64,000 bases of DNA from the NCBI GenBank assembly GCA_045654705.1, contig JAZONY010000001.1:2156-66155 (forward strand). The letters run 5' to 3'. The translations under genes and the position numbers were made by a program. Shown here one piece after another: positions 1 through 64,000 of the stretch. How positions within the stretch are numbered: position 1 is the stretch's first letter; every line of letters starts with the position of its first letter. The notes under the pieces were generated by a model. That model searched no databases. It saw only the letters and a program-made list of their open reading frames with translations, and was not told the origin of the DNA. The DNA is from Victivallaceae bacterium (GTDB lineage: Bacteria; Verrucomicrobiota; Lentisphaeria; Victivallales; Victivallaceae).

Positions 1-1
1 T

Positions 2-250
2 GTCATCGACGGTCAAGTCTCTCTGGTGGATGAGGTGCTGACTCCTGACTCCAGCCGTTTCTGGCTGGCTTCAGAATATCAGGTGGGCTGCAGCCCCGTC
101 AGTCTGGACAAACAGTTTGTCCGTGACTATCTGGAAACTCTCGACTGGGATAAACAGGCTCCCGGTCCCGAACTGCCCGCCGATGTGGTCAAAAAAACCA
201 CAGCGAAATATCTTGAGGCTTACCGTATGCTTACGGGCAAGTCCCTCTGA
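2..250 (+). CDS. purC: SAICAR synthase (phosphoribosylaminoimidazole-succinocarboxamide synthase), C-terminal fragment; 5' end lies outside the window
   Basis: The frame is open from nt 2. The sequence ...[14 protein letters not shown]...[11 protein letters not shown]...LP.DVV..T..KYLEAY matches the PurC C-terminus. A terminator follows. Confidence 0.8.
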
Positions 251-272
251 GACCCATTCCGGGCAATATCTG

Positions 273-298
273 AAAGCGGCGGTTTTCCGCCGCTTTTA
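273..298 (+). terminator. Intrinsic terminator after purC
   Basis: Stem AAGCGGCGG, loop TTTT, stem CCGCCGCTT, followed by a T-run. Confidence 0.8.
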
Positions 299-325
299 AT
301 CTTTCAAGCGGAAAAGTTTTAAAAA

Positions 326-1135
326 ATGATTGAAGCGATCTCTCAATTCTCCACATTTCAAATCGTCATTCTCTGTATCAGCGCACTGCTGATCGGTATC
401 AACAAAACAGCGCTTCCCGGTATCGGGATCCTGCCTGTGGTGCTGCTGGCAAACAGCTTTGATGCACGTCTTTCAACGGGTATGCAGCTGCTGATGCTCG
501 CCTGGGCGGACATTATGGCGGTGATCTATTTCCGCCGCAGTGCTGATTGGAAACTCATCCTGCGTCTACTTCCCTGGTCCCTGAGCGGTCTTGCCATCGG
601 CTGGTGGCTTCTGAGCTACATCCCCCCCGAAAACACCACTGCCATGAAACTGCTCATCGGCTGGATCGTTATCGGACTGCTCATATTGAATTTCGTCCGC
701 AAACGCCTCAACCCGGATAAGATCCCCTCAGGAATGCTGCCCTCGGCCTTTTACGGCTCTCTCATGGGAAGCACCACCATGCTTGCCAATGCGGCAGGTC
801 CCATTTCCGCCATCTATCTGCTTTCCATGAAGCTCACCAAAGAACAGTACATGGGCAGCGGCGCATGGCTTTTCATGATCGTCAACTGGATCAAACTGCC
901 CATGTTCTGGTATCAGGGACGCATCACAAAAGAGATATTGCTCCTCGACCTCTGGATGATCCCTCTGCTCATCGCAGGAGGATTCCTGGGCATCATCCTT
1001 TTCAAGAAACTGCCTCAGGCGATTTTTGAAAAGATCGTCACCGTACTGGTGGTCATTGCGGCACTCAAGATGGTTCTCGGTCCCGTCATTGATCCCTGGC
1101 TCACCCCGATCCTTGAACGCTGCCTGGGGATGTGA
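326..1135 (+). CDS. TSUP (TauE/SafE, DUF81) family membrane permease
   Basis: 269-aa multi-TM protein. The N-terminal LLIGINKTALPGIGILPVVLL segment and a second similar half are typical of TauE/SafE anion exporters. Confidence 0.65.
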   Translation: MIEAISQFSTFQIVILCISALLIGINKTALPGIGILPVVLLANSFDARLSTGMQLLMLAWADIMAVIYFRRSADWKLILRLLPWSLSGLAIGWWLLSYIPPENTTAMKLLIGWIVIGLLILNFVRKRLNPDKIPSGMLPSAFYGSLMGSTTMLANAAGPISAIYLLSMKLTKEQYMGSGAWLFMIVNWIKLPMFWYQGRITKEILLLDLWMIPLLIAGGFLGIILFKKLPQAIFEKIVTVLVVIAALKMVLGPVIDPWLTPILERCLGM

Positions 1136-1137
1136 TC

Positions 1138-2400
1138 ATGTCAAAAACGTCAACTCATGTGCGGGTGTTCCTCATGCTGGGCATGGGGGTCATGCTCTAT
1201 TTTTTCGCCAACTTCCAGCGTGTGGCGATTCCCGGTGCCATCTTCGATGAACTGCAAAGCGATCTCAATGTGGGAGCCAAATACATTACCGCATTGAGTT
1301 CCATGTTCATGTACATCTACGCCGCAGGACAGCTCTTTGCCGGACTTCTTGCCGACCGTTACGGCGGCGAAAGGGTCATCACCTTCGGTGCGCTGCTCTT
1401 TTGTCTGGGATCGCTGATTTTCCCCTTCTGCACCACACTGCCTTTGCTTTACTTCTGCCGTTTTCTGGTGGGCATGGGAGCAAGTGCCATTTATTTGAGT
1501 CTGGTCAAGATCCTCGCCACCCGGTTCCCCAAAAAGTTCCCCGTTCTCCTGGGATTCTTTCTGCTCTGGGGATATGCGGGGGGCGTGGTGGCGACAGCAC
1601 CTTTTGTCTTCATCGTCAAGGAACTTTCATGGCGGACAGCTCTGATCATTTTCGGAGCAGCTTCTCTTGTGAGCTATCTGCTCTTTGTGGGGTCAAAATA
1701 TCTGGTCAAGCTCCCCCGTGTGACCAACACGCCCTTCTCGTTCCGTGTTTTCGGTGAACTTCTCAAGCGCAAGCACAACCGCAACATCATCATCTATTCC
1801 GCCTGCAGTTTCGGAACATACTACTGTATCCACACCGTCATCGGCAAAAAGTTCCTCGAAGACTTCTGCCGTCTTTCCACGGAAACTGCCGCAACCTACA
1901 TCATGGGTCTGAGCATCCTTGCCTCCATCAGTGCCTTCTGCATGGCTCTGGTCAGCCAGTTTTTCGGCGGCCGCCGCAAGATCTTTCTGGTGATAGCGGG
2001 CTGCGTGGCAGTCCTTGCATACGGCGTCATCGTGCTGGCACTCTGCTTCAACTGGCGGACGCCTTATCTCGTGTTCCTGCTCTTTGCCGTGGCATGGTTC
2101 GCCAATCAGGGGACCATTTCCGTCCCCACCATGAAAGACACCAACGTTCCCGAAGCCATGGGCGCCATCGTCAGCCTCTGCAACGGGACCGTCTATCTTA
2201 TGGTGGCACTGCTGAGCAACGCCGTGGGCTTGCTTCTGGATATGTTTGAACCTGTCAGAAACGGCAATGTTCTGATCTACACCAACAACTCCTACCTTGC
2301 GGTCTTCATTCTCTTCCTGCTCCTGAGCGTCTGCACACTGTATAACGCCTGCCGTCTCAGAGACACCCGTGGCGAGAATGTGGCTTCAACAACCCCCTGA
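1138..2400 (+). CDS. MFS transporter
   Basis: About 12 hydrophobic segments. The loop motif GLLADRYGGERV is MFS signature-like. ATG 1138 has GGGGA 7 nt upstream; an alternative GTG at 1132 overlaps the upstream stop codon. Confidence 0.7.
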   Translation: MSKTSTHVRVFLMLGMGVMLYFFANFQRVAIPGAIFDELQSDLNVGAKYITALSSMFMYIYAAGQLFAGLLADRYGGERVITFGALLFCLGSLIFPFCTTLPLLYFCRFLVGMGASAIYLSLVKILATRFPKKFPVLLGFFLLWGYAGGVVATAPFVFIVKELSWRTALIIFGAASLVSYLLFVGSKYLVKLPRVTNTPFSFRVFGELLKRKHNRNIIIYSACSFGTYYCIHTVIGKKFLEDFCRLSTETAATYIMGLSILASISAFCMALVSQFFGGRRKIFLVIAGCVAVLAYGVIVLALCFNWRTPYLVFLLFAVAWFANQGTISVPTMKDTNVPEAMGAIVSLCNGTVYLMVALLSNAVGLLLDMFEPVRNGNVLIYTNNSYLAVFILFLLLSVCTLYNACRLRDTRGENVASTTP

Positions 2401-2418
2401 TTTTCCGGCGGTGAAGAG

Positions 2419-2447
2419 TTGACAAAAAGCGTTTTTTGTGCTATCTT
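2419..2447 (+). promoter_or_regulatory. Sigma70-type promoter upstream of argB
   Basis: TTGACA-N17-TATCTT. Confidence 0.6.
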
Positions 2448-2490
2448 ATAGACAAAACAAGTTCCATTTAATTCCGGAGGAAAAATCATT

Positions 2491-3372
2491 ATGCAGATCA
2501 CTGACAAAGCCGGCGTCCTGGTCGAAGCCCTGCCCTATATCCAGAAATTCCGCAACTCCATCATGGTCGTCAAGTTCGGCGGCAGTGCCATGGAGGATGA
2601 AGAGCTGGTCCGGGGGACCATGCGTGACATCGTCATGCTCGAAGCTATCGGTATCCGTCCCGTGGTGGTCCACGGCGGCGGCAAAGCCATTTCAGCCGCC
2701 CTCAAAGAACAGGGGATCCCTGTCAAATTCGTCAACGGTCTGCGTTACACCTGCGGTCAGACCATCGGAGTCGTGGATGATGTGCTTCACAAAGTCAACG
2801 CTCATCTGGTGGAACTGGGCAAAGAATTCGGCGGTCCTGTCTGCGGCATTTCCGGCAAACAGATCCTCAAAGCCAAGCGGACTCTTTCCACCGATCCCGC
2901 CACCGGCGCCCAGGAAGATGTGGGTTTCGTGGGCGAAGTCACCGGCGTTGACGTGACGGCGATCATGGAAGCTCTTGCCAAAGGTCAGACCCCCATCCTC
3001 ACCCCTCTGGGTACCGGACTTGACGGTCAGATCTACAACATCAATGCCGACACCGCCGCCTGTAAGATCGCTGAAGCGCTCCACGCCAGAAAGCTGGTCT
3101 TTATGAGCGACGTCCCCGGAATCCTTGCCGACAAGGAAGATGAAAGCTCTGTCATCGAAACCATCAAAACCGACGAAATCGACAAACTGATCGCTGACGG
3201 AACTCTTTCCGGCGGTATGCTCCCCAAGATCGCCAGCTGCGTTTCAGCCCTCAACGCCGGTATCAACAAGGTCCACATGATCGACGGACGCAAACGCCAT
3301 ACGCTGCTTCTTGAGATCTTCACCGACACAGGTATCGGAACCCAGATCGTCCGTCCGGACTCCATGATGTAA
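2491..3372 (+). CDS. argB: Acetylglutamate kinase
   Basis: Motifs VVKFGGSAM, VVVHGGG and YNINAD of the amino-acid kinase fold. GGAGG RBS is present. Confidence 0.9.
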   Translation: MQITDKAGVLVEALPYIQKFRNSIMVVKFGGSAMEDEELVRGTMRDIVMLEAIGIRPVVVHGGGKAISAALKEQGIPVKFVNGLRYTCGQTIGVVDDVLHKVNAHLVELGKEFGGPVCGISGKQILKAKRTLSTDPATGAQEDVGFVGEVTGVDVTAIMEALAKGQTPILTPLGTGLDGQIYNINADTAACKIAEALHARKLVFMSDVPGILADKEDESSVIETIKTDEIDKLIADGTLSGGMLPKIASCVSALNAGINKVHMIDGRKRHTLLLEIFTDTGIGTQIVRPDSMM

Positions 3373-3394
3373 CAGTGACAAAAGGCATGGTCTC

Positions 3395-3925
3395 ATGGGC
3401 AAGGCACTGATCTTTTGCGGGATCAAGCACTGCGGAAAAAGCACTCTCGGCAAAGCCCTTGCGGCGCTGCTGAAAGTGCCTTTCACCGACACGGACGAAC
3501 TGCTGGAAGAAAAATATCAATGCAGCTGCCGTGAACTTTTCAAACAGAAAGGCGAAGAGGAGTTCCGCCGTCTTGAAAGCGAACTTTTAAGCGCACTCCC
3601 CCCTGCTGAAAAGGTGGAGATCATCTCTCTCGGCGGCGGAGCTTTGCTCAAAGATGCCAATTTCCCCATCTTGCAGAGATTGGGCAGCATCATCTGGATC
3701 GACGTGGATGATATCACCGCCTTTGAGCGTATCTCACGGAACGGTCTGCCCCCCTTTCTGGCAGGTGCCCCCGCCCCTTTTGCGGTGTTCAGGAAACGCA
3801 ACGCCCTGCGGCGGCAGCTCTTTGAAAAAGCCGCCTCTTTGCGGTTTGAAGCCCGAAGCACCCTCGCCCCCCGTGACAATGCCATTGCCCTCAGGGAGCT
3901 TCTTATTGAAAAAGGTATGATCTGA
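3395..3925 (+). CDS. aroK: Shikimate kinase
   Basis: 176-aa protein with P-loop CGIKHCGKST and DTDELLE. It lies 2 nt upstream of aroC. Confidence 0.75.
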   Translation: MGKALIFCGIKHCGKSTLGKALAALLKVPFTDTDELLEEKYQCSCRELFKQKGEEEFRRLESELLSALPPAEKVEIISLGGGALLKDANFPILQRLGSIIWIDVDDITAFERISRNGLPPFLAGAPAPFAVFRKRNALRRQLFEKAASLRFEARSTLAPRDNAIALRELLIEKGMI

Positions 3926-3927
3926 AA

Positions 3928-4968
3928 ATGAGCAGCAACACATTCGGAACGCTTTTCAAAGTCACCACATTCGGGGAATCCCACGGCCCCGCTATCGGCG
4001 CAGTCGTTGACGGTATGCCCGCCGGGATCGCCATAGATCAGGGATTCATCCAGCAGGAGCTTGACCGGCGTCGCCCCGGAGGCGGTGCGGCAGGTTCCAC
4101 CCACCGCAAAGAAAGCGATACCGTGGAGATCCTTTCCGGTGTTTTTGAAGGCAAAAGCACCGGAACCCCCATTGGTTTGCTCATCCGCAACAGCGACCAG
4201 CACAGCAAGGATTATTCTGAACTCAAAGATCTCTTCCGGCCCGGTCACGCCGACTGGGGATTCCATGCCAAGTACGGGTTCCGGGATTACCGGGGCGGCG
4301 GCAGATCCTCAGGCAGAGAGACCGCCTGTCGTGTGGCGGCAGGTGCCCTGGCAAAACTTTTTCTTGCATCTGCCACCCCTGTAAAAATCACCGCCTATAC
4401 CCTTGAAGTTGGAGGCGTTGCCGTTGAGAAGATCGACCTTGACGAGATCAACACCAATCCCCTCCGCGCCCCCGACAACGCCGCCGCACTCAAGATGGCG
4501 GAACGCATCGAAACATGCCGCCGTGAACTCGACAGCTGCGGCGGTATCGTGGAGTGCCGCATCACCGGAGTCCCCGCCGGTTGGGGCGAAGGGGTTTTCG
4601 ACAAATTGGATGCCCTTCTTGCCCATGCCATATTTTCCATCGGTGCCGTCAAAGGCTTCACCGTCGGCAGCGGTTTTGAAGCGGCAAAAGTGACAGGCTC
4701 CGTCAACAACTCCGCCCCCGGTGCCGCAGGCGGCATCAGAGGAGGCATTTCAGACGGTGAAACCATCGTTTTTCAGGCAGCGGTGAAACCGACGCCCTCC
4801 ATCGGTCAGGAGCAGTCCATGCCCGGTACCGACGGCGCCATGCACCGTTTTGCCATCAAAGGCAGGCACGATGTCTGCATCGTCCCCCGGGTCGTCCCCG
4901 TGGTCGAGGCGATGGCGGCGATCGTTCTTGCGGATTGTGCGCTCCGCCAGAGATGCGCGGTTATCTGA
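3928..4968 (+). CDS. aroC: Chorismate synthase
   Basis: Motifs TTFGESHGPAIG, RRRPGG, GGGRSSGRETA and GGISDGE are present. Confidence 0.9.
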   Translation: MSSNTFGTLFKVTTFGESHGPAIGAVVDGMPAGIAIDQGFIQQELDRRRPGGGAAGSTHRKESDTVEILSGVFEGKSTGTPIGLLIRNSDQHSKDYSELKDLFRPGHADWGFHAKYGFRDYRGGGRSSGRETACRVAAGALAKLFLASATPVKITAYTLEVGGVAVEKIDLDEINTNPLRAPDNAAALKMAERIETCRRELDSCGGIVECRITGVPAGWGEGVFDKLDALLAHAIFSIGAVKGFTVGSGFEAAKVTGSVNNSAPGAAGGIRGGISDGETIVFQAAVKPTPSIGQEQSMPGTDGAMHRFAIKGRHDVCIVPRVVPVVEAMAAIVLADCALRQRCAVI

Positions 4969-4999
4969 AACCACTACACTCAGAGAGAGAGAAAGGTGA

Positions 5000-6802
5000 A
5001 TGACTATGAAACTTGCTAAACTTACCGACTCCGGATTCCATGTGGGAGCAAAACGTTATAAACTGAACCTTTACGACGGCATCGAAGCTGCCAGACTTTT
5101 TTTGCGGAACTCCACTCAGGAGTATTGGTTCTCCCCCAGCGTTGCCGTGAACTGTGTCAACCGCTGTGACGAACTCGCCGCCTTTGAAAAGTGGCAGAAA
5201 GAGGAACGCAAAGACGCCGTCATTTTCACCCGTTCCGAAAAATCCGTCCTCTGGAAACAGAAAAAGACCACCATCATCTGCAAAGAGGACTCCATTGAGG
5301 TTTTCGGCACCGTCGAGGGCAGCGGCACTGTGGAGGATGTGCGCTTTTTCCGCAGCTGTTTCAACAAGGTGGAATACGGCTTTGCCGGGGAATTCGACGA
5401 AGTCATCAACACCGCCCCCAACTTCCACAGCAAGATCTTCTATCACCCCGTGGAAAGTTTTTCCACCTCTTTCGGCGAAGATCTGACTCCCGCCGTGGGC
5501 GGTCAGGCTCTGGCAAGCTGCTGCAGCTGCATCGGTCTGCGTGACCGGACCGAAAGAAAATATATTTCCGCAGGTGCAGCCGCTCTCCCCGGGGAATACA
5601 CCTGGGACAGTTTCCGCTGGAACCCCATGCCCCTCATGCCCCCCACAAGCTACATCGGCGACCAGATGAAAGCCGGTGGATTCGCTTTGGAATATGCAGG
5701 CAAAAAGAGTATTGCAGATCACTGGGAAACCCCCCGGCTGATTCTGGGATTCTGCGACAGCTGTAACGATATTCTGCCCACATATTTAAATCTCTGCTAT
5801 GAAAGAAACTATCTGCCCAAGCCCCACCGCCGCCGCATCCAGAACTGGTGGCGCAGCCCCATCTACTGCACCTGGCATGATCAGGTCGCCGCTGCCATGA
5901 TGGATAAAAACAACTACCTGGGTCACAACGGCCCTCACGCCAGAGAGTTCTGCACCGAAGAGCTGGTGGAGGAGTGGCTGGCAGAACTCATCAACCATGA
6001 CTGCAAACCGGGCATCCTTATTCTGGATGACAAGTGGCAGCTCAATCTGAACGATGCCGATCCCGATACCGACAAGTTCCCCGACATGCGCCGGTGGATC
6101 GAAAAATGCCATCAGAGAGGCATCAAGGTCTTTCTCTGGACCGCCGCATGGAACAATGACAATATCCCCCTTGACGAAGCCATCACCCGTGACGGCAAGG
6201 TGATTTGCGGCGATATCACCAATCCTAAATATGAAGCACGCTTCCGTGAAATGATCCGCCGCTACTTCTCTGATGCCGAAGACGGTCTCAACGCCGACGG
6301 CGTGAAAATGGATGGACTCCTCGGACTGCCCATCGGTGCGGGATTGAAAAACCATGAGGACCTCTGGGGGCTGGAGCTGCAGAAACGTTATCTGGATATC
6401 CTTTATGAAACCGCCCACCAGACTAAAAAAGATGTCTGTGTCAGCACCTATGTCGCCAATCCCTATCTGGCGGACACCAGCGACATGGTCCGTCTCGCCG
6501 ACATGTATCACGGCCGTCTCACCACCCGCCGTGCCATGAAGGAACGGGCTGAAGTTTACAGCTACACCATGCCCCATACCCTCATCGACACCGACGGACA
6601 GTTCAATTTCAGTTCCATGGAACATGTTTCCGAACTGATGGCTGACCAGATGAAACTGGGTATCCCCACCGTCTACAACGGAAAACTTGTGCGACAGAAC
6701 CGTTTCTTCATGCCCGTCAACTACCGGGAAATGACTGAGGAAGATTACGCCATCATCTCACGGGCGTTCAAGATCCAGCGCAAAAACAACGGTCTCAAGT
6801 GA
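5000..6802 (+). CDS. Hypothetical glycoside-hydrolase-like protein (GH36 / raffinose-synthase-like TIM barrel)
   Basis: The sequence has WWRSPIYCTW, ILILDDKWQ and ADGVKMDG, which resemble the clan GH-D motifs (GWCSW, DDGWQ, GVKVD). There is no signal peptide. Confidence 0.45.
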   Translation: MTMKLAKLTDSGFHVGAKRYKLNLYDGIEAARLFLRNSTQEYWFSPSVAVNCVNRCDELAAFEKWQKEERKDAVIFTRSEKSVLWKQKKTTIICKEDSIEVFGTVEGSGTVEDVRFFRSCFNKVEYGFAGEFDEVINTAPNFHSKIFYHPVESFSTSFGEDLTPAVGGQALASCCSCIGLRDRTERKYISAGAAALPGEYTWDSFRWNPMPLMPPTSYIGDQMKAGGFALEYAGKKSIADHWETPRLILGFCDSCNDILPTYLNLCYERNYLPKPHRRRIQNWWRSPIYCTWHDQVAAAMMDKNNYLGHNGPHAREFCTEELVEEWLAELINHDCKPGILILDDKWQLNLNDADPDTDKFPDMRRWIEKCHQRGIKVFLWTAAWNNDNIPLDEAITRDGKVICGDITNPKYEARFREMIRRYFSDAEDGLNADGVKMDGLLGLPIGAGLKNHEDLWGLELQKRYLDILYETAHQTKKDVCVSTYVANPYLADTSDMVRLADMYHGRLTTRRAMKERAEVYSYTMPHTLIDTDGQFNFSSMEHVSELMADQMKLGIPTVYNGKLVRQNRFFMPVNYREMTEEDYAIISRAFKIQRKNNGLK

Positions 6803-7956
6803 AAAAGAAAAGAAAAATCTGGATCTTCGCCGGTGAAAGTTCAGGCGATATGTACGGCGCACAGCTGGGTGACGAGCTGCGCCGTATCGCCGCTGCCCGG
6901 AATGAGGAGGTGGAGCTTTCTGGTATGGGCGGCAAAGCCATGATCGCTTCCGGGATCCCGGTCAAGGTGGACTCCACCGAACTGGGAGTCATGGGCGTCG
7001 TTGAAGTGGCAAAGCTGCTCTTCAAATTCATCGCCATCTACATCCAACTGGTGAAAGCGGCAAAAAAAGAACGCCCTGAAACGGTGGTCCTCATCGACTA
7101 CCCCGGCTTCAATCTGCTTTACGCCCTTGCCATGTATTTTCTCAAGATCAAGGTGGTGTGGTACATCGCCCCCCACTTGTGGATCTGGGGCAAATGGCGG
7201 CTGCCGGTCCTTGCGAAAATCTGTACCAAAGTGCTGGTCATATTCCCCTTTGAGGTGGAAGTTTTCAGCAAAACGGCACTGAAAGCCACCTTTACCGGAC
7301 ACCCCCTCATCGACATCATGGCAGAGAAAAAAGATCCCTCCATCCCCCGGGATCCCGATCTGGTGCTGCTGCTCCCCGGGAGCCGTGCCGGTGAAATCAG
7401 CCGTATGCTGCCGGTGATGCTGGAGTCCCTCAACGAGCTGAAAGAACGGAACCCCCAACTGAAGTTCCGTCTTTCCGCCCCCCGTGAAAAAATCGCCGTC
7501 CAGTGCCGTTCTCTCATCGAAGCGTTCCGCAGAAAAAAAACGCTCCCTGAGATCGAAATTTCAGTGGGCGACACCAACTACTGCCAGCAGCATGCGGGAA
7601 CCGGTATCGCCGCCTGCGGAACTGTCACCGTCGAAAGTGCCATCATGGGACTGCCCCTGCTTGTGGGCTACCGTCTGGGTTTCATCAACTATCTGGCGAT
7701 GCTGCCCACGGTGCGGCCTTTCAGGGGATTTATCACCATGACCAACATCATCGACAACAGTCCGGTGTGTCCTGAATTCATCCAGTACGACTTCAAAAAG
7801 TCCAACATCGTCCCTGCCCTTGAATCCATTCTTCCGGGCGGCGTCCGCCGTGACTCCACCCTCGAAGGGATGAAACGGGTAACGCAGATGCTCAGCGAAG
7901 GCAACAACGGCCGCAGCGCCGTCGCCCGAGCCGCCGAAGAGATCTATTCGGCGTAA
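6799..7956 (+). CDS. lpxB: Lipid-A-disaccharide synthase
   Basis: The N-terminal IFAGESSGDMYGAQL motif and the 385-aa length fit LpxB. The GTG start overlaps the upstream stop codon. Confidence 0.85.
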   Translation: MKKKRKIWIFAGESSGDMYGAQLGDELRRIAAARNEEVELSGMGGKAMIASGIPVKVDSTELGVMGVVEVAKLLFKFIAIYIQLVKAAKKERPETVVLIDYPGFNLLYALAMYFLKIKVVWYIAPHLWIWGKWRLPVLAKICTKVLVIFPFEVEVFSKTALKATFTGHPLIDIMAEKKDPSIPRDPDLVLLLPGSRAGEISRMLPVMLESLNELKERNPQLKFRLSAPREKIAVQCRSLIEAFRRKKTLPEIEISVGDTNYCQQHAGTGIAACGTVTVESAIMGLPLLVGYRLGFINYLAMLPTVRPFRGFITMTNIIDNSPVCPEFIQYDFKKSNIVPALESILPGGVRRDSTLEGMKRVTQMLSEGNNGRSAVARAAEEIYSA

Positions 7957-8142
7957 GTGACGGATTTGTGGGATCTGCACTCAAGATATTCCTCCCCTTT
8001 ATCAAGACAGGAAGAGGGGGCAAGAATGGGCAAAAGAAAATAAAAAAAGCTCAACTGTTGCAAAATCTTCGACTGGTCTTTCACAATCTTTCCCGGACTA
8101 CCGAGGGCTTCCCGGCGATGAGAAACTCATCGCAAGTGCCGC

Positions 8143-8170
8143 TTTACAATCTGTTAAGCATAGCTATAAT
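8143..8170 (+). promoter_or_regulatory. Strong sigma70-type promoter inside the lpxB / 5-FCL gap
   Basis: TTTACA-N16-TATAAT, about 290 nt upstream of the GTG at 8465. Confidence 0.55.
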
Positions 8171-8366
8171 ATAGCACCTCGTAATATTGTTGTCAAGAGT
8201 GCCGTCAAAAAATTGCTAAAATTATTGACGAGCCGGAACATGGGCGCAGCTCGCTGAAACAACAGCTTTTCCTCTTGAAACAAGCTCTTTTCCGGCTGTG
8301 AAAGAGGGCGGGGAAAAATATTTTTCACTTTTTTTGAAAAAAAGTCAAATTTGACCTTTAATTAGC

Positions 8367-8409
8367 AATGATATGGTGTTATATTTAGTAATGATACTGT
8401 GTAATGATA
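8367..8409 (+). repeat. Three direct AATGATA repeats upstream of the 5-FCL gene
   Basis: AATGATA occurs at 8367, 8390 and 8403; the second and third copies read GTAATGATA. An adjacent inverted repeat ATATCC-N7-GGATAT lies at 8407-8425. Confidence 0.5.
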
Positions 8410-8464
8410 TCCGGTAACAGGATATTGAAACTCAGGTCAAAGATTCAAATAAGAGGTTTTTTTC

Positions 8465-9037
8465 GTGGAACAGCAGTCCGATCAGGAAAAATCCGGTCTG
8501 CGCCGCCTTTACAATGCCCGGAGAAAGGAACTTGACCTTCAACGGCAAAAGGAGTGCAGCAGGAAAATCTGTGCCGCTATCAGGGAACTTCCTGTTTTTC
8601 AGGAAACAGAGTGCGCCGCATTCTTCATCCCCTGGGGGGCAGAACCCGATTTGAGAGAGCTGTTTTCCGGAAAGCGCACGTTCCTGCCCCGTTTTTCAGC
8701 GGAGCTTGAGGGATATGAAATGGTGGAGATCACCAATTTGGAAAAAGATTTACTTCCCGGTAAATACGGTATACCGGAGCCCGCGCCGGAACTTCCTGCG
8801 GCGGCACCGGAACTCATCAGGGAAGATTTGCTTTTTTTCGTTCCGGCTGTGGCCTGTTCAAGAACGGGCGTCAGACTGGGACGGGGCGGCGGATTTTATG
8901 ACCGGCTCCTTGCCGGGGTGAAAAAAACGCCCGTCGCTGTGATCTACTCCTGCCAACTTGCCCCCTCGCTGCCGTGCGCCTGTCATGATCTTCCAATGGG
9001 GATCATCGTGACAGAAAACGAAGTGTTGTATTGTTGA
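8465..9037 (+). CDS. 5-formyltetrahydrofolate cyclo-ligase
   Basis: 190-aa protein with the C-terminal GVRLGRGGGFYDR motif. It has a GTG start with AAGAGG upstream. Confidence 0.8.
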   Translation: MEQQSDQEKSGLRRLYNARRKELDLQRQKECSRKICAAIRELPVFQETECAAFFIPWGAEPDLRELFSGKRTFLPRFSAELEGYEMVEITNLEKDLLPGKYGIPEPAPELPAAAPELIREDLLFFVPAVACSRTGVRLGRGGGFYDRLLAGVKKTPVAVIYSCQLAPSLPCACHDLPMGIIVTENEVLYC

Positions 9038-9095
9038 AAGCACTGCGTTGCCGATAACAGGACCGCCGTGCCGGAAAAAAAGTGAGGAAAAGAAA

Positions 9096-10658
9096 ATGGG
9101 TGACTGGAAGTTGATTGCAGTTGCGTGCATCACCTGCGTCGCAGGCGTTGGTCTGGGTGCATTGATCATCTACTGCATTCAGAAAATGCAAAAAGATTCG
9201 GCTCAAAAAGGAGCTGAAAAAATCCGTAAAGATGCTGAACGGGATGCGGAACATCTGATCCGCGATGCCAAAGTTTCAGCCAAAGCTGACGTGATCAAGA
9301 TGCGCGAAGAGTGCGAGCAGGAGATCCGTGAACGCCGCCGTGAACAGCAGCAGAACGAAAAACGCCTCGCTCAGCGTGAAGAAAATCTTGACCGCCGCGC
9401 CGACTCTCTGGACGAAAAACTCAAAGGTCTCGAAAAACAGGAAAAAGAGATCGAAAATCTCCGTGAGAAACTCACCAACCGTGAGAGCGAACTTGCCAAA
9501 AATATCGCCGCTCAGGTGGATGAATTGGAGCGTATTTCAGGTTACAGCCGGGAACAGGCAAGAGATGTCCTCCTTGAAAAACTCCAGAACGAGATCCGCA
9601 ACGAAGCCGGTATCATGGTCCGCAACACCCTCGAAGAAGCCAAGGAACGCAGCGAAAAAGAGGCGCGCCGTATCCTGACCTACGCCATTCAGCGTTACGC
9701 TTCCGACTGCACCTATGAGCGCACCACCGCAACGATCCCCCTGCCCAACGATGAAATGAAAGGCAGGATCATCGGCCGTGAAGGCAGAAATATCCGCACC
9801 ATTGAAGCTGTCACCGGGGTCAGCATCCTCATCGACGACACCCCCGAAGCGGTGGTCATCAGCTGTTTCGACCCTGTCCGCAAAGAGGTGGCACGCCGCC
9901 TTATGGAACGGCTCATCGGCGACGGCAGGATCCACCCCACCCGCGTTGAGGAACTCGCCAAAAAGATCGGCAAAGAGATCGAAGATGAACTCTTTCAGGA
10001 GGGCGAAGCCGCTGTTCTGGAAACCGGTATCCAGGGTGTTCCCCCTGCCATCATCCGTCTGCTGGGCAGACTGAAATACCGTTACAGCTTCTCCCAGAAT
10101 GTCCTGCAGCACTCCCTCGAAACCGCCTATTTCATGGGCATCATCGCCGCCGAACTGGGACTGGATGAGAAACGCGCCAAGCGTATCGGTCTTTTCCACG
10201 ACCTGGGTAAAGCCATCGACCACGAGATCGAAGGTCCCCATGCCAAGATCGGTGCCGATGTGCTGCGCAAATACAATGAAAACAAAGAGGTCGTCCACGC
10301 CGTCGCCGCTCACCACGGCGAAGTGGAACCCGAGAGCCTCTATGATGTTCTTGTCAGTGCCTGCGACACCCTGAGTGCTTCCCGTCCCGGCGCCCGCAGC
10401 GAGACCACCGAACTCTATCTCAAACGCCTTGAACAGCTCGAAGGTATCGCCAACGAGTTCAACGGAGTGGAGTCCTGTTTCGCACTTCAGGCGGGCCGTG
10501 AGATCCGCGTTGTCGTCATCCCCGAAAAGATCGACGAGGGCGAAGCTCAGATGATGGCACGGGAAATCAGCGAAAGAATCGAAAAAGAGATGACCTATCC
10601 CGGCCAGATCAAAGTCACGGTCATCCGTGAGACCCGTTCTGTTGAATACGCCAAATAA
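9096..10658 (+). CDS. rny: Ribonuclease Y
   Basis: N-terminal TM helix, a Lys/Glu-rich coiled coil, a KH domain (GRIIGREGRNIR) and an HD domain (LFHDLGKA...AAHHG). ATG 9096 with a GAGGAAA RBS is preferred over the track start at 9048. Confidence 0.9.
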   Translation: MGDWKLIAVACITCVAGVGLGALIIYCIQKMQKDSAQKGAEKIRKDAERDAEHLIRDAKVSAKADVIKMREECEQEIRERRREQQQNEKRLAQREENLDRRADSLDEKLKGLEKQEKEIENLREKLTNRESELAKNIAAQVDELERISGYSREQARDVLLEKLQNEIRNEAGIMVRNTLEEAKERSEKEARRILTYAIQRYASDCTYERTTATIPLPNDEMKGRIIGREGRNIRTIEAVTGVSILIDDTPEAVVISCFDPVRKEVARRLMERLIGDGRIHPTRVEELAKKIGKEIEDELFQEGEAAVLETGIQGVPPAIIRLLGRLKYRYSFSQNVLQHSLETAYFMGIIAAELGLDEKRAKRIGLFHDLGKAIDHEIEGPHAKIGADVLRKYNENKEVVHAVAAHHGEVEPESLYDVLVSACDTLSASRPGARSETTELYLKRLEQLEGIANEFNGVESCFALQAGREIRVVVIPEKIDEGEAQMMAREISERIEKEMTYPGQIKVTVIRETRSVEYAK

Positions 10659-10676
10659 GCAGGAACTGTTCCGAAA

Positions 10677-11768
10677 ATGAATGAAGGTCTTTTCTGCCGG
10701 GCGCGCCTTGAAGTCGATCGTGAAGCGATCAAATCCAATGTGCGCGCCTTGCAGGGGATGTCACAGAATTGTGATGTTCTGGGCGTCGTCAAAGCCAACG
10801 CCTACGGTGTCAGTACCGCCATCGTGGTCCCGGCGCTCCTTGAAGCCGGGGTCAAGGTTCTGGGTATCGCCACCTTGAGCGAAGCGGTGGAACTGCTGAA
10901 ATACGGCGTGGAACTGCGGATGTTGAGCGGAGTCATGCCCGAGGAGATCGCTCCTGCCATCGAAATGGGGGTCACGCTCCCGGTCATCGACTTTGAAACG
11001 GCGTGCGCCATCAATGATGAAGCCCGCCGCCGGAAACGCAAAGCCACGGTCCAGCTTGCCATCGACTCCGGCATGGGCAGGGTGGGGATCCGCCTCGCCG
11101 AAGCGGAGGAAACGGCAAAAAAGATCATCGCACTTGAAAACCTCAATGTGACAGGCATTTATTCCCACTTCCCCAAAGCTGAACCGGGTGATGCCGGTTC
11201 CCTTGAACAGATTTCCGGAATGACCCGTCTTGCCCATGCGCTCCACCTGCCCCAGAACCATCTGGCGGCAAGCGAAGGAACCCTTTTCATGCCGGGTGCA
11301 AGCCGTCCTCCTTTCAACCTCATCCGTCTGGGTATCGCCATGTACGGTGTTCTTCCTGACTGCGGCATGAAAGGGGCGGTCAAGTTCAAAAGCCGTCTTG
11401 CGGCGGTGCGCCGCTCTCCTGCCGGAGGAACGGTCAGTTACGGAAGACTCCACAAACTGAGTTCAGAAACTCTCGTGGGAACAGTTGCCGCAGGTTACGC
11501 CGACGGTGTGCCGCTGAAACTCACCAACAAAGGATTTTTCCGTGTCAACGGCAAACTGTGTCCCATCCTCGGCAGAGTGACCATGGACTACACCATGATC
11601 GACCTTTCCGCCGTGCCCGGTGCAAAAGTCGGGGACGAGGTGGAGCTTTTCACCTCAGATCAGGGGGACTCCATCGACATTGCCAACTGGAGCAACTACA
11701 AGGGGACCCACGCCTGGGATATCCTCTGTTCCATTTCCCCCCGGGTCGAACGCCGCGCCGTCAATTAA
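10677..11768 (+). CDS. alr: Alanine racemase
   Basis: VVKANAYG contains the PLP lysine. The 363-aa length and C-terminal beta domain fit Alr. Confidence 0.85.
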   Translation: MNEGLFCRARLEVDREAIKSNVRALQGMSQNCDVLGVVKANAYGVSTAIVVPALLEAGVKVLGIATLSEAVELLKYGVELRMLSGVMPEEIAPAIEMGVTLPVIDFETACAINDEARRRKRKATVQLAIDSGMGRVGIRLAEAEETAKKIIALENLNVTGIYSHFPKAEPGDAGSLEQISGMTRLAHALHLPQNHLAASEGTLFMPGASRPPFNLIRLGIAMYGVLPDCGMKGAVKFKSRLAAVRRSPAGGTVSYGRLHKLSSETLVGTVAAGYADGVPLKLTNKGFFRVNGKLCPILGRVTMDYTMIDLSAVPGAKVGDEVELFTSDQGDSIDIANWSNYKGTHAWDILCSISPRVERRAVN

Positions 11769-11782
11769 CCTTTGATCGCACT

Positions 11783-11816
11783 AAAAAAAGGAGCTGTTTT
11801 GCAACAGCTCCTTTTT
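11783..11816. terminator. Bidirectional intrinsic terminator between alr and the convergent isomerase gene
   Basis: A7, stem GGAGCTGTT, loop ttgc, stem AACAGCTCC, then T5. Confidence 0.8.
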
Positions 11817-11833
11817 GTATGCAGATAAAACGC

Positions 11834-12721
11834 TCAGTCCATATCGCCGAGTTCGGTGAAGGTCGCCACCAGTTCGGGGATATCCACGTTGGCACGGACG
11901 GGGAGGACTTCACTCTGGACCACCTTGAGACGGGGGGCGCGCTTGAGCTGGCGGATGATCTTCACCCAGTCGATGCAGCCGCTGCCGGGAATGGCGTGGG
12001 CATCGTTCCAACCGCTGTTATCGTGGAGGTGGCAGTTGACGATGTGGGGGAGCATCTTTTCAAGGGCTTGATCCTCCCATCGGGGGACAGCCTTGCCGGA
12101 AGCGTTCCAACCTTTCCAGGCGTTGCCGGTGACGAAGTTTCTGCCGTTATCCATGATATTGGCGTGTCCGGCATCGTAGCAGAAGCCCAGAGCATCGGTG
12201 GGGAACTCCGCCTTGATCGCATTGAGAATGTCGGGGGTGTTCACCGAGAACCAGATGTTTTCGATACAGATGGTGATGCCCAGCTTTTCCGCAAGGGGCA
12301 GAAGTTCGCTCAAAGATTCCTTCATCAGGGCAATATGTTCCTCATCACTCATGGCCGTTCCGGGGGCAAAGTGGTTGTTCCCCAGATGGATGGTGATGGT
12401 GTCAACTTTCATATAATGACAGATTTCCAGAGCAAGTTTCAGCCGGTTGAGCATCATGGACCGTTTTTCAAGCCAGGGGCAGTTCATATCACGCCGGGGA
12501 CCGAAAGGTGCATGGGCATCGCAGAAACTCAATCCCGCATTTTCCATTTCTTTGAGCAGCTGATCTTCAAGACCGTCCCCGCCCATGATCTGCTGGATCA
12601 GAACGTCGCTCAGCACAAGATGTTTTGCTCCGTAACGGGCAAACTCTGCCATGACATAGGGGCGCATCTTTTCAGAAATATGTTCAAACTCATAAAGATA
12701 GGTCACCGGAACTGAAAACAT
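11834..12721 (-). CDS. Sugar phosphate isomerase/epimerase (xylose-isomerase-like TIM barrel)
   Basis: 295-aa protein. The conserved His/Asp/Glu pattern (ITIHLG, CIENIW, FCYDAGHAN, HLHDN) is typical of the AP-endonuclease-2/xylose-isomerase-like family. Confidence 0.65.
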   Translation of the reverse strand: MFSVPVTYLYEFEHISEKMRPYVMAEFARYGAKHLVLSDVLIQQIMGGDGLEDQLLKEMENAGLSFCDAHAPFGPRRDMNCPWLEKRSMMLNRLKLALEICHYMKVDTITIHLGNNHFAPGTAMSDEEHIALMKESLSELLPLAEKLGITICIENIWFSVNTPDILNAIKAEFPTDALGFCYDAGHANIMDNGRNFVTGNAWKGWNASGKAVPRWEDQALEKMLPHIVNCHLHDNSGWNDAHAIPGSGCIDWVKIIRQLKRAPRLKVVQSEVLPVRANVDIPELVATFTELGDMD

Positions 12722-12820
12722 GATAGGGTCCTTTATTTTTAATTGACGTTGATTACGGCATATTATACCACATTTTTTCTTTTTTTCAAGAAGAAAAAAG
12801 TCGCAGCAGATACTTTTTAC

Positions 12821-12848
12821 TTGAAAATTTTACAGCTGGTGCTATATT
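12821..12848 (+). promoter_or_regulatory. Promoter upstream of the C_GCAxxG_C_C gene
   Basis: TTGAAA-N16-TATATT. Confidence 0.6.
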
Positions 12849-12894
12849 TATTCAGGAAGTCATTTCAAAGCTCATTATTTCAAGGAGTTGATTT

Positions 12895-13350
12895 ATGGAT
12901 AAATCAGAAAAAGCCAAAGCCCTCTTTATGGAGGGAGCCAACTGCGCACAGGCGGTCTGCGGCGCTTTTGCTGCGGAATGCGGCATCAGCGAAGAACATG
13001 CCCTTGTCATCAGTTCGGGATTCGGCGGCGGCGTGGGCAGGATGCGTGAAGTCTGCGGCGCTGTCAGCGGTATGGTCCTTGTCCTCAACATGATCTACGG
13101 TTCAGGGGACCTTAAGGACAAAAGCGCAAAAGACGGTCAGTACGCCCGTATCCAGGAAGTGGCGGAAGCCTTCAAAAAAGAGTGCGGCTCCATCGTCTGC
13201 CGCGAACTGCTGGGACTGGAAAAAAAGGCGTCCACGCCCCCGGAATCCGAGGCCCGCACCCCGGAATATTACAAGAAACGCCCCTGTGCCGATATGGTGG
13301 CTCTGGCGGCTGAGATCCTTGAAAAATACCTCGAAGCCAACGGGAGATAA
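12895..13350 (+). CDS. C_GCAxxG_C_C family protein
   Basis: Contains NCAQAVCGAF (C-x-x-x-x-C-G-A pattern) plus downstream Cys residues. The protein is 151 aa. Confidence 0.75.
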   Translation: MDKSEKAKALFMEGANCAQAVCGAFAAECGISEEHALVISSGFGGGVGRMREVCGAVSGMVLVLNMIYGSGDLKDKSAKDGQYARIQEVAEAFKKECGSIVCRELLGLEKKASTPPESEARTPEYYKKRPCADMVALAAEILEKYLEANGR

Positions 13351-13355
13351 TGACA

Positions 13356-16300
13356 ATGAAACAACTTTTCTTTTTCCTGACCTGCCTGCTTGCCTTTACC
13401 CTTTCAGCTGCGGATTACTTTGTTTCGCCCACCGGCAAAGACAGTAACCCCGGCAGTGCGGAGCGTCCCTTTGCCACATTCAAAAAGGCTCTTTCTGTGA
13501 TGAAAGGCGGGGACTCCATGAACATTCTTCCCGGTGTCTATCATCAAGCCATTGAAGCGGCGCAGATCCAGACCTCTCCGACGAAAAAAACCTATATCCG
13601 GGCAGTTTTCCCCGGCACGGTCCTCCTCAGGGGCGACGTGGATGCCCCCCGCTTCACCAAAGTCCCCGGCACACTTTTCACCTACGTCTGCGACTGGGCA
13701 GGCCCTGTGGAAACGGTCAATGAAAGGGACTCCCTTGTGACCTATCTTCTCAGAAACGACTACGCCTCTCTGGACTTTGAACGCAGCGCCTGGTTCCACG
13801 ACAAAAAGAACAAAAAACTTTATGTCGTCACCAGCGACGGAGCTTCACCTGATGAACACTATCTCACCATTTCCGTCATCAACAAGATCGGTGTGACCGT
13901 GGGACAGTACAAAGTCGAACCTCTCACCCGAAATCTTGTGGTGGAAGGTCTCGCCATTACAGGCTTCTATTTCAGCGGCGACACCGACAAACGCCCCACT
14001 GCCCGTGAGGGTATCTGCGGGCGTTTTCTTGCGGATTCCGTCATCCGCAACTGCGACATCTTTCTCTGCGGCGGCGGAGTCCGTCTCTGGAAGCCCGTCA
14101 ACACCGTCATCGAAAACTGCCGAACCTACGGCAACGGTGCCATGTATGCCGGTTCCGGAGGCAACATCATCATCAACGGTCCCACCAGAAACTGTGCGAT
14201 CCGGGATTGTCTTTCTTTCAACTCCTGCAAAGCGGGGATCCGTTTCTACGGCGGTCCCATCACCAACTGTGTCATCGAAAGATGTGTCGCAGGCGGCGGA
14301 CACGCTTTCGGCGATATCTGGTGCAAAGGTGCCACCGACGGCAAAAGTTTCATCCGCAACTGTGCCACTGTCGGCACGATCTACCCCTCAAGCTCTCAGC
14401 CCGGTATGCCCACCACCGAAGCGAACAACGTCTACTTTTACACCAGTTACAGCCGCAGCAGCACCTCCATCATGACCCACCAGAGCAATCTGGATCTGAA
14501 CAGGACCTTTGCCGATCCTGACAACTGGGATTTCCGTCTGCAAAAGGGCGCAAAAGCCAAAGGGGGACTTGTTGACAGAAAGAGTGTCTATTTTCTCTCA
14601 GAATCGGGGAACGATGCCAATGACGGCAAATCCATCGTTTCCCCATGGCGCACCTTGCAGAAAGTTGAACCCGGCAGCACCGTCTATCTGCTTCCCGGCG
14701 TTTATGCGCCTTTCAAAGTCACCGTCCCCGGAGTCATCGTCTCAGGAAGAGGAACTAAAGGCAACATCATCGTCAAAGGCGGCGAAACCGGCATCACCGT
14801 CACCGCTCCCGGAGTCACCCTTGAAAGGATCAACTTCCTCGGACAGAAAAAGAGTGCCGTCCACCTTGCGGCAAACGATGTCAAAATCACCAACTGCGGC
14901 TTTGCCGGTTCTCCCGTTGCCGTTACGGGCAAAGGGTTGAAAAACATCAATTTGAGCAACTGCGCCTTCACCAATATCCCTTACAACTTTGAAAAAGTTC
15001 AAGCTCTGATCCACTCCAACATCATGGCTCAGGAGGGGAAAAGCTGCAAGGCAAGTTCCCTTTTCTTCAACGCCAACGCATTCCCGGTGAAAACAGCCCA
15101 GCCCCACAGTCTGGTCATCGTTCCTGAGTACAGGAATTTGAAAATGGGCGACTTCACGCTGAAAAACGCCAAGCTCTTCAACGGACGGGGTATGCTGGGT
15201 TATCCTGTCGGTCCTTACAGACGGATCCTTTACCGCGACAAAAACAAAACTTCAGGTGTCAAAGCACACGCTGTAGGCAGCACCGTTGCCAGTGTTGAAT
15301 TTTTCAACGGTCCCAACAAGGTGATCAACCGTCTGCTCATGGGGGAATCACCCGACAAGATGAATGTGATCATCCCCCGCTGGCAGGATCCGGCTTCCCC
15401 TTTCCGCACCTACACTTTCAACAACCTGAAACCCGGCAAAAAATATTATGTCCGCATCGACTCCATCATGCCTTCACGGCTGCTCTTGAGCAATGAAGAG
15501 ATTTCTCCTGCTCAGGAAAAACTGGTCCGGGGCAACACCAGAAGCGCCGCCTTTGAATTCACGACCGCCCTCAAAGATCCTGCTCCCCGGGAGTACCATG
15601 TGAGCGTCAAAGGCAGCGATACCGATCCCGGAACTGCCGACAAGCCTTTCAGGACCATTACCAAAGCGGCAAATGTGGTCAAAGCCGGAGACACGGTCAC
15701 GATCCACGCCGGAAAATACAGCGAAGAAGTCCGTCTGCGCTCCGGCGGCACTCCGGAACGCCCCATAACTTTCAGGGCCGCCCCCGGTGAAAAGGTCTAT
15801 CTCGACGGAGCCAAGCAGAAACTTTCTTTCGGATTCCGCAGTCAGTACAAATCCCATCTCCGCTTTGACGGGTTCCACTGTCAGTTTTTCCACAACACCA
15901 CACGGGGTGTTCTGGTGCTGACCAACGGCAAAGATCACCGCATCACCCGCACCATTTTTGACGGACGCGCCCCCAACTTCACCGGCGGCAGTATCCAGGC
16001 GGAGTACATCGAAGATCTCCTTGTTGAAAACTGCGTCACGGTCCGGGGATTCCAGGGCATGTGGCTGCTCAAGTGCGACAATGCCGTGCTGCGGAACAAC
16101 CTTTTCCACATCAATCAGATCACGCCCCTCGCCCTGAATCATCTGCCGGCGAAAGTCACTTTCACCCACAACATCCTCTTTGACAGTGTTTTGCAGAAGC
16201 AGCGCGTGCCTCTTCTGGCGACACCTTTCCCCGAACTGCTGACGGTGGAAAACAACTGCTTCCGCCTGCGCATCCCCGCCTCAGAACGGCTGGCATGCGG

Positions 16301-16622
16301 CATGCTGGCAGGGGGAACAAAGGGCAGAATGACCTTCACGGAGTTCAGAAAGTTCAAAGGCGGCAGGGAAACCAACATCTTCGCCGATCCCAAGATCAAA
16401 AGTGCGCCTTTCCTCACCACCTTCAAATCTCTTGCCGAAAGAGACAAGCGTTATCCCGCCTGCGCCGTGGATGAAGAGAAAAAGGAAATGGGACTCCTCC
16501 CCTCAGGTGCTTACACCCCCTGGGACTGGAAAGATTATTTCCCCGCCAATCCCCAATGCACAAAGAAAACCGCAGGCAGACCTATCGGTCCCGATCCTGC
16601 GGCATTCAAAGGATTTCTGTAA
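13356..16622 (+). CDS. Secreted right-handed parallel beta-helix protein (three DUF1565/pectate-lyase-like modules)
   Basis: It has a signal peptide (MKQLFFFLTCLLAFTLSA). Three N-cap-like motifs are present: YFVSPTGKDSNPGSAERPF, VYFLSESGNDANDGKSIVSPW and YHVSVKGSDTDPGTADKPF. Repeated N/G/C-rich beta-helix turns follow. Confidence 0.7.
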   Translation: MKQLFFFLTCLLAFTLSAADYFVSPTGKDSNPGSAERPFATFKKALSVMKGGDSMNILPGVYHQAIEAAQIQTSPTKKTYIRAVFPGTVLLRGDVDAPRFTKVPGTLFTYVCDWAGPVETVNERDSLVTYLLRNDYASLDFERSAWFHDKKNKKLYVVTSDGASPDEHYLTISVINKIGVTVGQYKVEPLTRNLVVEGLAITGFYFSGDTDKRPTAREGICGRFLADSVIRNCDIFLCGGGVRLWKPVNTVIENCRTYGNGAMYAGSGGNIIINGPTRNCAIRDCLSFNSCKAGIRFYGGPITNCVIERCVAGGGHAFGDIWCKGATDGKSFIRNCATVGTIYPSSSQPGMPTTEANNVYFYTSYSRSSTSIMTHQSNLDLNRTFADPDNWDFRLQKGAKAKGGLVDRKSVYFLSESGNDANDGKSIVSPWRTLQKVEPGSTVYLLPGVYAPFKVTVPGVIVSGRGTKGNIIVKGGETGITVTAPGVTLERINFLGQKKSAVHLAANDVKITNCGFAGSPVAVTGKGLKNINLSNCAFTNIPYNFEKVQALIHSNIMAQEGKSCKASSLFFNANAFPVKTAQPHSLVIVPEYRNLKMGDFTLKNAKLFNGRGMLGYPVGPYRRILYRDKNKTSGVKAHAVGSTVASVEFFNGPNKVINRLLMGESPDKMNVIIPRWQDPASPFRTYTFNNLKPGKKYYVRIDSIMPSRLLLSNEEISPAQEKLVRGNTRSAAFEFTTALKDPAPREYHVSVKGSDTDPGTADKPFRTITKAANVVKAGDTVTIHAGKYSEEVRLRSGGTPERPITFRAAPGEKVYLDGAKQKLSFGFRSQYKSHLRFDGFHCQFFHNTTRGVLVLTNGKDHRITRTIFDGRAPNFTGGSIQAEYIEDLLVENCVTVRGFQGMWLLKCDNAVLRNNLFHINQITPLALNHLPAKVTFTHNILFDSVLQKQRVPLLATPFPELLTVENNCFRLRIPASERLACGMLAGGTKGRMTFTEFRKFKGGRETNIFADPKIKSAPFLTTFKSLAERDKRYPACAVDEEKKEMGLLPSGAYTPWDWKDYFPANPQCTKKTAGRPIGPDPAAFKGFL

Positions 16623-16630
16623 GAATTTGA

Positions 16631-17917
16631 TCAGAGATCAAGTACCTCGTTGAGAGGAACTTCACGCCTCAGCACATCTCCCGTCAGGTAAAGCGAACCC
16701 GAAACGACAGCTGCTCCTGACGGGGATTTTTTTTGCTTTGCTTTGGCAAGGGCGCAGCCGATATCGGTTTCGTACTCCCAGGGGACGCCCAGTTTGTCGG
16801 CAAGGGCGCCCAGATCTTCAGCAGAGGCGATGCCCCGCTCGGCGGCGGGAACGGGGACAAAGATAAAGTATGAAGCGATATCCGCAAGAAGCTCCACACA
16901 TGAAGCGAAATCCTTGTCTTTGAAAGCGCCGTAAATTACCGGGTGTTTCTCACCCTTCCAGACCTCTTTCAAAGCTGCCGTAAAGGCGGCAACGCCGTCG
17001 GGATTGTGTCCGCCGTCGATGACAAGGGAATCTTTCACGATCTGACATCTGCCGGGCCAGCGGGTATCTTTCAACGCCGCCATGGCTTTGTCGGCATCGA
17101 AATCCCACACTTTACCGAAATAACGCAGCACATTCCGCACCAGACGGAAATTCTCACGCTGCATGGCGCCGGGCAGCGGCAGGGTGTAGCGGTGTCCCAT
17201 ATAGGAAAACTGCTGGCACATCATCCCGGAATCGCTGACGGTGTATCCGTCGCAGGGGGGAACCTCCGCTTCGGGGGGGATTATGGCACATCCCAGTTCC
17301 TTGGCACGGTTTTCGATGACGGTTCTGGCTTCATCGGGCAGCCGGTTGTAAAAGAGGGGCACGCCCTCTTTCAGGATACCTGCTTTTTCAGCGGCGATCT
17401 CGGCGAGGGTATTCCCCAGCAGATTCTGGTGGTCGTAGGCGATATTGGTAATGACTGAAGCGCAGCTTTTGACGGCGTTGGTAGCATCCAGTCTGCCCCC
17501 CAGTCCGGTTTCCCAGATGACCACATCCACCCCGGCGCGGCAGAAGATGAGAGCTGCGAGGACGGTTGCATATTCAAAGTAGGTGAAACTGCCCCCCTCG
17601 GCGGCTTGGGCAAGTTCTTTGCCCAGATCGTTGAAAATATCTTCGGGAACAGCTTTGCCGTTGACCCGGAACCTTTCACGGACATCAATCAGGTGGGGCG
17701 AGGTATAAAGTCCCGTTGAGAACCCGGCACTGCGGAACGCATGTTCCAGCATGGCGGCGGTGGAGCCTTTGCCGTTGGTTCCTGCCAGGTGGATGAATTT
17801 CAGATACTTTTCGGGATTCCCCGCCCGTTTGAGCAGATCGGTCGTGGCATCCAGCCCCAGCCGGATCCCGAACATGTTGCAGTTATTGAGATAATCAGCC
17901 GTTGAAAACATTTTCAT
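16631..17917 (-). CDS. folC: Folylpolyglutamate synthase / dihydrofolate synthase
   Basis: Contains the Mur-ligase P-loop HLAGTNGKGST. The start ATG at 17917 forms an ATGA overlap with the upstream tolB-like stop codon. The track start at 18007 is rejected. Confidence 0.85.
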   Translation of the reverse strand: MKMFSTADYLNNCNMFGIRLGLDATTDLLKRAGNPEKYLKFIHLAGTNGKGSTAAMLEHAFRSAGFSTGLYTSPHLIDVRERFRVNGKAVPEDIFNDLGKELAQAAEGGSFTYFEYATVLAALIFCRAGVDVVIWETGLGGRLDATNAVKSCASVITNIAYDHQNLLGNTLAEIAAEKAGILKEGVPLFYNRLPDEARTVIENRAKELGCAIIPPEAEVPPCDGYTVSDSGMMCQQFSYMGHRYTLPLPGAMQRENFRLVRNVLRYFGKVWDFDADKAMAALKDTRWPGRCQIVKDSLVIDGGHNPDGVAAFTAALKEVWKGEKHPVIYGAFKDKDFASCVELLADIASYFIFVPVPAAERGIASAEDLGALADKLGVPWEYETDIGCALAKAKQKKSPSGAAVVSGSLYLTGDVLRREVPLNEVLDL

Positions 17918-19140
17918 CGTACTCCTGTTTTGGGTTCGCACTGAGACCAGCTGGGCATGGAAACAGGCACTTTGGGAGAAACCAGCAGCCGGGCGCTGCC
18001 GCTCCATGTGTCGATAACGTAAAGCTCCTGTTTCCCCTGCCAGGTGCGTTTGCAGACCAGCTGGCGGTTATCCGCCGCCCATCCGGGGGACTCCCATTCA
18101 CCGGGCAGAGTGATAACACGTTTATTTTCATCTTTGACGCTGTCGTAAACAGCGATGGTGTAGCGTCCGTTGATCCGGGTGGCATAGGCGATCTTGCCGT
18201 CTCCTGAACAGTCGGGGGTCACAGCATCGCTGCCAACGGTGGGCAAACGGCGGCGGCGGTTGGAGTCCAGTTCATGGCGGATGATACGGGGACGGCCGCT
18301 TTCGTCGCTGACATAATAGACGGCACGGCCGTCGGCACTCCAGCAGGGTGAAGCCTCAACAGCCTTATCCCGTGAAAGGCGGCGGCGTTTGCCTGAAGCA
18401 AGTTCGATGACATAGATATCCACCTGATGATCGGGACTGCGGATCACCGCCATATATCTGCCGTCAGGACTGACGGAAGCCCCCGCATTGATCCCCTGGG
18501 AACCGGAAATAAGACGGCTGCGCCGGGGTTTGGCGATGGTGGTTTCAAGAACGTCGATCCCGGTTTTGCCGTATTTGGAGTAACAGATGCTCAAGCCCCG
18601 GGGGGTCCAGCAGGGTTCCACGCAAAGGGCCCTGAAAAAGGTCAGCTGTTCCATTTCACGGCCGTCGATATCGCAGGTGTAAATATTGCTCACACCGGCG
18701 GAAGTCCGGGCGCAAAAGGCGATTTTTGAACGGCAGAAGCCTTTGACTTTCAGCTCCTTGAAACTTTTTTCGATAATGGTATCAACCGCAGTTTTCGCAC
18801 TGTTTCTGGGGGAAAAGCTCTTGTTGAAACGCCATGCGCCAGCCGGTGCGCCGCCCAGTTTCAGATAGAGAAGAAAGGTTTTCCCCTCATCTTTGCCCTC
18901 AAGGGTGTAATCCGCCGCCTTGACATCTTTCACGCAGTCGAACCAGCCGCAGGCGTTGAGAAAACGGGAAATGGCTTCGGTCAAAGCGGTGTCCCCCGCC
19001 ACGCCGCCGAACCAGATGGAGGGGTTCTGACTGGTGGTCTTGGAAACAGTAAGTGTCCGCACCTGAGGCGCAGCCTTCCCCGCCCCGCAGAGGGCGAAAA
19101 CGCAACAAAAAAGAAACAAAAATAAAATGTATTTTTTCAT
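17914..19140 (-). CDS. TolB-like periplasmic beta-propeller protein
   Basis: It has a signal peptide and an N-terminal alpha/beta domain. Repeated PDG/SADG...Y..S motifs (SPDGRYMAV, SADGRAVYYVSD, SGDGKIAYA) are characteristic of TolB-type propellers. Confidence 0.65.
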   Translation of the reverse strand: MKKYILFLFLFCCVFALCGAGKAAPQVRTLTVSKTTSQNPSIWFGGVAGDTALTEAISRFLNACGWFDCVKDVKAADYTLEGKDEGKTFLLYLKLGGAPAGAWRFNKSFSPRNSAKTAVDTIIEKSFKELKVKGFCRSKIAFCARTSAGVSNIYTCDIDGREMEQLTFFRALCVEPCWTPRGLSICYSKYGKTGIDVLETTIAKPRRSRLISGSQGINAGASVSPDGRYMAVIRSPDHQVDIYVIELASGKRRRLSRDKAVEASPCWSADGRAVYYVSDESGRPRIIRHELDSNRRRRLPTVGSDAVTPDCSGDGKIAYATRINGRYTIAVYDSVKDENKRVITLPGEWESPGWAADNRQLVCKRTWQGKQELYVIDTWSGSARLLVSPKVPVSMPSWSQCEPKTGVR

Positions 19141-19197
19141 AGTTTTACGATCCTTGGAAAAGAAAATAAAATGTGTTCAGTTCAATGTATAGCCACT

Positions 19198-20289
19198 TCA
19201 ATAATTTTTCAAGACCGAAAGAAGATTTTCCGCCAAAAATTCTGCCTGCCGCATGGTGAAGTCAAAGCCGAAACTCAAACGCAAGCCTGAGAAACTCTCT
19301 TTTTTTCCGTAACCTGCGGCACGCAGAGCGGGGGAACCGCTGAGGCTTTCTGAGGCGCAGGCACTTCCGGCTCCTGCCATGATATTTTTTTCGCTCAGGG
19401 CACGGACCACCACCGCCCCCTGTTTTCCCGGCAGAAAACCGTGGAGAATATAGGGGGAGCTTAAATTTTCAGGCACAGTGAAACGGAGTTGGTCACTTTC
19501 GAGATTCTGCCGCAGAAAACGGTTGATATTTCTCATATTTTCAAGGGCGTCTTCAAGAAGCTCCATCCGTTTCCGCACAGCAAAAGCACATGCAAGCGCC
19601 GCAGGAGGAAAAACCCGGGGAGCTGTGTAAAAAGGATGACGGCTCTGAGCGACAGATTCCAGAAATCCGGCACTCCACGGCGCATTTTTGCGGACCAGAA
19701 GCGCCGCTCCCCCAGGAGTTCCGAACTTCATCCCCGAAATGGCGATCAAATCGGCACAGCGGCTTAAAGTTGTCATGGGGAGTTTCCCTGCCATCTGCAC
19801 GGCATCCACAAAACGGATGCACTCTTTTCCGGTGTTTTCAAGGAGCATGTTCAAGTTCTGGCAGCTCCCCAGTTCGCTTTGGACTGCGGTCAAAGCGGCA
19901 AAGTCATATTCCCCCTCTTTTTTCTCAAGGATACCCTGCCGTGAACAGGGAAGATATTCGATCTTGTCACAGCGGCTTTTCAACACGGCACTGAGGGCGG
20001 GATGCTCCAGATGCGAGGTAAGGACACGCCCCTTACCCAACAGGGAACTGTTGCGGAGCAAATTGAAAATACCTGTTCCGGAATCCGCCCAGCAGACGGT
20101 AAAATCATCACACGCCAGAAGATCCGACACCAGGTCGCGCCCCGCAGTTTCAAGGGCTTTGCGGATCTCGTAAGACTCCTGATGCAGCGACTCCTGATTG
20201 GCTCCGGCAATACGGCAGGCGTGAACGAAAAACTCAAGGACCTCCTCATCCGGAGTCATCGCCGCCGCCTGATCACAATTGAGAAACAC
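19198..20289 (-). CDS. Class V aminotransferase / cysteine desulfurase-like protein
   Basis: SGMKFGTPGGAALLV contains the PLP lysine (SGHK-like). The C-terminal GAGSACASE carries the catalytic-loop Cys. GTG start. Confidence 0.65.
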   Translation of the reverse strand: MFLNCDQAAAMTPDEEVLEFFVHACRIAGANQESLHQESYEIRKALETAGRDLVSDLLACDDFTVCWADSGTGIFNLLRNSSLLGKGRVLTSHLEHPALSAVLKSRCDKIEYLPCSRQGILEKKEGEYDFAALTAVQSELGSCQNLNMLLENTGKECIRFVDAVQMAGKLPMTTLSRCADLIAISGMKFGTPGGAALLVRKNAPWSAGFLESVAQSRHPFYTAPRVFPPAALACAFAVRKRMELLEDALENMRNINRFLRQNLESDQLRFTVPENLSSPYILHGFLPGKQGAVVVRALSEKNIMAGAGSACASESLSGSPALRAAGYGKKESFSGLRLSFGFDFTMRQAEFLAENLLSVLKNY

Positions 20290-20321
20290 TTTTCACCTCT
20301 TTCAATATAATTCAGGGGCAT

Positions 20322-20350
20322 AGTATACTGCAAAAAAAAGAAAAAGTCAA
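20322..20350 (-). promoter_or_regulatory. Promoter of the cysteine-desulfurase-like gene
   Basis: On the minus strand, TTGACT-N17-TATACT. Confidence 0.55.
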
Positions 20351-20417
20351 GAGCTTTTTTCAAAACTCCCTGAAAAAAATCCTGACATTTTCCACCGTCA
20401 GCAGAAAGGAGCTGACC

Positions 20418-20720
20418 ATGCCAACTTTATTATTAGATTCTATGGAGTTTACGATCGAAAACAAAACATTCACCCCCTCCGGTCCTGAGGAAAGAGAGTC
20501 CCCCCGGGAAGAGGAAATGCCGGAGTCCGCCCCCCCTGCTCCTGAAAGGGGGTACGATGATGGCGGAAGAGCCGTTTCTTCACGCTTTGACCTGCCCCGT
20601 TCCGTCGCAGATGTCCTGGAAAAACTGCTGGACCAAACCGAAAAAAGCAGATTTTCCACGGAAAAACTCATCGCCTTTATGGAGTCCGGGAAACCGGGCC
20701 CCGGATACACTTATAAATAA
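20418..20720 (+). CDS. Hypothetical protein (acidic, Pro/Glu-rich centre)
   Basis: It has a strong RBS (GAAAGGAG, then 6 nt, then ATG). The 100-aa product has no recognisable motif. It lies 12 nt upstream of the next ORF. Confidence 0.55.
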   Translation: MPTLLLDSMEFTIENKTFTPSGPEERESPREEEMPESAPPAPERGYDDGGRAVSSRFDLPRSVADVLEKLLDQTEKSRFSTEKLIAFMESGKPGPGYTYK

Positions 20721-20732
20721 GGAAAAACTCTT

Positions 20733-21578
20733 ATGATCCAATGCAATTTGAAAAATCTTTACACCCGTTCCCTCAATCCCGGCGGCAGCTGCGGCAGTGC
20801 CCGTCTCAACTATATCGTTTCCGGACTCCCCGACGATGCTTCCGATCCCGGCGCAGCGGCACTCCATGAAGTGCGCGCCAAAGCCCCCGCCGAAATCGAC
20901 GGTGCAGAACTCACCCAGCTGACTCTGGTCCGGAACCACGGCGGCGGCATCTGCGAGGTCCAGGCGGAGTACCAGCACTCCGCCGCCGCCTTCAACAGCA
21001 AAAAGAAGATCGGCGACCGCCTCTGGATCTTTGACACCACAGGCGGCAGGGAAAATGTGATGCACGGCAAACTCCTTAAAACGGTCTCCGAAGATTACGC
21101 CGACTACACCCCCGCTCCGGGGAGTCTGATCAATTGGAACGGCAAGAATGATGAAAGATTTCATGTGGCGGGAACCACGAAAATCGTTCCCGCCATGCGT
21201 GAAAGCTGTATCGCCGTGTTCCGCAACAGTGATATCACAGGGAAGTTCCGCCGCAGCATCATGGAACTGACAGGGTGCGTCAACGACTCCCCCTTTCACT
21301 CCTGGGAACCGGGGGAGGTCCTTTTTCTGGGGGCATCCAGTTCCGTGCCTTTCCGCAACGACGGCGGCGTGATGATCACCGAGATCACATTCCGCTTTGC
21401 GGTCCGTCCCAATCACACCGACTTGCATATCGGCAACATCTCTCTGGGCAAAGCCGAAGGATGGGATATCCCCTGGTCCATCACTTTGCCCCACCTCAAG
21501 GGACTCAAACCCATTACGGCAGGAGCTTATTTGAGTTCAATTTACGAAAAGGGGGATTTTTCCACATTGAAAATCTAA
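20733..21578 (+). CDS. Hypothetical protein
   Basis: 281-aa ORF with an AAGGA RBS. It has no TM helix, no signal peptide and no motif I can name. The composition looks beta-rich. Confidence 0.6.
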   Translation: MIQCNLKNLYTRSLNPGGSCGSARLNYIVSGLPDDASDPGAAALHEVRAKAPAEIDGAELTQLTLVRNHGGGICEVQAEYQHSAAAFNSKKKIGDRLWIFDTTGGRENVMHGKLLKTVSEDYADYTPAPGSLINWNGKNDERFHVAGTTKIVPAMRESCIAVFRNSDITGKFRRSIMELTGCVNDSPFHSWEPGEVLFLGASSSVPFRNDGGVMITEITFRFAVRPNHTDLHIGNISLGKAEGWDIPWSITLPHLKGLKPITAGAYLSSIYEKGDFSTLKI

Positions 21579-21585
21579 ATATCTC

Positions 21586-21614
21586 TTGAAAAAAAACCTT
21601 TTCCGGGGTATAGT
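21586..21614 (+). promoter_or_regulatory. Promoter of the 21656 gene
   Basis: TTGAAA-N17-TATAGT. Confidence 0.6.
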
Positions 21615-21655
21615 AAGCAAATGTATATGACAAAAGCACCAACAAGGAGTGAATC

Positions 21656-23362
21656 ATGCTGGAAGTCCGTCTTATCAGTGCCCTGGAAAAGGTTCTGCCC
21701 GATGCAGCTCAGCTGGATGCGCCGGAACTCAAATCCGATGTGGCGGCACGGGGGGAGCTTTATTCCTTCCAGATCGCCCTGCGTTCCGATGAGCGCAAAA
21801 TCATGCGTATCGAAAGCGCAAGTGAACTCAACACCCGTGTCCGTGTTGTGAAATATGTCCCTGCCCTCTACGCCGGCAGCGGCTGCGACCCGGATGTCAT
21901 CAACGATAACAAACCCGGTCTCTACCCCGATCTGCTGGATGATCCCGATTTCGGTGAGCAGTTCCGTCTGCTTTCCGGCATGTGGCAGTGCCTCTGGGTG
22001 ACGGTCTATGTGGGCAAGGAGCAGACTCCTGCCCAATATCCCATCACCATCGCCCTGCGGGATATGGAAACCAACGAGATCGCAGCTTCCCCCCGATTCG
22101 ATCTGCAGGTCATGGATTTTGAGCTGCTGCCCCAGACCATGACCAATTTCCACTGGTTCCATGTGGACTGTCTCTACGACTACTACAAGGTCCCCTGCTG
22201 GAGCGAAGATCACTGGCAGATCATCGAAAACTTTGCCCGCAACGCCCACGACCACGGTGTGACCATGCTTTACACCCCTCTGTGGACGCCCCCTCTGGAT
22301 ACCGCCATCGGACACAGCCGTCCCGCTTGCCAGCTGCTGGATATCACCCTTGATCTTTCCACTTTGACCTACTCATTCAACTTCGACCGTCTGCGCCGTT
22401 ATATCGAAATGGGGCAGCGCATCGGCTTCAAACAGTTCGGCATGAGTCATATTTTCACCCAGTGGGGTGCCAAGGCGTGTCCCAAGATCCGCGCCACGCT
22501 GGTCAACGCCGACAAGAGCATCGCAACGGAGCGTTACGGCGCCATGCATGACTGGAAAAAGTTTGTTTCCGACCACTACACCGGTATTTTCGGCTGGAAC
22601 ATCGAATCCACCTCTCAGGAGTACGCCGACTTCCTGAAACAGCTTTTCCCCGCCTTGCTGCCTGTGCTGCGTGAATATGGACTGGGCAAAGAAAACTGCT
22701 TCTTCTCACTCTCTGACGAACCCCATAACGATCATCTGGAAACCTACGCCCAATGCGTTGAAACGGTCCGTCCCCTCCTTGAAGAGTTTGAGACCGTCGA
22801 AGCCCTTTCACATCTGGATTTCTACGAAAAAGGTCTGGTGCAGCACCCTGTGCCCTCCATCAGCAAGATCGAAGAATTCAAGGATAAAGTTTCCCCTCTC
22901 TGGGGCTACTACTGCTGCGGTCCCGAAGCGGACTACCCCAACCGCTTTATCGGAATGCCCTCACGGCGCACCCGCAGTTTCGGTATGCTTGCCTACATCT
23001 ATGATCTGGCAGGATTCCTCCACTGGGGCTTCAACTTCTACTACTCCCAGTACTCCTGGCGTGCCATCGATCCCTTCTATACCACCGATGCAGGAGGGGC
23101 ATTCCCTGCGGGTGATGCCTATCTGGTCTATCCCGGCAAGTACGGCGACCCGTTGGATTCGATCCGCCACGAAGTCTTTTTCGCAGGACTTCAGGATATG
23201 CGCGCCTGCCGCACTCTGGAACAGAAGATCGGCAGAGATGCCGTTATCAAACTGCTCAACGAAGGCGCAGAGCGTCCTTTGAAAATGAACGACTTCCCCA
23301 AATGCAACGACTTCCTGCTGGGCAGACGCCGTGCCATTTATGAAGCCATCGCCGCTAACTGA
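21656..23362 (+). CDS. Hypothetical glycoside-hydrolase-like protein (possibly DUF4091/GH123-like)
   Basis: 568-aa cytoplasmic protein with its own promoter and an AAGGAG RBS. The Trp/Tyr-rich C-terminal half (FLHWGFNFYYSQYSW) suggests a carbohydrate-active fold. The family assignment is from memory only. Confidence 0.35.
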   Translation: MLEVRLISALEKVLPDAAQLDAPELKSDVAARGELYSFQIALRSDERKIMRIESASELNTRVRVVKYVPALYAGSGCDPDVINDNKPGLYPDLLDDPDFGEQFRLLSGMWQCLWVTVYVGKEQTPAQYPITIALRDMETNEIAASPRFDLQVMDFELLPQTMTNFHWFHVDCLYDYYKVPCWSEDHWQIIENFARNAHDHGVTMLYTPLWTPPLDTAIGHSRPACQLLDITLDLSTLTYSFNFDRLRRYIEMGQRIGFKQFGMSHIFTQWGAKACPKIRATLVNADKSIATERYGAMHDWKKFVSDHYTGIFGWNIESTSQEYADFLKQLFPALLPVLREYGLGKENCFFSLSDEPHNDHLETYAQCVETVRPLLEEFETVEALSHLDFYEKGLVQHPVPSISKIEEFKDKVSPLWGYYCCGPEADYPNRFIGMPSRRTRSFGMLAYIYDLAGFLHWGFNFYYSQYSWRAIDPFYTTDAGGAFPAGDAYLVYPGKYGDPLDSIRHEVFFAGLQDMRACRTLEQKIGRDAVIKLLNEGAERPLKMNDFPKCNDFLLGRRRAIYEAIAAN

Positions 23363-23392
23363 AAATTTATGAATCTGTAAGGAATATTGATC

Positions 23393-24673
23393 ATGGAAAA
23401 CAATTGGAAACTGGAAACTCTCGCCGTTCAGGCAGGTTACACCCCCGGCGACGGCGATGCCCGTATCGCTCCCATCGTCCAGAGCACCACCTACAAATAC
23501 GACAACGCCCAGAGTGTTGCCGACCTCTTTGACCTGAAAAAAGCGGGCTTTTTCTACACCCGCCTCGCCAATCCCACTGTGGATTGCTTTGAAAAGCGTA
23601 TCGCCGCCCTTGAAGGCGGTGTGGCTGCCGTCGCCCTTTCAAGCGGACAGACCGCCAACTTTTCAGCCATTGCCAACATCGCCCGCTGCGGCGACCATGT
23701 TGTGACCATTGCCGCCCTTTACGGCGGTACGGTGTCACTTTTCAGCAACACCATGAAAAAGTTCGGCATCGAATTCACCTTTGTTGCCCCTGATGCACCT
23801 GCTTCAGAGATCGAAGCGGCGTTCCGTCCCAACACCAAAGCGCTTTTCTGCGAAACTCTTGCCAACCCCGCTCTGATCGTGGCTGACCTTGAACTTTACG
23901 CAGAGATCGCCCACAAAAATCAGGTTCCCCTCATTGTGGACAACACCTTCCCCACCCCTGCCCTCTGCCGTCCCTTTGATTTCGGCGCGGATATCGTGGT
24001 CCACTCCAGCACCAAGTACATCGACGGACACGCCACCTCTGTGGGCGGCGTGGTCATCGAAAAGGGCGGATTTGACTGGAAATGCGGCAAATTCCCCGAA
24101 TTTACCGATCCCGACAAGAGCTATCACGGCACGGTTTACACCCGTGATTTCCCCGAAACTCCTTTCTCGGTGAAACTCCGTGTCCAGCTGGTCCGCGACC
24201 TGGGATTCCCCATGATGCCTTTCAACGCCTTCCTGACCCATCTCGGCGTTGAAACTCTGCCGCTGCGTATGGAACGCCACAGCGAAAACGCTCTCAAACT
24301 TGCCCAATTCCTCAAAACTCATCCCCAGGTGGGCTGGGTGAACTATCCCGGTCTGGAGGAATCTCCTGAATACGCCAAACTTAAGAAATATATGCCCAAA
24401 GGCGGTTCCGGTGTTCTCACCTTCGGTGTCAAAGGCGGTTCTGCCGCAGGCGAAAAGGTCATGGACTCCTTGAAACTTGCCGCCATTGCCGTTCACGTCG
24501 CTGATGTGCGCACCTGCGTGCTGCACCCCGCCAGCATGACCCACCGCCAGCTTTCCGAAGCGGAACAGATCGCCGCAGGTGTCAGCCCCGATCTCATCCG
24601 TGTTTCAGTCGGTATCGAAAACATCGACGATATCATCGCCGACTTCGATCAGGCCCTCAAAGCCTCCTGCTGA
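23393..24673 (+). CDS. metY: O-acetylhomoserine aminocarboxypropyltransferase (sulfhydrylase)
   Basis: The sequence TLAVQAGY...APIVQSTTYKYD and STKYIDGH (PLP lysine) fit the Cys/Met PLP family, and the length is right for MetY. Confidence 0.85.
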   Translation: MENNWKLETLAVQAGYTPGDGDARIAPIVQSTTYKYDNAQSVADLFDLKKAGFFYTRLANPTVDCFEKRIAALEGGVAAVALSSGQTANFSAIANIARCGDHVVTIAALYGGTVSLFSNTMKKFGIEFTFVAPDAPASEIEAAFRPNTKALFCETLANPALIVADLELYAEIAHKNQVPLIVDNTFPTPALCRPFDFGADIVVHSSTKYIDGHATSVGGVVIEKGGFDWKCGKFPEFTDPDKSYHGTVYTRDFPETPFSVKLRVQLVRDLGFPMMPFNAFLTHLGVETLPLRMERHSENALKLAQFLKTHPQVGWVNYPGLEESPEYAKLKKYMPKGGSGVLTFGVKGGSAAGEKVMDSLKLAAIAVHVADVRTCVLHPASMTHRQLSEAEQIAAGVSPDLIRVSVGIENIDDIIADFDQALKASC

Positions 24674-24685
24674 TCCCCCTGTCTC

Positions 24686-24721
24686 AAAGCCCCCGCTGTT
24701 TCATACGGCGGGGCTTTTTTT
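24686..24721 (+). terminator. Intrinsic terminator after metY
   Basis: Stem AAAGCCCCCGC pairs with GGCGGGGCTTT, followed by T7. Confidence 0.75.
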
Positions 24722-24741
24722 CCTGAAAAATCCCTTATCCC

Positions 24742-24769
24742 TTGAAAAAAACGTTTCAAGTGGTATATT
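24742..24769 (+). promoter_or_regulatory. Promoter of the EamA-family gene
   Basis: TTGAAA-N16-TATATT. Confidence 0.6.
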
Positions 24770-24807
24770 AAGTGACATTCATCATCATCACGGAGCCGGT
24801 ATCAGTT

Positions 24808-25710
24808 ATGACCTTATTTGCTTTTCTTCTGATCGTTTTTTCTGCGGGGCTTCACGCCTCATGGAACTTGCTTGCAAAACGTGCCACTATGAGTGTCGCT
24901 TTTTACGCTGTGATCTGCATGACAGCGGCATCTTTCTGGCTCCACACCCAGATTTGGACTCCTGTTGATGTGTTGGGATTGCCGCCGCTTTTCTTTCTCT
25001 ATGTGCTGGGTTCGGTCACTTTTGACCTCTGTTACTGTCTGGGACTGGTCCGTGCCTACCGGACCATGGAAATGTCCACCGCCTACCCCATGATGCGTTC
25101 TCTGCCCCTGCTGCTCACGGCGGCAGTCACCTCTCTTGCCGGTTGGGGGGCGCCCCTGACGCCCCTTGCCCTGCTGGGGATGGGGATCGTCTTTGTGGGG
25201 TGCATGATGATGCCTATGAAGGACTTTTCCTCTTTCAAGTGGAAAGATTATCTTTCTTCGAGGATGTTTTTCATCTTCCTTGTGGCTTGCGGCACAACGG
25301 GATATACGATTTTTGACAGTCAGGCGCAGCATGTTCTGCGCGGAGCCTATCCCGACCTTGCGAAACCCGTTGTTTCCATGACCTTTTACTCCACCCGCGG
25401 CATCTGCCTGAGTACTCTTATGGGTATTGCTGTGCTGCTTTTCCCCGGGGAAAAGAAAAACTTTGCCGCCTTTTTCAGGGAACGCAACTGGATGCCCTTT
25501 GCGGCAGGTGCCTTTGCTTCGCTCACCTACATCACTGTGTTGACGGCGATGAATTATGTGACCAACGTTTCCTACGTTCAGGTCTTCCGTCAGCTGGGAT
25601 TGATCTTCGGACTTCTGGGGGGCATCTTCATTCTGAAAGAACGCCCCTCCCTGCCTAAATTCATCGGCGTCGCATTGATCATCACAGGACTTGTCATCAC
25701 CGTTCTGTAA
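24808..25710 (+). CDS. EamA/DMT family transporter
   Basis: About 10 TM segments. The N-terminal LLIVFSAGLHASWNLLAKR is typical of the family. The promoter at 24742-24769 places ATG 24808 as the start. Confidence 0.65.
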   Translation: MTLFAFLLIVFSAGLHASWNLLAKRATMSVAFYAVICMTAASFWLHTQIWTPVDVLGLPPLFFLYVLGSVTFDLCYCLGLVRAYRTMEMSTAYPMMRSLPLLLTAAVTSLAGWGAPLTPLALLGMGIVFVGCMMMPMKDFSSFKWKDYLSSRMFFIFLVACGTTGYTIFDSQAQHVLRGAYPDLAKPVVSMTFYSTRGICLSTLMGIAVLLFPGEKKNFAAFFRERNWMPFAAGAFASLTYITVLTAMNYVTNVSYVQVFRQLGLIFGLLGGIFILKERPSLPKFIGVALIITGLVITVL

Positions 25711-25718
25711 AACTCACC

Positions 25719-26657
25719 TTAAAGGCAGATCAGCACGATACCTGTCAGACAGCAGCCCAGGGCGGCATATTGCAGGAGTGAATTTTTTTCTCTGAGAATG
25801 AAAATGCTGTAAAGCGAAAATCCCACCAGACAGGAGCCTACCAGCAAAGGATAGGAAAGAGACCCCACCCCGCAGCGGGCAAGGGTATCCATGCCGGGAT
25901 ATTGAAGCACTATGGCAAAGAACAAGCCGAAAAACTGCATAAAAAAGGTGAAGATCCAGAGCCATTTGGAGCTGAAGTTCTTTTTGAGAGAGATTTTCCC
26001 CCTCAAATACCATGTGCGGACCAGTGCCGTCGTGAGAACGCCTGCACCTAACATCATAGTCCGGAAAACGGGGGGAACTTTTTGCGCCGACTCAAAGTAA
26101 GAGGGCAAACTTGTCAGATTCTGCACCACGCCGGTAATGGCAAATCCGGCAAGGGCAAGGATTTTCCAGCTGCCCCCTGAAACGCGGTTCTCTTTGCCGA
26201 AGCCGGAGAGGACAAGGGAAGAGAGGATGAAAAGCAACCCGGTGATCCTGATGAATTTGGGTTCCACATTAAAGAAGATCATCCCCGTCATAAAGGGGAA
26301 GATCATCGCCGACTGGATGATCGCCCAGATAATGCCGTTGGGTCCCTTTTGCATGGCAAGGGACATGAGGATCAGCATGATGCAGTTGAGTACCCCCGCC
26401 GTCCAATAAGAAAGACCGCACCAGAAAAGGGTGCTGCCGGGGAGAGTTCCGCTGTCGGTATGCCTCAACATGATGGCGCAGGCGGCGACTGTGACCACAG
26501 CGCCTGTCAGCTGGATCACAGCAGGGTCCAGCTTTTTCTTGGGAGCAACGCCCATGACCGCCCCCACGATGGTCCAGCTCATGCCGACAATGACCAGACT
26601 GATGATTCCCCAAAGCACCGTTCCGCTCCTTATGAAACAAATCAAAAAAAAAGCCAT
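25719..26657 (-). CDS. Integral membrane protein (10-TM, DMT/RhaT-like)
   Basis: 312-aa hydrophobic protein, convergent with the EamA gene. The first ATG is at 26657; the track start at 26663 is TTG. Confidence 0.45.
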   Translation of the reverse strand: MAFFLICFIRSGTVLWGIISLVIVGMSWTIVGAVMGVAPKKKLDPAVIQLTGAVVTVAACAIMLRHTDSGTLPGSTLFWCGLSYWTAGVLNCIMLILMSLAMQKGPNGIIWAIIQSAMIFPFMTGMIFFNVEPKFIRITGLLFILSSLVLSGFGKENRVSGGSWKILALAGFAITGVVQNLTSLPSYFESAQKVPPVFRTMMLGAGVLTTALVRTWYLRGKISLKKNFSSKWLWIFTFFMQFFGLFFAIVLQYPGMDTLARCGVGSLSYPLLVGSCLVGFSLYSIFILREKNSLLQYAALGCCLTGIVLICL

Positions 26658-26684
26658 TCCCAAAGGAACAGCTGTAAATTAAAA

Positions 26685-26760
26685 TGGTGCGCTCACGGGG
26701 ACTCGAACCCAGGACCCAGTGATTAAGAGTCACTTGCTCTACCAACTGAGCTATGAGCGC
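26685..26760 (-). tRNA. tRNA-Lys (anticodon CUU)
   Basis: The reverse complement is GCGCTCATAGCTCAGTTGGTAGAGCAAGTGACTCTTAATCACTGGGTCCTGGGTTCGAGTCCCCGTGAGCGCACCA. It folds as a cloverleaf with anticodon loop CT-CTT-AA and an encoded CCA. Confidence 0.93.
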
Positions 26761-26773
26761 TTGTATGGTACAT

Positions 26774-26802
26774 AATATAGACCTGTTTTGCGGATTTTTC
26801 AA
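26774..26802 (-). promoter_or_regulatory. Promoter of tRNA-Lys
   Basis: On the minus strand, TTGAAA-N17-TATATT. The -10 element ends 13 nt before the tRNA 5' end. Confidence 0.6.
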
Positions 26803-26873
26803 GTCAAATTTTGAAAAAAATCCAACTTTTTTCACAAAAACTCCCATATTTCCCCTGAAAGCCCCGGATTCTC

Positions 26874-26902
26874 TTGACAAAGATAGCAAAAAATGGTATC
26901 TT
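26874..26902 (+). promoter_or_regulatory. Promoter of the 26939 gene
   Basis: TTGACA-N17-TATCTT. Confidence 0.65.
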
Positions 26903-26938
26903 ATACAGGAAACACGCATACACAAGAAAGGAGATCTG

Positions 26939-27742
26939 ATGAAACTGCGCGACCATTTCTGGATTTGGGGACATCATCCGGGCGCCCATCATACGGGGGA
27001 AGCCGGAAAACTTTTCAAAGTTCCGGGGGAAAACCGCATGGGACCCCGTGAGGGTGCGGCGTATCTGGGGATCCCCAACTGCTGCCGTGTGGTTTTCAAC
27101 GGCATTCCCAAGCCTCCTTTTGATGAAGAAACCGCCCGTTTGCAGAACTTCAGGAAACTTGTCTGGTCGGTGCTGGGGGATGTCTCCTCGAAACGCAACG
27201 ACGACTCCGGGGACGATCTGGCAGAGGTCCTGCGCCAGGCGGAGCTTTTCCCCAATGTGACAGGCGCCGTGCTGGACGACTTTTTCCGCCCCGGGACACA
27301 GGATGCACGCCTGACCGTTGATGAACTGCGCGCCATGGCATCAAAGCTCCGCAACGCCCCCCGCCCCCTCACTTTGTGGCTGGTCTATTACGCCGCCCTC
27401 TTTGAGATCGACTATTCGGACTACCTTGAAGCGGTGGATGGTATCACTTTCTGGTCATGGACAAGTGAAGAACTCGCCCGGGCGGAAGAAAATATCAACC
27501 GTCTGATCGCTATGACACCCGGCAAAGAACATTACGCCGGATGTTACCTTTACAACTATGGAGAAAGTCTCCCCATGACCGTGGAGCAAATGGCGTTCCA
27601 AACGGAGCTTTATTACACTTTTCTCAAAGAGAAGAAGATCGACGGCATCATCGTCTGCTCCAACAATATCGTTGACACCGGACTTGAAGCAGTGGAATAT
27701 CTGCGCCAATGGCTTCAAAACCACGGCGATGAAGATATTTGA
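26939..27742 (+). CDS. Hypothetical protein
   Basis: A promoter (26874-26902) and an AAAGGAG RBS precede ATG 26939. The 267-aa product begins MKLRDHFWIWGHHPGAHH. The family is unknown. The track start at 26753 overlaps the tRNA and is rejected. Confidence 0.6.
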   Translation: MKLRDHFWIWGHHPGAHHTGEAGKLFKVPGENRMGPREGAAYLGIPNCCRVVFNGIPKPPFDEETARLQNFRKLVWSVLGDVSSKRNDDSGDDLAEVLRQAELFPNVTGAVLDDFFRPGTQDARLTVDELRAMASKLRNAPRPLTLWLVYYAALFEIDYSDYLEAVDGITFWSWTSEELARAEENINRLIAMTPGKEHYAGCYLYNYGESLPMTVEQMAFQTELYYTFLKEKKIDGIIVCSNNIVDTGLEAVEYLRQWLQNHGDEDI

Positions 27743-27745
27743 GAT

Positions 27746-27800
27746 AAAAAAAACCCATGGCTCCGGGAGAAAATTTCCGGAAATGCCATGGGATTTTTTT
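27746..27800. terminator. Bidirectional terminator between the 26939 ORF and the convergent fucosidase gene
   Basis: A8, stem CCCATGGC(TCCGG), then (CCGGA)aatGCCATGGG, then T7. Confidence 0.75.
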
Positions 27801-27808
27801 GTGTTCAA

Positions 27809-27834
27809 GGTAATTTCAAAAATTTGAAATTACC
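27809..27834. repeat. Perfect 12-bp-arm palindrome GGTAATTTCAAA-aa-TTTGAAATTACC
   Basis: It is visible directly in the sequence, just past the fucosidase stop codon. Confidence 0.5.
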
Positions 27835-27842
27835 CCCGTTCC

Positions 27843-29060
27843 TTACTTTTTCAGGAACAGTTCAACAACAGGCACAGGCAGCTCGGGTGAAGTCACCGGC
27901 AGCGCCAGGCGCAGAGTTCCTTCGGGAGGATTGCGGGGTCCGTTGATGTTACCGGGCATGTGTTCGGTAAATCCGATCTCACCGCCGTCGCAGAGGAGCT
28001 GGGCGTATTCCACCTTGTTCCCCAGACCGGGCAGATCGATGCGGCGGTCAGGCCAGGAAAGGATGTGCAGATAGAGGGTGTTGCGCTCTTTGTTATAGGT
28101 GTAGCGGCAGCCTTCGGGTTCGGGGAACTCCGCCGGAGCGCCGGTGCAGTTATAGATGGCTTTGGAGTTCCACTTCATCCACTCGCCCAGCCCTTCCAGA
28201 AGTTCCACCGTGTGTTTATCCAGCAGACCTCTTGAGGTGGGTCCCACGTTCAGGAGCAGATTGCCCCCCCGGGAAGTGTGGCGGACCAGCATCTGGATCA
28301 ATTCAGGGACCGTCTTCCACTTCTGGTCACGGATATAGCACCATTCCCCGTGAAGCACCTGGCATCCCTCCCAGTGGGCGGGAGTGCCGTCTTCGTTGAA
28401 CATGCCCTGCTGGGGAATGTTTTGCTCGGGGGTCTTGAAATCATCATATCCGGGCAGACGGCTGATGAGGATCCCCGGCTGCAGTTCCTGCGCCATGGCA
28501 CGGATGGCAGGCATATCCCAGATGTGGGCGGTGTCGGGATAGGAGCCGTCAAACCAGACGATATCGATCTTGCCGTAGTTGGTGAGAAGCTCACGGATCT
28601 GATTGTGCAGATATTCACGGTAGGGCATAAAATCGCACTCCGTCGGAATATCACGCTGGGGATGACGGGCATCGTGGGGATAGTTGGGATGATGCCAGTC
28701 GGGCAGAGAATAATAGACGCCCACACGCAGTCCCTCTGCCCGGAACGCGTCGATGACGCCCCGGAGCAGATCCCGTTTCTTGTATTTGTAGTCGGTATAC
28801 TGACTGTCAAAGAGGCAGTAGCCGTCATGGTGTTTTGAAGTCAGCACAAAGTACTTCATGCCCGCCGCCTTGGCAGCCTTTGCCCATTGGGCGGGGTCGA
28901 AAAGGTCGGGATCAAAGTGATCGGTGTATTTATTGTACTGTTCGGTGGTCATTTTCTCGTGACTTTTGAGCCACGTATAGCGGGCACCGCAGGAATAAGG
29001 TCCCCAGTGGATGAACATACCGAACCGGGCTTCATCGAACCAGGCAAATTTGTTTTCCAT
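27843..29060 (-). CDS. Alpha-L-fucosidase (GH29)
   Basis: Contains the GH29 signature ARFGMFIHWGPYS, then KHHDGYCLFDS and DIVWFDG. AAGGAG RBS is present. Confidence 0.85.
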   Translation of the reverse strand: MENKFAWFDEARFGMFIHWGPYSCGARYTWLKSHEKMTTEQYNKYTDHFDPDLFDPAQWAKAAKAAGMKYFVLTSKHHDGYCLFDSQYTDYKYKKRDLLRGVIDAFRAEGLRVGVYYSLPDWHHPNYPHDARHPQRDIPTECDFMPYREYLHNQIRELLTNYGKIDIVWFDGSYPDTAHIWDMPAIRAMAQELQPGILISRLPGYDDFKTPEQNIPQQGMFNEDGTPAHWEGCQVLHGEWCYIRDQKWKTVPELIQMLVRHTSRGGNLLLNVGPTSRGLLDKHTVELLEGLGEWMKWNSKAIYNCTGAPAEFPEPEGCRYTYNKERNTLYLHILSWPDRRIDLPGLGNKVEYAQLLCDGGEIGFTEHMPGNINGPRNPPEGTLRLALPVTSPELPVPVVELFLKK

Positions 29061-29103
29061 GAAAAAATCTCCTTTATTTTACAGGAAACAGATGTTGTCA
29101 GTT

Positions 29104-29132
29104 ACTATACATCCGGGAACTTCCTTTGTCAA
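29104..29132 (-). promoter_or_regulatory. Promoter of the GH29 fucosidase gene
   Basis: On the minus strand, TTGACA-N17-TATAGT. Confidence 0.65.
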
Positions 29133-29152
29133 TCCCCCAAAAGAAAAGAAGA

Positions 29153-29192
29153 GCAAAAAAAACCGCTGCAACTCCTTTCAGAGCTGCAGCGG
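29153..29192 (-). terminator. Intrinsic terminator after rubrerythrin
   Basis: On the minus strand, stem CCGCTGCA pairs with TGCAGCGG, followed by T8. Confidence 0.8.
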
Positions 29193-29222
29193 CTTGAAAT
29201 CGGTTTTTACCGGGATTTCAAC

Positions 29223-29771
29223 TTATTTGCCGAAGAAGCGTTTCAGCAGACCGGTGAAACCGGCGCCGTGGCGGGCTTCATCCTTGGCCATTTCAAAGAC
29301 GGTGTCAGCGATATCGTTGTAGCCCAGGTCTCTTGCGCGTTTTGCCAGTTCCAGCTTACCGCAGCAGGCGCCGCCCTCGGCTTCGGAACGCAGTTCCAGA
29401 TTGCGTTTGGTGCAGGGGGTGACGACTTCGCCCAGCAGTTCGGCGAACTTGGAGGCGTGTTCAGCCTCTCCAAAGGCGTAACGCTTGAAAGCCTCGGCGA
29501 TTTCAGGATAGCCCTGACGGTCAGCCTGACGGCTCATGGCAAGGTACATACCCACTTCGCAGCACTCGCCGGTAAAGTTGGCGCGGAGACCTTCCACAAC
29601 ATCGGGAGCGATTCCGTCGATGGAAGCGATCTTGTGTTCGATCGCCCACTTGGTCTCACCGGTCGCCTGTTCGGCGAACTTGGCGGCGGGAGCCTTGCAC
29701 TGGGGGCAGTTGGCAGGAGCTTCAGTACCTTCGTGAACATAACCGCAAACACTGCAAACGAATTTAGCCAT
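29223..29771 (-). CDS. rbr: Rubrerythrin, reverse domain order (N-terminal rubredoxin, C-terminal ferritin-like diiron domain)
   Basis: The N-terminus [10 protein letters not shown]...CPQCKAP is a rubredoxin Cys4 centre. It is followed by E...E..H four-helix-bundle motifs ([29 protein letters not shown]). Confidence 0.85.
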
Positions 29772-29821
29772 TTTTCAGATCCTTTCTTTTAGGAGTTTGC
29801 TTTATCTTTGTTTTTACATGT

Positions 29822-29836
29822 TTGTATTGACTACAA
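29822..29836. promoter_or_regulatory. Inverted repeat TTGTA-N5-TACAA in the rubrerythrin promoter region (candidate operator)
   Basis: On the minus strand it lies just downstream of a TTGAAT-N16-TATTTT promoter-like element. Confidence 0.3.
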
Positions 29837-29920
29837 TTATAAAATAACTCCAATTTTAGAATATTCAAGTGCTTTTTTAAAAAAATTTGAAAAAAAATTG
29901 ATTTTTTCTTAAAATGAGGG

Positions 29921-29950
29921 TAAAAAAAGACTCCGGAACTTTCCGGAGCC
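29921..29950 (-). terminator. Intrinsic terminator after the beta-lactamase-family gene
   Basis: On the minus strand the sequence is GGCTCCGGAAAGTTCCGGAGTC followed by T7. Confidence 0.8.
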
Positions 29951-29965
29951 TTTGAAAAAGAGCGT

Positions 29966-31180
29966 TTACTTGAGTCTGCCGGTGTAGGCACCGGTTCCGC
30001 CGTCGTCGAATTTGGCGGCGAAAAATTTATCAGCCGCTTTGCGCCAGGCGGCATCCCAGGGACGGGGGGAGCCGTTGAGCTGGACCACCCAGAGCTGCAG
30101 CTGTTTTTTCTTCCAGTTCACGGTGCAGCGTGTTCCCCATGCGCCGCCGTGTCCCATGGTACCGGCTTTGAAATTGGCGGAAAGTCCCATGGAGTAGCCC
30201 CCCATTTTACCGGGACGGGTCGATGCGGCGAGATATTTTTTCACCGTTTCCTCTTTCAGGATCCGGACTCCGTTGTCGCCCATACCCAGATTCATGAGCA
30301 TACGGTAGAACTTCAACTGGTCGGCAGCGGTGGTCCAGAGTCCGGCACCGGCGGAGGGATGAACATCGGCGCCGTTATGGGGCAGAGGCATCCAGCGGTT
30401 GAACGCCAGAAATTTGGGTTTGCCCTTCTTGCTGACGGCGTGCAGCACGATGGCGCGGCTCAGCTGTTCTTCAGAGGGGGTAAAGGTGGTGTCTTCCATG
30501 CCCAGGGGATCGAGGACACGCTCTTTGAGGAACACTTCCCATTTTTTCCCTGTGCCCACCTCGACGATGGCGGGGCCGATGTCGATACCGGTGTTGGAGT
30601 AAAGGGCACGGGTACCGGGTTCAAAGCGCAGGGGCTGGGCGGCAGCTTCTCTGGCGGTCTCACGCAAACTGAGACGGTTCCACCCCTTTTTGCTCTTGGT
30701 GGGGATCTCAAAGGGGAATCCGCCGGTGTGGTTCATGACCATGCGGAGCGTCAGGACATTTTTTGCAGGAACAACGGTGACTTTTTTATCCTTGCCCGTA
30801 ACGGCAACTTTCAGATTTTTGAATTCAGGCAGGTACTTGGAAACGGGGTCATCCAGCTTCACCCTCCCCTCTTCAAGCAAAATGGCGACGGTAACTCCGC
30901 AGAAGCCCTTGGTCTGGGAACACTGCATAAAGGTACTTTTCAAAGTGACATGCTGCTTTCTGGCGGCATCGGCAAAGCCAACGCAGGCTGTTTCCTGCAC
31001 ATCCCCTTTGCTCAGGATGCTGACAGCACCGGGGAGCGCGCCGGAGTCCGCAAAGGGTTTCAGTGCCTGAGAAACAAAGGTGGTCTTGCTTTCCCGGCAG
31101 ACGGTGACATTTTTGGGAGCGGCACAGCCGGTTCCGACAAGTGCGGCACCCAGAAACAATGCAATGGTTTTGAGTTTCAT
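29966..31180 (-). CDS. Serine hydrolase, beta-lactamase/transpeptidase-like family
   Basis: It has a signal peptide and the S-x-x-K motif (CSQTKGF). The 404-aa length fits class C-related esterases. The start ATG forms an ATGA overlap with the upstream gene's stop codon. Confidence 0.7.
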   Translation of the reverse strand: MKLKTIALFLGAALVGTGCAAPKNVTVCRESKTTFVSQALKPFADSGALPGAVSILSKGDVQETACVGFADAARKQHVTLKSTFMQCSQTKGFCGVTVAILLEEGRVKLDDPVSKYLPEFKNLKVAVTGKDKKVTVVPAKNVLTLRMVMNHTGGFPFEIPTKSKKGWNRLSLRETAREAAAQPLRFEPGTRALYSNTGIDIGPAIVEVGTGKKWEVFLKERVLDPLGMEDTTFTPSEEQLSRAIVLHAVSKKGKPKFLAFNRWMPLPHNGADVHPSAGAGLWTTAADQLKFYRMLMNLGMGDNGVRILKEETVKKYLAASTRPGKMGGYSMGLSANFKAGTMGHGGAWGTRCTVNWKKKQLQLWVVQLNGSPRPWDAAWRKAADKFFAAKFDDGGTGAYTGRLK

Positions 31181-33294
31181 TTTTGTTTTTCCTTATAGTT
31201 GATTTGAAATCCTTCCACAGAAGAATCATTTCCTTTAACGGTCAGAGTGGCGATATTGCCTCTGATTTTCAATCGGGGCTGTTTTTCAGGAGTGCAGTTG
31301 TCAGGGACAAAGAAGGTCAACTGCATCTCTTCGTCGCCCACGGTCTGAACTTTGCCCGAAACCACGCCCTTTTCACGGTCACAGCTGTACTCTTTGAGTT
31401 CCGCCACCCCCTGAAGCAGATGACGTGAACTGCCCATGAGGAAAGGCACATCCTGAACCTGAGTCAACCGGAACACGGCACAGCCGCCGGGGGGGAGTTC
31501 GCAAACCAGACGGTCTGAAACGATCCCTTTGAAGGATTGTTCCCAGAACTCGAAAGCGGCGTAGTTACCTTGAGGAAGCATTGAAAGATCAAAGCTGCAG
31601 TTCTGTTTTTCCTCAGTCATATTGAAAACACCTGCCACGAACCACGTTCCACCGGGAGATGCCGCAGAGATCATGACCATTGCCGTATCGCCCCTGAAAT
31701 CCTTGCGGCACATTTCCTGGGGCGTCACAAGAACTGTGGGCATGGCGCATTTGAGGGCATCTATGCGTTTTTTGTCCAGATCGCAGATGGCATCCCCCAG
31801 AGTGAACTGAAGTCCCCCGAGAGCGAAAAGGGATATGCGGGACTTGGCCTGTTCAAAAGTGCTGTACTCCTCGCGCAAAACCAGTGTATCAGGATCAAGA
31901 TAGATAGAGGTGTTATGGAAGGGGAAATAGGAGAAAAGGGGAACAACGGCGTTGCATTTAAAATCTTCCCAGCTGAAAACATCTCCGCCGATGCGGCAGG
32001 CATCAAAGATATCCATCGCCTCCATGGTGGCGCGCTCCATGCCGGTACATCCCAGAAGATAGAAGTTTTCCCCGATGACCTTTCTGCCCGCAGCGACCAC
32101 ACGGTGCATGGCTTCGTTGGTACTCATGTCAGGGTGACGGCGTTTCTTTCTGAACTGGTCATTGACACGCATGGTGTTGAGCAGACAATCCCATTTGATC
32201 GCCTCAAAGCCCCAGTCAAGGAGATTTCTGAAAACGGCGGGAATATATTCACGCTGCACCCCTTCGTGGCTCAGGTCAGCCCAATATCTGCCGGGCCAGT
32301 TCAGCACATCGGCAAGGCAGTAATCGGGATGTTTCTGAAAATATTCATTCATATTGCCTTCGCAGGTCGCCCCGGTCCAGACGGCGGGGATAAGTCCCAT
32401 TTTTCTGATACCGTCAGCAACATATTTCATGCCGTGGGGATAGGCTTCCTGCCGGGGGTGGAAAGCATCGACTCCCTTTTCGCTGTGGTAGCGCATGGTT
32501 TTGTGGCACCACTCCCAATCCACCCATATCACCATATCGCCGCAGTATTTCCCGAAATGTTCTTTCATGGCGGCGGCGTTCTCAAGGACGATCTTCTCGT
32601 TGGCGGCGGAACGGACCGCATACCAGGTCATCCACCCCACGGGAGGCGTGGAAAAACCGTGGCGGTATGAGATGCTTTTCCAGTGTTTCAGCTGGAATTT
32701 GTTCTGCGCAAAGTTCTTTTCAAACCGGATCTCAAGGGGGGATTTGGGGGAAAGCTCCGCTTCAAGGCGATATTTTCTCTTTTTCCAGTCAAAAGAAAGT
32801 TCACACTTCCCCCTGACCTGCACGGCGCAGTCGCTCTGCCGGTTGTAAAGCAGATCGGCGTTGAGGGGGACTGCGGGCCCTGCGGCACCGAGAAGTGCGG
32901 ATCCTTGAGAATCGCTTTTCATGGCGAGAAGATCGCCGCTTTTTGCCCTGCCCTGCTGCAGAAAACCTCTGAGTTTGCAGCTGCCCTTTTTAACGGTGAT
33001 CTTCACATGGGAGTCATAGATGACGCACTCGGCGGTCATGGATTTTTTTCTGTTTCCGGCATCTTTGAAAGTGAATCTGTAAAGCCAGAAAAGATTTTCA
33101 AGTTTCCCCGTGAAAAGGGGGTCGGGGGCGCTTTCCCAGCTATCAAAGAGAAGTTTCTCACCCTCTGCGGAAAAAAAGCTCCCCTCTGAAAGAATGGAAA
33201 CAAGTTTTCCCCTGAGGTCCGCGGCAAGAACATTGAAGATATTCTTTCTGTCGCAGCACTCCAAAGCGAAATTTCTGAATTCAATAAAGTCCAT
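31177..33294 (-). CDS. Hypothetical glycoside-hydrolase-like protein (alpha-galactosidase / clan GH-D-like TIM barrel)
   Basis: PPVGWMTWYA, VIWVDWEWC and AIKWDCL resemble the GWNSW, DDGW and K-x-D motifs. The promoter at 33331-33359 plus an AAAGGA RBS support ATG 33294 rather than 33363. Confidence 0.45.
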   Translation of the reverse strand: MDFIEFRNFALECCDRKNIFNVLAADLRGKLVSILSEGSFFSAEGEKLLFDSWESAPDPLFTGKLENLFWLYRFTFKDAGNRKKSMTAECVIYDSHVKITVKKGSCKLRGFLQQGRAKSGDLLAMKSDSQGSALLGAAGPAVPLNADLLYNRQSDCAVQVRGKCELSFDWKKRKYRLEAELSPKSPLEIRFEKNFAQNKFQLKHWKSISYRHGFSTPPVGWMTWYAVRSAANEKIVLENAAAMKEHFGKYCGDMVIWVDWEWCHKTMRYHSEKGVDAFHPRQEAYPHGMKYVADGIRKMGLIPAVWTGATCEGNMNEYFQKHPDYCLADVLNWPGRYWADLSHEGVQREYIPAVFRNLLDWGFEAIKWDCLLNTMRVNDQFRKKRRHPDMSTNEAMHRVVAAGRKVIGENFYLLGCTGMERATMEAMDIFDACRIGGDVFSWEDFKCNAVVPLFSYFPFHNTSIYLDPDTLVLREEYSTFEQAKSRISLFALGGLQFTLGDAICDLDKKRIDALKCAMPTVLVTPQEMCRKDFRGDTAMVMISAASPGGTWFVAGVFNMTEEKQNCSFDLSMLPQGNYAAFEFWEQSFKGIVSDRLVCELPPGGCAVFRLTQVQDVPFLMGSSRHLLQGVAELKEYSCDREKGVVSGKVQTVGDEEMQLTFFVPDNCTPEKQPRLKIRGNIATLTVKGNDSSVEGFQINYKEKQK

Positions 33295-33330
33295 AGGGCA
33301 TTTCCTTTGTATTTTCAGATATACCGTCAT

Positions 33331-33359
33331 AATATACAGCCTCCGGAGCGGAAAAACAA
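33331..33359 (-). promoter_or_regulatory. Promoter of the 31177-33294 gene
   Basis: On the minus strand, TTGTTT-N17-TATATT. Confidence 0.5.
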
Positions 33360-33381
33360 GCAATTAAAAGGAACATCTTTC

Positions 33382-33410
33382 TTGAAATACGCATTTTGCG
33401 GCGCTATCTT
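33382..33410 (+). promoter_or_regulatory. Promoter of the amidohydrolase gene
   Basis: TTGAAA-N17-TATCTT. Confidence 0.6.
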
Positions 33411-33449
33411 ATAGGTGCGTTAAAACACTTCAAAAAGGGAAATGATATT

Positions 33450-34301
33450 ATGAAATACGAAAACAAATGCCGTCTTGATCTCCATGTCCACTGCGACAGC
33501 GGAGACCCCGCTCTTCTGGAGCAACTTGCCGAAACCTGCCGCTCCCGCAAAACCATCGCCTGTCTTTCAGGAGGCTTGCGTTACGGCGGTCATGACTTTC
33601 TCCCCAACGATGAAGTCATCGCCATCTGCAAAAAGTATCCCGACTGCTTTCTGCCTCTTGCCAAGCTGGACCTCTGGGAAACGGCTGACCCGGCTGAAGT
33701 TTATCACTACGCCGAAAAAGGGGTGAAAGGCTTCAAGTGCATCTATCCCTACTACGAATATGACCACGATATCTACATGCCCGTTTATGAAGCCGCCGCC
33801 AAATGCAATCTGCCGCTGCTCTTTCATACGGGCAATTACCGTCCCAGTCCCGCCGACGAGCTTTACCGCCGTCCCATGCTGAAAAACATGCACCCCATCA
33901 ACCTTGACCGCATTGCCCGGTCGTTCCAGAGTCTCAATCTGGTCATGGCGCACATGGGGACACGGATCTTTCAGGATGAAGCAAGCCAGTATATCAAGAT
34001 GCTTCCCAACCTTTACGCCGATCTGGGGGGCTGCGGTCAGTGGCTCAGGATGCAGCCTGCCGACCTTGCGGAAATGCTCAAGCCCGACACGGTGGAGTGC
34101 GACCCTGCCATGAAAAATTTCCGCAAACTGGTTCTGGGTTCCGATGCTTACGTCACTCATCCCGAAATCGTCAGCAACGGCGGCGACCACTACCTGAGGC
34201 TCCTGAAACGCATCGGAGTCCCCAAAGATGTCATCGACGCCGTTATGGGCAAAACCGTCGCCTCATGGATGGGCGTTGAACTTGAGGATGCAGAATTTTA
34301 A
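33450..34301 (+). CDS. Amidohydrolase-family metal-dependent hydrolase (TIM barrel)
   Basis: Contains LDLHVHC (an H-x-H metal site), FHTG and VMAHMG. The promoter at 33382-33410 precedes ATG 33450. Confidence 0.55.
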   Translation: MKYENKCRLDLHVHCDSGDPALLEQLAETCRSRKTIACLSGGLRYGGHDFLPNDEVIAICKKYPDCFLPLAKLDLWETADPAEVYHYAEKGVKGFKCIYPYYEYDHDIYMPVYEAAAKCNLPLLFHTGNYRPSPADELYRRPMLKNMHPINLDRIARSFQSLNLVMAHMGTRIFQDEASQYIKMLPNLYADLGGCGQWLRMQPADLAEMLKPDTVECDPAMKNFRKLVLGSDAYVTHPEIVSNGGDHYLRLLKRIGVPKDVIDAVMGKTVASWMGVELEDAEF

Positions 34302-34684
34302 AAACTTTCAGTTTGGCTGATGGGGGCTTTGGACCAGTCGATAGGTTTCTTTCTGCCCTCTTCATCCACTGCCACAAAGGTACATTCAGCCTGAAACCTG
34401 ATTTCACTGCCCACCACCACCAGAACTTTGAAGGAAAAACTGGTTTTCCCTTTCCGGGGTTCGACACAGTTGAAAATAAGGAGTTCGCCTGTGTGGATGG
34501 GCTTGTTGAAAGAGGCTTCGGAGATGCGGCGGGTGACGATTTTTTTCTCACCTGTCGCCCAGATGGCGTAAACAGAAGCGGCTTCATCCAGCCAGTACAT
34601 GAGCTGTCCGCCGAAAAGATTGCCGCTGACACCCAGATCAAGGGTTTTACAGATGTGGGTCGTGATTTTCATATTCTTTTTCAA
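34298..34684 (-). CDS. Acyl-CoA thioesterase (hotdog fold, YciA-like)
   Basis: The pattern GNLFGGQLMYWLDEAASVYA...VTRRISEASFNKPIHTGELL is the YciA/Acot pattern. The start overlaps the end of the upstream permease gene. Confidence 0.75.
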   Translation of the reverse strand: MKKNMKITTHICKTLDLGVSGNLFGGQLMYWLDEAASVYAIWATGEKKIVTRRISEASFNKPIHTGELLIFNCVEPRKGKTSFSFKVLVVVGSEIRFQAECTFVAVDEEGRKKPIDWSKAPISQTESF

Positions 34685-36062
34685 ACTCCTCTTTGCCGGG
34701 GGCTTTGTAGTATTTGTAGTGTACGATCATATCGGCAACAAAAACGATGCCGATGAGACATGCTGTCATGGGGGCGATCCAGATGGCGGGATCCAGAGCG
34801 GAGCGTTTGCCCCCCTCAAGGAGTGAGGCGGGGGAAATGATGATCTCTGAAATGCTGATATCGCTGTTGGCAGCTCCGATAAGAGGCAGAACGCCCACCA
34901 CAAAGGCAACGGCAGGCAGTGCCGCCCATCCGGGGAGCGCAGGGATGCGGCGATTGATACCGATGGCAAGTTCGGCGTAAACCACAGCATACCCCGCCAT
35001 GCCGAAAGCAATGGGGAGAACGCTCCTTTTGCCGTCAAGCCCCAGAAGCAAAGTCACCGCCCCCAAAATCAGCAGCATGATCAGCGCCAGCACCATGCCG
35101 CCCCGGCGGTTGCTGGAAAAAAGCGCGTGAAGCAGACGTCCCACCGGGTTGGCAGGAACCTGCGCCAGCACCCTTTCACCGGGTTCGTCACGGTCGCAGG
35201 CAGCAAGATAGGCGAAAGCCCCCACGATCCCTGCGGCGGTGTAGCAGACCAGAACATTGGCGATTTCAGGAAGTTTTTCAGCAAAGGGCAGGAGCAAAAG
35301 CACCGGCAGCAGACAGAGGGCAAGCAGAATACGCAAAGGCAGCATCTTATTGGCGAAAGGCGGTGTCACCATTGCCACCGTCGCCGCAAGGAGCAGGGCA
35401 AAAAGCAATCCCCAGCCCAGCTGGAAACTCCAGAATACCGTTGCCGCGCCCCCATGTTTTTCCAGCAGCGGGATAAGACCGATGAAGGTTCCCGGAGCGA
35501 TCACCTGACATGCGAAGTAGATAAAGAGTCCGAAAACCCATTTTTTCCCGACGGTCCCGCAAAAAAGCGCCCCCTGGATCAGTACAAGTGTGGGCATGAT
35601 ACCCGCTCCGAAAATAAGCAGTATTTCCCCCAGAGTCACATTTCTGAAAAAATAGGCGACCGTCATAAAGGGGAGGCACAAAACAGCGATCAACCCCCAC
35701 ATCACCAGAGAACTTGCAAGTTTCCCGCTGATGATCTGCCAGGGAGTGAGCAAGGTTATGTTGGAAAAATCAAGCTCTTTTGAACTGCGTTCCATGGCAA
35801 ACTGCTGCATGGGGTTCCAGACAGCGGTAACGAGGACACAGAGATACATCAATATGGTGTCGATGACCACAAAGACCGTTCCCGCCTCCCCTGAATCTCG
35901 CCACTGGGAAAAGGTGAGATTGAAAATAAAAAGCATCAGGAGCTGAAGCCCCAGCAGACCCGCAACGAGAGAGAGAAAGATCTTGTTGTGGAAAAACTGC
36001 CGCACCTCTTTGACCAGTACGGGGTTGAGAAAGTCGTCCCAGTATTTCAATTTTCCGTTCAT
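34647..36062 (-). CDS. ABC-2-type transporter permease (multi-TM)
   Basis: The N-terminal NPVLVKEVRQFF motif is followed by about 12 hydrophobic segments. It lies 3 nt downstream of an ABC ATPase gene. Confidence 0.6.
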   Translation of the reverse strand: MNGKLKYWDDFLNPVLVKEVRQFFHNKIFLSLVAGLLGLQLLMLFIFNLTFSQWRDSGEAGTVFVVIDTILMYLCVLVTAVWNPMQQFAMERSSKELDFSNITLLTPWQIISGKLASSLVMWGLIAVLCLPFMTVAYFFRNVTLGEILLIFGAGIMPTLVLIQGALFCGTVGKKWVFGLFIYFACQVIAPGTFIGLIPLLEKHGGAATVFWSFQLGWGLLFALLLAATVAMVTPPFANKMLPLRILLALCLLPVLLLLPFAEKLPEIANVLVCYTAAGIVGAFAYLAACDRDEPGERVLAQVPANPVGRLLHALFSSNRRGGMVLALIMLLILGAVTLLLGLDGKRSVLPIAFGMAGYAVVYAELAIGINRRIPALPGWAALPAVAFVVGVLPLIGAANSDISISEIIISPASLLEGGKRSALDPAIWIAPMTACLIGIVFVADMIVHYKYYKAPGKEEFEKEYENHDPHL

Positions 36063-36065
36063 CTT

Positions 36066-37025
36066 TTATTGTACCTTTCCGTCAGTTACACGCATAAAAA
36101 GTTCTTCCAGACTCATCTTTTCACGGCTGAAACCGGTTATGGGGAAACCGGCGTTGAAAAGCTGCGCCATAAGGGGGGTAAGATTTTTTTCCTCATCGCT
36201 CAAAGCAAAGTGGAGCGTGCCGTCGGCATGTTCAGTCACGTTTGAAACGACGGGCTGTTCAAGGAGTTTCAGTTTCAATTCCTCCAGTTTCTCACGGCAC
36301 TCCATGATGATAACGGTTTTCTTCTCTTCCTCAGTGACGGCGGCTTTTTTCTCCACCTCTTTTGACATGGTGCTGATGCTGCCTGCGGAAAGGAGTTTGC
36401 CCTTTTCGATGATGACGGCACCGTTGCAGATATCCTGAAGTTCAGAGAGGATGTGACTGCTCAGCAGAATGGCTTTATTCTGAGAAGCAAGGATCTTGAG
36501 CAGATTTCTCAGTTCCAGTCTGGCACGGGGATCGAGACCTGCGGCGGGTTCATCCATAATGAGGACCTCGGGGTCGTGGATCAACGCCCTTGCCAGACTC
36601 ACCCGCTGTTTCATACCTTTGGAAAGAGTACACAGGAACTTGTCACGCATGTTCCCAAGTTCCGTGAACTCCTCAACTTCCCCAAGGCGGCGTCTGCGCA
36701 GTTCGCCTTTAAGTCCGAAGCCTCTGGCGCAGAAGTCCAGATACTCCCACACCGCCACATCTTTGTAATCAGGCAGGGAATCGGGCATGTAGCCCACAAG
36801 TTTCCGTGCCTCTTCGGGGTAGAGGATGGCGGAAACGCCGTCGTAAAGCACATCCCCCCCGTTGGGGATGTCAAGGGTCGCCATAATGCGGATCGTGGTG
36901 GTTTTGCCCGCTCCGTTGGGACCGATGAAGCCGTAAATATCTCCGGATTTGAAAGTGAAGCTCACATTGTCAACGGCTTTGACAGCACCGAATTCACGGG
37001 TCAGACCCTGTACTTTGATTTCCAT
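36066..37025 (-). CDS. ABC transporter ATP-binding protein (ABC-2 subfamily)
   Basis: Walker A GPNGAGKTT, signature LSKGMKQR, Walker B LIMDEPAAGLD and an H-loop SSH. It has a C-terminal extension of about 90 aa. Confidence 0.9.
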   Translation of the reverse strand: MEIKVQGLTREFGAVKAVDNVSFTFKSGDIYGFIGPNGAGKTTTIRIMATLDIPNGGDVLYDGVSAILYPEEARKLVGYMPDSLPDYKDVAVWEYLDFCARGFGLKGELRRRRLGEVEEFTELGNMRDKFLCTLSKGMKQRVSLARALIHDPEVLIMDEPAAGLDPRARLELRNLLKILASQNKAILLSSHILSELQDICNGAVIIEKGKLLSAGSISTMSKEVEKKAAVTEEEKKTVIIMECREKLEELKLKLLEQPVVSNVTEHADGTLHFALSDEEKNLTPLMAQLFNAGFPITGFSREKMSLEELFMRVTDGKVQ

Positions 37026-37031
37026 GATCTT

Positions 37032-38681
37032 TTACCTCCAACGCCCGTAAAGGCTTTGTTTGTGTTCATACTGGTCGATGGCGACGCCCGGCGAGATGAA
37101 AAGGGGTTCCGAAAGGGTGGCACGATAGCAGTTTTTTTCAACATCCTGCACCTGTGCCGGGAGTTTGGGTATGAGGCGCAATACGGCACGGGCGCCGGGG
37201 GCAAGGGGGGAGTCCAGCTTGAAAAGCTGATTTTTGCCATCCCTCAGGTAGAGAGTATCCACTTTCACGCCGAGTCCGTTGACGATTTCCACATGGCCGT
37301 TCTTTTCGGTAACGGCGATTTTTTCACTGCGTTCTTCGGCACGGCAGAGAGCGTAACTGAAACTCATGCGGGGACGCACAAGGGAACTTGCATACACATA
37401 TTCATTGTCACGGAGTTCCCCCCTGACCTTGCCGGGCTTGTAAAAATAAAGCACATCCTCAGGGGTAAAGCGGAAATCCCCCACACTCAGAGGGGCATAG
37501 ATGCCGAATGCCCCCCGGGTGGCGGCGATGCCATTCCGCTGATCAAGAATGGTCTCAACTTCGCCTCTGCCCTTTGACCGGATACCTTCGCCGAAAATCA
37601 CACTTGCAATGACGGCGCCGGTAAAGATCAGGGAAATCAACGGAGTCGTCACGACCGCCCACAAAGTCCGGCGGTATCTTTTAAGCACCAGAAAGTTGAC
37701 AGGTCCGATGATGATGACAAAGCAGATCATCACAAAGGTAAGCCTTCCCATGGGGATAGGGGGTTGGGGCATCTGTACCTTCATGGCCCATGGTGTCAAA
37801 GGGTCTTTCCGATTCAGATATTTGTAAAGAGCGTTTTCGTGCCATTTGAGCTTTGTGTAAGTGCGGCTGTATTTTCCCTTTTGTTCAGCGGCATGTTTGC
37901 GTTTGACGAAATCTTTCCACCGGGGATCTTTTTCAGTTGCTGAACTCCGCATCACCACCCATGAACCGAATCCGATCTTTTCTTCAAAGGGAAGCCCTTT
38001 CATTTCAAAGCCCGCATAAGAGGGCCAGGGTGCGTTCCCCATGACCAGCACAAGGATCCGGGTCCCCCGTGCGGCGGCAAGACGGAGCGCCTGCCGGACC
38101 ATTTCAGGAAGAACATCATTGCTGTCAAGAACGATCACCGGGATCCCCGCATAGGCAATACTTGCTGTGGGCCACTCTCTGACAGGAAGGGGACTTTTCT
38201 GAAAATCCTCTTCAAGAAGATATTCAAAGAAATCAGGCTTGAAAGAAGCAGAAGCCATTCCGGGCGCCCTTGTAATATATCCTTTTGAACTGCGGTAAGG
38301 GGTGAAAGCCACTTCAACACCGCTGACAGACTCAACTGAGATCCGGGGAAGTGACGTCGTGTTTTCTGAAACACAGGGAAGCAGCATGGAAACGTCTGAA
38401 GAACTCATCTTCGGAACTTCAATGTTTGAGATGATTTGAAGGTTCCCTTTCTTCCAGAGAGGTTCTGCGATGATCCTGAGCTGCTGAGGTGAAGCCGTCC
38501 GGTTGATACAGCGGAACCGCCTCATCTGGGGACCGTCGCGGAACAGCTGTTCAAAAAGAGGCGGCAGTTCCGTAACACTCAAGGGGGCGGGGGGGAAAAC
38601 TCCGACCCTTGTTCTGGCATCAAGCCAAAGAGTGCAAAACAGCAGAAGCACCGCTATTGAGATAAATTTCATCTTTTTCAT
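37032..38681 (-). CDS. Hypothetical membrane protein (signal peptide, two central TM helices)
   Basis: ATG 38681 lies 4 nt after the moxR stop codon, with AAGGAG upstream. The N-terminus is MKKMKFISIAVLLLF. The central TM pair is LTFVMICFVIIIGPVNFLVL / LWAVVTTPLISLIFTGAVIASVIF. I see no VWA MIDAS motif. Confidence 0.6.
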   Translation of the reverse strand: MKKMKFISIAVLLLFCTLWLDARTRVGVFPPAPLSVTELPPLFEQLFRDGPQMRRFRCINRTASPQQLRIIAEPLWKKGNLQIISNIEVPKMSSSDVSMLLPCVSENTTSLPRISVESVSGVEVAFTPYRSSKGYITRAPGMASASFKPDFFEYLLEEDFQKSPLPVREWPTASIAYAGIPVIVLDSNDVLPEMVRQALRLAAARGTRILVLVMGNAPWPSYAGFEMKGLPFEEKIGFGSWVVMRSSATEKDPRWKDFVKRKHAAEQKGKYSRTYTKLKWHENALYKYLNRKDPLTPWAMKVQMPQPPIPMGRLTFVMICFVIIIGPVNFLVLKRYRRTLWAVVTTPLISLIFTGAVIASVIFGEGIRSKGRGEVETILDQRNGIAATRGAFGIYAPLSVGDFRFTPEDVLYFYKPGKVRGELRDNEYVYASSLVRPRMSFSYALCRAEERSEKIAVTEKNGHVEIVNGLGVKVDTLYLRDGKNQLFKLDSPLAPGARAVLRLIPKLPAQVQDVEKNCYRATLSEPLFISPGVAIDQYEHKQSLYGRWR

Positions 38682-38685
38682 TGCT

Positions 38686-39720
38686 TTACTCCTTTTCAAA
38701 AGCCATGCCCGCAGGCAGTCCGGCATCGGCACAGGGAACATGCTCCAGCAGTTCCGTCACCAGACCGGCGGGGGTTTTCTTTTCAAGTTTGGCGTTGTAA
38801 TTGAGAATAAGTCTGTGGCAAAGCACGGCAGGGGCAACAAGTTTCACATCTTCAAATCCCACCGCCGCTCTGCCGTTGAGAAGCGCCGCCGCACGGGCGG
38901 ACTCCGCCATGGCGATCGCCGCACGGGGGGAAGGTCCGTAAGCGACAAAGGGGGTCACACTTTTGACTTCATGGGGATTCCCCGGATGAGCGCCCCCCAC
39001 CAGACGGGCGATATAAGAGGCAACAGGACGGCTCAAATGGATTTTTTCCATAAGTTCAAAACAGTATTTCAGTTCCCCGCAGCTCAATGTAAAAGTAACC
39101 TTTTCAGCCTCACCGCGCCGCCTTGAAGCGATGATCCCGGTCAGGGTCTCAACATCCACATGGGTCACGTTGAGCTTGAAAAGAAATCTGTCAAGCTGGG
39201 CTTCGGGAACAGGATAGGTCCCCTCAAGCTCAATGGGATTCTGGGAGGCAAGGACAAAGAAAGGATCAGGCAGAAGACGGGTCACGCCGTTTGAAGTCAC
39301 CTGATGCTCCTGCATGGCTTCAAGCATGGCGGACTGGGTCTTGGGTGAGGCACGGTTGATCTCGTCGGCAAGAAGGATATTGGTAAAAATGGGTCCCTTC
39401 TGGAATTCAAGACTCCTGCTGCCGTCGGGGGCAACTTGCAGAATGTTTCCCCCCGTAATATCCCCCGGCAGAAGATCGGGGGTGAACTGGACCCGGGAAA
39501 ACTCAAGGGAAAGGATTTCGCCCAGAGCCTTGACCAGTGCTGTTTTGCCCACCCCGGGCAACCCTTCAAGGAGGATATGCCCCCGGCTCAATATGCCGAT
39601 GATAACAAGTTTATGGAGTTCATGCTGTCCCAGCAGGATCTTATCCAGCTGTTCCACGGCAGCAAGAAGTTTTTCCTGCCCTCTGCGGAGCAGATCATCG
39701 CTTAAAAGTTCCTGACTCAT
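38686..39720 (-). CDS. MoxR-family AAA+ ATPase
   Basis: Walker A LEGLPGVGKT and Walker B ILLADEINRASPKTQSAMLEAMQE. The sequence FFVLASQNPIELEGTYPVPEAQLDRF is the AAA_3 signature. Confidence 0.9.
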   Translation of the reverse strand: MSQELLSDDLLRRGQEKLLAAVEQLDKILLGQHELHKLVIIGILSRGHILLEGLPGVGKTALVKALGEILSLEFSRVQFTPDLLPGDITGGNILQVAPDGSRSLEFQKGPIFTNILLADEINRASPKTQSAMLEAMQEHQVTSNGVTRLLPDPFFVLASQNPIELEGTYPVPEAQLDRFLFKLNVTHVDVETLTGIIASRRRGEAEKVTFTLSCGELKYCFELMEKIHLSRPVASYIARLVGGAHPGNPHEVKSVTPFVAYGPSPRAAIAMAESARAAALLNGRAAVGFEDVKLVAPAVLCHRLILNYNAKLEKKTPAGLVTELLEHVPCADAGLPAGMAFEKE

Positions 39721-39722
39721 AA

Positions 39723-41138
39723 TTATTTATCCTCCTTGTCAAAGTAGCGTTTCACCGCCCGTCTGTGTGCGGGGTGGAGTGTTGACTCCTGAAATCCGGC
39801 GTGAGTTCCTGAAGTTCCGAGATTTCCCCCTTTGACGGAATGTTTTTCCTCTTTCTGTTCCATATCGACGGCAAATCGTCCCAGGACTTTGGATTTCTCC
39901 TTATCCCCGGGAAGATGGGAACGTATTTTTTTGTCGGAGCGTTTTGCGCCGTGATCGGGGGTGAAGCCTGAATACTCCAGATGAGCATCCCCTTTTCCCC
40001 GGGCGGGAGAACCGCTGCCGGGCTCGCCCTCCCCCTCACCTGCGCCGCCGGAAGATTCCGGAGTACTCTCTCTGTTGGTGAGGGATTCGATCAAATCGTC
40101 GCACCCGGGAACATTTTCCCGGATAAACTGCTCCAGCTCCTTTGAAGATTCCAGAAGTTCAGCTTCAGAGATTTTCGCGCCGTTTTCGAGAAATTTCTGT
40201 ATATCTTTGAGGTCACGGGCAAGTTTTTCCTTTTCCTCTCCCAGAGCTTTGGCAAGAGTTCCCAACTGTTCCGGCGAAAGCAGGGAGCCGTCAAAGCCTC
40301 CTTTTTTCAGAGCTTCGGCAAGGCGTTTATCCTTTTGCGCCATGGCTTTGAGAAGTTGGGTGAAATTCTCTGCCTGTTGAGCGCCTTTTCCGGAGGAATT
40401 CAGTTTATCAGCAGCGGTCTGCAGCGGGGCGACCTGCCTCAGAAGCCGGTCGGCACTCTGCATCTGCCCTCCGAGTTCCATGCGGAGTCTTTCATTGAGC
40501 TGCCGCAGCAGTTCATAACTCCGTCCCGGAGCGGCAGAGTCCGCCTGTTTCACCGTTTCCTCAAACTCTTTTTTGAGCATCTGCCCCTTATTTTCCCCTT
40601 CGGGCAAACGGCGCAGTATCTCAATACCCTGATCGAATTTTTCCGTTTCATCTTTCAGATCAAGGGGGGAAACAGGCAGTTCTTCCCTCCCTGCCACAGG
40701 CGCCGCAACTGTTCCCGCCGCAAACAGGATCCCCGCAGCCAGCACGGTCAGGTGAAAGGCTTTCTTCACATAGCGCAGAGGGGGCAGCTCCGGAACGCCG
40801 GAAAGAGGGAAGTTTTCATCCCCGCACTCCGCCGCCGAAAGGGCGACCGCCCCCCCGGGGACGAGGGAGGCAAGAAAAACAGCAAGCTGTTCCTTTTTGG
40901 GAGTGAGTTTGAGAGCGTGGAAAAATGAGATGATCGCCGCCGCCAGAAAAATCCCTCCCCCGCAATAAAGAAAAAGGGGAAAATCCTCTCTTCCGGCAAG
41001 GCGCAAAATCAGAAAAATCGTTCCTGAAAGAAAAAAAGCACCGCTTGCATATTTGCAAAGTTCCATAAGCCAGACCGCCATAAAAATGCGCCTTTGGCTT
41101 GCTGCCGCACTTTTTTGCAAACAGGAGTTGTATTTCAT
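39723..41138 (-). CDS. Hypothetical membrane-anchored coiled-coil protein
   Basis: About 4 N-terminal TM segments, then a long Lys/Glu/Leu-rich helical region, a Gly/Glu-rich linker and a basic C-terminus ending HPAHRRAVKRYFDKEDK. The start forms an ATGA overlap with the ispG stop codon. Confidence 0.55.
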   Translation of the reverse strand: MKYNSCLQKSAAASQRRIFMAVWLMELCKYASGAFFLSGTIFLILRLAGREDFPLFLYCGGGIFLAAAIISFFHALKLTPKKEQLAVFLASLVPGGAVALSAAECGDENFPLSGVPELPPLRYVKKAFHLTVLAAGILFAAGTVAAPVAGREELPVSPLDLKDETEKFDQGIEILRRLPEGENKGQMLKKEFEETVKQADSAAPGRSYELLRQLNERLRMELGGQMQSADRLLRQVAPLQTAADKLNSSGKGAQQAENFTQLLKAMAQKDKRLAEALKKGGFDGSLLSPEQLGTLAKALGEEKEKLARDLKDIQKFLENGAKISEAELLESSKELEQFIRENVPGCDDLIESLTNRESTPESSGGAGEGEGEPGSGSPARGKGDAHLEYSGFTPDHGAKRSDKKIRSHLPGDKEKSKVLGRFAVDMEQKEEKHSVKGGNLGTSGTHAGFQESTLHPAHRRAVKRYFDKEDK

Positions 41139-42244
41139 TTTCCTCTTTTCTCGCTGTTTTCCAGAAGTTGTTTTTTGAAAAGTGCAAATCCCTCTTCGGC
41201 ATCGAATGTCCCTTGAACAGCTCCGGAGCGGAAAAGGATCACCTTGCCGTTCCGGCTCCCGGCGATCCCCAGATCGGCATCCCGCGCCTCACCGGGACCG
41301 TTGACGGGGCATCCCATGACCGCCACCTTCCGGAAGTGGCAGTGCATCCCTGCGCGCTCCATATCGTCAAGGAGCTGTTCCACTCTTGCCGTAAGTCCGA
41401 AAAGATCGAACTGGGTCCTGCCGCAGCTGGGACAGGAAACAAGTTCCGTGCCGGAACTCCGCAGTCCGCAGGCTTCAAGGAGTTTTTTGGCGGCGATGAC
41501 CTCATCTTCGGGGGGAGCCGTCAGACTGATACGCACCGTATCCCCGATGCCTTCGGCAAAAAGCACGCTCAGCACAGAAGCGGATTTGATGATGCCCCGT
41601 GAGGGGGGACCGGATTCCGTCAGCCCCAGGTGCAGCGGATAATCAGTCACAGCGGCAAATTTGCGGTAACTTGCCAATGTGACAGGGATACTTGAACTTT
41701 TCAGGGCGACCTTGATGTTGCGGACACCATGTTTTTCAAGGGCTTCGCACTGTTCAAGGGCGTTGCGGCAGAGAAGATCCGCCATAGCCTCCTCAAAGGA
41801 GGGAAACTTTTCCAGATTGGCTTTCAGCTCGTTGGGGTTGACACTGCCCCCGTTGGCGCCCACCCGGATACAGGTTCCGTATTCGACGGCAAGTTCTGCG
41901 ATGGGACCCAGGATCTTCTCATCCTTGATCAGTCCGGGGTTGAGCCTGACACCTGCGATACCGGCTTTGATCGCCGCGAGGGCGGACTCCCAGTGGAACT
42001 GGATATCCGCCACAAGGGGGATGGGGGAAGATTTGATCACCTCCGGCAAAGCCTTTTCTGCCGCCTCATCGTCGATGGCGGCACGGATGATATCGCATCC
42101 GGCGAGGGCGCATCTTTCGATCTGTTCAAGACTCTTTCTGACATCCGCAAGGGGGACGTTGGTCATAGTCTGGAGCGTGACAGGAAAGGCGGAGCCGATC
42201 CCCACGCTCCCCAGTTTAACGCTGCGTGTCTTTCTTCTGGACAT
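41135..42244 (-). CDS. ispG: 4-hydroxy-3-methylbut-2-en-1-yl diphosphate synthase
   Basis: TRSVKLGSVGIGSAFPVTLQTMTN at the N-terminus and the C-terminal Cys cluster VSCPSCGRT...MGCPVNGPGE fit IspG. Confidence 0.9.
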   Translation of the reverse strand: MSRRKTRSVKLGSVGIGSAFPVTLQTMTNVPLADVRKSLEQIERCALAGCDIIRAAIDDEAAEKALPEVIKSSPIPLVADIQFHWESALAAIKAGIAGVRLNPGLIKDEKILGPIAELAVEYGTCIRVGANGGSVNPNELKANLEKFPSFEEAMADLLCRNALEQCEALEKHGVRNIKVALKSSSIPVTLASYRKFAAVTDYPLHLGLTESGPPSRGIIKSASVLSVLFAEGIGDTVRISLTAPPEDEVIAAKKLLEACGLRSSGTELVSCPSCGRTQFDLFGLTARVEQLLDDMERAGMHCHFRKVAVMGCPVNGPGEARDADLGIAGSRNGKVILFRSGAVQGTFDAEEGFALFKKQLLENSEKRGK

Positions 42245-43961
42245 CGGGAAGCTCTTTCTTTACACTTTTGTTCTTTACGGTATCCTCCGGATCGGTCTGT
42301 TCCTTTTTCTCAGGCAGGAATCCCCGCACCAGCCGTCTGCCGTCGGCAAAGGTCACAAAGACCATAAGTCCGATGAGCAGCGTCACAAAGACGATGGAAA
42401 GCCCCTTGATGATCACCGTGGGCAGAGGTCTGCGGAAGATGATCTCGATGACACCGAAAACGATGTGTCCGCCGTCCAGAACGGGGAAAGGCAGCAGATT
42501 GAAAATGGCAAGGGCGAAAGAGACCACCACCATAAAGTAGATGCCTGTCATGAGAGAGGAACGGTAAACCGAATTGAAAAGAGTGGTCCCGATACCCAGA
42601 GGTCCTGACATGTGGCTGGGTTTGAGGGAGCTTTGCCGCTGTGTCCACCCCAGTTTCTGCCCGATACCGACACAGATGCCCCGCAGGGATTTCCAGCTCA
42701 TATCCACGGTGGAAACGAAAAGCTCCCAGGGGGTCGGATGGTCATAGACCGCCACACTGACACCGATGGTGCGGGGGACGACCTTGAGGGAGTTGATGGA
42801 AATCTGTTTCTTTTCGCCGTTGCGGAGGAAGTGGATGACAAAGGTTTTATCCTTGAAAGAACGGATCTTTTCGATGAATTTGGCAACATCCTTGATCACT
42901 TCAGGATTTTTTTCGCCGGGTGCGGCGGCACTCAGCAGCAAGTCGTCGGGCAGCAGTCCCGCTTTCTGGGCGGGGGAGGAAAAAACGGCACTTTCCACCT
43001 TGACACCCAGAGGCGTTTTGGCAAGGGTGGCGCCGATCATGTAACGGGTGAAATCCTCGGGCAGACCGGGGATGACCTGAGAACGCAGTTTCACCGGGAA
43101 CTCCTTCTCTGCCCGGACCATGGTCAAGGTCAGTTCCATATCTCCTGCGATATCCAGAAGATGCTGGAACTCGGAGGGGCTTTGCAGGGGGATCCCGTTG
43201 ACGGCGGCGATGATATCACCTTTCCGGATCCCCGCTTTGGCGGCAACGGAGCCTTTTTCGGGAATCACCTCAACAGGCACACGGACAGTGAAAAAAGGCC
43301 ACGCCAGACCTTCGGCTTTAAGGGAGCCGGGGGCGGCAGGATTGACCTTGGGAATATAGGTAATCTCCATTTTTTTGCCGTCACGGAGAACTTCAAGGCG
43401 CACCGGGTCAACGGTGAAAAGGATCTCTTTCACAAAGTGCGCCCAGCTCAAATGAAAACTTTTGCCGTTGAGCTTGACGATCTTGTCCCCTTTGCGGAGC
43501 CCTGCGGCATATTCCGGACCTTTTTCGTCCACATGGTTGACGGTCATCTCACGCATCTTGGCGGTGTCGGAAGGCATACCCACAAAGTAGATGAGCGTTC
43601 CAACGATGAGACCGAAAATGATGTTGAAAATGGGACCCGCCGCCGCCGTGATGACCCGGTCAAGGGCATTGGCACGGGGCAGTTCCTTGCCGTCGGCACT
43701 TTTGGGGATCCCGTCGGTGGCGTCGATCTGGGGAAGCTCCACATAGCCGCCGAAGGGCAGATAGCCCAGACGGTACTCCACGCCGTTGATCTTCTTGCGC
43801 CAGAAAGGTTTGAACCCCAGAGAAAAAGCATCGATATGGAGTCCCCGCCATTTTCCTGCCAGAAAGTGTCCCAGTTCGTGAGAAAAGATACAAAGTCCGA
43901 TGGCGACAAACACAAAGACCAGTGAACCGATGATACTCAGAATATTCAGCAATGATTCCAT
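42216..43961 (-). CDS. rseP: RIP metalloprotease RseP (site-2 protease, M50, multiple PDZ domains)
   Basis: HELGHFLAG is the HExxH motif. PDZ-like segments (GLRKGDKIVKLNG, GIRKGDIIAAVNG, GLLPDDLL) are present, along with the C-terminal NLLPFPVLDGGH. The start at 43961 is preferred over 44030. Confidence 0.85.
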   Translation of the reverse strand: MESLLNILSIIGSLVFVFVAIGLCIFSHELGHFLAGKWRGLHIDAFSLGFKPFWRKKINGVEYRLGYLPFGGYVELPQIDATDGIPKSADGKELPRANALDRVITAAAGPIFNIIFGLIVGTLIYFVGMPSDTAKMREMTVNHVDEKGPEYAAGLRKGDKIVKLNGKSFHLSWAHFVKEILFTVDPVRLEVLRDGKKMEITYIPKVNPAAPGSLKAEGLAWPFFTVRVPVEVIPEKGSVAAKAGIRKGDIIAAVNGIPLQSPSEFQHLLDIAGDMELTLTMVRAEKEFPVKLRSQVIPGLPEDFTRYMIGATLAKTPLGVKVESAVFSSPAQKAGLLPDDLLLSAAAPGEKNPEVIKDVAKFIEKIRSFKDKTFVIHFLRNGEKKQISINSLKVVPRTIGVSVAVYDHPTPWELFVSTVDMSWKSLRGICVGIGQKLGWTQRQSSLKPSHMSGPLGIGTTLFNSVYRSSLMTGIYFMVVVSFALAIFNLLPFPVLDGGHIVFGVIEIIFRRPLPTVIIKGLSIVFVTLLIGLMVFVTFADGRRLVRGFLPEKKEQTDPEDTVKNKSVKKELPDVQKKDTQR

Positions 43962-44068
43962 AAAACAGCAATGTTCCTTATAATAGCACAAGGCAACTTC
44001 CGAAGCGGAAAACTTCTGAAGTTGCCTCATTGAATGAATTTTTAACGAGGTGACTTCTTACAATTTAT

Positions 44069-44097
44069 AAAATAGCACCTCTTATGCAGTTTTTCAA
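44069..44097 (-). promoter_or_regulatory. Promoter of the rseP-ispG-moxR-ABC string
   Basis: On the minus strand, TTGAAA-N17-TATTTT. Confidence 0.5.
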
Positions 44098-44105
44098 GAG
44101 AAAAT

Positions 44106-45431
44106 TTATTTTCCCTGCAAAACTGCGTTGATTCTTGCTTTTCCTTTGCGCCCAGGAGAGCTGCTGTGGGTCCCCTGGGGATAGACGGTGATATCTTTCT
44201 TTTCCGAAGCAAGATTCTTGTAGACCAGATAGATACCTGCCGGTGAACAGCTCATATCCAGCAATCCGGCAGAAAGATAGGTTTCGCACTTGATCCTGCG
44301 GGCAAGGAAAACATTGTCGTAATAGGCGGTCGCAGCAACGACTTTGGGATCGGCTTTGCCGTTGCGGGCATCGTAGAATTTGGGCCAGCCGGGACGGCGG
44401 GGGAACTTGGCAATGGAACCGGCATGGTCGCCGATAGCGGGAACATCGGCAACGCACAAGGTCACCTGGGGATCAAGAGCAGCTGCGGCGATGGCCTGTC
44501 CGCCGCCCTGACTGCCGCCGGTGGCAATAAGCACTTTACCGTCCCATTCGGGGCGGGATTTCAGATAATCCAGCGCCCGCATAAGGCGCAAATACATGCC
44601 TTTGAAATAGACCGTGTCACGGCTGCTTGTACCGGCAAAGCGGTAATCTTTAAGGGTGGTTTTTGCCAGCTTTTCGTAATACGCCCTGCCCTTGCGGTTG
44701 GGGATACCGTGGGCGTTGATATCCAGATGCAGTGATCTGCCGAAAGTATACATCGCCGATCCGCTCACGCCGGCACCGTGAAGTGTCAGGACGGCAGGAA
44801 GGCTTTTGGGTTTGGCATCAGCGGGCATACTCAGATGTCCGGAAACGGGCATACCGCCTGCACAGTCGATCTGAACATCCCAGAATTTGAAATCTTTCTT
44901 CGATGAAGAGGCGGGGATAGGGGTGAGTTTGGCTTTGAGAGGAACCTTGTTCAGTGCTTCCCGCTGAGCTTTCCAGAAAGCATCAAAGTCCTCAGGCTCA
45001 GGCTGTCCCGGCTCCAGCTTGTCAATGTCATACATGACACCGATACCCTTCTGAAGCATATATTTTCTTCCCTGCCGGCTCTTGACCATGGTCGGCTTGC
45101 CGTTGGCATCACGGACAACGAAGTTGATGCAAACCCAGCCGGGACCGTTGCCTGTGGTCGTGAGGGTAAAAGGTTTGTCGGTGGTGACAAACTGCTTTTT
45201 GATATTTTTCATACCGCCGTCCCTCATAAGTTCATAGGAAACCTTTCTGCCGACGACGGGTTTGAAGGTATCTTTGGCATTCTCTCTTGAATAGAGGACA
45301 AAGGAAAAAGTCACCTTTTCCCCCGCCTTGAGCGACCACTCTTTTTTGTCGCTCTTAACATCCAGCTTATACTCGACGGCTCCGGCGCAGAACGCGACAG
45401 CCAACATCAGAAATGCAAAAACAATTTTCAT
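44106..45431 (-). CDS. Secreted acetyl-xylan-esterase-like serine hydrolase (CE7/AXE1-like), paralog 1
   Basis: It has a signal peptide ending A-VEYK and an N-terminal extra domain of about 110 aa. PEDFDAFWKAQ marks the AXE1 start. The nucleophile elbow is GGSQGGG, with downstream Asp (GLLD) and His (GTHSS). Confidence 0.7.
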   Translation of the reverse strand: MKIVFAFLMLAVAFCAGAVEYKLDVKSDKKEWSLKAGEKVTFSFVLYSRENAKDTFKPVVGRKVSYELMRDGGMKNIKKQFVTTDKPFTLTTTGNGPGWVCINFVVRDANGKPTMVKSRQGRKYMLQKGIGVMYDIDKLEPGQPEPEDFDAFWKAQREALNKVPLKAKLTPIPASSSKKDFKFWDVQIDCAGGMPVSGHLSMPADAKPKSLPAVLTLHGAGVSGSAMYTFGRSLHLDINAHGIPNRKGRAYYEKLAKTTLKDYRFAGTSSRDTVYFKGMYLRLMRALDYLKSRPEWDGKVLIATGGSQGGGQAIAAAALDPQVTLCVADVPAIGDHAGSIAKFPRRPGWPKFYDARNGKADPKVVAATAYYDNVFLARRIKCETYLSAGLLDMSCSPAGIYLVYKNLASEKKDITVYPQGTHSSSPGRKGKARINAVLQGK

Positions 45432-45437
45432 TTCAAA

Positions 45438-46754
45438 TCACTTTCCTGAAATAACTTCCGTAATACGTTTCTGTCCCTGAGTGGTCGGTGCAGCGACATG
45501 CTCACCGCAGGGGAAGACATCAAGATGCTTTTTGCTGCTCTTGAGGTTCATATAGTAGAGATAAACGCTGGTGGGGGGACAGGTCCGGTCGATCAATCCG
45601 GTGGTGAGATAGACTTCGCACTTGACCCGGCGGGCGAAAAAGATGTTGTCGTAGTAGCCTGTGGCTTTTTTCACTTCCTCTTTCGCGTTGTGGGCGTAGT
45701 AGAACTGGGGCCAGCCGGGGCGGCGGGGAATTTTTGCAAAATTACCGCCGTGGTCGCCGATGGCGGGGACTCCGGCGACGACCAGTGTCACCTGGGGATC
45801 AAGGGCGGCGGCGGCGATGGACTGACCGCCCCCCATGCTTCCGCCGGTGACGATGAGGATCTTGCCGTCCCATTCGGGGCGGGACTTCACATAATCAAGG
45901 GTGCGGAGCATACGCAGGAACATGCCTCTGAAATAGACGGTATCCCGGTTTTCCTGACCGATGCGGGGATAGTTTTTGAGGTCGCTGTAACGTCTTTTGT
46001 TGTAATATTCTTTGCTCTGACCGTTGGGAATGCCGTGGGCATTGACATCAAAGAGGATGGCACGGGGAGCCACACGGGCGTAGGAGCTGCGGACTCCGGC
46101 GGCGTGATAGTAGACGATGGCAGGGAGACTTTTGGGTTTGGCATCGGCAGGGATGCTCAGGTAGCCGGAAACGCCGCGGAAACCGCCGGGAACGTTGATC
46201 TGAACATCCCAGACCTTGACCTTGCGTGCCTCAGTCGCAGCAGATTTGAAAGGGGTGAGAACAGCTTTCATGGGTTCTTTGTTGAGCAGTTCACGCTGAG
46301 TTTTCCAGAAAGCATCAAAATCGGCAGGTTCCTCCACACCGACTTCCAGTTTCTCAGGCTCGACCAATGCGCCGATACCGCCCATGACCTGACGGGAATT
46401 GCCGTAACGGTCCTTGTAGGTGGCGGGCTTTTTGCCGTCAAGCATGTTCAATCTCAACTGCATCCAGCCGGGACGGGTCAGTTTGCCCTGAAAGACGAAA
46501 GGCTTGTCGCCGGTGGTGAAAACACCTTTTTTCACGGTGACATCGTTTTCAGAGAAAAGGAACTGGACGGTTTTTCCGGTGGCAGCCTTGAAAGGAGCTT
46601 TGGCATTTTCACGGGCAAGGAGAGTTGCGGTAAAGGTCGCAGTTTCGCCCACTTTCATTTTCCAGTGTTTGTCGCTTTTGACTTCAAATTTGTACTCAAC
46701 GGCGCTGAGAGAAAGGAAAGTTCCCAGCAGAGTGAAAAGAAAGAACTTTTTCAT
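45438..46754 (-). CDS. Secreted acetyl-xylan-esterase-like serine hydrolase (CE7/AXE1-like), paralog 2
   Basis: It is collinear with paralog 1: PADFDAFWKTQ, GGSMGGG, GLID and GEHVA. It lies 6 nt upstream of paralog 1. Confidence 0.7.
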   Translation of the reverse strand: MKKFFLFTLLGTFLSLSAVEYKFEVKSDKHWKMKVGETATFTATLLARENAKAPFKAATGKTVQFLFSENDVTVKKGVFTTGDKPFVFQGKLTRPGWMQLRLNMLDGKKPATYKDRYGNSRQVMGGIGALVEPEKLEVGVEEPADFDAFWKTQRELLNKEPMKAVLTPFKSAATEARKVKVWDVQINVPGGFRGVSGYLSIPADAKPKSLPAIVYYHAAGVRSSYARVAPRAILFDVNAHGIPNGQSKEYYNKRRYSDLKNYPRIGQENRDTVYFRGMFLRMLRTLDYVKSRPEWDGKILIVTGGSMGGGQSIAAAALDPQVTLVVAGVPAIGDHGGNFAKIPRRPGWPQFYYAHNAKEEVKKATGYYDNIFFARRVKCEVYLTTGLIDRTCPPTSVYLYYMNLKSSKKHLDVFPCGEHVAAPTTQGQKRITEVISGK

Positions 46755-46768
46755 CGTTTATACCTCTT

Positions 46769-46812
46769 GAAAACAACTGCCGCATTCCTCTCGAAACGCA
46801 GCAGTTGTTTTT
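46769..46812 (-). terminator. Intergenic hairpin (weak terminator or processing site) between esterase paralogs 3 and 2
   Basis: On the minus strand an 11-bp stem ACAACTGCTGC / GCGGCAGTTGT is followed only by TTTC. Confidence 0.4.
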
Positions 46813-46818
46813 GTGATT

Positions 46819-48120
46819 TTATTTTCCGGCGATAACTTCTTTCTGGCGGGCCTGTCCTTTGCGGGCGGGGGCGCCGCTGTGGCTTCCGAAGGGGAAGATA
46901 TCAATATCCTTTTTCTTGGCGGCAAGGTTGTTATAGACCATGTAAACACTTGCAGGAGAACAGGTGGTATCAAACAAGCCGGTGGTCAGCCAGGTTTCGC
47001 ACTTGATACGGCGGGCGAAGAAAACGTTGTCATAATAAGCGGTTGCCGCAACCACTTTGGGATCAGCCTTGCTGCCGCCCCGGTAGAACTGGGGCCAGCC
47101 GGGCTGACGGTTGGCGAAAGAACCGGAGTGGTCGCTCAAAGCAGGCACGGCGGCGATACACAGTGTAACCTGGGGATCCAGTGCCGCAGCGGCGATAGCC
47201 TGTCCGCCTCCCTGGCTGGAACCGGAAACGATCAGGATCTTACCGTTCCACTCAGGACGGCTCTTGATGTAGTCAAGTGAACGCATCACACGCAGATACA
47301 TGCCGTGGAAATAGATTTTTTCACGGTCGTTTTTGCCCTGATGATAGTAACTTTTAAGGGTGGTCTTGCCCAGATTCCGGTAGAAAGATTTCTCTTTGCC
47401 GTTGGGAATACCGTGGGCGTTGATGTTCATATAAAGGGCATTGTTCACCACTCCGACCCAGCTGGAGCTGACTCCTGCGCCCTGATAGTTCACAACGGCG
47501 GCAAGGGATTTGGGTTTGGCATTGTTGGGGACGGTAAGGTAGCCGGACATGGGCATACCGCCTGCGCAGTCGACCTGAACGTCATAGACCTTGAAGCCTT
47601 TGATCACACGGCCTTTGTACTCGGTGACTCTGGCGTTGAGGGGGACTTTATCCAGCATGGCACGGCGGGATTTCCAGAAAGCGTCGAAGTCGGCAGGTTC
47701 TTCTTTGCCCTGTTTGAGTTTTTCAGGTTCGGCAATAGCACCGATACCGCCGTAGACGCCGTATTTTCTCTCAGCACTGACAAGCCTCTTGCCGTTGGAA
47801 TCCAGCAGTTCGTATTTGGCATAGATCCAGCCGGGCTTGGTGAATTTGGCTTTGAGAGGAATGAACTCGCCGGTGGCTTCAACCGTCCGTGCTTTGCCCG
47901 CAGGAGCGACATCACCGGCAAGGCGGACGGAAAGCTTCACGCCTTTGAGAGGCGTAAAGGCCGCTTTGGCATTTTCACGGCTCAGGGGACGGCCGAAAAA
48001 GGTCACTTCGTCGCCGACTTTCACCACGGGGCCTTTGTCGCTCTTGAGTTCAAACTTGTACTCAACAGCACTTGCGGCAACTGCCAGAACAGCAGCCAGA
48101 AACAGCATCATTTTTTTCAT
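46819..48120 (-). CDS. Secreted acetyl-xylan-esterase-like serine hydrolase (CE7/AXE1-like), paralog 3
   Basis: It is collinear with paralogs 1 and 2: PADFDAFWKSR, GSSQGGG, GLFD and GSHSG. ATG 48120 lies 10 nt after AAGGAG. Confidence 0.7.
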   Translation of the reverse strand: MKKMMLFLAAVLAVAASAVEYKFELKSDKGPVVKVGDEVTFFGRPLSRENAKAAFTPLKGVKLSVRLAGDVAPAGKARTVEATGEFIPLKAKFTKPGWIYAKYELLDSNGKRLVSAERKYGVYGGIGAIAEPEKLKQGKEEPADFDAFWKSRRAMLDKVPLNARVTEYKGRVIKGFKVYDVQVDCAGGMPMSGYLTVPNNAKPKSLAAVVNYQGAGVSSSWVGVVNNALYMNINAHGIPNGKEKSFYRNLGKTTLKSYYHQGKNDREKIYFHGMYLRVMRSLDYIKSRPEWNGKILIVSGSSQGGGQAIAAAALDPQVTLCIAAVPALSDHSGSFANRQPGWPQFYRGGSKADPKVVAATAYYDNVFFARRIKCETWLTTGLFDTTCSPASVYMVYNNLAAKKKDIDIFPFGSHSGAPARKGQARQKEVIAGK

Positions 48121-48157
48121 TTCATGCAACTCCTTGTTTTAGAGAAAAGTTAACGCG

Positions 48158-48784
48158 TTACTCAAAGAAATAGAACTTGAGGGGACCGTGGTCGCCCATC
48201 TCGAAGTCTCTGGTAACAAAGGGGAAGAAAAGGATGACCCAGTCGGTGTTGATGGAAGAACTCACCGCAGGTCCCACGATCCTCGCCTGTTTGTTCGTGG
48301 CGGCTTCAAGGATCTCAACCGAAAGTTTGCAGACACCGTAACGGTTGATCCGCTTGAAAAGAGGAAGTTCGGGGATGACAAGGCTCAAGCTCACATCAGG
48401 CACGGGGATAGGCAGAGAGGGGGTACCGAACATGATCTTGTTGTCTTCAGTGGCAAGGGTGGCACAGACGGGGCGCAGCACATATTTGGCTTCATCCGCC
48501 TTGAGGGCGATGATGGCACCGGCGGCGGAAAGGTGGGCTTCGAGAACGCCCTGAACATAGTTTTTCTCAGTTTGAGTGGCAAGATTGCTGTAATCGATGC
48601 GGATCTTTTCGCCCTCAAGCATACGGAAATCCAGTTTGCTCACGCTCCGGTCAACAGCGGTGGTCAGCAGCATCTGTTCGATGGCGTTCCTGCCGGTGTT
48701 GGTGATCCTGGGGTCGGCACAACCGCTGAGGAGCATAACAAGCGCCGCAGCACAACAGATGACGGAGGCAACAGTTTTCTTCAT
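48158..48784 (-). CDS. Hypothetical lipoprotein
   Basis: It has a canonical lipobox, LLSGC. The mature protein is about 185 aa and of unknown family. Confidence 0.6.
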   Translation of the reverse strand: MKKTVASVICCAAALVMLLSGCADPRITNTGRNAIEQMLLTTAVDRSVSKLDFRMLEGEKIRIDYSNLATQTEKNYVQGVLEAHLSAAGAIIALKADEAKYVLRPVCATLATEDNKIMFGTPSLPIPVPDVSLSLVIPELPLFKRINRYGVCKLSVEILEAATNKQARIVGPAVSSSINTDWVILFFPFVTRDFEMGDHGPLKFYFFE

Positions 48785-48788
48785 TTTT

Positions 48789-49274
48789 TCACCTTGATTT
48801 TTTCAGACGCTCAACGTCAGCGGCAGCGTAGTTGATGACATCTTTGAATTTTTCAGCGTTATTGCTGTCAGCTTCGACAAGTTTTCTGTGGGCTTCTTCC
48901 ACAGTTTCCGCAGTAATCAGCATATCGGCTTTGCCGCCTGCGGCATTTCCGGCTTCTCCCGGGGAACCCTCGTGATAGGTAAAGAGTTCATCGACGCCAA
49001 GATCGGCAAGGAGTCTTTTCAGCGTTTCAGAAGCGTTGTAGATCTCAAAAGCCGTTCCGTTGTCGGCGGCTTTGAGCGCCCCCATGGAAAGAACCCCCAT
49101 AAAGGTACTGTCCATGGCGACGCAATCCCTGAGATCGAGGCGGATATCCTTTTTGCCCTCGTTGCTGTTGACCAGCTCACGGATAGGCACAGCATATTCA
49201 AAGTTGGCACGGCCGACAGCGGTGATGATGCAGGCGCTGTCGTTTTCGCCGATCCTCAAATCATTTGCATTCAT
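48789..49274 (-). CDS. STAS-domain protein (anti-sigma-factor-antagonist-like) with a helical C-terminal tail
   Basis: The pattern IRLDLRDCVAMDSTFMGVL...FEIYNASETLKRLLADLGVDELF is a STAS pattern. It lies 4 nt upstream of the lipoprotein gene. Confidence 0.55.
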   Translation of the reverse strand: MNANDLRIGENDSACIITAVGRANFEYAVPIRELVNSNEGKKDIRLDLRDCVAMDSTFMGVLSMGALKAADNGTAFEIYNASETLKRLLADLGVDELFTYHEGSPGEAGNAAGGKADMLITAETVEEAHRKLVEADSNNAEKFKDVINYAAADVERLKKSR

Positions 49275-49307
49275 ATACCATGATCCCTGTTATTGAAGAC
49301 TTGAGGC

Positions 49308-51092
49308 TCATTTGCCTTCGATGACGGCTTTGATACGGCGGACGCCCTGGCTGGAGCTTTCTTCCTTGAGGATACGGAACTTGCCCAGTTCAGAAGTTCT
49401 TGCCGCATGGGGACCGCCGCAGATCTCGCAGCTCACATCGCCCATGGTGTAGACCTTGACTCTTTCGCCGTATTTGTCGCCGAAAAGTCCCATGGCGCCT
49501 TTGGCACGGGCAGATTCCAGATCCATTTCTTCGCAGACGATCTCAAGGTCTCTTGCGATGGCATCGTTGACCAGATCTTCCACCACCTTGAGCTGTTCGG
49601 GGGTGACTTTCTCGGGATGAGAGAAGTCGAACCGCAGACGCTCGGCGGTGATGTTGGAGCCGCGCTGGCAGACATGTTCGCCCAGAGTTTTGCGGAGTGC
49701 CGCCTGAAGCAGATGGGTGGCACTGTGGAGACGGGCAGTCTGTTCAGAAGCATCGGCAAGACCGCCTTTGAACTTCTGTTCGGCACCGGCACGGGAAAGC
49801 TCCTGATGTTTCTTGTAAGCCGCTTCGTAGCCTTCCATATCCACTTCAAAGTTCTGTTCTTTCGCCATTTCGACGGTGAGTTCGATGGGGAAGCCGTAGG
49901 TTTCAAAGAGGTTGAAAGCGTTCTTGCCGGAAATCACCTTGCGGGCGATGTGGGCGGGAACACGGTCGATGAGTTTCTGGAACTCTTTGGTTCCTTTTTC
50001 AAGGGCGGAAGCGAACTGTTTTTCCTCTTTCTCAAGGGCTTCAAGAATGACCGCACGACGCTCGGCAAGTTCGGGATAGATCTCCTTGAACATGGTGATG
50101 ACAGCATCTGCCACTTTGGCGCAGAAGGTCTCTTCGATACCCAGCTTTTTACCTTCGCGGACGGCACGGCGGATGAGACGGCGCAGAACGTAGGCCTGAT
50201 CGGTGCGTCCGGGGGTGATGCCGTCGCCGATGATGAAGCAGGAAGCTCTCAGGTGGTCGGCAATGATGCGTTCAGAGGCGCAGCGTTCAGCGGGATCGAC
50301 CCATTCGACGCCCCGGACGGAATCCAGTGCGGCAAAGATGGGGGCAAAGATCTCGGTTTCGTAGCAGCTCTTTTTGCCCTGAAGCACAGCGGTGATACGC
50401 TCAAGTCCCATACCGGTATCCACATTGCGCTGGGAAAGGGGTTCGTATTTGCCCTCGGCATTTTTGTTGTACTGCATGAAAACGTCGTTCCAGATCTCGA
50501 CCCAGCGTTTGTCTTCGGGGTCAAAGGTTTCGGGAGCGGGCAGAGGACCTGTCCAGTAGAACATTTCGGTATCGGGTCCGCAGGGACCGGTGACACCGGC
50601 AGGTCCCCACCAGTTATCTTTCTTGGGGAGTTTGGCGATGCGTTTTTCAGAGACGCCCAGTGAACGCCAGAGCTGGAATGCTTCGTCATCAAAGGGGCAG
50701 TCCTCGTCACCGGCAAAGACGGTGAAGCCCAGCATATCGAGGGGCAGATTCAGATTTTCGCTGCCGGTGAGGAATTCAAAGCTGAAACGGATCGCTTCTT
50801 CTTTGAAGTAGTCCCCCAGAGACCAGTTGCCCAGCATTTCAAAGAAGGTGAGATGCACGGGATCGCCCACTTCGTCGATGTCGCCGGTACGGACACACTT
50901 CTGATAGTCGGTCAGGCGGGTTCCGGAGGGATGTTTTGCCCCCTGAAGATAGGGAACAAGGGGGTGCATTCCTGCGGTGGTAAAAAGACAGGTGGGGTCA
51001 TTTTCAGGGATAAGAGAGGCACTGCGGATCTCCACATGTCCCTTGCTCTTGAAAAATTCAATATAACGGCGGCGGATTTCTTCAGCCTTCAT
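49308..51092 (-). CDS. alaS: Alanine--tRNA ligase, short form (no C-Ala domain)
   Basis: It has the class II core (FTTAGMHPLVPY, FFEMLGNWSLGDYFK, DTGMGLERI) and editing-domain motifs HSATHLL and CGGPH. The ORF ends at GVRRIKAVIEGK. ATG 51092 lies 8 nt after GAAGGAG. Confidence 0.85.
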   Translation of the reverse strand: MKAEEIRRRYIEFFKSKGHVEIRSASLIPENDPTCLFTTAGMHPLVPYLQGAKHPSGTRLTDYQKCVRTGDIDEVGDPVHLTFFEMLGNWSLGDYFKEEAIRFSFEFLTGSENLNLPLDMLGFTVFAGDEDCPFDDEAFQLWRSLGVSEKRIAKLPKKDNWWGPAGVTGPCGPDTEMFYWTGPLPAPETFDPEDKRWVEIWNDVFMQYNKNAEGKYEPLSQRNVDTGMGLERITAVLQGKKSCYETEIFAPIFAALDSVRGVEWVDPAERCASERIIADHLRASCFIIGDGITPGRTDQAYVLRRLIRRAVREGKKLGIEETFCAKVADAVITMFKEIYPELAERRAVILEALEKEEKQFASALEKGTKEFQKLIDRVPAHIARKVISGKNAFNLFETYGFPIELTVEMAKEQNFEVDMEGYEAAYKKHQELSRAGAEQKFKGGLADASEQTARLHSATHLLQAALRKTLGEHVCQRGSNITAERLRFDFSHPEKVTPEQLKVVEDLVNDAIARDLEIVCEEMDLESARAKGAMGLFGDKYGERVKVYTMGDVSCEICGGPHAARTSELGKFRILKEESSSQGVRRIKAVIEGK

Positions 51093-51130
51093 TTCAAACA
51101 CTCCTTCGCTTTAACAGGTTGATAGAGGCA

Positions 51131-51157
51131 ATTTCAAAAGTCAAAGAGTTTTGAAAT
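51131..51157. repeat. Perfect inverted repeat ATTTCAAAA-N9-TTTTGAAAT upstream of alaS
   Basis: It is visible directly in the sequence. It lies 39-65 nt upstream of the alaS ATG on the minus strand. Confidence 0.5.
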
Positions 51158-51305
51158 CATCTCTGATAATATACAATTCTTATAAGATACACCCGTTATG
51201 CCTTTTTTACAAGAAGTGAGCCGCAAAAAAACAGTAAAAACAGCGTCCCGCCGGAGAGTTCGGAAGAAAGTGACCGGCAAAGATAAAAATTGTTGTACAA
51301 AGAAG

Positions 51306-51334
51306 TTGACAAATACACTTTGCTGTATTATATT
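51306..51334 (+). promoter_or_regulatory. Promoter of the Ser/Thr kinase gene (leaderless configuration)
   Basis: TTGACA-N17-TATATT, with the ATG 11 nt downstream of the -10 element. Confidence 0.6.
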
Positions 51335-51344
51335 ATCAACAGTT

Positions 51345-52364
51345 ATGGAAAACGAAGAATACACTCTCTCTGCACCGGAGGAACTTCTGGGAGCGGAAAT
51401 CGACGGCTACCGCCTGGAGTCACTTCTGGGCTGCGGCAGCTACGGCGTGGTCTATCTCGCCCGCCATATAATGATGGACCGTCTTTTTGCGTTCAAGATA
51501 CTTCAGGCTGAATTTTCTGAAGACAACGACTCCATCCGGGGATTTTTCCGTGAAAGCAAGACGGCAGCGAAATTGGAGCATCCCCATGTGGTCCAGGCGG
51601 TCCAGGCGGGCAAAACGCCGGAAGGTCTCTGCTATTTCGTCATGGAATATGTGGACGGCAGCTCCATCGAAGATATCAGGGTCAACTCCCCTGAACTTCT
51701 TTCCCTTGAGTTCATGCTTGAACTTTCGATCCAGCTTGCCGATGCCCTTGACTATGCGTGGAACACAAGAAAGATCATCCACAGGGATATCAAACCTGAC
51801 AATCTTCTGGTCTGCCGGGCTGACAGGAAACTGAAACTTGCGGATCTGGGACTTGCCGGTGTCAATGCCGGAAATACCGATGAGATCGTGGCGACGCCCC
51901 TCTACATGGCGCCTGAGATCGCCGCAGGACTCGGCAGCACTGAAATGACCTCGGATATTTACAGTTTCGGCGTCATGTTCTACGAACTGAGTTCCGGCGT
52001 GCCGCCCTTTACCGGTTCCATTGAGGAGCTTCAGCGGGCGCACCTTGAAGATATTCCGGAGCCTCTTCTGGTTGCCAATCCCGACCTCGACCCTGAACTT
52101 GCCCGCTATATCGACTCCATGCTTGCCAAAGATCCCGGCGCACGCCCCCAAAGCTGGCGTGAGGTCAAAGAACGCCTGAGTGCCATAAAAGAACGGCTTT
52201 ACGCCTCTCAGCGTTACCCCCTGCCCCGGGTCGATGAAAAATCCAAGAGGGATCTCTCACAGAATGATGCCAACGCCCCCGGCAATGCCAAATGGCTGTG
52301 GATCATCGTCGCACTCATTGCAGCTGCCGCACTTCTGACCGTGATCCTTCTGCTGGTTTTCTGA
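51345..52364 (+). CDS. Ser/Thr protein kinase with a C-terminal TM anchor
   Basis: Gly loop LGCGSYGVVY, then AFKIL, catalytic loop HRDIKPDNLL, ADLG and APE. The C-terminal hydrophobic segment is WLWIIVALIAAAALLTVILLLVF. The ATG lies 11 nt after the -10 element. Confidence 0.85.
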   Translation: MENEEYTLSAPEELLGAEIDGYRLESLLGCGSYGVVYLARHIMMDRLFAFKILQAEFSEDNDSIRGFFRESKTAAKLEHPHVVQAVQAGKTPEGLCYFVMEYVDGSSIEDIRVNSPELLSLEFMLELSIQLADALDYAWNTRKIIHRDIKPDNLLVCRADRKLKLADLGLAGVNAGNTDEIVATPLYMAPEIAAGLGSTEMTSDIYSFGVMFYELSSGVPPFTGSIEELQRAHLEDIPEPLLVANPDLDPELARYIDSMLAKDPGARPQSWREVKERLSAIKERLYASQRYPLPRVDEKSKRDLSQNDANAPGNAKWLWIIVALIAAAALLTVILLLVF

Positions 52365-52390
52365 AACGGAACCTCAAAAATCCTGACATA

Positions 52391-52421
52391 TCCTTTCTGT
52401 TTGCAGAAAGGAGTTTTTTTT
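52391..52421 (+). terminator. Intrinsic terminator after the Ser/Thr kinase gene
   Basis: Stem TCCTTTCTG, loop tttg, stem CAGAAAGGA, then G and T8. Confidence 0.8.
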
Positions 52422-52715
52422 ATGTTCAAAAGCAATTGTCAAGTCACATTTTTCAGCCGCACCGTCCATGCGGACGGGTCATTCACCTTTACAGAGGGAA
52501 CGCCTTGCCGGGGATTTTTCATGGAGCGGCACCGCACCGATGCCGCCGGAAACCATGAGGAGTTTTCCGAACTTCTGCTCCCTGTGGAAGCGGTGATCGT
52601 TCCGGGGGATGAGGTGGAAATAAAAGGACTCAGGCGAACAGTCGCCCAAGTCCTTGATTGTACAGATGTCAGCGGCACGGTCAGATGCCGCCGCTGTTCA
52701 TTTTTGCGTTCCTGA
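52422..52715 (+). CDS. Hypothetical small protein (uncertain)
   Basis: This 97-aa ORF fills the gap between convergent genes. Its AAAGGAG RBS lies inside the kinase terminator hairpin. I see no recognisable motif. Confidence 0.35.
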   Translation: MFKSNCQVTFFSRTVHADGSFTFTEGTPCRGFFMERHRTDAAGNHEEFSELLLPVEAVIVPGDEVEIKGLRRTVAQVLDCTDVSGTVRCRRCSFLRS

Positions 52716-52719
52716 AAAT

Positions 52720-53061
52720 TCAGCGGGCAGCCCCCGTTGCGATCAGGTTCACGCCGGTGCCATCGATATCGGCGATGATGACCGCACCGGGTTCTGCTTC
52801 GGGGAACTCCTCTTTCAGGATCCTGTTGAGCAGTCCGGGGATCAGGGGCCGGGGCAGCGGCTTGTCGGTGCGGACACTCTGGAACTTGCCGTTGGCACTG
52901 TGGACAACTGCGGTCACGGTGCGGCGGGGGTCTTTGATTTCCGTTTCAGCGTATGCCGCGCCCCGGGGGCAGCGGTTGCCGGTCACGGTGATTTTGCCAT
53001 CCTGACAGAGGACTTCCATTTCGCATCCGGTGGGACAGGTGATGCAGATCATTTTTTTCAT
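52720..53061 (-). CDS. DUF1667 domain protein (small subunit of an anaerobic G3P-dehydrogenase-like complex)
   Basis: The N-terminal sequence ICITCPTGCEMEV...VTGNRCPRGAAYA is characteristic of DUF1667. The start forms an ATGA overlap with the upstream stop codon. Confidence 0.7.
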   Translation of the reverse strand: MKKMICITCPTGCEMEVLCQDGKITVTGNRCPRGAAYAETEIKDPRRTVTAVVHSANGKFQSVRTDKPLPRPLIPGLLNRILKEEFPEAEPGAVIIADIDGTGVNLIATGAAR

Positions 53062-54293
53062 TTGCACTCCTCCAGAAGGAATTCAACTTTGGCGGCTTTG
53101 GCGGGGATTTCCGCTTTCATGGCGAGCATTTCTGCGGGACGGACCGACACGCACATCTTTCTGGCGATTTCCGCACCGTCGGCAAGGGCGGTGAGTTTGG
53201 CTTTGCCGCAGCTCACGGTGGGACGGAAGAAAAATTCGCAGCTGCTCCCCGGCACACATTTGTTGGGGATGGCATACTTCAAAGTACTGCTGCAAACAAC
53301 TTCAGCCGTTGCGTCGGCAAGTTTGCCGGATGAGGCAAATTCGGCGGCAGCGGCACCGGCACGCTGAGCTTCGATAGAGGCGAAATCCACCAGATCGTGA
53401 ACGTGGAGCGAGTTTCCGGCGGCAAAAACACCGGGGATGATGCACTGACAGTTGCCGTCCACACAGGGACCGCCCGTTGCGGGATTCATGGGAACGCCCA
53501 TGGATTTGAGCAGTTCATTTTCGGGGATGAGTCCCACAGAGAAAAGCACCGTATCACACTGGAACGTAAACCGTTCTCTGGTTATGAGATTTTCGATTTC
53601 CACAGATTCCACACGGTTTCTGCCCATGATGCGGGCGCAGCGGTGCGAAAGCAGCAGGGGGATATCAAAGTCGCGCAGACACTGGGCGATGTTCCGGGGG
53701 AGTCCGGAGGGTTCCGGCAGGATCTCGACCACGGCGGCGACGTCGATACCGCTCCAGCGGCAGCGGCGCGCCATGATGAGACCGATGTCCCCTGAACCGA
53801 CGATCACCGCCCGCCTGCCGGGGAGCATTCCTGTCAGGTTCATCAGCTTCTGGGCGGAGCCTGCGGTGTAGACACCGGCACTGCGGTCCCCGGGGACGGC
53901 GATATTGGCACGGGTACGCTCACGGCATCCGGTGGCAAAGACCACGGCGTTGGCGTTGAGGCGCCTCACGCCGTTGGCGGCGGAGTAGAGTGTGGCTTCA
54001 AAGGTACTGTCGCTGTTGCGTTTGACTGCGCCTACGGTTTCGCCGGACATGATTTGTGCGCCGGCTTCACGGGCGCAGCGTTCCATACGCAGCGCATATT
54101 CGGGGCCGGTGAGTTCCTCGTTGAAATAGCGCAGTCCGAAACCGTTGTGGATGCACTGGCACAGGACACCGCCGCAACTTTCTTCACGGTCGATAACGGC
54201 AACTTTCTTACCGGCGGCAGCGGCGGCGGCAGCGGCTGAAAGTCCGGCACCGCCGGCACCGATGACGGCGACATCGCAATTGATCTGTTTCAT
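53058..54293 (-). CDS. FAD/NAD(P)-dependent pyridine nucleotide-disulfide oxidoreductase
   Basis: Two Rossmann motifs are present: VAVIGAGGAGLSAA and AVIVGSGDIGLIMA. The protein is 411 aa. Confidence 0.75.
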   Translation of the reverse strand: MKQINCDVAVIGAGGAGLSAAAAAAAAGKKVAVIDREESCGGVLCQCIHNGFGLRYFNEELTGPEYALRMERCAREAGAQIMSGETVGAVKRNSDSTFEATLYSAANGVRRLNANAVVFATGCRERTRANIAVPGDRSAGVYTAGSAQKLMNLTGMLPGRRAVIVGSGDIGLIMARRCRWSGIDVAAVVEILPEPSGLPRNIAQCLRDFDIPLLLSHRCARIMGRNRVESVEIENLITRERFTFQCDTVLFSVGLIPENELLKSMGVPMNPATGGPCVDGNCQCIIPGVFAAGNSLHVHDLVDFASIEAQRAGAAAAEFASSGKLADATAEVVCSSTLKYAIPNKCVPGSSCEFFFRPTVSCGKAKLTALADGAEIARKMCVSVRPAEMLAMKAEIPAKAAKVEFLLEECK

Positions 54294-55747
54294 TATTTCA
54301 CCTCCAGTGAACCGAGTTTCCCCGCCAGCAGTTCGCTTCCGGGTCCCTGTTTGGTCAGTTCTTCCATGGGGATACCGCTTTCACGGGAAATGATCTGCAT
54401 GATCTTGGGAGCGCAGAATCCCCCCTGACATCTGCCCATACCGGCACGGGTGCGGAACTTGACACCGTCAAGGGTGACATGTCCTCTGCGGACTGCGGCG
54501 ACGATCTCAGCTTCGGAAATAAATTCGCAGCGGCAGATGATCCTTGCGGCGAGTTTTTCGTCGGCGTGAAGTTTATCCAGTTCCTCAGGCGAAAGCTCTC
54601 TTGCCCGGTTTTTCGGGGGCAGGATCTTGCGGGGGGAGGTTTTTTCTTTCAGTTCCAGTCCGCAGCTGCCGAGGATATCTTTCACATAGATACCGATGGC
54701 AGGAGAAGCGGTCAGTCCGGGGGATTGGATGCCCGCCGCCTGAATGAGGTCGGAGCTTTTTTCAGAACGGGCGATGAAGAAGTCTTCATTGCCGGGCAGC
54801 ACGGGGCGCAAGCCTGAAAATGCCGCCACAAGGTCCCGTTCAGAGATGCCTTTGACCATCTTTTTGGAGTGTTCAAAGATGATCTCACGCTCATACTGCG
54901 TGGTATCGTTTTCCTGTTTGTCCCCGACCATGGTGGCGGAGGGACCGATCATGGTTGTTCCGCCTGCGGTGGGGATCACCAGCATACCTTTGGAACAGGG
55001 GGTTGGCACAGGGAAGACCACCTTTGAAGGACGCCCCGGAGAGGTGCGGTCAAGGAGATACTCCTCACCTTTGCGGGGGCAGATCTCAAACTCTTCGCCG
55101 CCGCAGATCTTTGAAACTTCATCGGCATAAAGTCCTGCGGCATTCACCACGAAACGGGCGCTGATCTTTCTGCCGTCGGCGGCACTCAGGGTGCGGTATT
55201 CTCCCTCTTTTTCAGAGGATTCGACCTGAAAATTGCGCCAGAACTCCACGCCGTTGAGTTCAGCGGACTCCACCAGGGCAAAGACATAGCCGTAAGGCTC
55301 GATGACACCGCCCCGGGGGACGAAAAATCCCGCCACGGCGGCATCGGTGAGTTTGGGTTCCAGTTCAAGGAGCCTTTCACGGCTGCACATCTCGATACCG
55401 GGAACTTTGTTGCCCACGCCTCTTTCATAAAGTTTCTGAAGCTGGGGGAGTTCCTCTTCGCTGTAAGCCACAACCAGAATACCGCAGCGGACAAATTCAA
55501 AGTCCAGCTCCTCTTTGAGAGCGTCGAACATCTCATTGCCTTCCAGCTCAAGTTTCGCCTTGAGCGTGGAGTCGGCTGAGTGGTGGAATCCTCCGTGGAC
55601 GATGCCGGAGTTGGCTTTGCTGACTCCGAAAGAGGCATCGGCACAGCGGTCGACCAGAGCGACTTTCAAATCAAAGTGTGAAAGCTGCCATGCGATACTT
55701 GCGCCTGTTGCGCCGGCACCGATAACGGCGACATCATATTGTTTCAT
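54293..55747 (-). CDS. FAD-dependent glycerol-3-phosphate dehydrogenase-like oxidoreductase with a BFD-like [2Fe-2S] domain
   Basis: DVAVIGAGATGASIA is the DAO-family Rossmann motif. The C-terminal ICRCEFISEAEI...CQGGFC is a BFD-like Cys pattern. The start forms an ATGA overlap with the HAD gene's stop codon. Confidence 0.75.
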   Translation of the reverse strand: MKQYDVAVIGAGATGASIAWQLSHFDLKVALVDRCADASFGVSKANSGIVHGGFHHSADSTLKAKLELEGNEMFDALKEELDFEFVRCGILVVAYSEEELPQLQKLYERGVGNKVPGIEMCSRERLLELEPKLTDAAVAGFFVPRGGVIEPYGYVFALVESAELNGVEFWRNFQVESSEKEGEYRTLSAADGRKISARFVVNAAGLYADEVSKICGGEEFEICPRKGEEYLLDRTSPGRPSKVVFPVPTPCSKGMLVIPTAGGTTMIGPSATMVGDKQENDTTQYEREIIFEHSKKMVKGISERDLVAAFSGLRPVLPGNEDFFIARSEKSSDLIQAAGIQSPGLTASPAIGIYVKDILGSCGLELKEKTSPRKILPPKNRARELSPEELDKLHADEKLAARIICRCEFISEAEIVAAVRRGHVTLDGVKFRTRAGMGRCQGGFCAPKIMQIISRESGIPMEELTKQGPGSELLAGKLGSLEVK

Positions 55748-56553
55748 TTTACGGATTTCTCCCACATTTCCTGCAGAACGCCCAGATCCTTCACGTTGAC
55801 ATGGGGCTTGCCTGATTCGGGGACATCATCACCGCAGGGGACAGGAGAGATCCAGGCGGTGTAAGCTCCGGAGTTTCTCCCCACGGCGATATCGGTTTTG
55901 AGACGGTCCCCCACCATGAGACACTGGTCGATGGTCACATTGCGCCGGACTGCGGCAAGGCGGAGCATTTCAGGATTGGGTTTACCCAGAACGGTCAGCT
56001 TTTTGCCGGTGGCATATTCGATACAGTGGGTGATGGCGCCGCAGTCGATGAGACAGGTGGGCTTGTCGCTGGGGCAGACCGGGTCGGGATGGGTGGCAAA
56101 TCCGGGGACTCCCTGCTGGATGAGATAGGAGCTGCGGCAGAGTTTGGGATAGGTCACATCACGGTCAAAGCCCAGGATCACCGCATCAGGGATGGTGTTG
56201 TCATCGACGATCTCAAATCCCGCCTCCTGAAAATGGAGCGCAGGCTTGGGCATACCGAACCAGTAGATCTTCTTGATCTCAGGATGGTTGGTTTTGAGGT
56301 AGTCGATACAGAAATCCGTTGAGGTGTAGAAGTTTTCAGCGGTGGCGGGAACCTGCATACGGGTCAGTTTTTCCACATATTCAGGGGTGCTGAAAGAGGA
56401 GTTGTTGGTGATGAAAGCGTAGTTGATGTTGCGGCTTTTGAGGAAGTTCAGAAAGGGCAGCGTGCAATCGTAAAGGTGGTCGCCTTCGTAGATAGTTCCG
56501 TCCATATCCAGAAAAACCTGGCGCAGATTGGCAAAATCGATATTTCCGGGCAT
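55744..56553 (-). CDS. HAD-IIA family phosphatase (NagD/PGP-like)
   Basis: Contains the DxDGT motif (FLDMDGTIYEG), then FITNNSS, and GKP...MVGDRLKTD. Confidence 0.75.
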   Translation of the reverse strand: MPGNIDFANLRQVFLDMDGTIYEGDHLYDCTLPFLNFLKSRNINYAFITNNSSFSTPEYVEKLTRMQVPATAENFYTSTDFCIDYLKTNHPEIKKIYWFGMPKPALHFQEAGFEIVDDNTIPDAVILGFDRDVTYPKLCRSSYLIQQGVPGFATHPDPVCPSDKPTCLIDCGAITHCIEYATGKKLTVLGKPNPEMLRLAAVRRNVTIDQCLMVGDRLKTDIAVGRNSGAYTAWISPVPCGDDVPESGKPHVNVKDLGVLQEMWEKSVK

Positions 56554-56597
56554 AATAGTCTCCTTGACTTAAATTATGTTTACTTTGTTGTTTACTT

Positions 56598-56626
56598 AAT
56601 ATAAACCGTACCTATATCAATTTCAA
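56598..56626 (-). promoter_or_regulatory. Promoter of the HAD / G3P-dehydrogenase-like operon
   Basis: On the minus strand, TTGAAA-N17-TATATT. Confidence 0.6.
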
Positions 56627-56676
56627 GCACATCCGGAGCCAAGATAAAAAAAAGAGAAAAATTTTTTGATTTCCAC

Positions 56677-56705
56677 TTGCTTTTTCAAAAGGGAGAGATT
56701 ATATT
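56677..56705 (+). promoter_or_regulatory. Promoter P1 upstream of the long hairpin RNA
   Basis: TTGCTT-N17-TATATT. Confidence 0.45.
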
Positions 56706-56731
56706 ATCCATGCAACAAATTAGTTTCAACT

Positions 56732-56813
56732 AACACAAAGCGGAACTTTGGCATCTCAAGGGAATTCCGGAACGCAGCCATCCGGAAGAGAAGCTCAAAG
56801 TTCCCTTTGTGTT
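56732..56813 (+). ncRNA. Candidate structured RNA: 82-nt extended imperfect hairpin
   Basis: AACACAAAGCGGAACTTTG pairs with CAAAGTTCCCTTTGTGTT. GCATCTC pairs with GAGAAGC. TTCCGGA pairs with TCCGGAA around a 9-nt loop. There is a 7-nt 5' bulge, AAGGGAA. It lies downstream of P1. Confidence 0.3.
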
Positions 56814-56905
56814 TAAGGGCAAAATCCCCCTTTGTTATTCAAGTCTAAATAAAACGCTCCCCTGGCATGTTTTGAAAAAGTTCGAAAAAAATTTTCTTTT
56901 TCCCC

Positions 56906-56934
56906 TTGACGGAAAGTCAAACAGGTGATATATT
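56906..56934 (+). promoter_or_regulatory. Promoter P2 of the ilv leader / ilvBN-ilvA operon
   Basis: TTGACG-N17-TATATT, about 38 nt upstream of the leader-1 ATG. Confidence 0.65.
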
Positions 56935-56971
56935 ACGCAGAAACAAACTTGTGAAAGAGGTTATTACAGTT

Positions 56972-57055
56972 ATGGATTTGTTTTTCAAAAACAGCATTAT
57001 TATTATTGCCATCGCCGCGATTATTATTTGCGACGGTGTCTTTCGCTGTTGTTGA
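56972..57055 (+). CDS. ilv leader peptide 1 (MDLFFKNSIIIIAIAAIIICDGVFRCC)
   Basis: It has an AAAGAGG RBS 11 nt upstream. Eight of its 27 codons are Ile. It is followed by terminator 57082-57117, and an alternative pairing exists. Confidence 0.75.
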   Translation: MDLFFKNSIIIIAIAAIIICDGVFRCC

Positions 57056-57081
57056 GAATCAAAGAAAAAGAATTTTTGAGA

Positions 57082-57117
57082 ACTCTCTGCTGCGAAAGAC
57101 GGCAGAGAGTTTTTTTT
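57082..57117 (+). terminator. Attenuator terminator 1 (ilv leader)
   Basis: An 11-bp stem ACTCTCTGCTG / CGGCAGAGAGT with loop CGAAAGA, followed by T8. The alternative pairing is GTCTTTCGC (57038-57046) with GCGAAAGAC (57092-57100). Confidence 0.8.
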
Positions 57118-57122
57118 GTGCC

Positions 57123-57281
57123 ATGAAAAAAGAAACAAATAAAACTTTTGCTTTTTTCAACCCTGCATCCGGCAATGCGGGGAGCTTTGCTGTGTCCGGA
57201 GTCTGCCGGAGCGCGTTCATTATTATTATCATTTCCATTATCATTTCCATTATTATTATTACGCCTTCCGGCACAGCTTGA
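57123..57281 (+). CDS. ilv leader peptide 2 (52 aa, ...SAFIIIIISIIISIIIITPSGTA)
   Basis: There are 12 Ile codons within a 14-codon window near the 3' end. The stop codon lies 25 nt upstream of terminator 57306-57345. The start codon is uncertain because there is no clear SD. Confidence 0.65.
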   Translation: MKKETNKTFAFFNPASGNAGSFAVSGVCRSAFIIIIISIIISIIIITPSGTA

Positions 57282-57305
57282 ACGTCAAAGATATCAATAC
57301 AAGTT

Positions 57306-57345
57306 CTGCCGGAAGGAAAAAATGAAACCTTCCGGCAGTTTTTTT
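57306..57345 (+). terminator. Attenuator terminator 2 (ilv leader)
   Basis: A perfect 11-bp stem CTGCCGGAAGG / CCTTCCGGCAG followed by T7. The alternative pairing is CCTTCCGGCA (57264-57273) with TGCCGGAAGG (57307-57316). Confidence 0.85.
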
Positions 57346-57379
57346 ATCCACCATTCCAGAGAAACAGAAAGTTGTAAAA

Positions 57380-59038
57380 ATGATCAGAACAGGAGCCAAC
57401 ATCGTCATCGAATCCCTCTGCCGCAACCATGTCGAAACCGTTTTCGGTTATCCGGGAGGGGCTGTACTGCCCATCTATGATGAACTTTACAAAAATCAGC
57501 ACCGTATCGACCATATCCTCTGCGCCCACGAGCAGAACGCCGTCCACGCCGCAGACGGTCATGCCCGTATTTCCCGCCGTCCCGGGGTGGTGATCGCCAC
57601 CAGCGGTCCCGGCGCCTCCAATCTTGTAACAGGGATCGCCACAGCCTATCTTGACAGTGTGCCTCTGGTGATCATCACGGGCAATGTCAACGCCTCGCTG
57701 CTCGGCAGGGACAGTTTTCAGGAACTGGATATCACAGGTGTCACCCGTCCCATTGTCAAACACAACTTTGCGGTCACATCGGTCAGGGAACTTGCAGGTG
57801 TCATGGATGCGGCGTTCCGTATCGCTCTTGAGGGCAGAAGAGGTCCGGTCCTCATCGACATTCCCAAAAGTATCCAGTGCGACAGCTGTTCTGAAAAAAA
57901 TTACTGTTCCCCCCTTTATTTCACCCATCCCCTGCGGCAGCCTGATCTTACCGCCGCCGTATCGGCGCTCAAAGATGCCGCCCGTCCCCTGATCTACGCC
58001 GGGGGCGGAGTTGTCGCCGCCTGTGCGTTTCATGAATTGGAGTCTCTCGCTGAGCGTCTGGATGCCCCTGTGGTATTCAGCATGATGGGACTTTCAGCAA
58101 TGAGTTGCGATCATCCGAAAAATGCTGGGATGTGCGGAATGCACGGTACTGCCGCTTCGGCGGAGCTTCTCGACAAATGCGACCTGCTTCTCGCCCTCGG
58201 CGTGCGCTTTTCGGACCGTGCCGCAGGAGACCCGGAAAAATTCAGAAAAAACAAAAGGATCATCCACATCGACATCGACCACAGTGAACTCAATAAAAAT
58301 GTCACCGTCGATATGGGCATCAGAGGCGAACTGAAAGAAACACTGACAAGAGTTCTTGAGCTTCTTCCCCGGCAGTCACGCCCCCTGTGGCACGATTTCC
58401 TTGAAAAAGTCAAGGGGACACCACGCCCCTGTGAAGAAAAATCCCTCGTCCCGCAGAATCTCTTTGCGACAGTTGCAGAATATTGCGGGCCCGATTGCGC
58501 CGTTGCAACCGATGTGGGACAACACCAGATGTGGACCATGCACCATTATCCGTTCCGCAGATCAGGCGCGCTTCTGACTTCGGGGGGATTGGGGACCATG
58601 GGGTACGGTCTGGGTGCCGCCATAGGGGCAAGTATCGCTCAAGGGGGCAAACGGGTGGTCCTTTTTACCGGTGACGGCAGTTTCGGCATGAGTTTGCAGG
58701 AGCTTGCCACAGCAGTCACATACCGCCTGCCCCTTCTGATCGTCATCTGCAACAACGGCGTTCTGGGCATGGTCCGGCAGTGGCAGACCATGTTTTTCCG
58801 GAAACGCTACTCCTGCTCCACGTTGAACCGGCAGACCGATTTTCCCGCTCTTGCCCGGGCGTTTGGTGCGGAGGGGCAGAAGATCACCACCCTTGAGGAA
58901 CTGAAAGCGGCACTTTCCCATCTGTCCGCCGACCGTCCTCTTGTGCTGGACTGCCGTCTCGATCAGGATGAATTTGCGCTTCCCATGATCCCTCCGGGGG
59001 GAAGCGTTGAAGATATGATAACCCAAAAGGAGTTTTGA
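57380..59038 (+). CDS. ilvB: Acetolactate synthase (AHAS) large subunit
   Basis: It is a TPP enzyme with N-terminal GANIVIESLCRNHVETVFGYPGGAVLPIYD and the TPP motif GDGSFGM...NN. The protein is 552 aa. Confidence 0.9.
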   Translation: MIRTGANIVIESLCRNHVETVFGYPGGAVLPIYDELYKNQHRIDHILCAHEQNAVHAADGHARISRRPGVVIATSGPGASNLVTGIATAYLDSVPLVIITGNVNASLLGRDSFQELDITGVTRPIVKHNFAVTSVRELAGVMDAAFRIALEGRRGPVLIDIPKSIQCDSCSEKNYCSPLYFTHPLRQPDLTAAVSALKDAARPLIYAGGGVVAACAFHELESLAERLDAPVVFSMMGLSAMSCDHPKNAGMCGMHGTAASAELLDKCDLLLALGVRFSDRAAGDPEKFRKNKRIIHIDIDHSELNKNVTVDMGIRGELKETLTRVLELLPRQSRPLWHDFLEKVKGTPRPCEEKSLVPQNLFATVAEYCGPDCAVATDVGQHQMWTMHHYPFRRSGALLTSGGLGTMGYGLGAAIGASIAQGGKRVVLFTGDGSFGMSLQELATAVTYRLPLLIVICNNGVLGMVRQWQTMFFRKRYSCSTLNRQTDFPALARAFGAEGQKITTLEELKAALSHLSADRPLVLDCRLDQDEFALPMIPPGGSVEDMITQKEF

Positions 59039-59041
59039 AAA

Positions 59042-59275
59042 TTGGAAACATTTACCGTTGAACTCATCACCGTCAACAACTGCGGGGTGCTGCATCACAT
59101 TGCAGGAATTTTTGCTAAATGCCAACTGAATATCGAAACGCTTGACCTTAAACCCCTTCCGGAAGGTCTTTCGTGTATGCGTATCACCTTGCGGGGAGAT
59201 AGGACTCTGCGCACTCATCTGCTCAGACTTCTTTCAAAACTTTACGATGTAAAAAGTGCTGCACAAATAAAATAA
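59042..59275 (+). CDS. ilvN: Acetolactate synthase small (regulatory) subunit, ACT-only short form
   Basis: 77-aa protein with a TTG start. The ACT-like segment is ELITVNNCGVLHHIAGIFAKCQLNIETL. It lies immediately after ilvB. Confidence 0.6.
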   Translation: METFTVELITVNNCGVLHHIAGIFAKCQLNIETLDLKPLPEGLSCMRITLRGDRTLRTHLLRLLSKLYDVKSAAQIK

Positions 59276-59287
59276 GGAGTATTGACC

Positions 59288-60481
59288 ATGCTGACACTGG
59301 ACAAAGTATATCATGCCGCTTGTGTGCTTTCACAAGTGGCGAGAAAAACCGACATGATCGACAGCTGCGGACTGCGGCGTGATTGTGAACTGAAATTCAA
59401 AGCGGAAAATCTTCAAGTCACAGGCTCTTTCAAACTTCGCGGAGCCTATTTCAAGATCTCCACCCTAGCAGGAGACTCCCCCAACCGCGAGATCATCGCC
59501 TGTTCCGCCGGAAACCACTCCCAGGGTGTCGCCTATGCCGCACGGGCATTGAAGCGCAAAGCGGTGATTTTCATGCCTGCCACCGCCCCCATTTCAAAGG
59601 TCGAAGCCACCCGCAAACTGGGAGCGCAGGTCCATCTCGTTGACGGCGTTTACGATGATGCCGCCAACGCCGCAGAAAATTATTGCCGCACGACAGGGGG
59701 CATCTTTGTCCACCCCTTTGACGACGAAGATGTTATCGCAGGTCAGGGCAGTGTCGCACTTGAGATACTGGAACAATATCCTGATGTGGATACGGTTTTT
59801 GTGCCGGTCGGGGGCGGCGGCCTGCTGGCGGGAACAGCTTTCACAATAAAACAGCTGAAGCCTGACTGCAAAGTTTACGGCGTTCAGGCTGAGGGTGCCC
59901 CCGGCATGTACAAAGCCTTTGCGGAAAAATCCCCTGTCACTCTGCCTCATGTATCCACCTTTGCCGACGGCATCGCCGTCAAACGCCCCGGAGAACTCAC
60001 ACGCCGGCTCTGCTGTCAATATGCCGACGGCATCGTCACCGTGACCGATGATGAGATCGCCTCCGCCATCCTGACATTGATGGAAAAGCAGAAACTTGTC
60101 GCCGAAGGCGCCGGTGCCGCCGGAGTCGGTGCCGTGCTGGCAGGCAAACTCCCCCTTGCGGGGAAAAAGGTGTGCGCCCTCATTTCAGGGGGGAACATCG
60201 ACGTCAACATTCTTTCAAGGGTCATCAACCGGGGACTCCTTTCAAGCGGCAGACGGGCGGAGCTGAAAATCGCCATGCTGGATAAACCGGGGCAGCTCCA
60301 TGAAGTTTCGGGCATCATCGCCCGATGCGGTGCCAATGTGGTCCAGGTGCGCCACGATCCCGGAGGCGAACATGCCGACATCATCGGATGTTTCCTCCAT
60401 ATCAAGATGGAAACCCGCTCCGCAGAACAGCTTGAAGAAATCAGAACTGCCCTGACGGATGCGGGTTACAAACTGGTGTGA
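59288..60481 (+). CDS. ilvA: Threonine ammonia-lyase (threonine dehydratase)
   Basis: FKLRGA contains the PLP lysine. SAGNHSQG and GGGGL are present, and the C-terminus has a single ACT-like domain. ATG lies 8 nt after AAGGAG. Confidence 0.85.
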   Translation: MLTLDKVYHAACVLSQVARKTDMIDSCGLRRDCELKFKAENLQVTGSFKLRGAYFKISTLAGDSPNREIIACSAGNHSQGVAYAARALKRKAVIFMPATAPISKVEATRKLGAQVHLVDGVYDDAANAAENYCRTTGGIFVHPFDDEDVIAGQGSVALEILEQYPDVDTVFVPVGGGGLLAGTAFTIKQLKPDCKVYGVQAEGAPGMYKAFAEKSPVTLPHVSTFADGIAVKRPGELTRRLCCQYADGIVTVTDDEIASAILTLMEKQKLVAEGAGAAGVGAVLAGKLPLAGKKVCALISGGNIDVNILSRVINRGLLSSGRRAELKIAMLDKPGQLHEVSGIIARCGANVVQVRHDPGGEHADIIGCFLHIKMETRSAEQLEEIRTALTDAGYKLV

Positions 60482-60487
60482 TCCAAA

Positions 60488-60520
60488 GGGAAACAGGGGG
60501 GCTTATCTGCCCTGTTTCTC
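60488..60520. terminator. Hairpin between convergent ilvA and the GH5-like gene (no U-run)
   Basis: Stem GGGAAACAGGG / CCCTGTTTCTC spans the GH5 stop codon. Confidence 0.3.
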
Positions 60521-61600
60521 TGCCCATTCCTCATCGGCGTATTGGCAGAACTGTTTGATGACTTCGATCTCTTTGGGGTCGTAGGGGTGAAGACTGGGAC
60601 GGAAAAGATCGTGCTGCCACTTGGTGACATCGATATTGGTCCCTTCCCCTGCGTCGATGCGCCGCCACATGGATTCCCAGGGTTCGTAGGTTTGGGAAAG
60701 TCCAGCCACAAAGCCCCAGTTCCAGCAGCTGACCTTTTCCAGATAAAAGAGGGGGAACATCTCTTCCACGGTGTCGTGGAACGGTCTGTGGAGCCACTCG
60801 GTGTTGAGCAGAGGACGGTTGTGTTTTCTCAATTGGGCGATGTAGATGATATTGGAACGGTAATTGCCGTAACAGTGGTAACTGACCACGTCGGAGTTTT
60901 CCAGAGCCGCCTTTTCAGCCGCCTTGAAATTCCGGCAGCCGGTCCACACCCCGGAGGTCAGGGGCTGGGAGGGGTCGCAGGAGCGTGCCACTTCAAAGAT
61001 CTTCTGCACATGAGGGACTGAGATCTCATGGCGGTTGTTGTTGCCGGGTTCGTTGAAAAGATCCCAGACACAGATGCGTTTGTCATCCTTGTACTTTGTA
61101 ATGATCTCACGGACCATGTTGAAAAAAACTTCCGCCGTATCAGGTTCGTCAAGGATGCTGAATCCCACAGCATCGGGATGACTGCCGTGAGGGGAGTTCT
61201 TTCTGCCGCCGTGGTAGCCCCAGTCATACTCCTGAACGCCCAGATGCGGCGCGCGGTAGGCGGCGTTTTTAGGCACGGTGCAGTCGTTGCCGAAACAGAC
61301 CATGACGGAAATATTGTTTTTGGCGGCGACTTCGAGAAATCTTTCAAAACGCACCATGAAGGAGTCATGTTCACCGGCGTAAACGATGTGTTCGAGGATC
61401 ACACGGATGGTGTTGTAGCCGATGGAGCTTGCCAGAGCCAATTCCCTGTCGCAAGTCTCAAGATGTTTTTCAAAGTCCAGCTCCTGCCAGAAAGCGATAC
61501 GGTTGCAGCAGTCGGAGGGCAGAAAATTGCATCCTCTCAACCACGGTGTATTATTGTACCACTCCCAGACCTTTTCACAACTCCAGCGTTCCCGTGCCAT
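60503..61600 (-). CDS. Glycoside hydrolase family 5-like protein
   Basis: GYNTIRVIL sits in the first part of the barrel. WDLFNEPGN is an NEP acid/base motif, and a downstream NTEW is nucleophile-like. There is no signal peptide. Confidence 0.55.
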   Translation of the reverse strand: MARERWSCEKVWEWYNNTPWLRGCNFLPSDCCNRIAFWQELDFEKHLETCDRELALASSIGYNTIRVILEHIVYAGEHDSFMVRFERFLEVAAKNNISVMVCFGNDCTVPKNAAYRAPHLGVQEYDWGYHGGRKNSPHGSHPDAVGFSILDEPDTAEVFFNMVREIITKYKDDKRICVWDLFNEPGNNNRHEISVPHVQKIFEVARSCDPSQPLTSGVWTGCRNFKAAEKAALENSDVVSYHCYGNYRSNIIYIAQLRKHNRPLLNTEWLHRPFHDTVEEMFPLFYLEKVSCWNWGFVAGLSQTYEPWESMWRRIDAGEGTNIDVTKWQHDLFRPSLHPYDPKEIEVIKQFCQYADEEWAEKQGR

Positions 61601-61642
61601 AACAGAGACTCCTTTTCAAGATGATTATTAAGGTTTTCATAT

Positions 61643-61671
61643 AATATACAGCACCACAACTTTCAAGTCAA
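61643..61671 (-). promoter_or_regulatory. Promoter of the GH5-like gene
   Basis: On the minus strand, TTGACT-N17-TATATT. Confidence 0.6.
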
Positions 61672-61678
61672 GGGCTGC

Positions 61679-61718
61679 AAAAAAAGAGGGGGAGCCAAAG
61701 CATAAGGCGCCCCCCCCC
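61679..61718 (-). terminator. Probable intrinsic terminator after the 61736-63847 gene
   Basis: On the minus strand a GC-rich imperfect stem (GGGGGGGGCGCC / GGCTCCCCCTC) is followed by T7. Confidence 0.55.
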
Positions 61719-61735
61719 TTTCCGGAGTCGGATTT

Positions 61736-63847
61736 TCAATTCTGTCTGTGCAGATTGAGCATCTTGCGGTAGGCGGCGATCTCACGGAGTGCGCCGTCAG
61801 TCACCTGACGGATCTTCCATTCAAGGTGCCACTTGTCGCAGACATACTCCATGGAGGGTTCCCAGCCGAGGCGGGAGTCGAACTCAACCACGGGGATGGT
61901 ATCTCTGGCGTTTTCGATCTCTTCGTAAGCGAGGGCTTCGATCTTGTCGAGATATTTTTCAGCCTCTTCTGCGGTGGTGCAGTTCTGCATCGCCATATTG
62001 AGCTGCCACCACTTTTTGATGTTCATAACAGTTATGACACTGTTGCGGATGAAGTGCGCCAGAGCCTCAAGCCGTTTTGCCTCATCTTTTTTGCCGGGGT
62101 CGGCAACTTCGACAGCTTTGGAGGCGGCGGCAAGGCCTTTGTTCCAAAGATCCAGCATTTTCTGCAAGGAACGCAGTTCCGCAGGGTAACGCAGAAATCC
62201 GGGGGTCTGTTCCGCATTCTCGTAGGGGGTGTAGAAGGTCTTGACGATCTTCCACCCGAAATGGGCATGGGGCGCCGTGGGGAACTTGATCGCCTTGTCG
62301 CTCATGGTCCGGGAAATATTGGGCTGGAAGATGAAAGGATATGCCGCACCCACACGCCAGGGTCCGTACTGGTCCTCGTTGGAAGCCACATAGTGACTCA
62401 TGCCTTCGTTGAAATATCCCCATGCCTTGAGGATATGGGGCGCCGCCTTTTTGCCGTAGTCACGGATGGCGATCTTTTTGAGCAGTTCATCATAATCAGG
62501 CTCAAAATCCTCCCATGAACTCCACTTGCCCAGGTCGGCGGCAACGCTGTTCCACCAGCCGTAATGGTGGGTGCAATAGAGACTTCTGATGCCCCATTTT
62601 TTACCGGCTTCTCTCAGATTGAGGTCACGCTTGAGGATCTTTCCGGGGGCGGGGACAAGGGGGATGCATCCGAAGTCCCAGGCGATACCGGCGGTGTTCA
62701 CATTGCCGGTGATCCTGATGCCGTGCTTGTGGGCTTCGGCACATTCGCTTGTGAAGTAGTATCCCGGCTCATCGGCGGACATGGTGTAATCCATGACGGG
62801 GGTGTGGAGTCCCTCAAGTTTCCGCTGTGAGAAAATCTCGTAGCAGACCGACAAACTGACATTTTTAGGATAGTTTTCCAGAAACTTTTTCCGCAGTTCC
62901 AACGGAGCGTAACCCCAGTTGTAGGTGCTGTATCCCACGTTGATGTTGGGATTGCACTTGTGGACCGCCCTTTCAATGCCCTGAATATAGGCTGGGTAGT
63001 CGTAACAGGGATACCAGCCGGGGCTGGGACGGGTGTCGGGGATGCCGTCAACCACGCTCTCTTTGTAAGGTTTGCCTGTTGTGTTGGGGTCTTTGCTGGG
63101 GAACTCCAGACACTCGCCGCAAAGTCCGATGCTGGCGATCTTGGGGTAGCGGCGGCAGATCTCGCCGTAAACGCTGTCAAAAACCTCCTGCGCCTTGGGG
63201 TCGTCGGGGTGGACATAGGTGCGGATATAGTTGTGGAACACGGTGGTGATACCGAAACGGTAAGCCCGTTCAATGATCTCGTTGAAGTCGCAGTAGCCGA
63301 TATTGTTCCGGTCGATGCCCTGCAGAAAGAGGTCGATCTGGTCGTATCCGGCGTGGAGCAGACCCAGCAGCTCCTGATCGGGGTAGTAGTCAAGACCTGT
63401 TCCGGAGTGGACGGTTTTCGCATCATAAAGGGGCTTGCGGACAAACTTGCCGATCTCAAGGACAGGGGCCTCTTCAAGGTTCATCATATCCTCAATGTGG
63501 ATCGTTCCCCTGAAGGTCATCTTGTCTTCGCAGGCGCTCACTTTGACACTCTTTTTATCAACTTCGATGACAAAGCCTTTTTTCACCTTTTTGTTCACTT
63601 CGACCCAGATGACCTTTTCCCCCGGCTCACTGGTCAGAGCAATGGAAACGCCCATACTGGTCAGCATGTACTCCTGAAAGTCTTTGACGGCGATCAGGGC
63701 GATGGAGTCTTTATCACCGGCGCAGCCGATTTTCCACTCATCGGTAATAAGGATCTCGTTTTTTTTGGCTTTGCGTGAGAGATCCCGCCGGTCGGGCTTG
63801 TGGTACGCCCAGTGTCTTTTTCTGAAATCGTAATTTTTCTCGCTCAT
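61736..63847 (-). CDS. Hypothetical protein (large, cytoplasmic, glycosidase-like context)
   Basis: 703-aa product. ATG 63847 is preceded by AAGGAGCC and forms an ATGA overlap with the upstream ORF's stop codon. I recognise no named motif. Confidence 0.55.
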   Translation of the reverse strand: MSEKNYDFRKRHWAYHKPDRRDLSRKAKKNEILITDEWKIGCAGDKDSIALIAVKDFQEYMLTSMGVSIALTSEPGEKVIWVEVNKKVKKGFVIEVDKKSVKVSACEDKMTFRGTIHIEDMMNLEEAPVLEIGKFVRKPLYDAKTVHSGTGLDYYPDQELLGLLHAGYDQIDLFLQGIDRNNIGYCDFNEIIERAYRFGITTVFHNYIRTYVHPDDPKAQEVFDSVYGEICRRYPKIASIGLCGECLEFPSKDPNTTGKPYKESVVDGIPDTRPSPGWYPCYDYPAYIQGIERAVHKCNPNINVGYSTYNWGYAPLELRKKFLENYPKNVSLSVCYEIFSQRKLEGLHTPVMDYTMSADEPGYYFTSECAEAHKHGIRITGNVNTAGIAWDFGCIPLVPAPGKILKRDLNLREAGKKWGIRSLYCTHHYGWWNSVAADLGKWSSWEDFEPDYDELLKKIAIRDYGKKAAPHILKAWGYFNEGMSHYVASNEDQYGPWRVGAAYPFIFQPNISRTMSDKAIKFPTAPHAHFGWKIVKTFYTPYENAEQTPGFLRYPAELRSLQKMLDLWNKGLAAASKAVEVADPGKKDEAKRLEALAHFIRNSVITVMNIKKWWQLNMAMQNCTTAEEAEKYLDKIEALAYEEIENARDTIPVVEFDSRLGWEPSMEYVCDKWHLEWKIRQVTDGALREIAAYRKMLNLHRQN

Positions 63848-64000
63848 TTGATCTGGCTCCTTATTCTTGCACAATCCCGGCACCCTGACTTGTGGAGCAG
63901 GATAGCGGGGTCCTCTTCAAAAATCTTTTTCATGGCGGCGGCAACGGCGGGGGCCTCCATGACCGTAATGGTGGAAGGTCCTGCGTTGGCGGTTTTGATC
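63844..64000 (-). CDS. 3' end of an unidentified ORF entering from beyond the window (...TITVMEAPAVAAAMKKIFEEDPAILLHKSGCRDCARIRSQIK)
   Basis: The frame is open to the window edge. Its TGA overlaps the ATG of the next gene. Confidence 0.4.
   Translation of the reverse strand, partial: IKTANAGPSTITVMEAPAVAAAMKKIFEEDPAILLHKSGCRDCARIRSQIK

Follow-up and report, generated by a model that had tools for sequence, protein, structure and literature searches.

Two predicted isoleucine-rich leader-peptide attenuators in series upstream of ilvB in a Victivallaceae bacterium

Results

A branched-chain amino-acid operon with a compound leader

The window (here, the whole stretch of 64,000 nt that was analysed) derives from the Victivallaceae bacterium assembly GCA_045654705.1, contig JAZONY010000001.1, positions 2,156–66,155 of the forward strand; the host is described as a gut-type Lentisphaeria bacterium. 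It carries an ilvB-ilvN-ilvA operon (Table 1), whose profile matches assign its products as a biosynthetic AHAS and a threonine ammonia-lyase, the latter being the Ile-committed step. Reading along the + strand from 56906 to 57380, the region upstream comprises a promoter, leader 1, terminator 1, leader 2, terminator 2 and then ilvB. The original prediction for this locus had placed these elements by position and sequence, and its ORFs, terminators and promoter were all confirmed against the window.

Table 1. Features of the ilvB leader region and operon (window positions)
Feature	Positions	Strand	Description
Sigma-70 promoter-like site	56874–56934	+	A/T-rich UP-like tract 56874–56901; −35 TTGACG 56906–11; −10 TATATT 56929–34
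Leader ORF 1	56972–57055	+	ATG 56972, TGA 57053–55; 27 codons; encodes MDLFFKNSIIIIAIAAIIICDGVFRCC
Hairpin within leader 1	57010–57038	+	57010–20 with 57028–38; Ile codons in loop; RNAfold and alifold
Antiterminator 1, upstream strand GUCUUUCGC	57038–57046	+	7–15 nt before leader-1 stop codon
Terminator 1	57080–57117	+	Stem 57080–92 / 57100–112, 7-nt loop 57093–99, U8 57110–17; −22.3 kcal/mol
Leader ORF 2	57123–57281	+	ATG 57123, TGA 57279–81; 52 codons
Attenuator 2 segment 1 UCUGCCGGAGCGCGU	57202–57217	+	Directly 5′ of Ile run; copies terminator 5′ arm
Attenuator 2 segment 2 ACGCCUUCCGGCACAGCUUG	57261–57280	+	Reaches stop codon; copies terminator 3′ arm; antiterminator-2 upstream strand
Terminator 2	57300–57345	+	Perfect 11-bp stem 57306–16 / 57328–38, 11-nt loop 57317–27, U7 57339–45; −20.5 kcal/mol
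ilvB	57380–59038	+	TIGR00118, 627 bits (cutoff 538)
ilvN-like short ACT subunit	59042–59275	+	Pfam ACT_AHAS_ss, 42 bits (cutoff 27)
ilvA	59282–60481	+	TIGR01127, 432 bits (cutoff 379)

The promoter-like site has a 17-nt spacer that contains an upstream TG, and a consensus scan scores it at 10 of 12 matches plus the TG. In 15 of 17 tandem loci a promoter of the form TTGAnn-16/17-TAnnnT, its −10 extended by a TG, is found 29–37 nt 5′ of the leader-1 ATG, and most of these loci have a similar A/T-rich tract 5′ of the promoter. The consensus scan gave no promoter-like site on the + strand between 56934 and 57232.

Leader 1 contains eight Ile codons (seven ATT and one ATC, at 56996–57007, 57011–13 and 57020–28), and an SD-like AAGAGG at 56955–60 stands 11 nt 5′ of its ATG. 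The Ile run of leader 2 (57219–57260) is denser still, with Ile at 12 of 14 codons. A pattern of four consecutive Ile codons matches four times in the 64 kb, always within leaders 1 and 2, against an expectation of 0.15, and 0 of 100 shuffles reached four matches; MFE z-scores for the two leader regions are −3.3 and −3.9. The predicted absence of an SD for leader 2 holds for the ATG at 57123, which begins 5 nt 3′ of the terminator-1 U-tract, but not for an alternative in-frame start, GTG 57192, which has GGGGAG (57179–84) ahead of it.

Both terminators overlap mutually exclusive alternative pairings

In each unit a segment just before the leader stop codon is exactly complementary to part of the downstream terminator. 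For unit 1 this helix joins GTCTTTCGC (57038–46) to GCGAAAGAC (57092–57100), recovered as I12 in an unbiased repeat search, with an energy of −17.3 kcal/mol. The complementarity itself was as originally described; its target was not, in that the upstream strand meets the loop and closing pair of terminator 1 (57092–57100) instead of its 5′ arm. This geometry is atypical, the window helix spanning the terminator loop plus one pair only. Inspection by eye revealed no canonical antiterminator to the terminator-1 5′ arm, loop pairing being the sole strong alternative. Across the alignment the antiterminator-1 columns are paired in 97.8% of cells, against at most 51% when slid, and five pairs have both sides changed between the window and its relatives; these compensatory changes come mostly from one lineage, that of the window. 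Terminator 1 is paired in 95.9% of cells and has four compensatory pairs (UG/CA to AC/GU). In relatives, GGCUGCGG of leader 1 could also be matched to CCGCAG, the terminator 3′ arm, but this candidate was rejected: it is lost where the terminator reads CCGGUG.

Leader 1 also folds on itself. Its internal hairpin (duplex −12 kcal/mol) is paired in 93% of cells over 17 sequences, compared with at most 57% when slid; in the same 17 sequences its covariation does not rise above shuffles. It leaves the antiterminator-1 strand unsequestered, and could possibly serve as a pause or '1:2' hairpin.

Unit 2 is built from repeats of its own terminator arms. Segment 1 forms an inverted repeat (I5) with 57261–73 and a direct repeat (D7) with 57305–13; the resulting 1:2 helix of the window (57204–16 with 57261–73, −21.0 kcal/mol) is present in the MFE structure of the full leader. 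The equivalent of segment 1 in relatives could alternatively form a local helix with a copy lying 5′ of it. Segment 2, which the repeat search returned as D4 and I3, pairs with 57300–18 at −23.5 kcal/mol. Within it, CCTTCCGGCA (57264–73) is exactly complementary to TGCCGGAAGG (57307–16), again as I3, and the antiterminator-2 strand (57264–76) lies 3–15 nt before the leader-2 stop codon, with 57300–16 doubling as its downstream partner. The core of antiterminator 2, CCGGCA:UGCCGG, is invariant across relatives and so yields little covariation. One relative (L014) carries a U-to-C change at alignment column 256, and both partners of that position, column 210 in the antiterminator and column 286 in the terminator, have changed from A to G. 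The helix is extended on the loop side in the window (CCUU:AAGG) and on the base side in relatives (GGC:GCC), in terminator 2 and antiterminator 2 alike. Terminator 2 is paired in 91.2% of cells, with compensatory change at five pairs.

A simple terminator scan of the window listed neither terminator, and RNAfold and covariation were used instead. The scan missed terminator 2 because its 11-nt loop exceeds the 8 nt allowed; terminator 1 was likely missed since pairing in its stem can continue into the U-tract.

The tandem arrangement is conserved

The nearest relatives of the window ilvB are in Lentisphaeria/Victivallaceae metagenome-assembled genomes, at 64–66% identity. Sixteen of these have the promoter, the two leader–terminator units and ilvB in the order seen in the window, in line with the predicted series arrangement, and four others (L004, L006, L013 and L082) have unit 2 alone; a more distant Victivallales locus (L019) has a unit-2-like element only. 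A metagenome scan for closer relatives produced just two further Lentisphaeria loci, at 64–66% identity, so the window lineage continues to supply most of the compensatory changes of antiterminator 1. Aligning the ilvB upstream regions of related genomes had been proposed as a check on the alternative pairings, and in that alignment both terminators and both antiterminators are held by compensatory changes.

The ORFs themselves are conserved in frame. Leader-1 orthologues of 27–29 codons, with the form M..FFNNI.SIIIIAA.IIGCGTAG.C*, are found in the 16 relatives, with an invariant ATG column and gaps that are all multiples of 3. Leader-2 orthologues of 42–60 codons, ending ..IIISIIISVIIITPPG(M/T)(A/V)*, occur in 20 relatives, likewise with all gaps in multiples of 3. 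Taken over all ORF columns, each of the 112 gap runs is a multiple of 3, and starts and stops are kept. Relatives have 6–9 Ile codons in leader 1 and 7–15 in leader 2, and all but 5 of 344 Ile codons in the leaders across loci are ATT or ATC. The leaders had been described as rich in Ile only; this is correct for the window, but leader 2 of the relatives adds 2–11 Val codons. Most relatives have the operon order ilvB-ilvN-ilvC-ilvD-ilvA, in place of the ilvB-ilvN-ilvA of the window. The ilvC and ilvD of the relatives' operons also serve Val and Leu, yet the leaders are almost without Leu codons.

A neighbour-joining tree of ilvB places the window as an outgroup to every other tandem locus, with the single-unit loci falling among the tandem ones; from this placement the tandem form appears to be ancestral and to have been maintained. 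An origin of the two units by duplication was unsupported on inspection, as their peptide tails, terminator sequences and antiterminator geometry differ.

Constrained folding follows the ribosome position

With the nascent RNA folded without the terminator 3′ arm, 9 of 11 antiterminator pairs form in unit 1 and 12 of 13 in unit 2. Placing a ribosome footprint over the stop codon of the leader reduces these to zero in both units, and a stall on the early Ile codons leaves the antiterminators intact. In the full-length RNA at equilibrium both terminators outcompete their own antiterminators, so that the model needs both co-transcriptional kinetics and ribosome–polymerase coupling to hold; we know of no demonstration of such coupling in Lentisphaerota.

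At the level of sequence, both units are supported as having the features required for ribosome-mediated attenuation: a short ORF between promoter and first structural gene (leaders 1 and 2), a cluster of codons for a pathway amino acid (Ile in each), an intrinsic terminator between leader ORF and structural gene (terminators 1 and 2) and, as predicted by folding, a terminator-exclusive antiterminator that a ribosome at the stop codon could mask. They form two predicted sensor and expression-platform units in series, each with its own ORF, antiterminator and terminator, served by one promoter. The ORFs, codon runs, hairpins and mutually exclusive pairings, together with their conservation and covariation, are direct observations.

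Weighing alternative explanations

Could unit 2 be the only working attenuator, leader 1 and terminator 1 being either a duplicate in decay or a separate small gene whose product is a short RNA or hydrophobic micro-protein? The loci that have unit 2 alone, L019 with its unit-2-like element and the atypical, loop-pairing antiterminator of unit 1 would all fit. Against this, the sole promoter lies 5′ of leader 1, with no + strand promoter-like site over 56934–57232, and in the window just 5 nt separate the terminator-1 U-tract from leader 2; an Ile run, a terminator and an antiterminator co-varying in exact register across 17 sequences are all retained in unit 1, and it is kept in 16 relatives, with the window outside them all in the tree. 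We regard this explanation as very unlikely. Still less likely is that the ORFs are functional small membrane peptides (a single hydrophobic helix), or that leader RNAs released by termination have a trans-acting role, with attenuation secondary. Leader 2 is long (42–60 aa) and resembles a transmembrane helix, and peTrpL and rnTrpL provide precedents for trans-acting leader peptides and attenuator RNAs. However, the conserved peptide motifs overlap RNA pairing segments (PALFVSG corresponds to the CCGGCAC..GUGUCCGG hairpin and TPPGMA to the antiterminator strand), and within these motifs the paired synonymous positions, columns 206 and 209, do not vary while the unpaired column 203 takes all four bases, which points to selection at the RNA rather than the protein level.

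The least likely of the three is that the leaders are untranslated and that something acting in trans (an RNA-binding protein, a T-box-like tRNA or a small ligand) switches the hairpins, the Ile runs being AU-rich spacers. This would accommodate the missing SD of leader 2 in the window and (ATT)n tracts that could be simple repeats. It sits poorly with the retention of start, stop and frame at every locus, where indels are only 3n, and with runs whose interruptions are sense codons (TCC, GCC, AGC and GTA) and in which ATT and ATC alternate; nor is any conserved aptamer-like or specifier structure evident in the alignments. No Rfam family reaches its gathering threshold in the leader: a search of the region against Rfam 15 with E up to 10 returned only Thr_leader (RF00506, 25.6 bits) and Phe_leader (RF01859, 20.2 bits), both leader-peptide families and far below the gathering value of 55 each. 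The whole window at gathering thresholds gave nothing but one tRNA. None of 19 related loci, ilvB neighbours from Clostridia and Treponema among them, gave a match at threshold, and a switch from T-box to leader peptide could therefore not be shown.

The reading that we prefer, two ribosome-mediated transcription attenuators in series before ilvB that sense Ile-tRNA charging, is in our judgement very probably correct. The originally predicted mechanism, leader-peptide attenuation by the ribosome, is thus supported by conservation and covariation in 16 genomes and by constrained folding.

Discussion

From the features of the locus we infer that the leaders are translated, that transcription ends at the U-tracts, that both steps respond to Ile-tRNA and that their combination brings a multiplicative benefit. 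In the mechanism we propose, the single promoter would drive a leader of ~440 nt that carries both attenuators ahead of ilvB-ilvN-ilvA, and in each unit a ribosome would translate the short Ile-rich ORF. Where charged Ile-tRNA is ample the ribosome would arrive at the stop codon with its footprint over the segment just 5′ of it; once masked, the segment would be unavailable for pairing with the terminator region, so that the hairpin and U-tract of the terminator would form and RNA polymerase would stop. Where Ile-tRNA is scarce the ribosome would stall on the early Ile codons, and the free segment would pair with the emerging terminator region to give read-through. The antiterminator of stage 1 would engage terminator 1 at its loop and top, and stage 2 would follow the classical four-segment design (1:2, 2:3 and 3:4), its segments 1 and 2 being copies of the terminator 5′ and 3′ arms. 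Because polymerase must pass both terminators, read-through should multiply, which would give lower basal expression and a steeper response to Ile limitation.

The closest classical parallels are the enterobacterial leaders ilvL (ilvGMEDA), ivbL (ilvBN), thrL, trpL and hisL, which also combine an ORF of regulatory codons with an intrinsic terminator and an exclusive antiterminator, and place the antiterminator 5′ strand within the footprint of a ribosome at the leader stop. Unit 2 appears to share their full 1:2 / 2:3 / 3:4 layout, the helix energies of trpL fall in a range similar to those here, and the regulated genes (AHAS and ilvA) recall the enterobacterial ilv systems. The enterobacterial leaders differ in having one unit where this locus has two complete units in series, in lacking the terminator-loop pairing of unit 1 and in having no sequence or covariance-model similarity to the window. 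Codon content differs as well: ilvL mixes Ile, Val and Leu codons and ivbL has Val and Leu, whereas the window leaders are almost purely Ile and those of relatives Ile plus Val.

Leaders with two translated ORFs are known from erm(A)/erm(T)-type genes, where two successive leader ORFs precede one regulated gene as they do here. Those leaders work by translational attenuation through antibiotic-stalled ribosomes, and are not known to sense amino acids or to use intrinsic terminators. In the Salmonella mgtCBR leader two short translated ORFs, mgtM and mgtP, each control alternative stem-loops and the passage of transcription into the coding sequence, one independently of the other; their signals are distinct (ATP versus proline-charged tRNA), intrinsic terminators are lacking and the operon does not make the amino acid that is sensed (PMC3641672). 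The present leader likewise has two translated-type ORFs, but both bear Ile runs and canonical terminators. [quoted passage not shown] Outside Proteobacteria, attenuation of ilvB-led operons by leader peptides has been described for ilvBNC of the actinobacterium Corynebacterium (PMC10272879, PMC11857589) and, with a Leu-rich attenuator peptide, for the Firmicute S. aureus (PMC5794164); these systems are described as having a single uORF or a single attenuator, where the present locus has two units. A 2010 survey held leader-peptide attenuation to have been shown only in Proteobacteria, Actinobacteria and its own Firmicute cases (PMC2965389). In the openly accessible literature, we found no report of two leader-peptide attenuators that are arranged in tandem and respond to the same amino acid, or of attenuators in Lentisphaerota (PVC group).

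A fuller reading can be offered tentatively, and with all of its parts taken together we think it more doubtful than probable. The locus might hold the first natural pair of same-amino-acid ribosome-mediated attenuators in series, predating the split of the window lineage from the other tandem loci and acting as a multiplicative, low-leak, ultrasensitive switch with two differently built stages. At stage 1 the antiterminator would invade the terminator loop with no sequestering 1:2 helix, such that an untranslated leader 1 would give read-through, and stage 2 would be a classical four-segment unit with super-attenuation; 'no translation' could in this way be told from 'Ile starvation'. The whole branched-chain operon (ilvBNCDA in most relatives) would then be under essentially Ile-only (plus Val) control.

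If the preferred reading of two Ile-sensing attenuators in series is right, the textbook mechanism of leader-peptide attenuation would also operate in Lentisphaerota, a phylum of the PVC group, and the comparative support for this is strong. The locus would further represent a conserved pair of leader-peptide attenuators for the same signal in series, a design whose known parallels are double T-boxes, tandem riboswitches and, with mixed signals, the mgtCBR leader; the 20 aligned sequences could directly seed an RNA family model, which would be a new one. If the stages multiply, this would be a small natural device that keeps basal expression low and responds steeply to a single charged tRNA, with a bearing on branched-chain amino-acid regulation in gut anaerobes and on RNA-based synthetic circuits.

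Organization of the ilv leader

Upstream of ilvB, two units lie in series, each formed by a leader ORF, an antiterminator and a terminator. Re-reading the layout from the window shows that the original prediction described the sequence exactly, including a second leader without a visible SD that starts 5 nt past the U-tract of terminator 1, which holds for ATG 57123. The first operon gene encodes the large subunit of biosynthetic acetolactate synthase, the last a threonine ammonia-lyase with one C-terminal regulatory domain, and a 77-aa ORF between them (ilvN) the ACT domain of the AHAS small subunit. The upstream neighbour is a divergent HAD-hydrolase gene, so terminator 1 serves no other gene.

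Features of the ilv leader and operon in the window, with helix energies
Feature	Position	Strand	Details	Energy (kcal/mol)
Inverted repeat, imperfect	56732-56813		26-nt arms, 73% complementary, perfect core GGAACTTTG/CAAAGTTCC	
Sigma-70-like promoter	56906-56934	+	TTGACG, 17-nt spacer with TG right before -10, TATATT	
Leader ORF 1	ATG 56972 to TGA 57053-55	+	37 nt past promoter; AAGAGG 5' of ATG; product MDLFFKNSIIIIAIAAIIICDGVFRCC; 8 Ile codons (56996-57007, 57011-13, 57020-28)	
Hairpin inside leader 1	57010-38			
Antiterminator 1			repeat I12	-17.3
Terminator 1	57080-92 / 57100-112	+	7-nt loop, U8; repeat I7	-22.3 (RNAfold)
Leader ORF 2	ATG 57123 to TGA 57279-81	+	12 of 14 codons of 57219-57260 are Ile	
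Unit 2 segment 1	57202-17		abuts first Ile codon	
Unit 2 1:2 helix			repeat I5	-21.0
Antiterminator 2			repeat I3	-23.5
Terminator 2	57306-16 / 57328-38	+	perfect 11 bp, U7; 35 nt 5' of ilvB ATG; repeat I2	-20.5 (RNAfold)
ilvB	57380-59038		NCBIfam equivalog, 627 bits, cutoff 538	
ilvA	59282-60481		equivalog, 432 bits, cutoff 379	

Both leader halves are more stable than their shuffled versions (z = -3.3 and -3.9), and runs of four Ile codons match four times in the 64-kb window against 0.15 expected, all within the two leader ORFs. An unbiased repeat search recovers every claimed pairing (the inverted repeats of the table), together with exact duplicates of the terminator 2 3' arm (57264-73, direct repeat D4) and 5' arm (57202-10, D7). 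A simple terminator scan of the window flagged neither terminator: the loop of terminator 2 exceeds the length that the scan permits, and terminator 1 was probably missed because its stem can extend into its own U-tract.

Within 56874-56934, the promoter has an extended -10 (TGnTATATT), and an A/T-rich, UP-like tract (AAAAATTTTnTTTTT) adjoins the -35 on its 5' side. About 100 nt 5' of the promoter, between the HAD-hydrolase gene and the leader, sits the imperfect inverted repeat, which may bind a regulator or form a structured element; a direct repeat (CCCTTTGT.. at 56803 and 56828) lies beside it.

Conservation of the tandem locus

The closest ilvB genes in species-representative genomes come from animal-gut Lentisphaeria/Victivallaceae MAGs and are only 64-66% identical; a metagenome scan found none nearer. 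Sixteen relatives keep the same order of parts, from leader 1, terminator 1, leader 2 and terminator 2 to ilvB, and 15 of the 17 tandem loci (window counted) have a TTGAnn-16/17-TAnnnT promoter with the extended -10 TG, preceded in most by an A/T-rich tract. In these relatives leader 1 spans 27-29 codons (consensus M..FFNNI.SIIIIAA.IIGCGTAG.C*) and leader 2 spans 42-60, with the C-terminus ..IIISIIISVIIITPPG(M/T)(A/V)*. Four loci (L004, L006, L013 and L082) have unit 2 alone. In a neighbour-joining tree of IlvB the window is an outgroup to every other tandem locus, with the single-unit loci interspersed among the latter; this one-protein tree thus points to an ancestral tandem form from which unit 1 was subsequently lost in some lineages.

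Most relatives have the operon order ilvB-ilvN-ilvC-ilvD-ilvA (for example, ilvC and ilvD at 4925-7542 of L010). The window and three relatives (L003, L004, L013) have ilvB-ilvN-ilvA without this insert, and neither ilvC nor ilvD occurs anywhere in the 64-kb window.

Several relatives vary in their flanks. In L004 (2480-2520) and L013 (2720-2775), leader 2 starts about 30 nt past the stop of a same-strand gene; by eye, its product (ending ..PKTVNGKIRR.ALRNKDNN) looks like a possible acyl-CoA synthetase. We detected no promoter of its own for leader 2 at these two loci, which suggests transcription by read-through from the upstream gene. An extra ~250-300 nt separates terminator 2 from ilvB in L014 (2730-3000) and L004 (2740-3000), and L002 has a ~100-nt insertion between terminator 1 and leader 2 (466-570). 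In L019 (1-135), a more distantly related Victivallales locus (58% IlvB identity) that the contig end truncates, the leader mixes Ile, Val and Leu codons and terminates in ..RISIVIPVLIPAITDTLRRRSGEI*. Since its CCGGCA segment faces a terminator (GCCCTGCCG...CGGCAGGGC), we read this element as a putative attenuator of the unit 2 type whose codon mix is more conventional.

Coding signature of the leaders

We infer from their evolutionary signature that the leader ORFs are translated. The start codon of leader 1 never varies in alignment A1, every leader ORF is intact, all 112 gap runs in ORF columns are multiples of three, and third codon positions vary most. Ile is encoded by ATT and ATC in alternation, and ATA is almost missing. 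Across loci, leaders 1 and 2 contain 6-9 and 7-15 Ile codons and 0-5 and 2-11 Val codons, respectively; Leu codons are scarce at most loci (leader 1, 0-1; leader 2, 0-2), the exceptions being L006 and L007 with 5-6 in leader 2. In most relatives, leaders nearly free of Leu codons precede an operon with the whole common branched-chain pathway.

For leader 2 of the window, an in-frame GTG (57192) after GGGGAG (57179-84) is a candidate alternative start; the GGGG lies within the 3' arm of a hairpin (57162-57183) whose loop bears a CCGGCA copy. Either start places the Ile run within the reading path. Leader 2 of relatives opens with conserved ATGAATACG, downstream of an A-rich stretch.

Covariation of the alternative helices

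Aligning the ilvB upstream regions of the window and its relatives (A1, unit 1, 17 sequences; A2, unit 2, 20 sequences) shows that the alternative pairings co-vary. Terminator 1 is paired in 95.9% of cells, against at most 57% with the partner slid, and includes compensatory changes of UG/CA to AC/GU. In antiterminator 1 the last leader 1 codons pair with the terminator 1 loop and with the uppermost part of its 3' arm; the same columns pair in all species (97.8% of cells against at most 51% slid), and both sides have changed at five pairs (window GUCUUUCGC:GCGAAAGAC, relatives CGGCUGGUU(A/G):(U/C)A(A/G)UCAGCCG). The pairing originally predicted here stands, but its target is the loop plus the closing pair, not the 5' part of the terminator. 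The hairpin inside leader 1 is 93% paired, with covariation that is not significant.

Terminator 2 is paired in 91.2% of cells. The antiterminator 2 core (CCGGCA:UGCCGG) is nearly invariant and so says little by itself. In L014, a U-to-C change at column 256 is matched by A-to-G changes at both of its partners, antiterminator column 210 and terminator column 286. The helix extension also shifts side in terminator and antiterminator simultaneously, from the loop side in the window (CCUU:AAGG) to the base side in relatives (GGC:GCC). Within the TPPGMA codons, paired synonymous sites are fixed whereas the unpaired one shows all four bases, a pattern that argues for selection on the RNA.

Comparison with known systems

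Among the matches of our literature search are erm genes with two leader peptides. These work by translational attenuation. Tandem regulatory leaders are already known as double T-boxes (PMC9413887) and tandem riboswitches (PMC3641672). The Salmonella mgtCBR leader has two short ORFs, in its authors' words 'a singular example', but these sense different signals and have no intrinsic terminators (PMC3641672), whereas both window units are Ile-rich and have terminators. According to a 2010 survey, which added Firmicute cases, leader peptides had until then been demonstrated solely in Proteobacteria and Actinobacteria (PMC2965389). Our search, with many subscription papers outside its reach, returned no report of a leader-peptide attenuator for Lentisphaerae, nor of a serial pair of such attenuators for the same amino acid. 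Curated RNA families gave no member match (Thr_leader 25.6 bits and Phe_leader 20.2, threshold 55 for each).

Judged from sequence, both units would be classical leader-peptide attenuators by function, each displaying the leader ORF, the cluster of regulatory codons, the intrinsic terminator and the mutually exclusive antiterminator of the class. The observation of two serial Ile-rich leader ORFs, each with its terminator, is confirmed, and its interpretation as attenuation is supported.

Folding energetics and proposed mechanism

We folded the nascent RNA under constraints, with a ribosome mask of 28 nt. As long as the terminator 3' arm has yet to emerge, the fold of minimum energy is the antiterminator (9 of 11 pairs in unit 1, 12 of 13 in unit 2); it forms without a ribosome and with one stalled on early Ile codons, and a ribosome on the leader stop codon abolishes it wholly in both units. 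With the 3' arm in place, equilibrium favours the terminator, so the decision between termination and read-through must be kinetic. The same is true of trp attenuation.

Unit 2 in the window would follow classical four-segment logic: because segment 1 abuts the first Ile codon, a stalled ribosome would cover it and release segment 2. At stage 1, the internal hairpin leaves the antiterminator strand uncovered, so that read-through would be expected without translation. Because both terminators have to be passed, read-through should multiply, which would give a lower basal level and a sharper response, in line with the possibly sharper response proposed for double T-boxes (PMC9413887).
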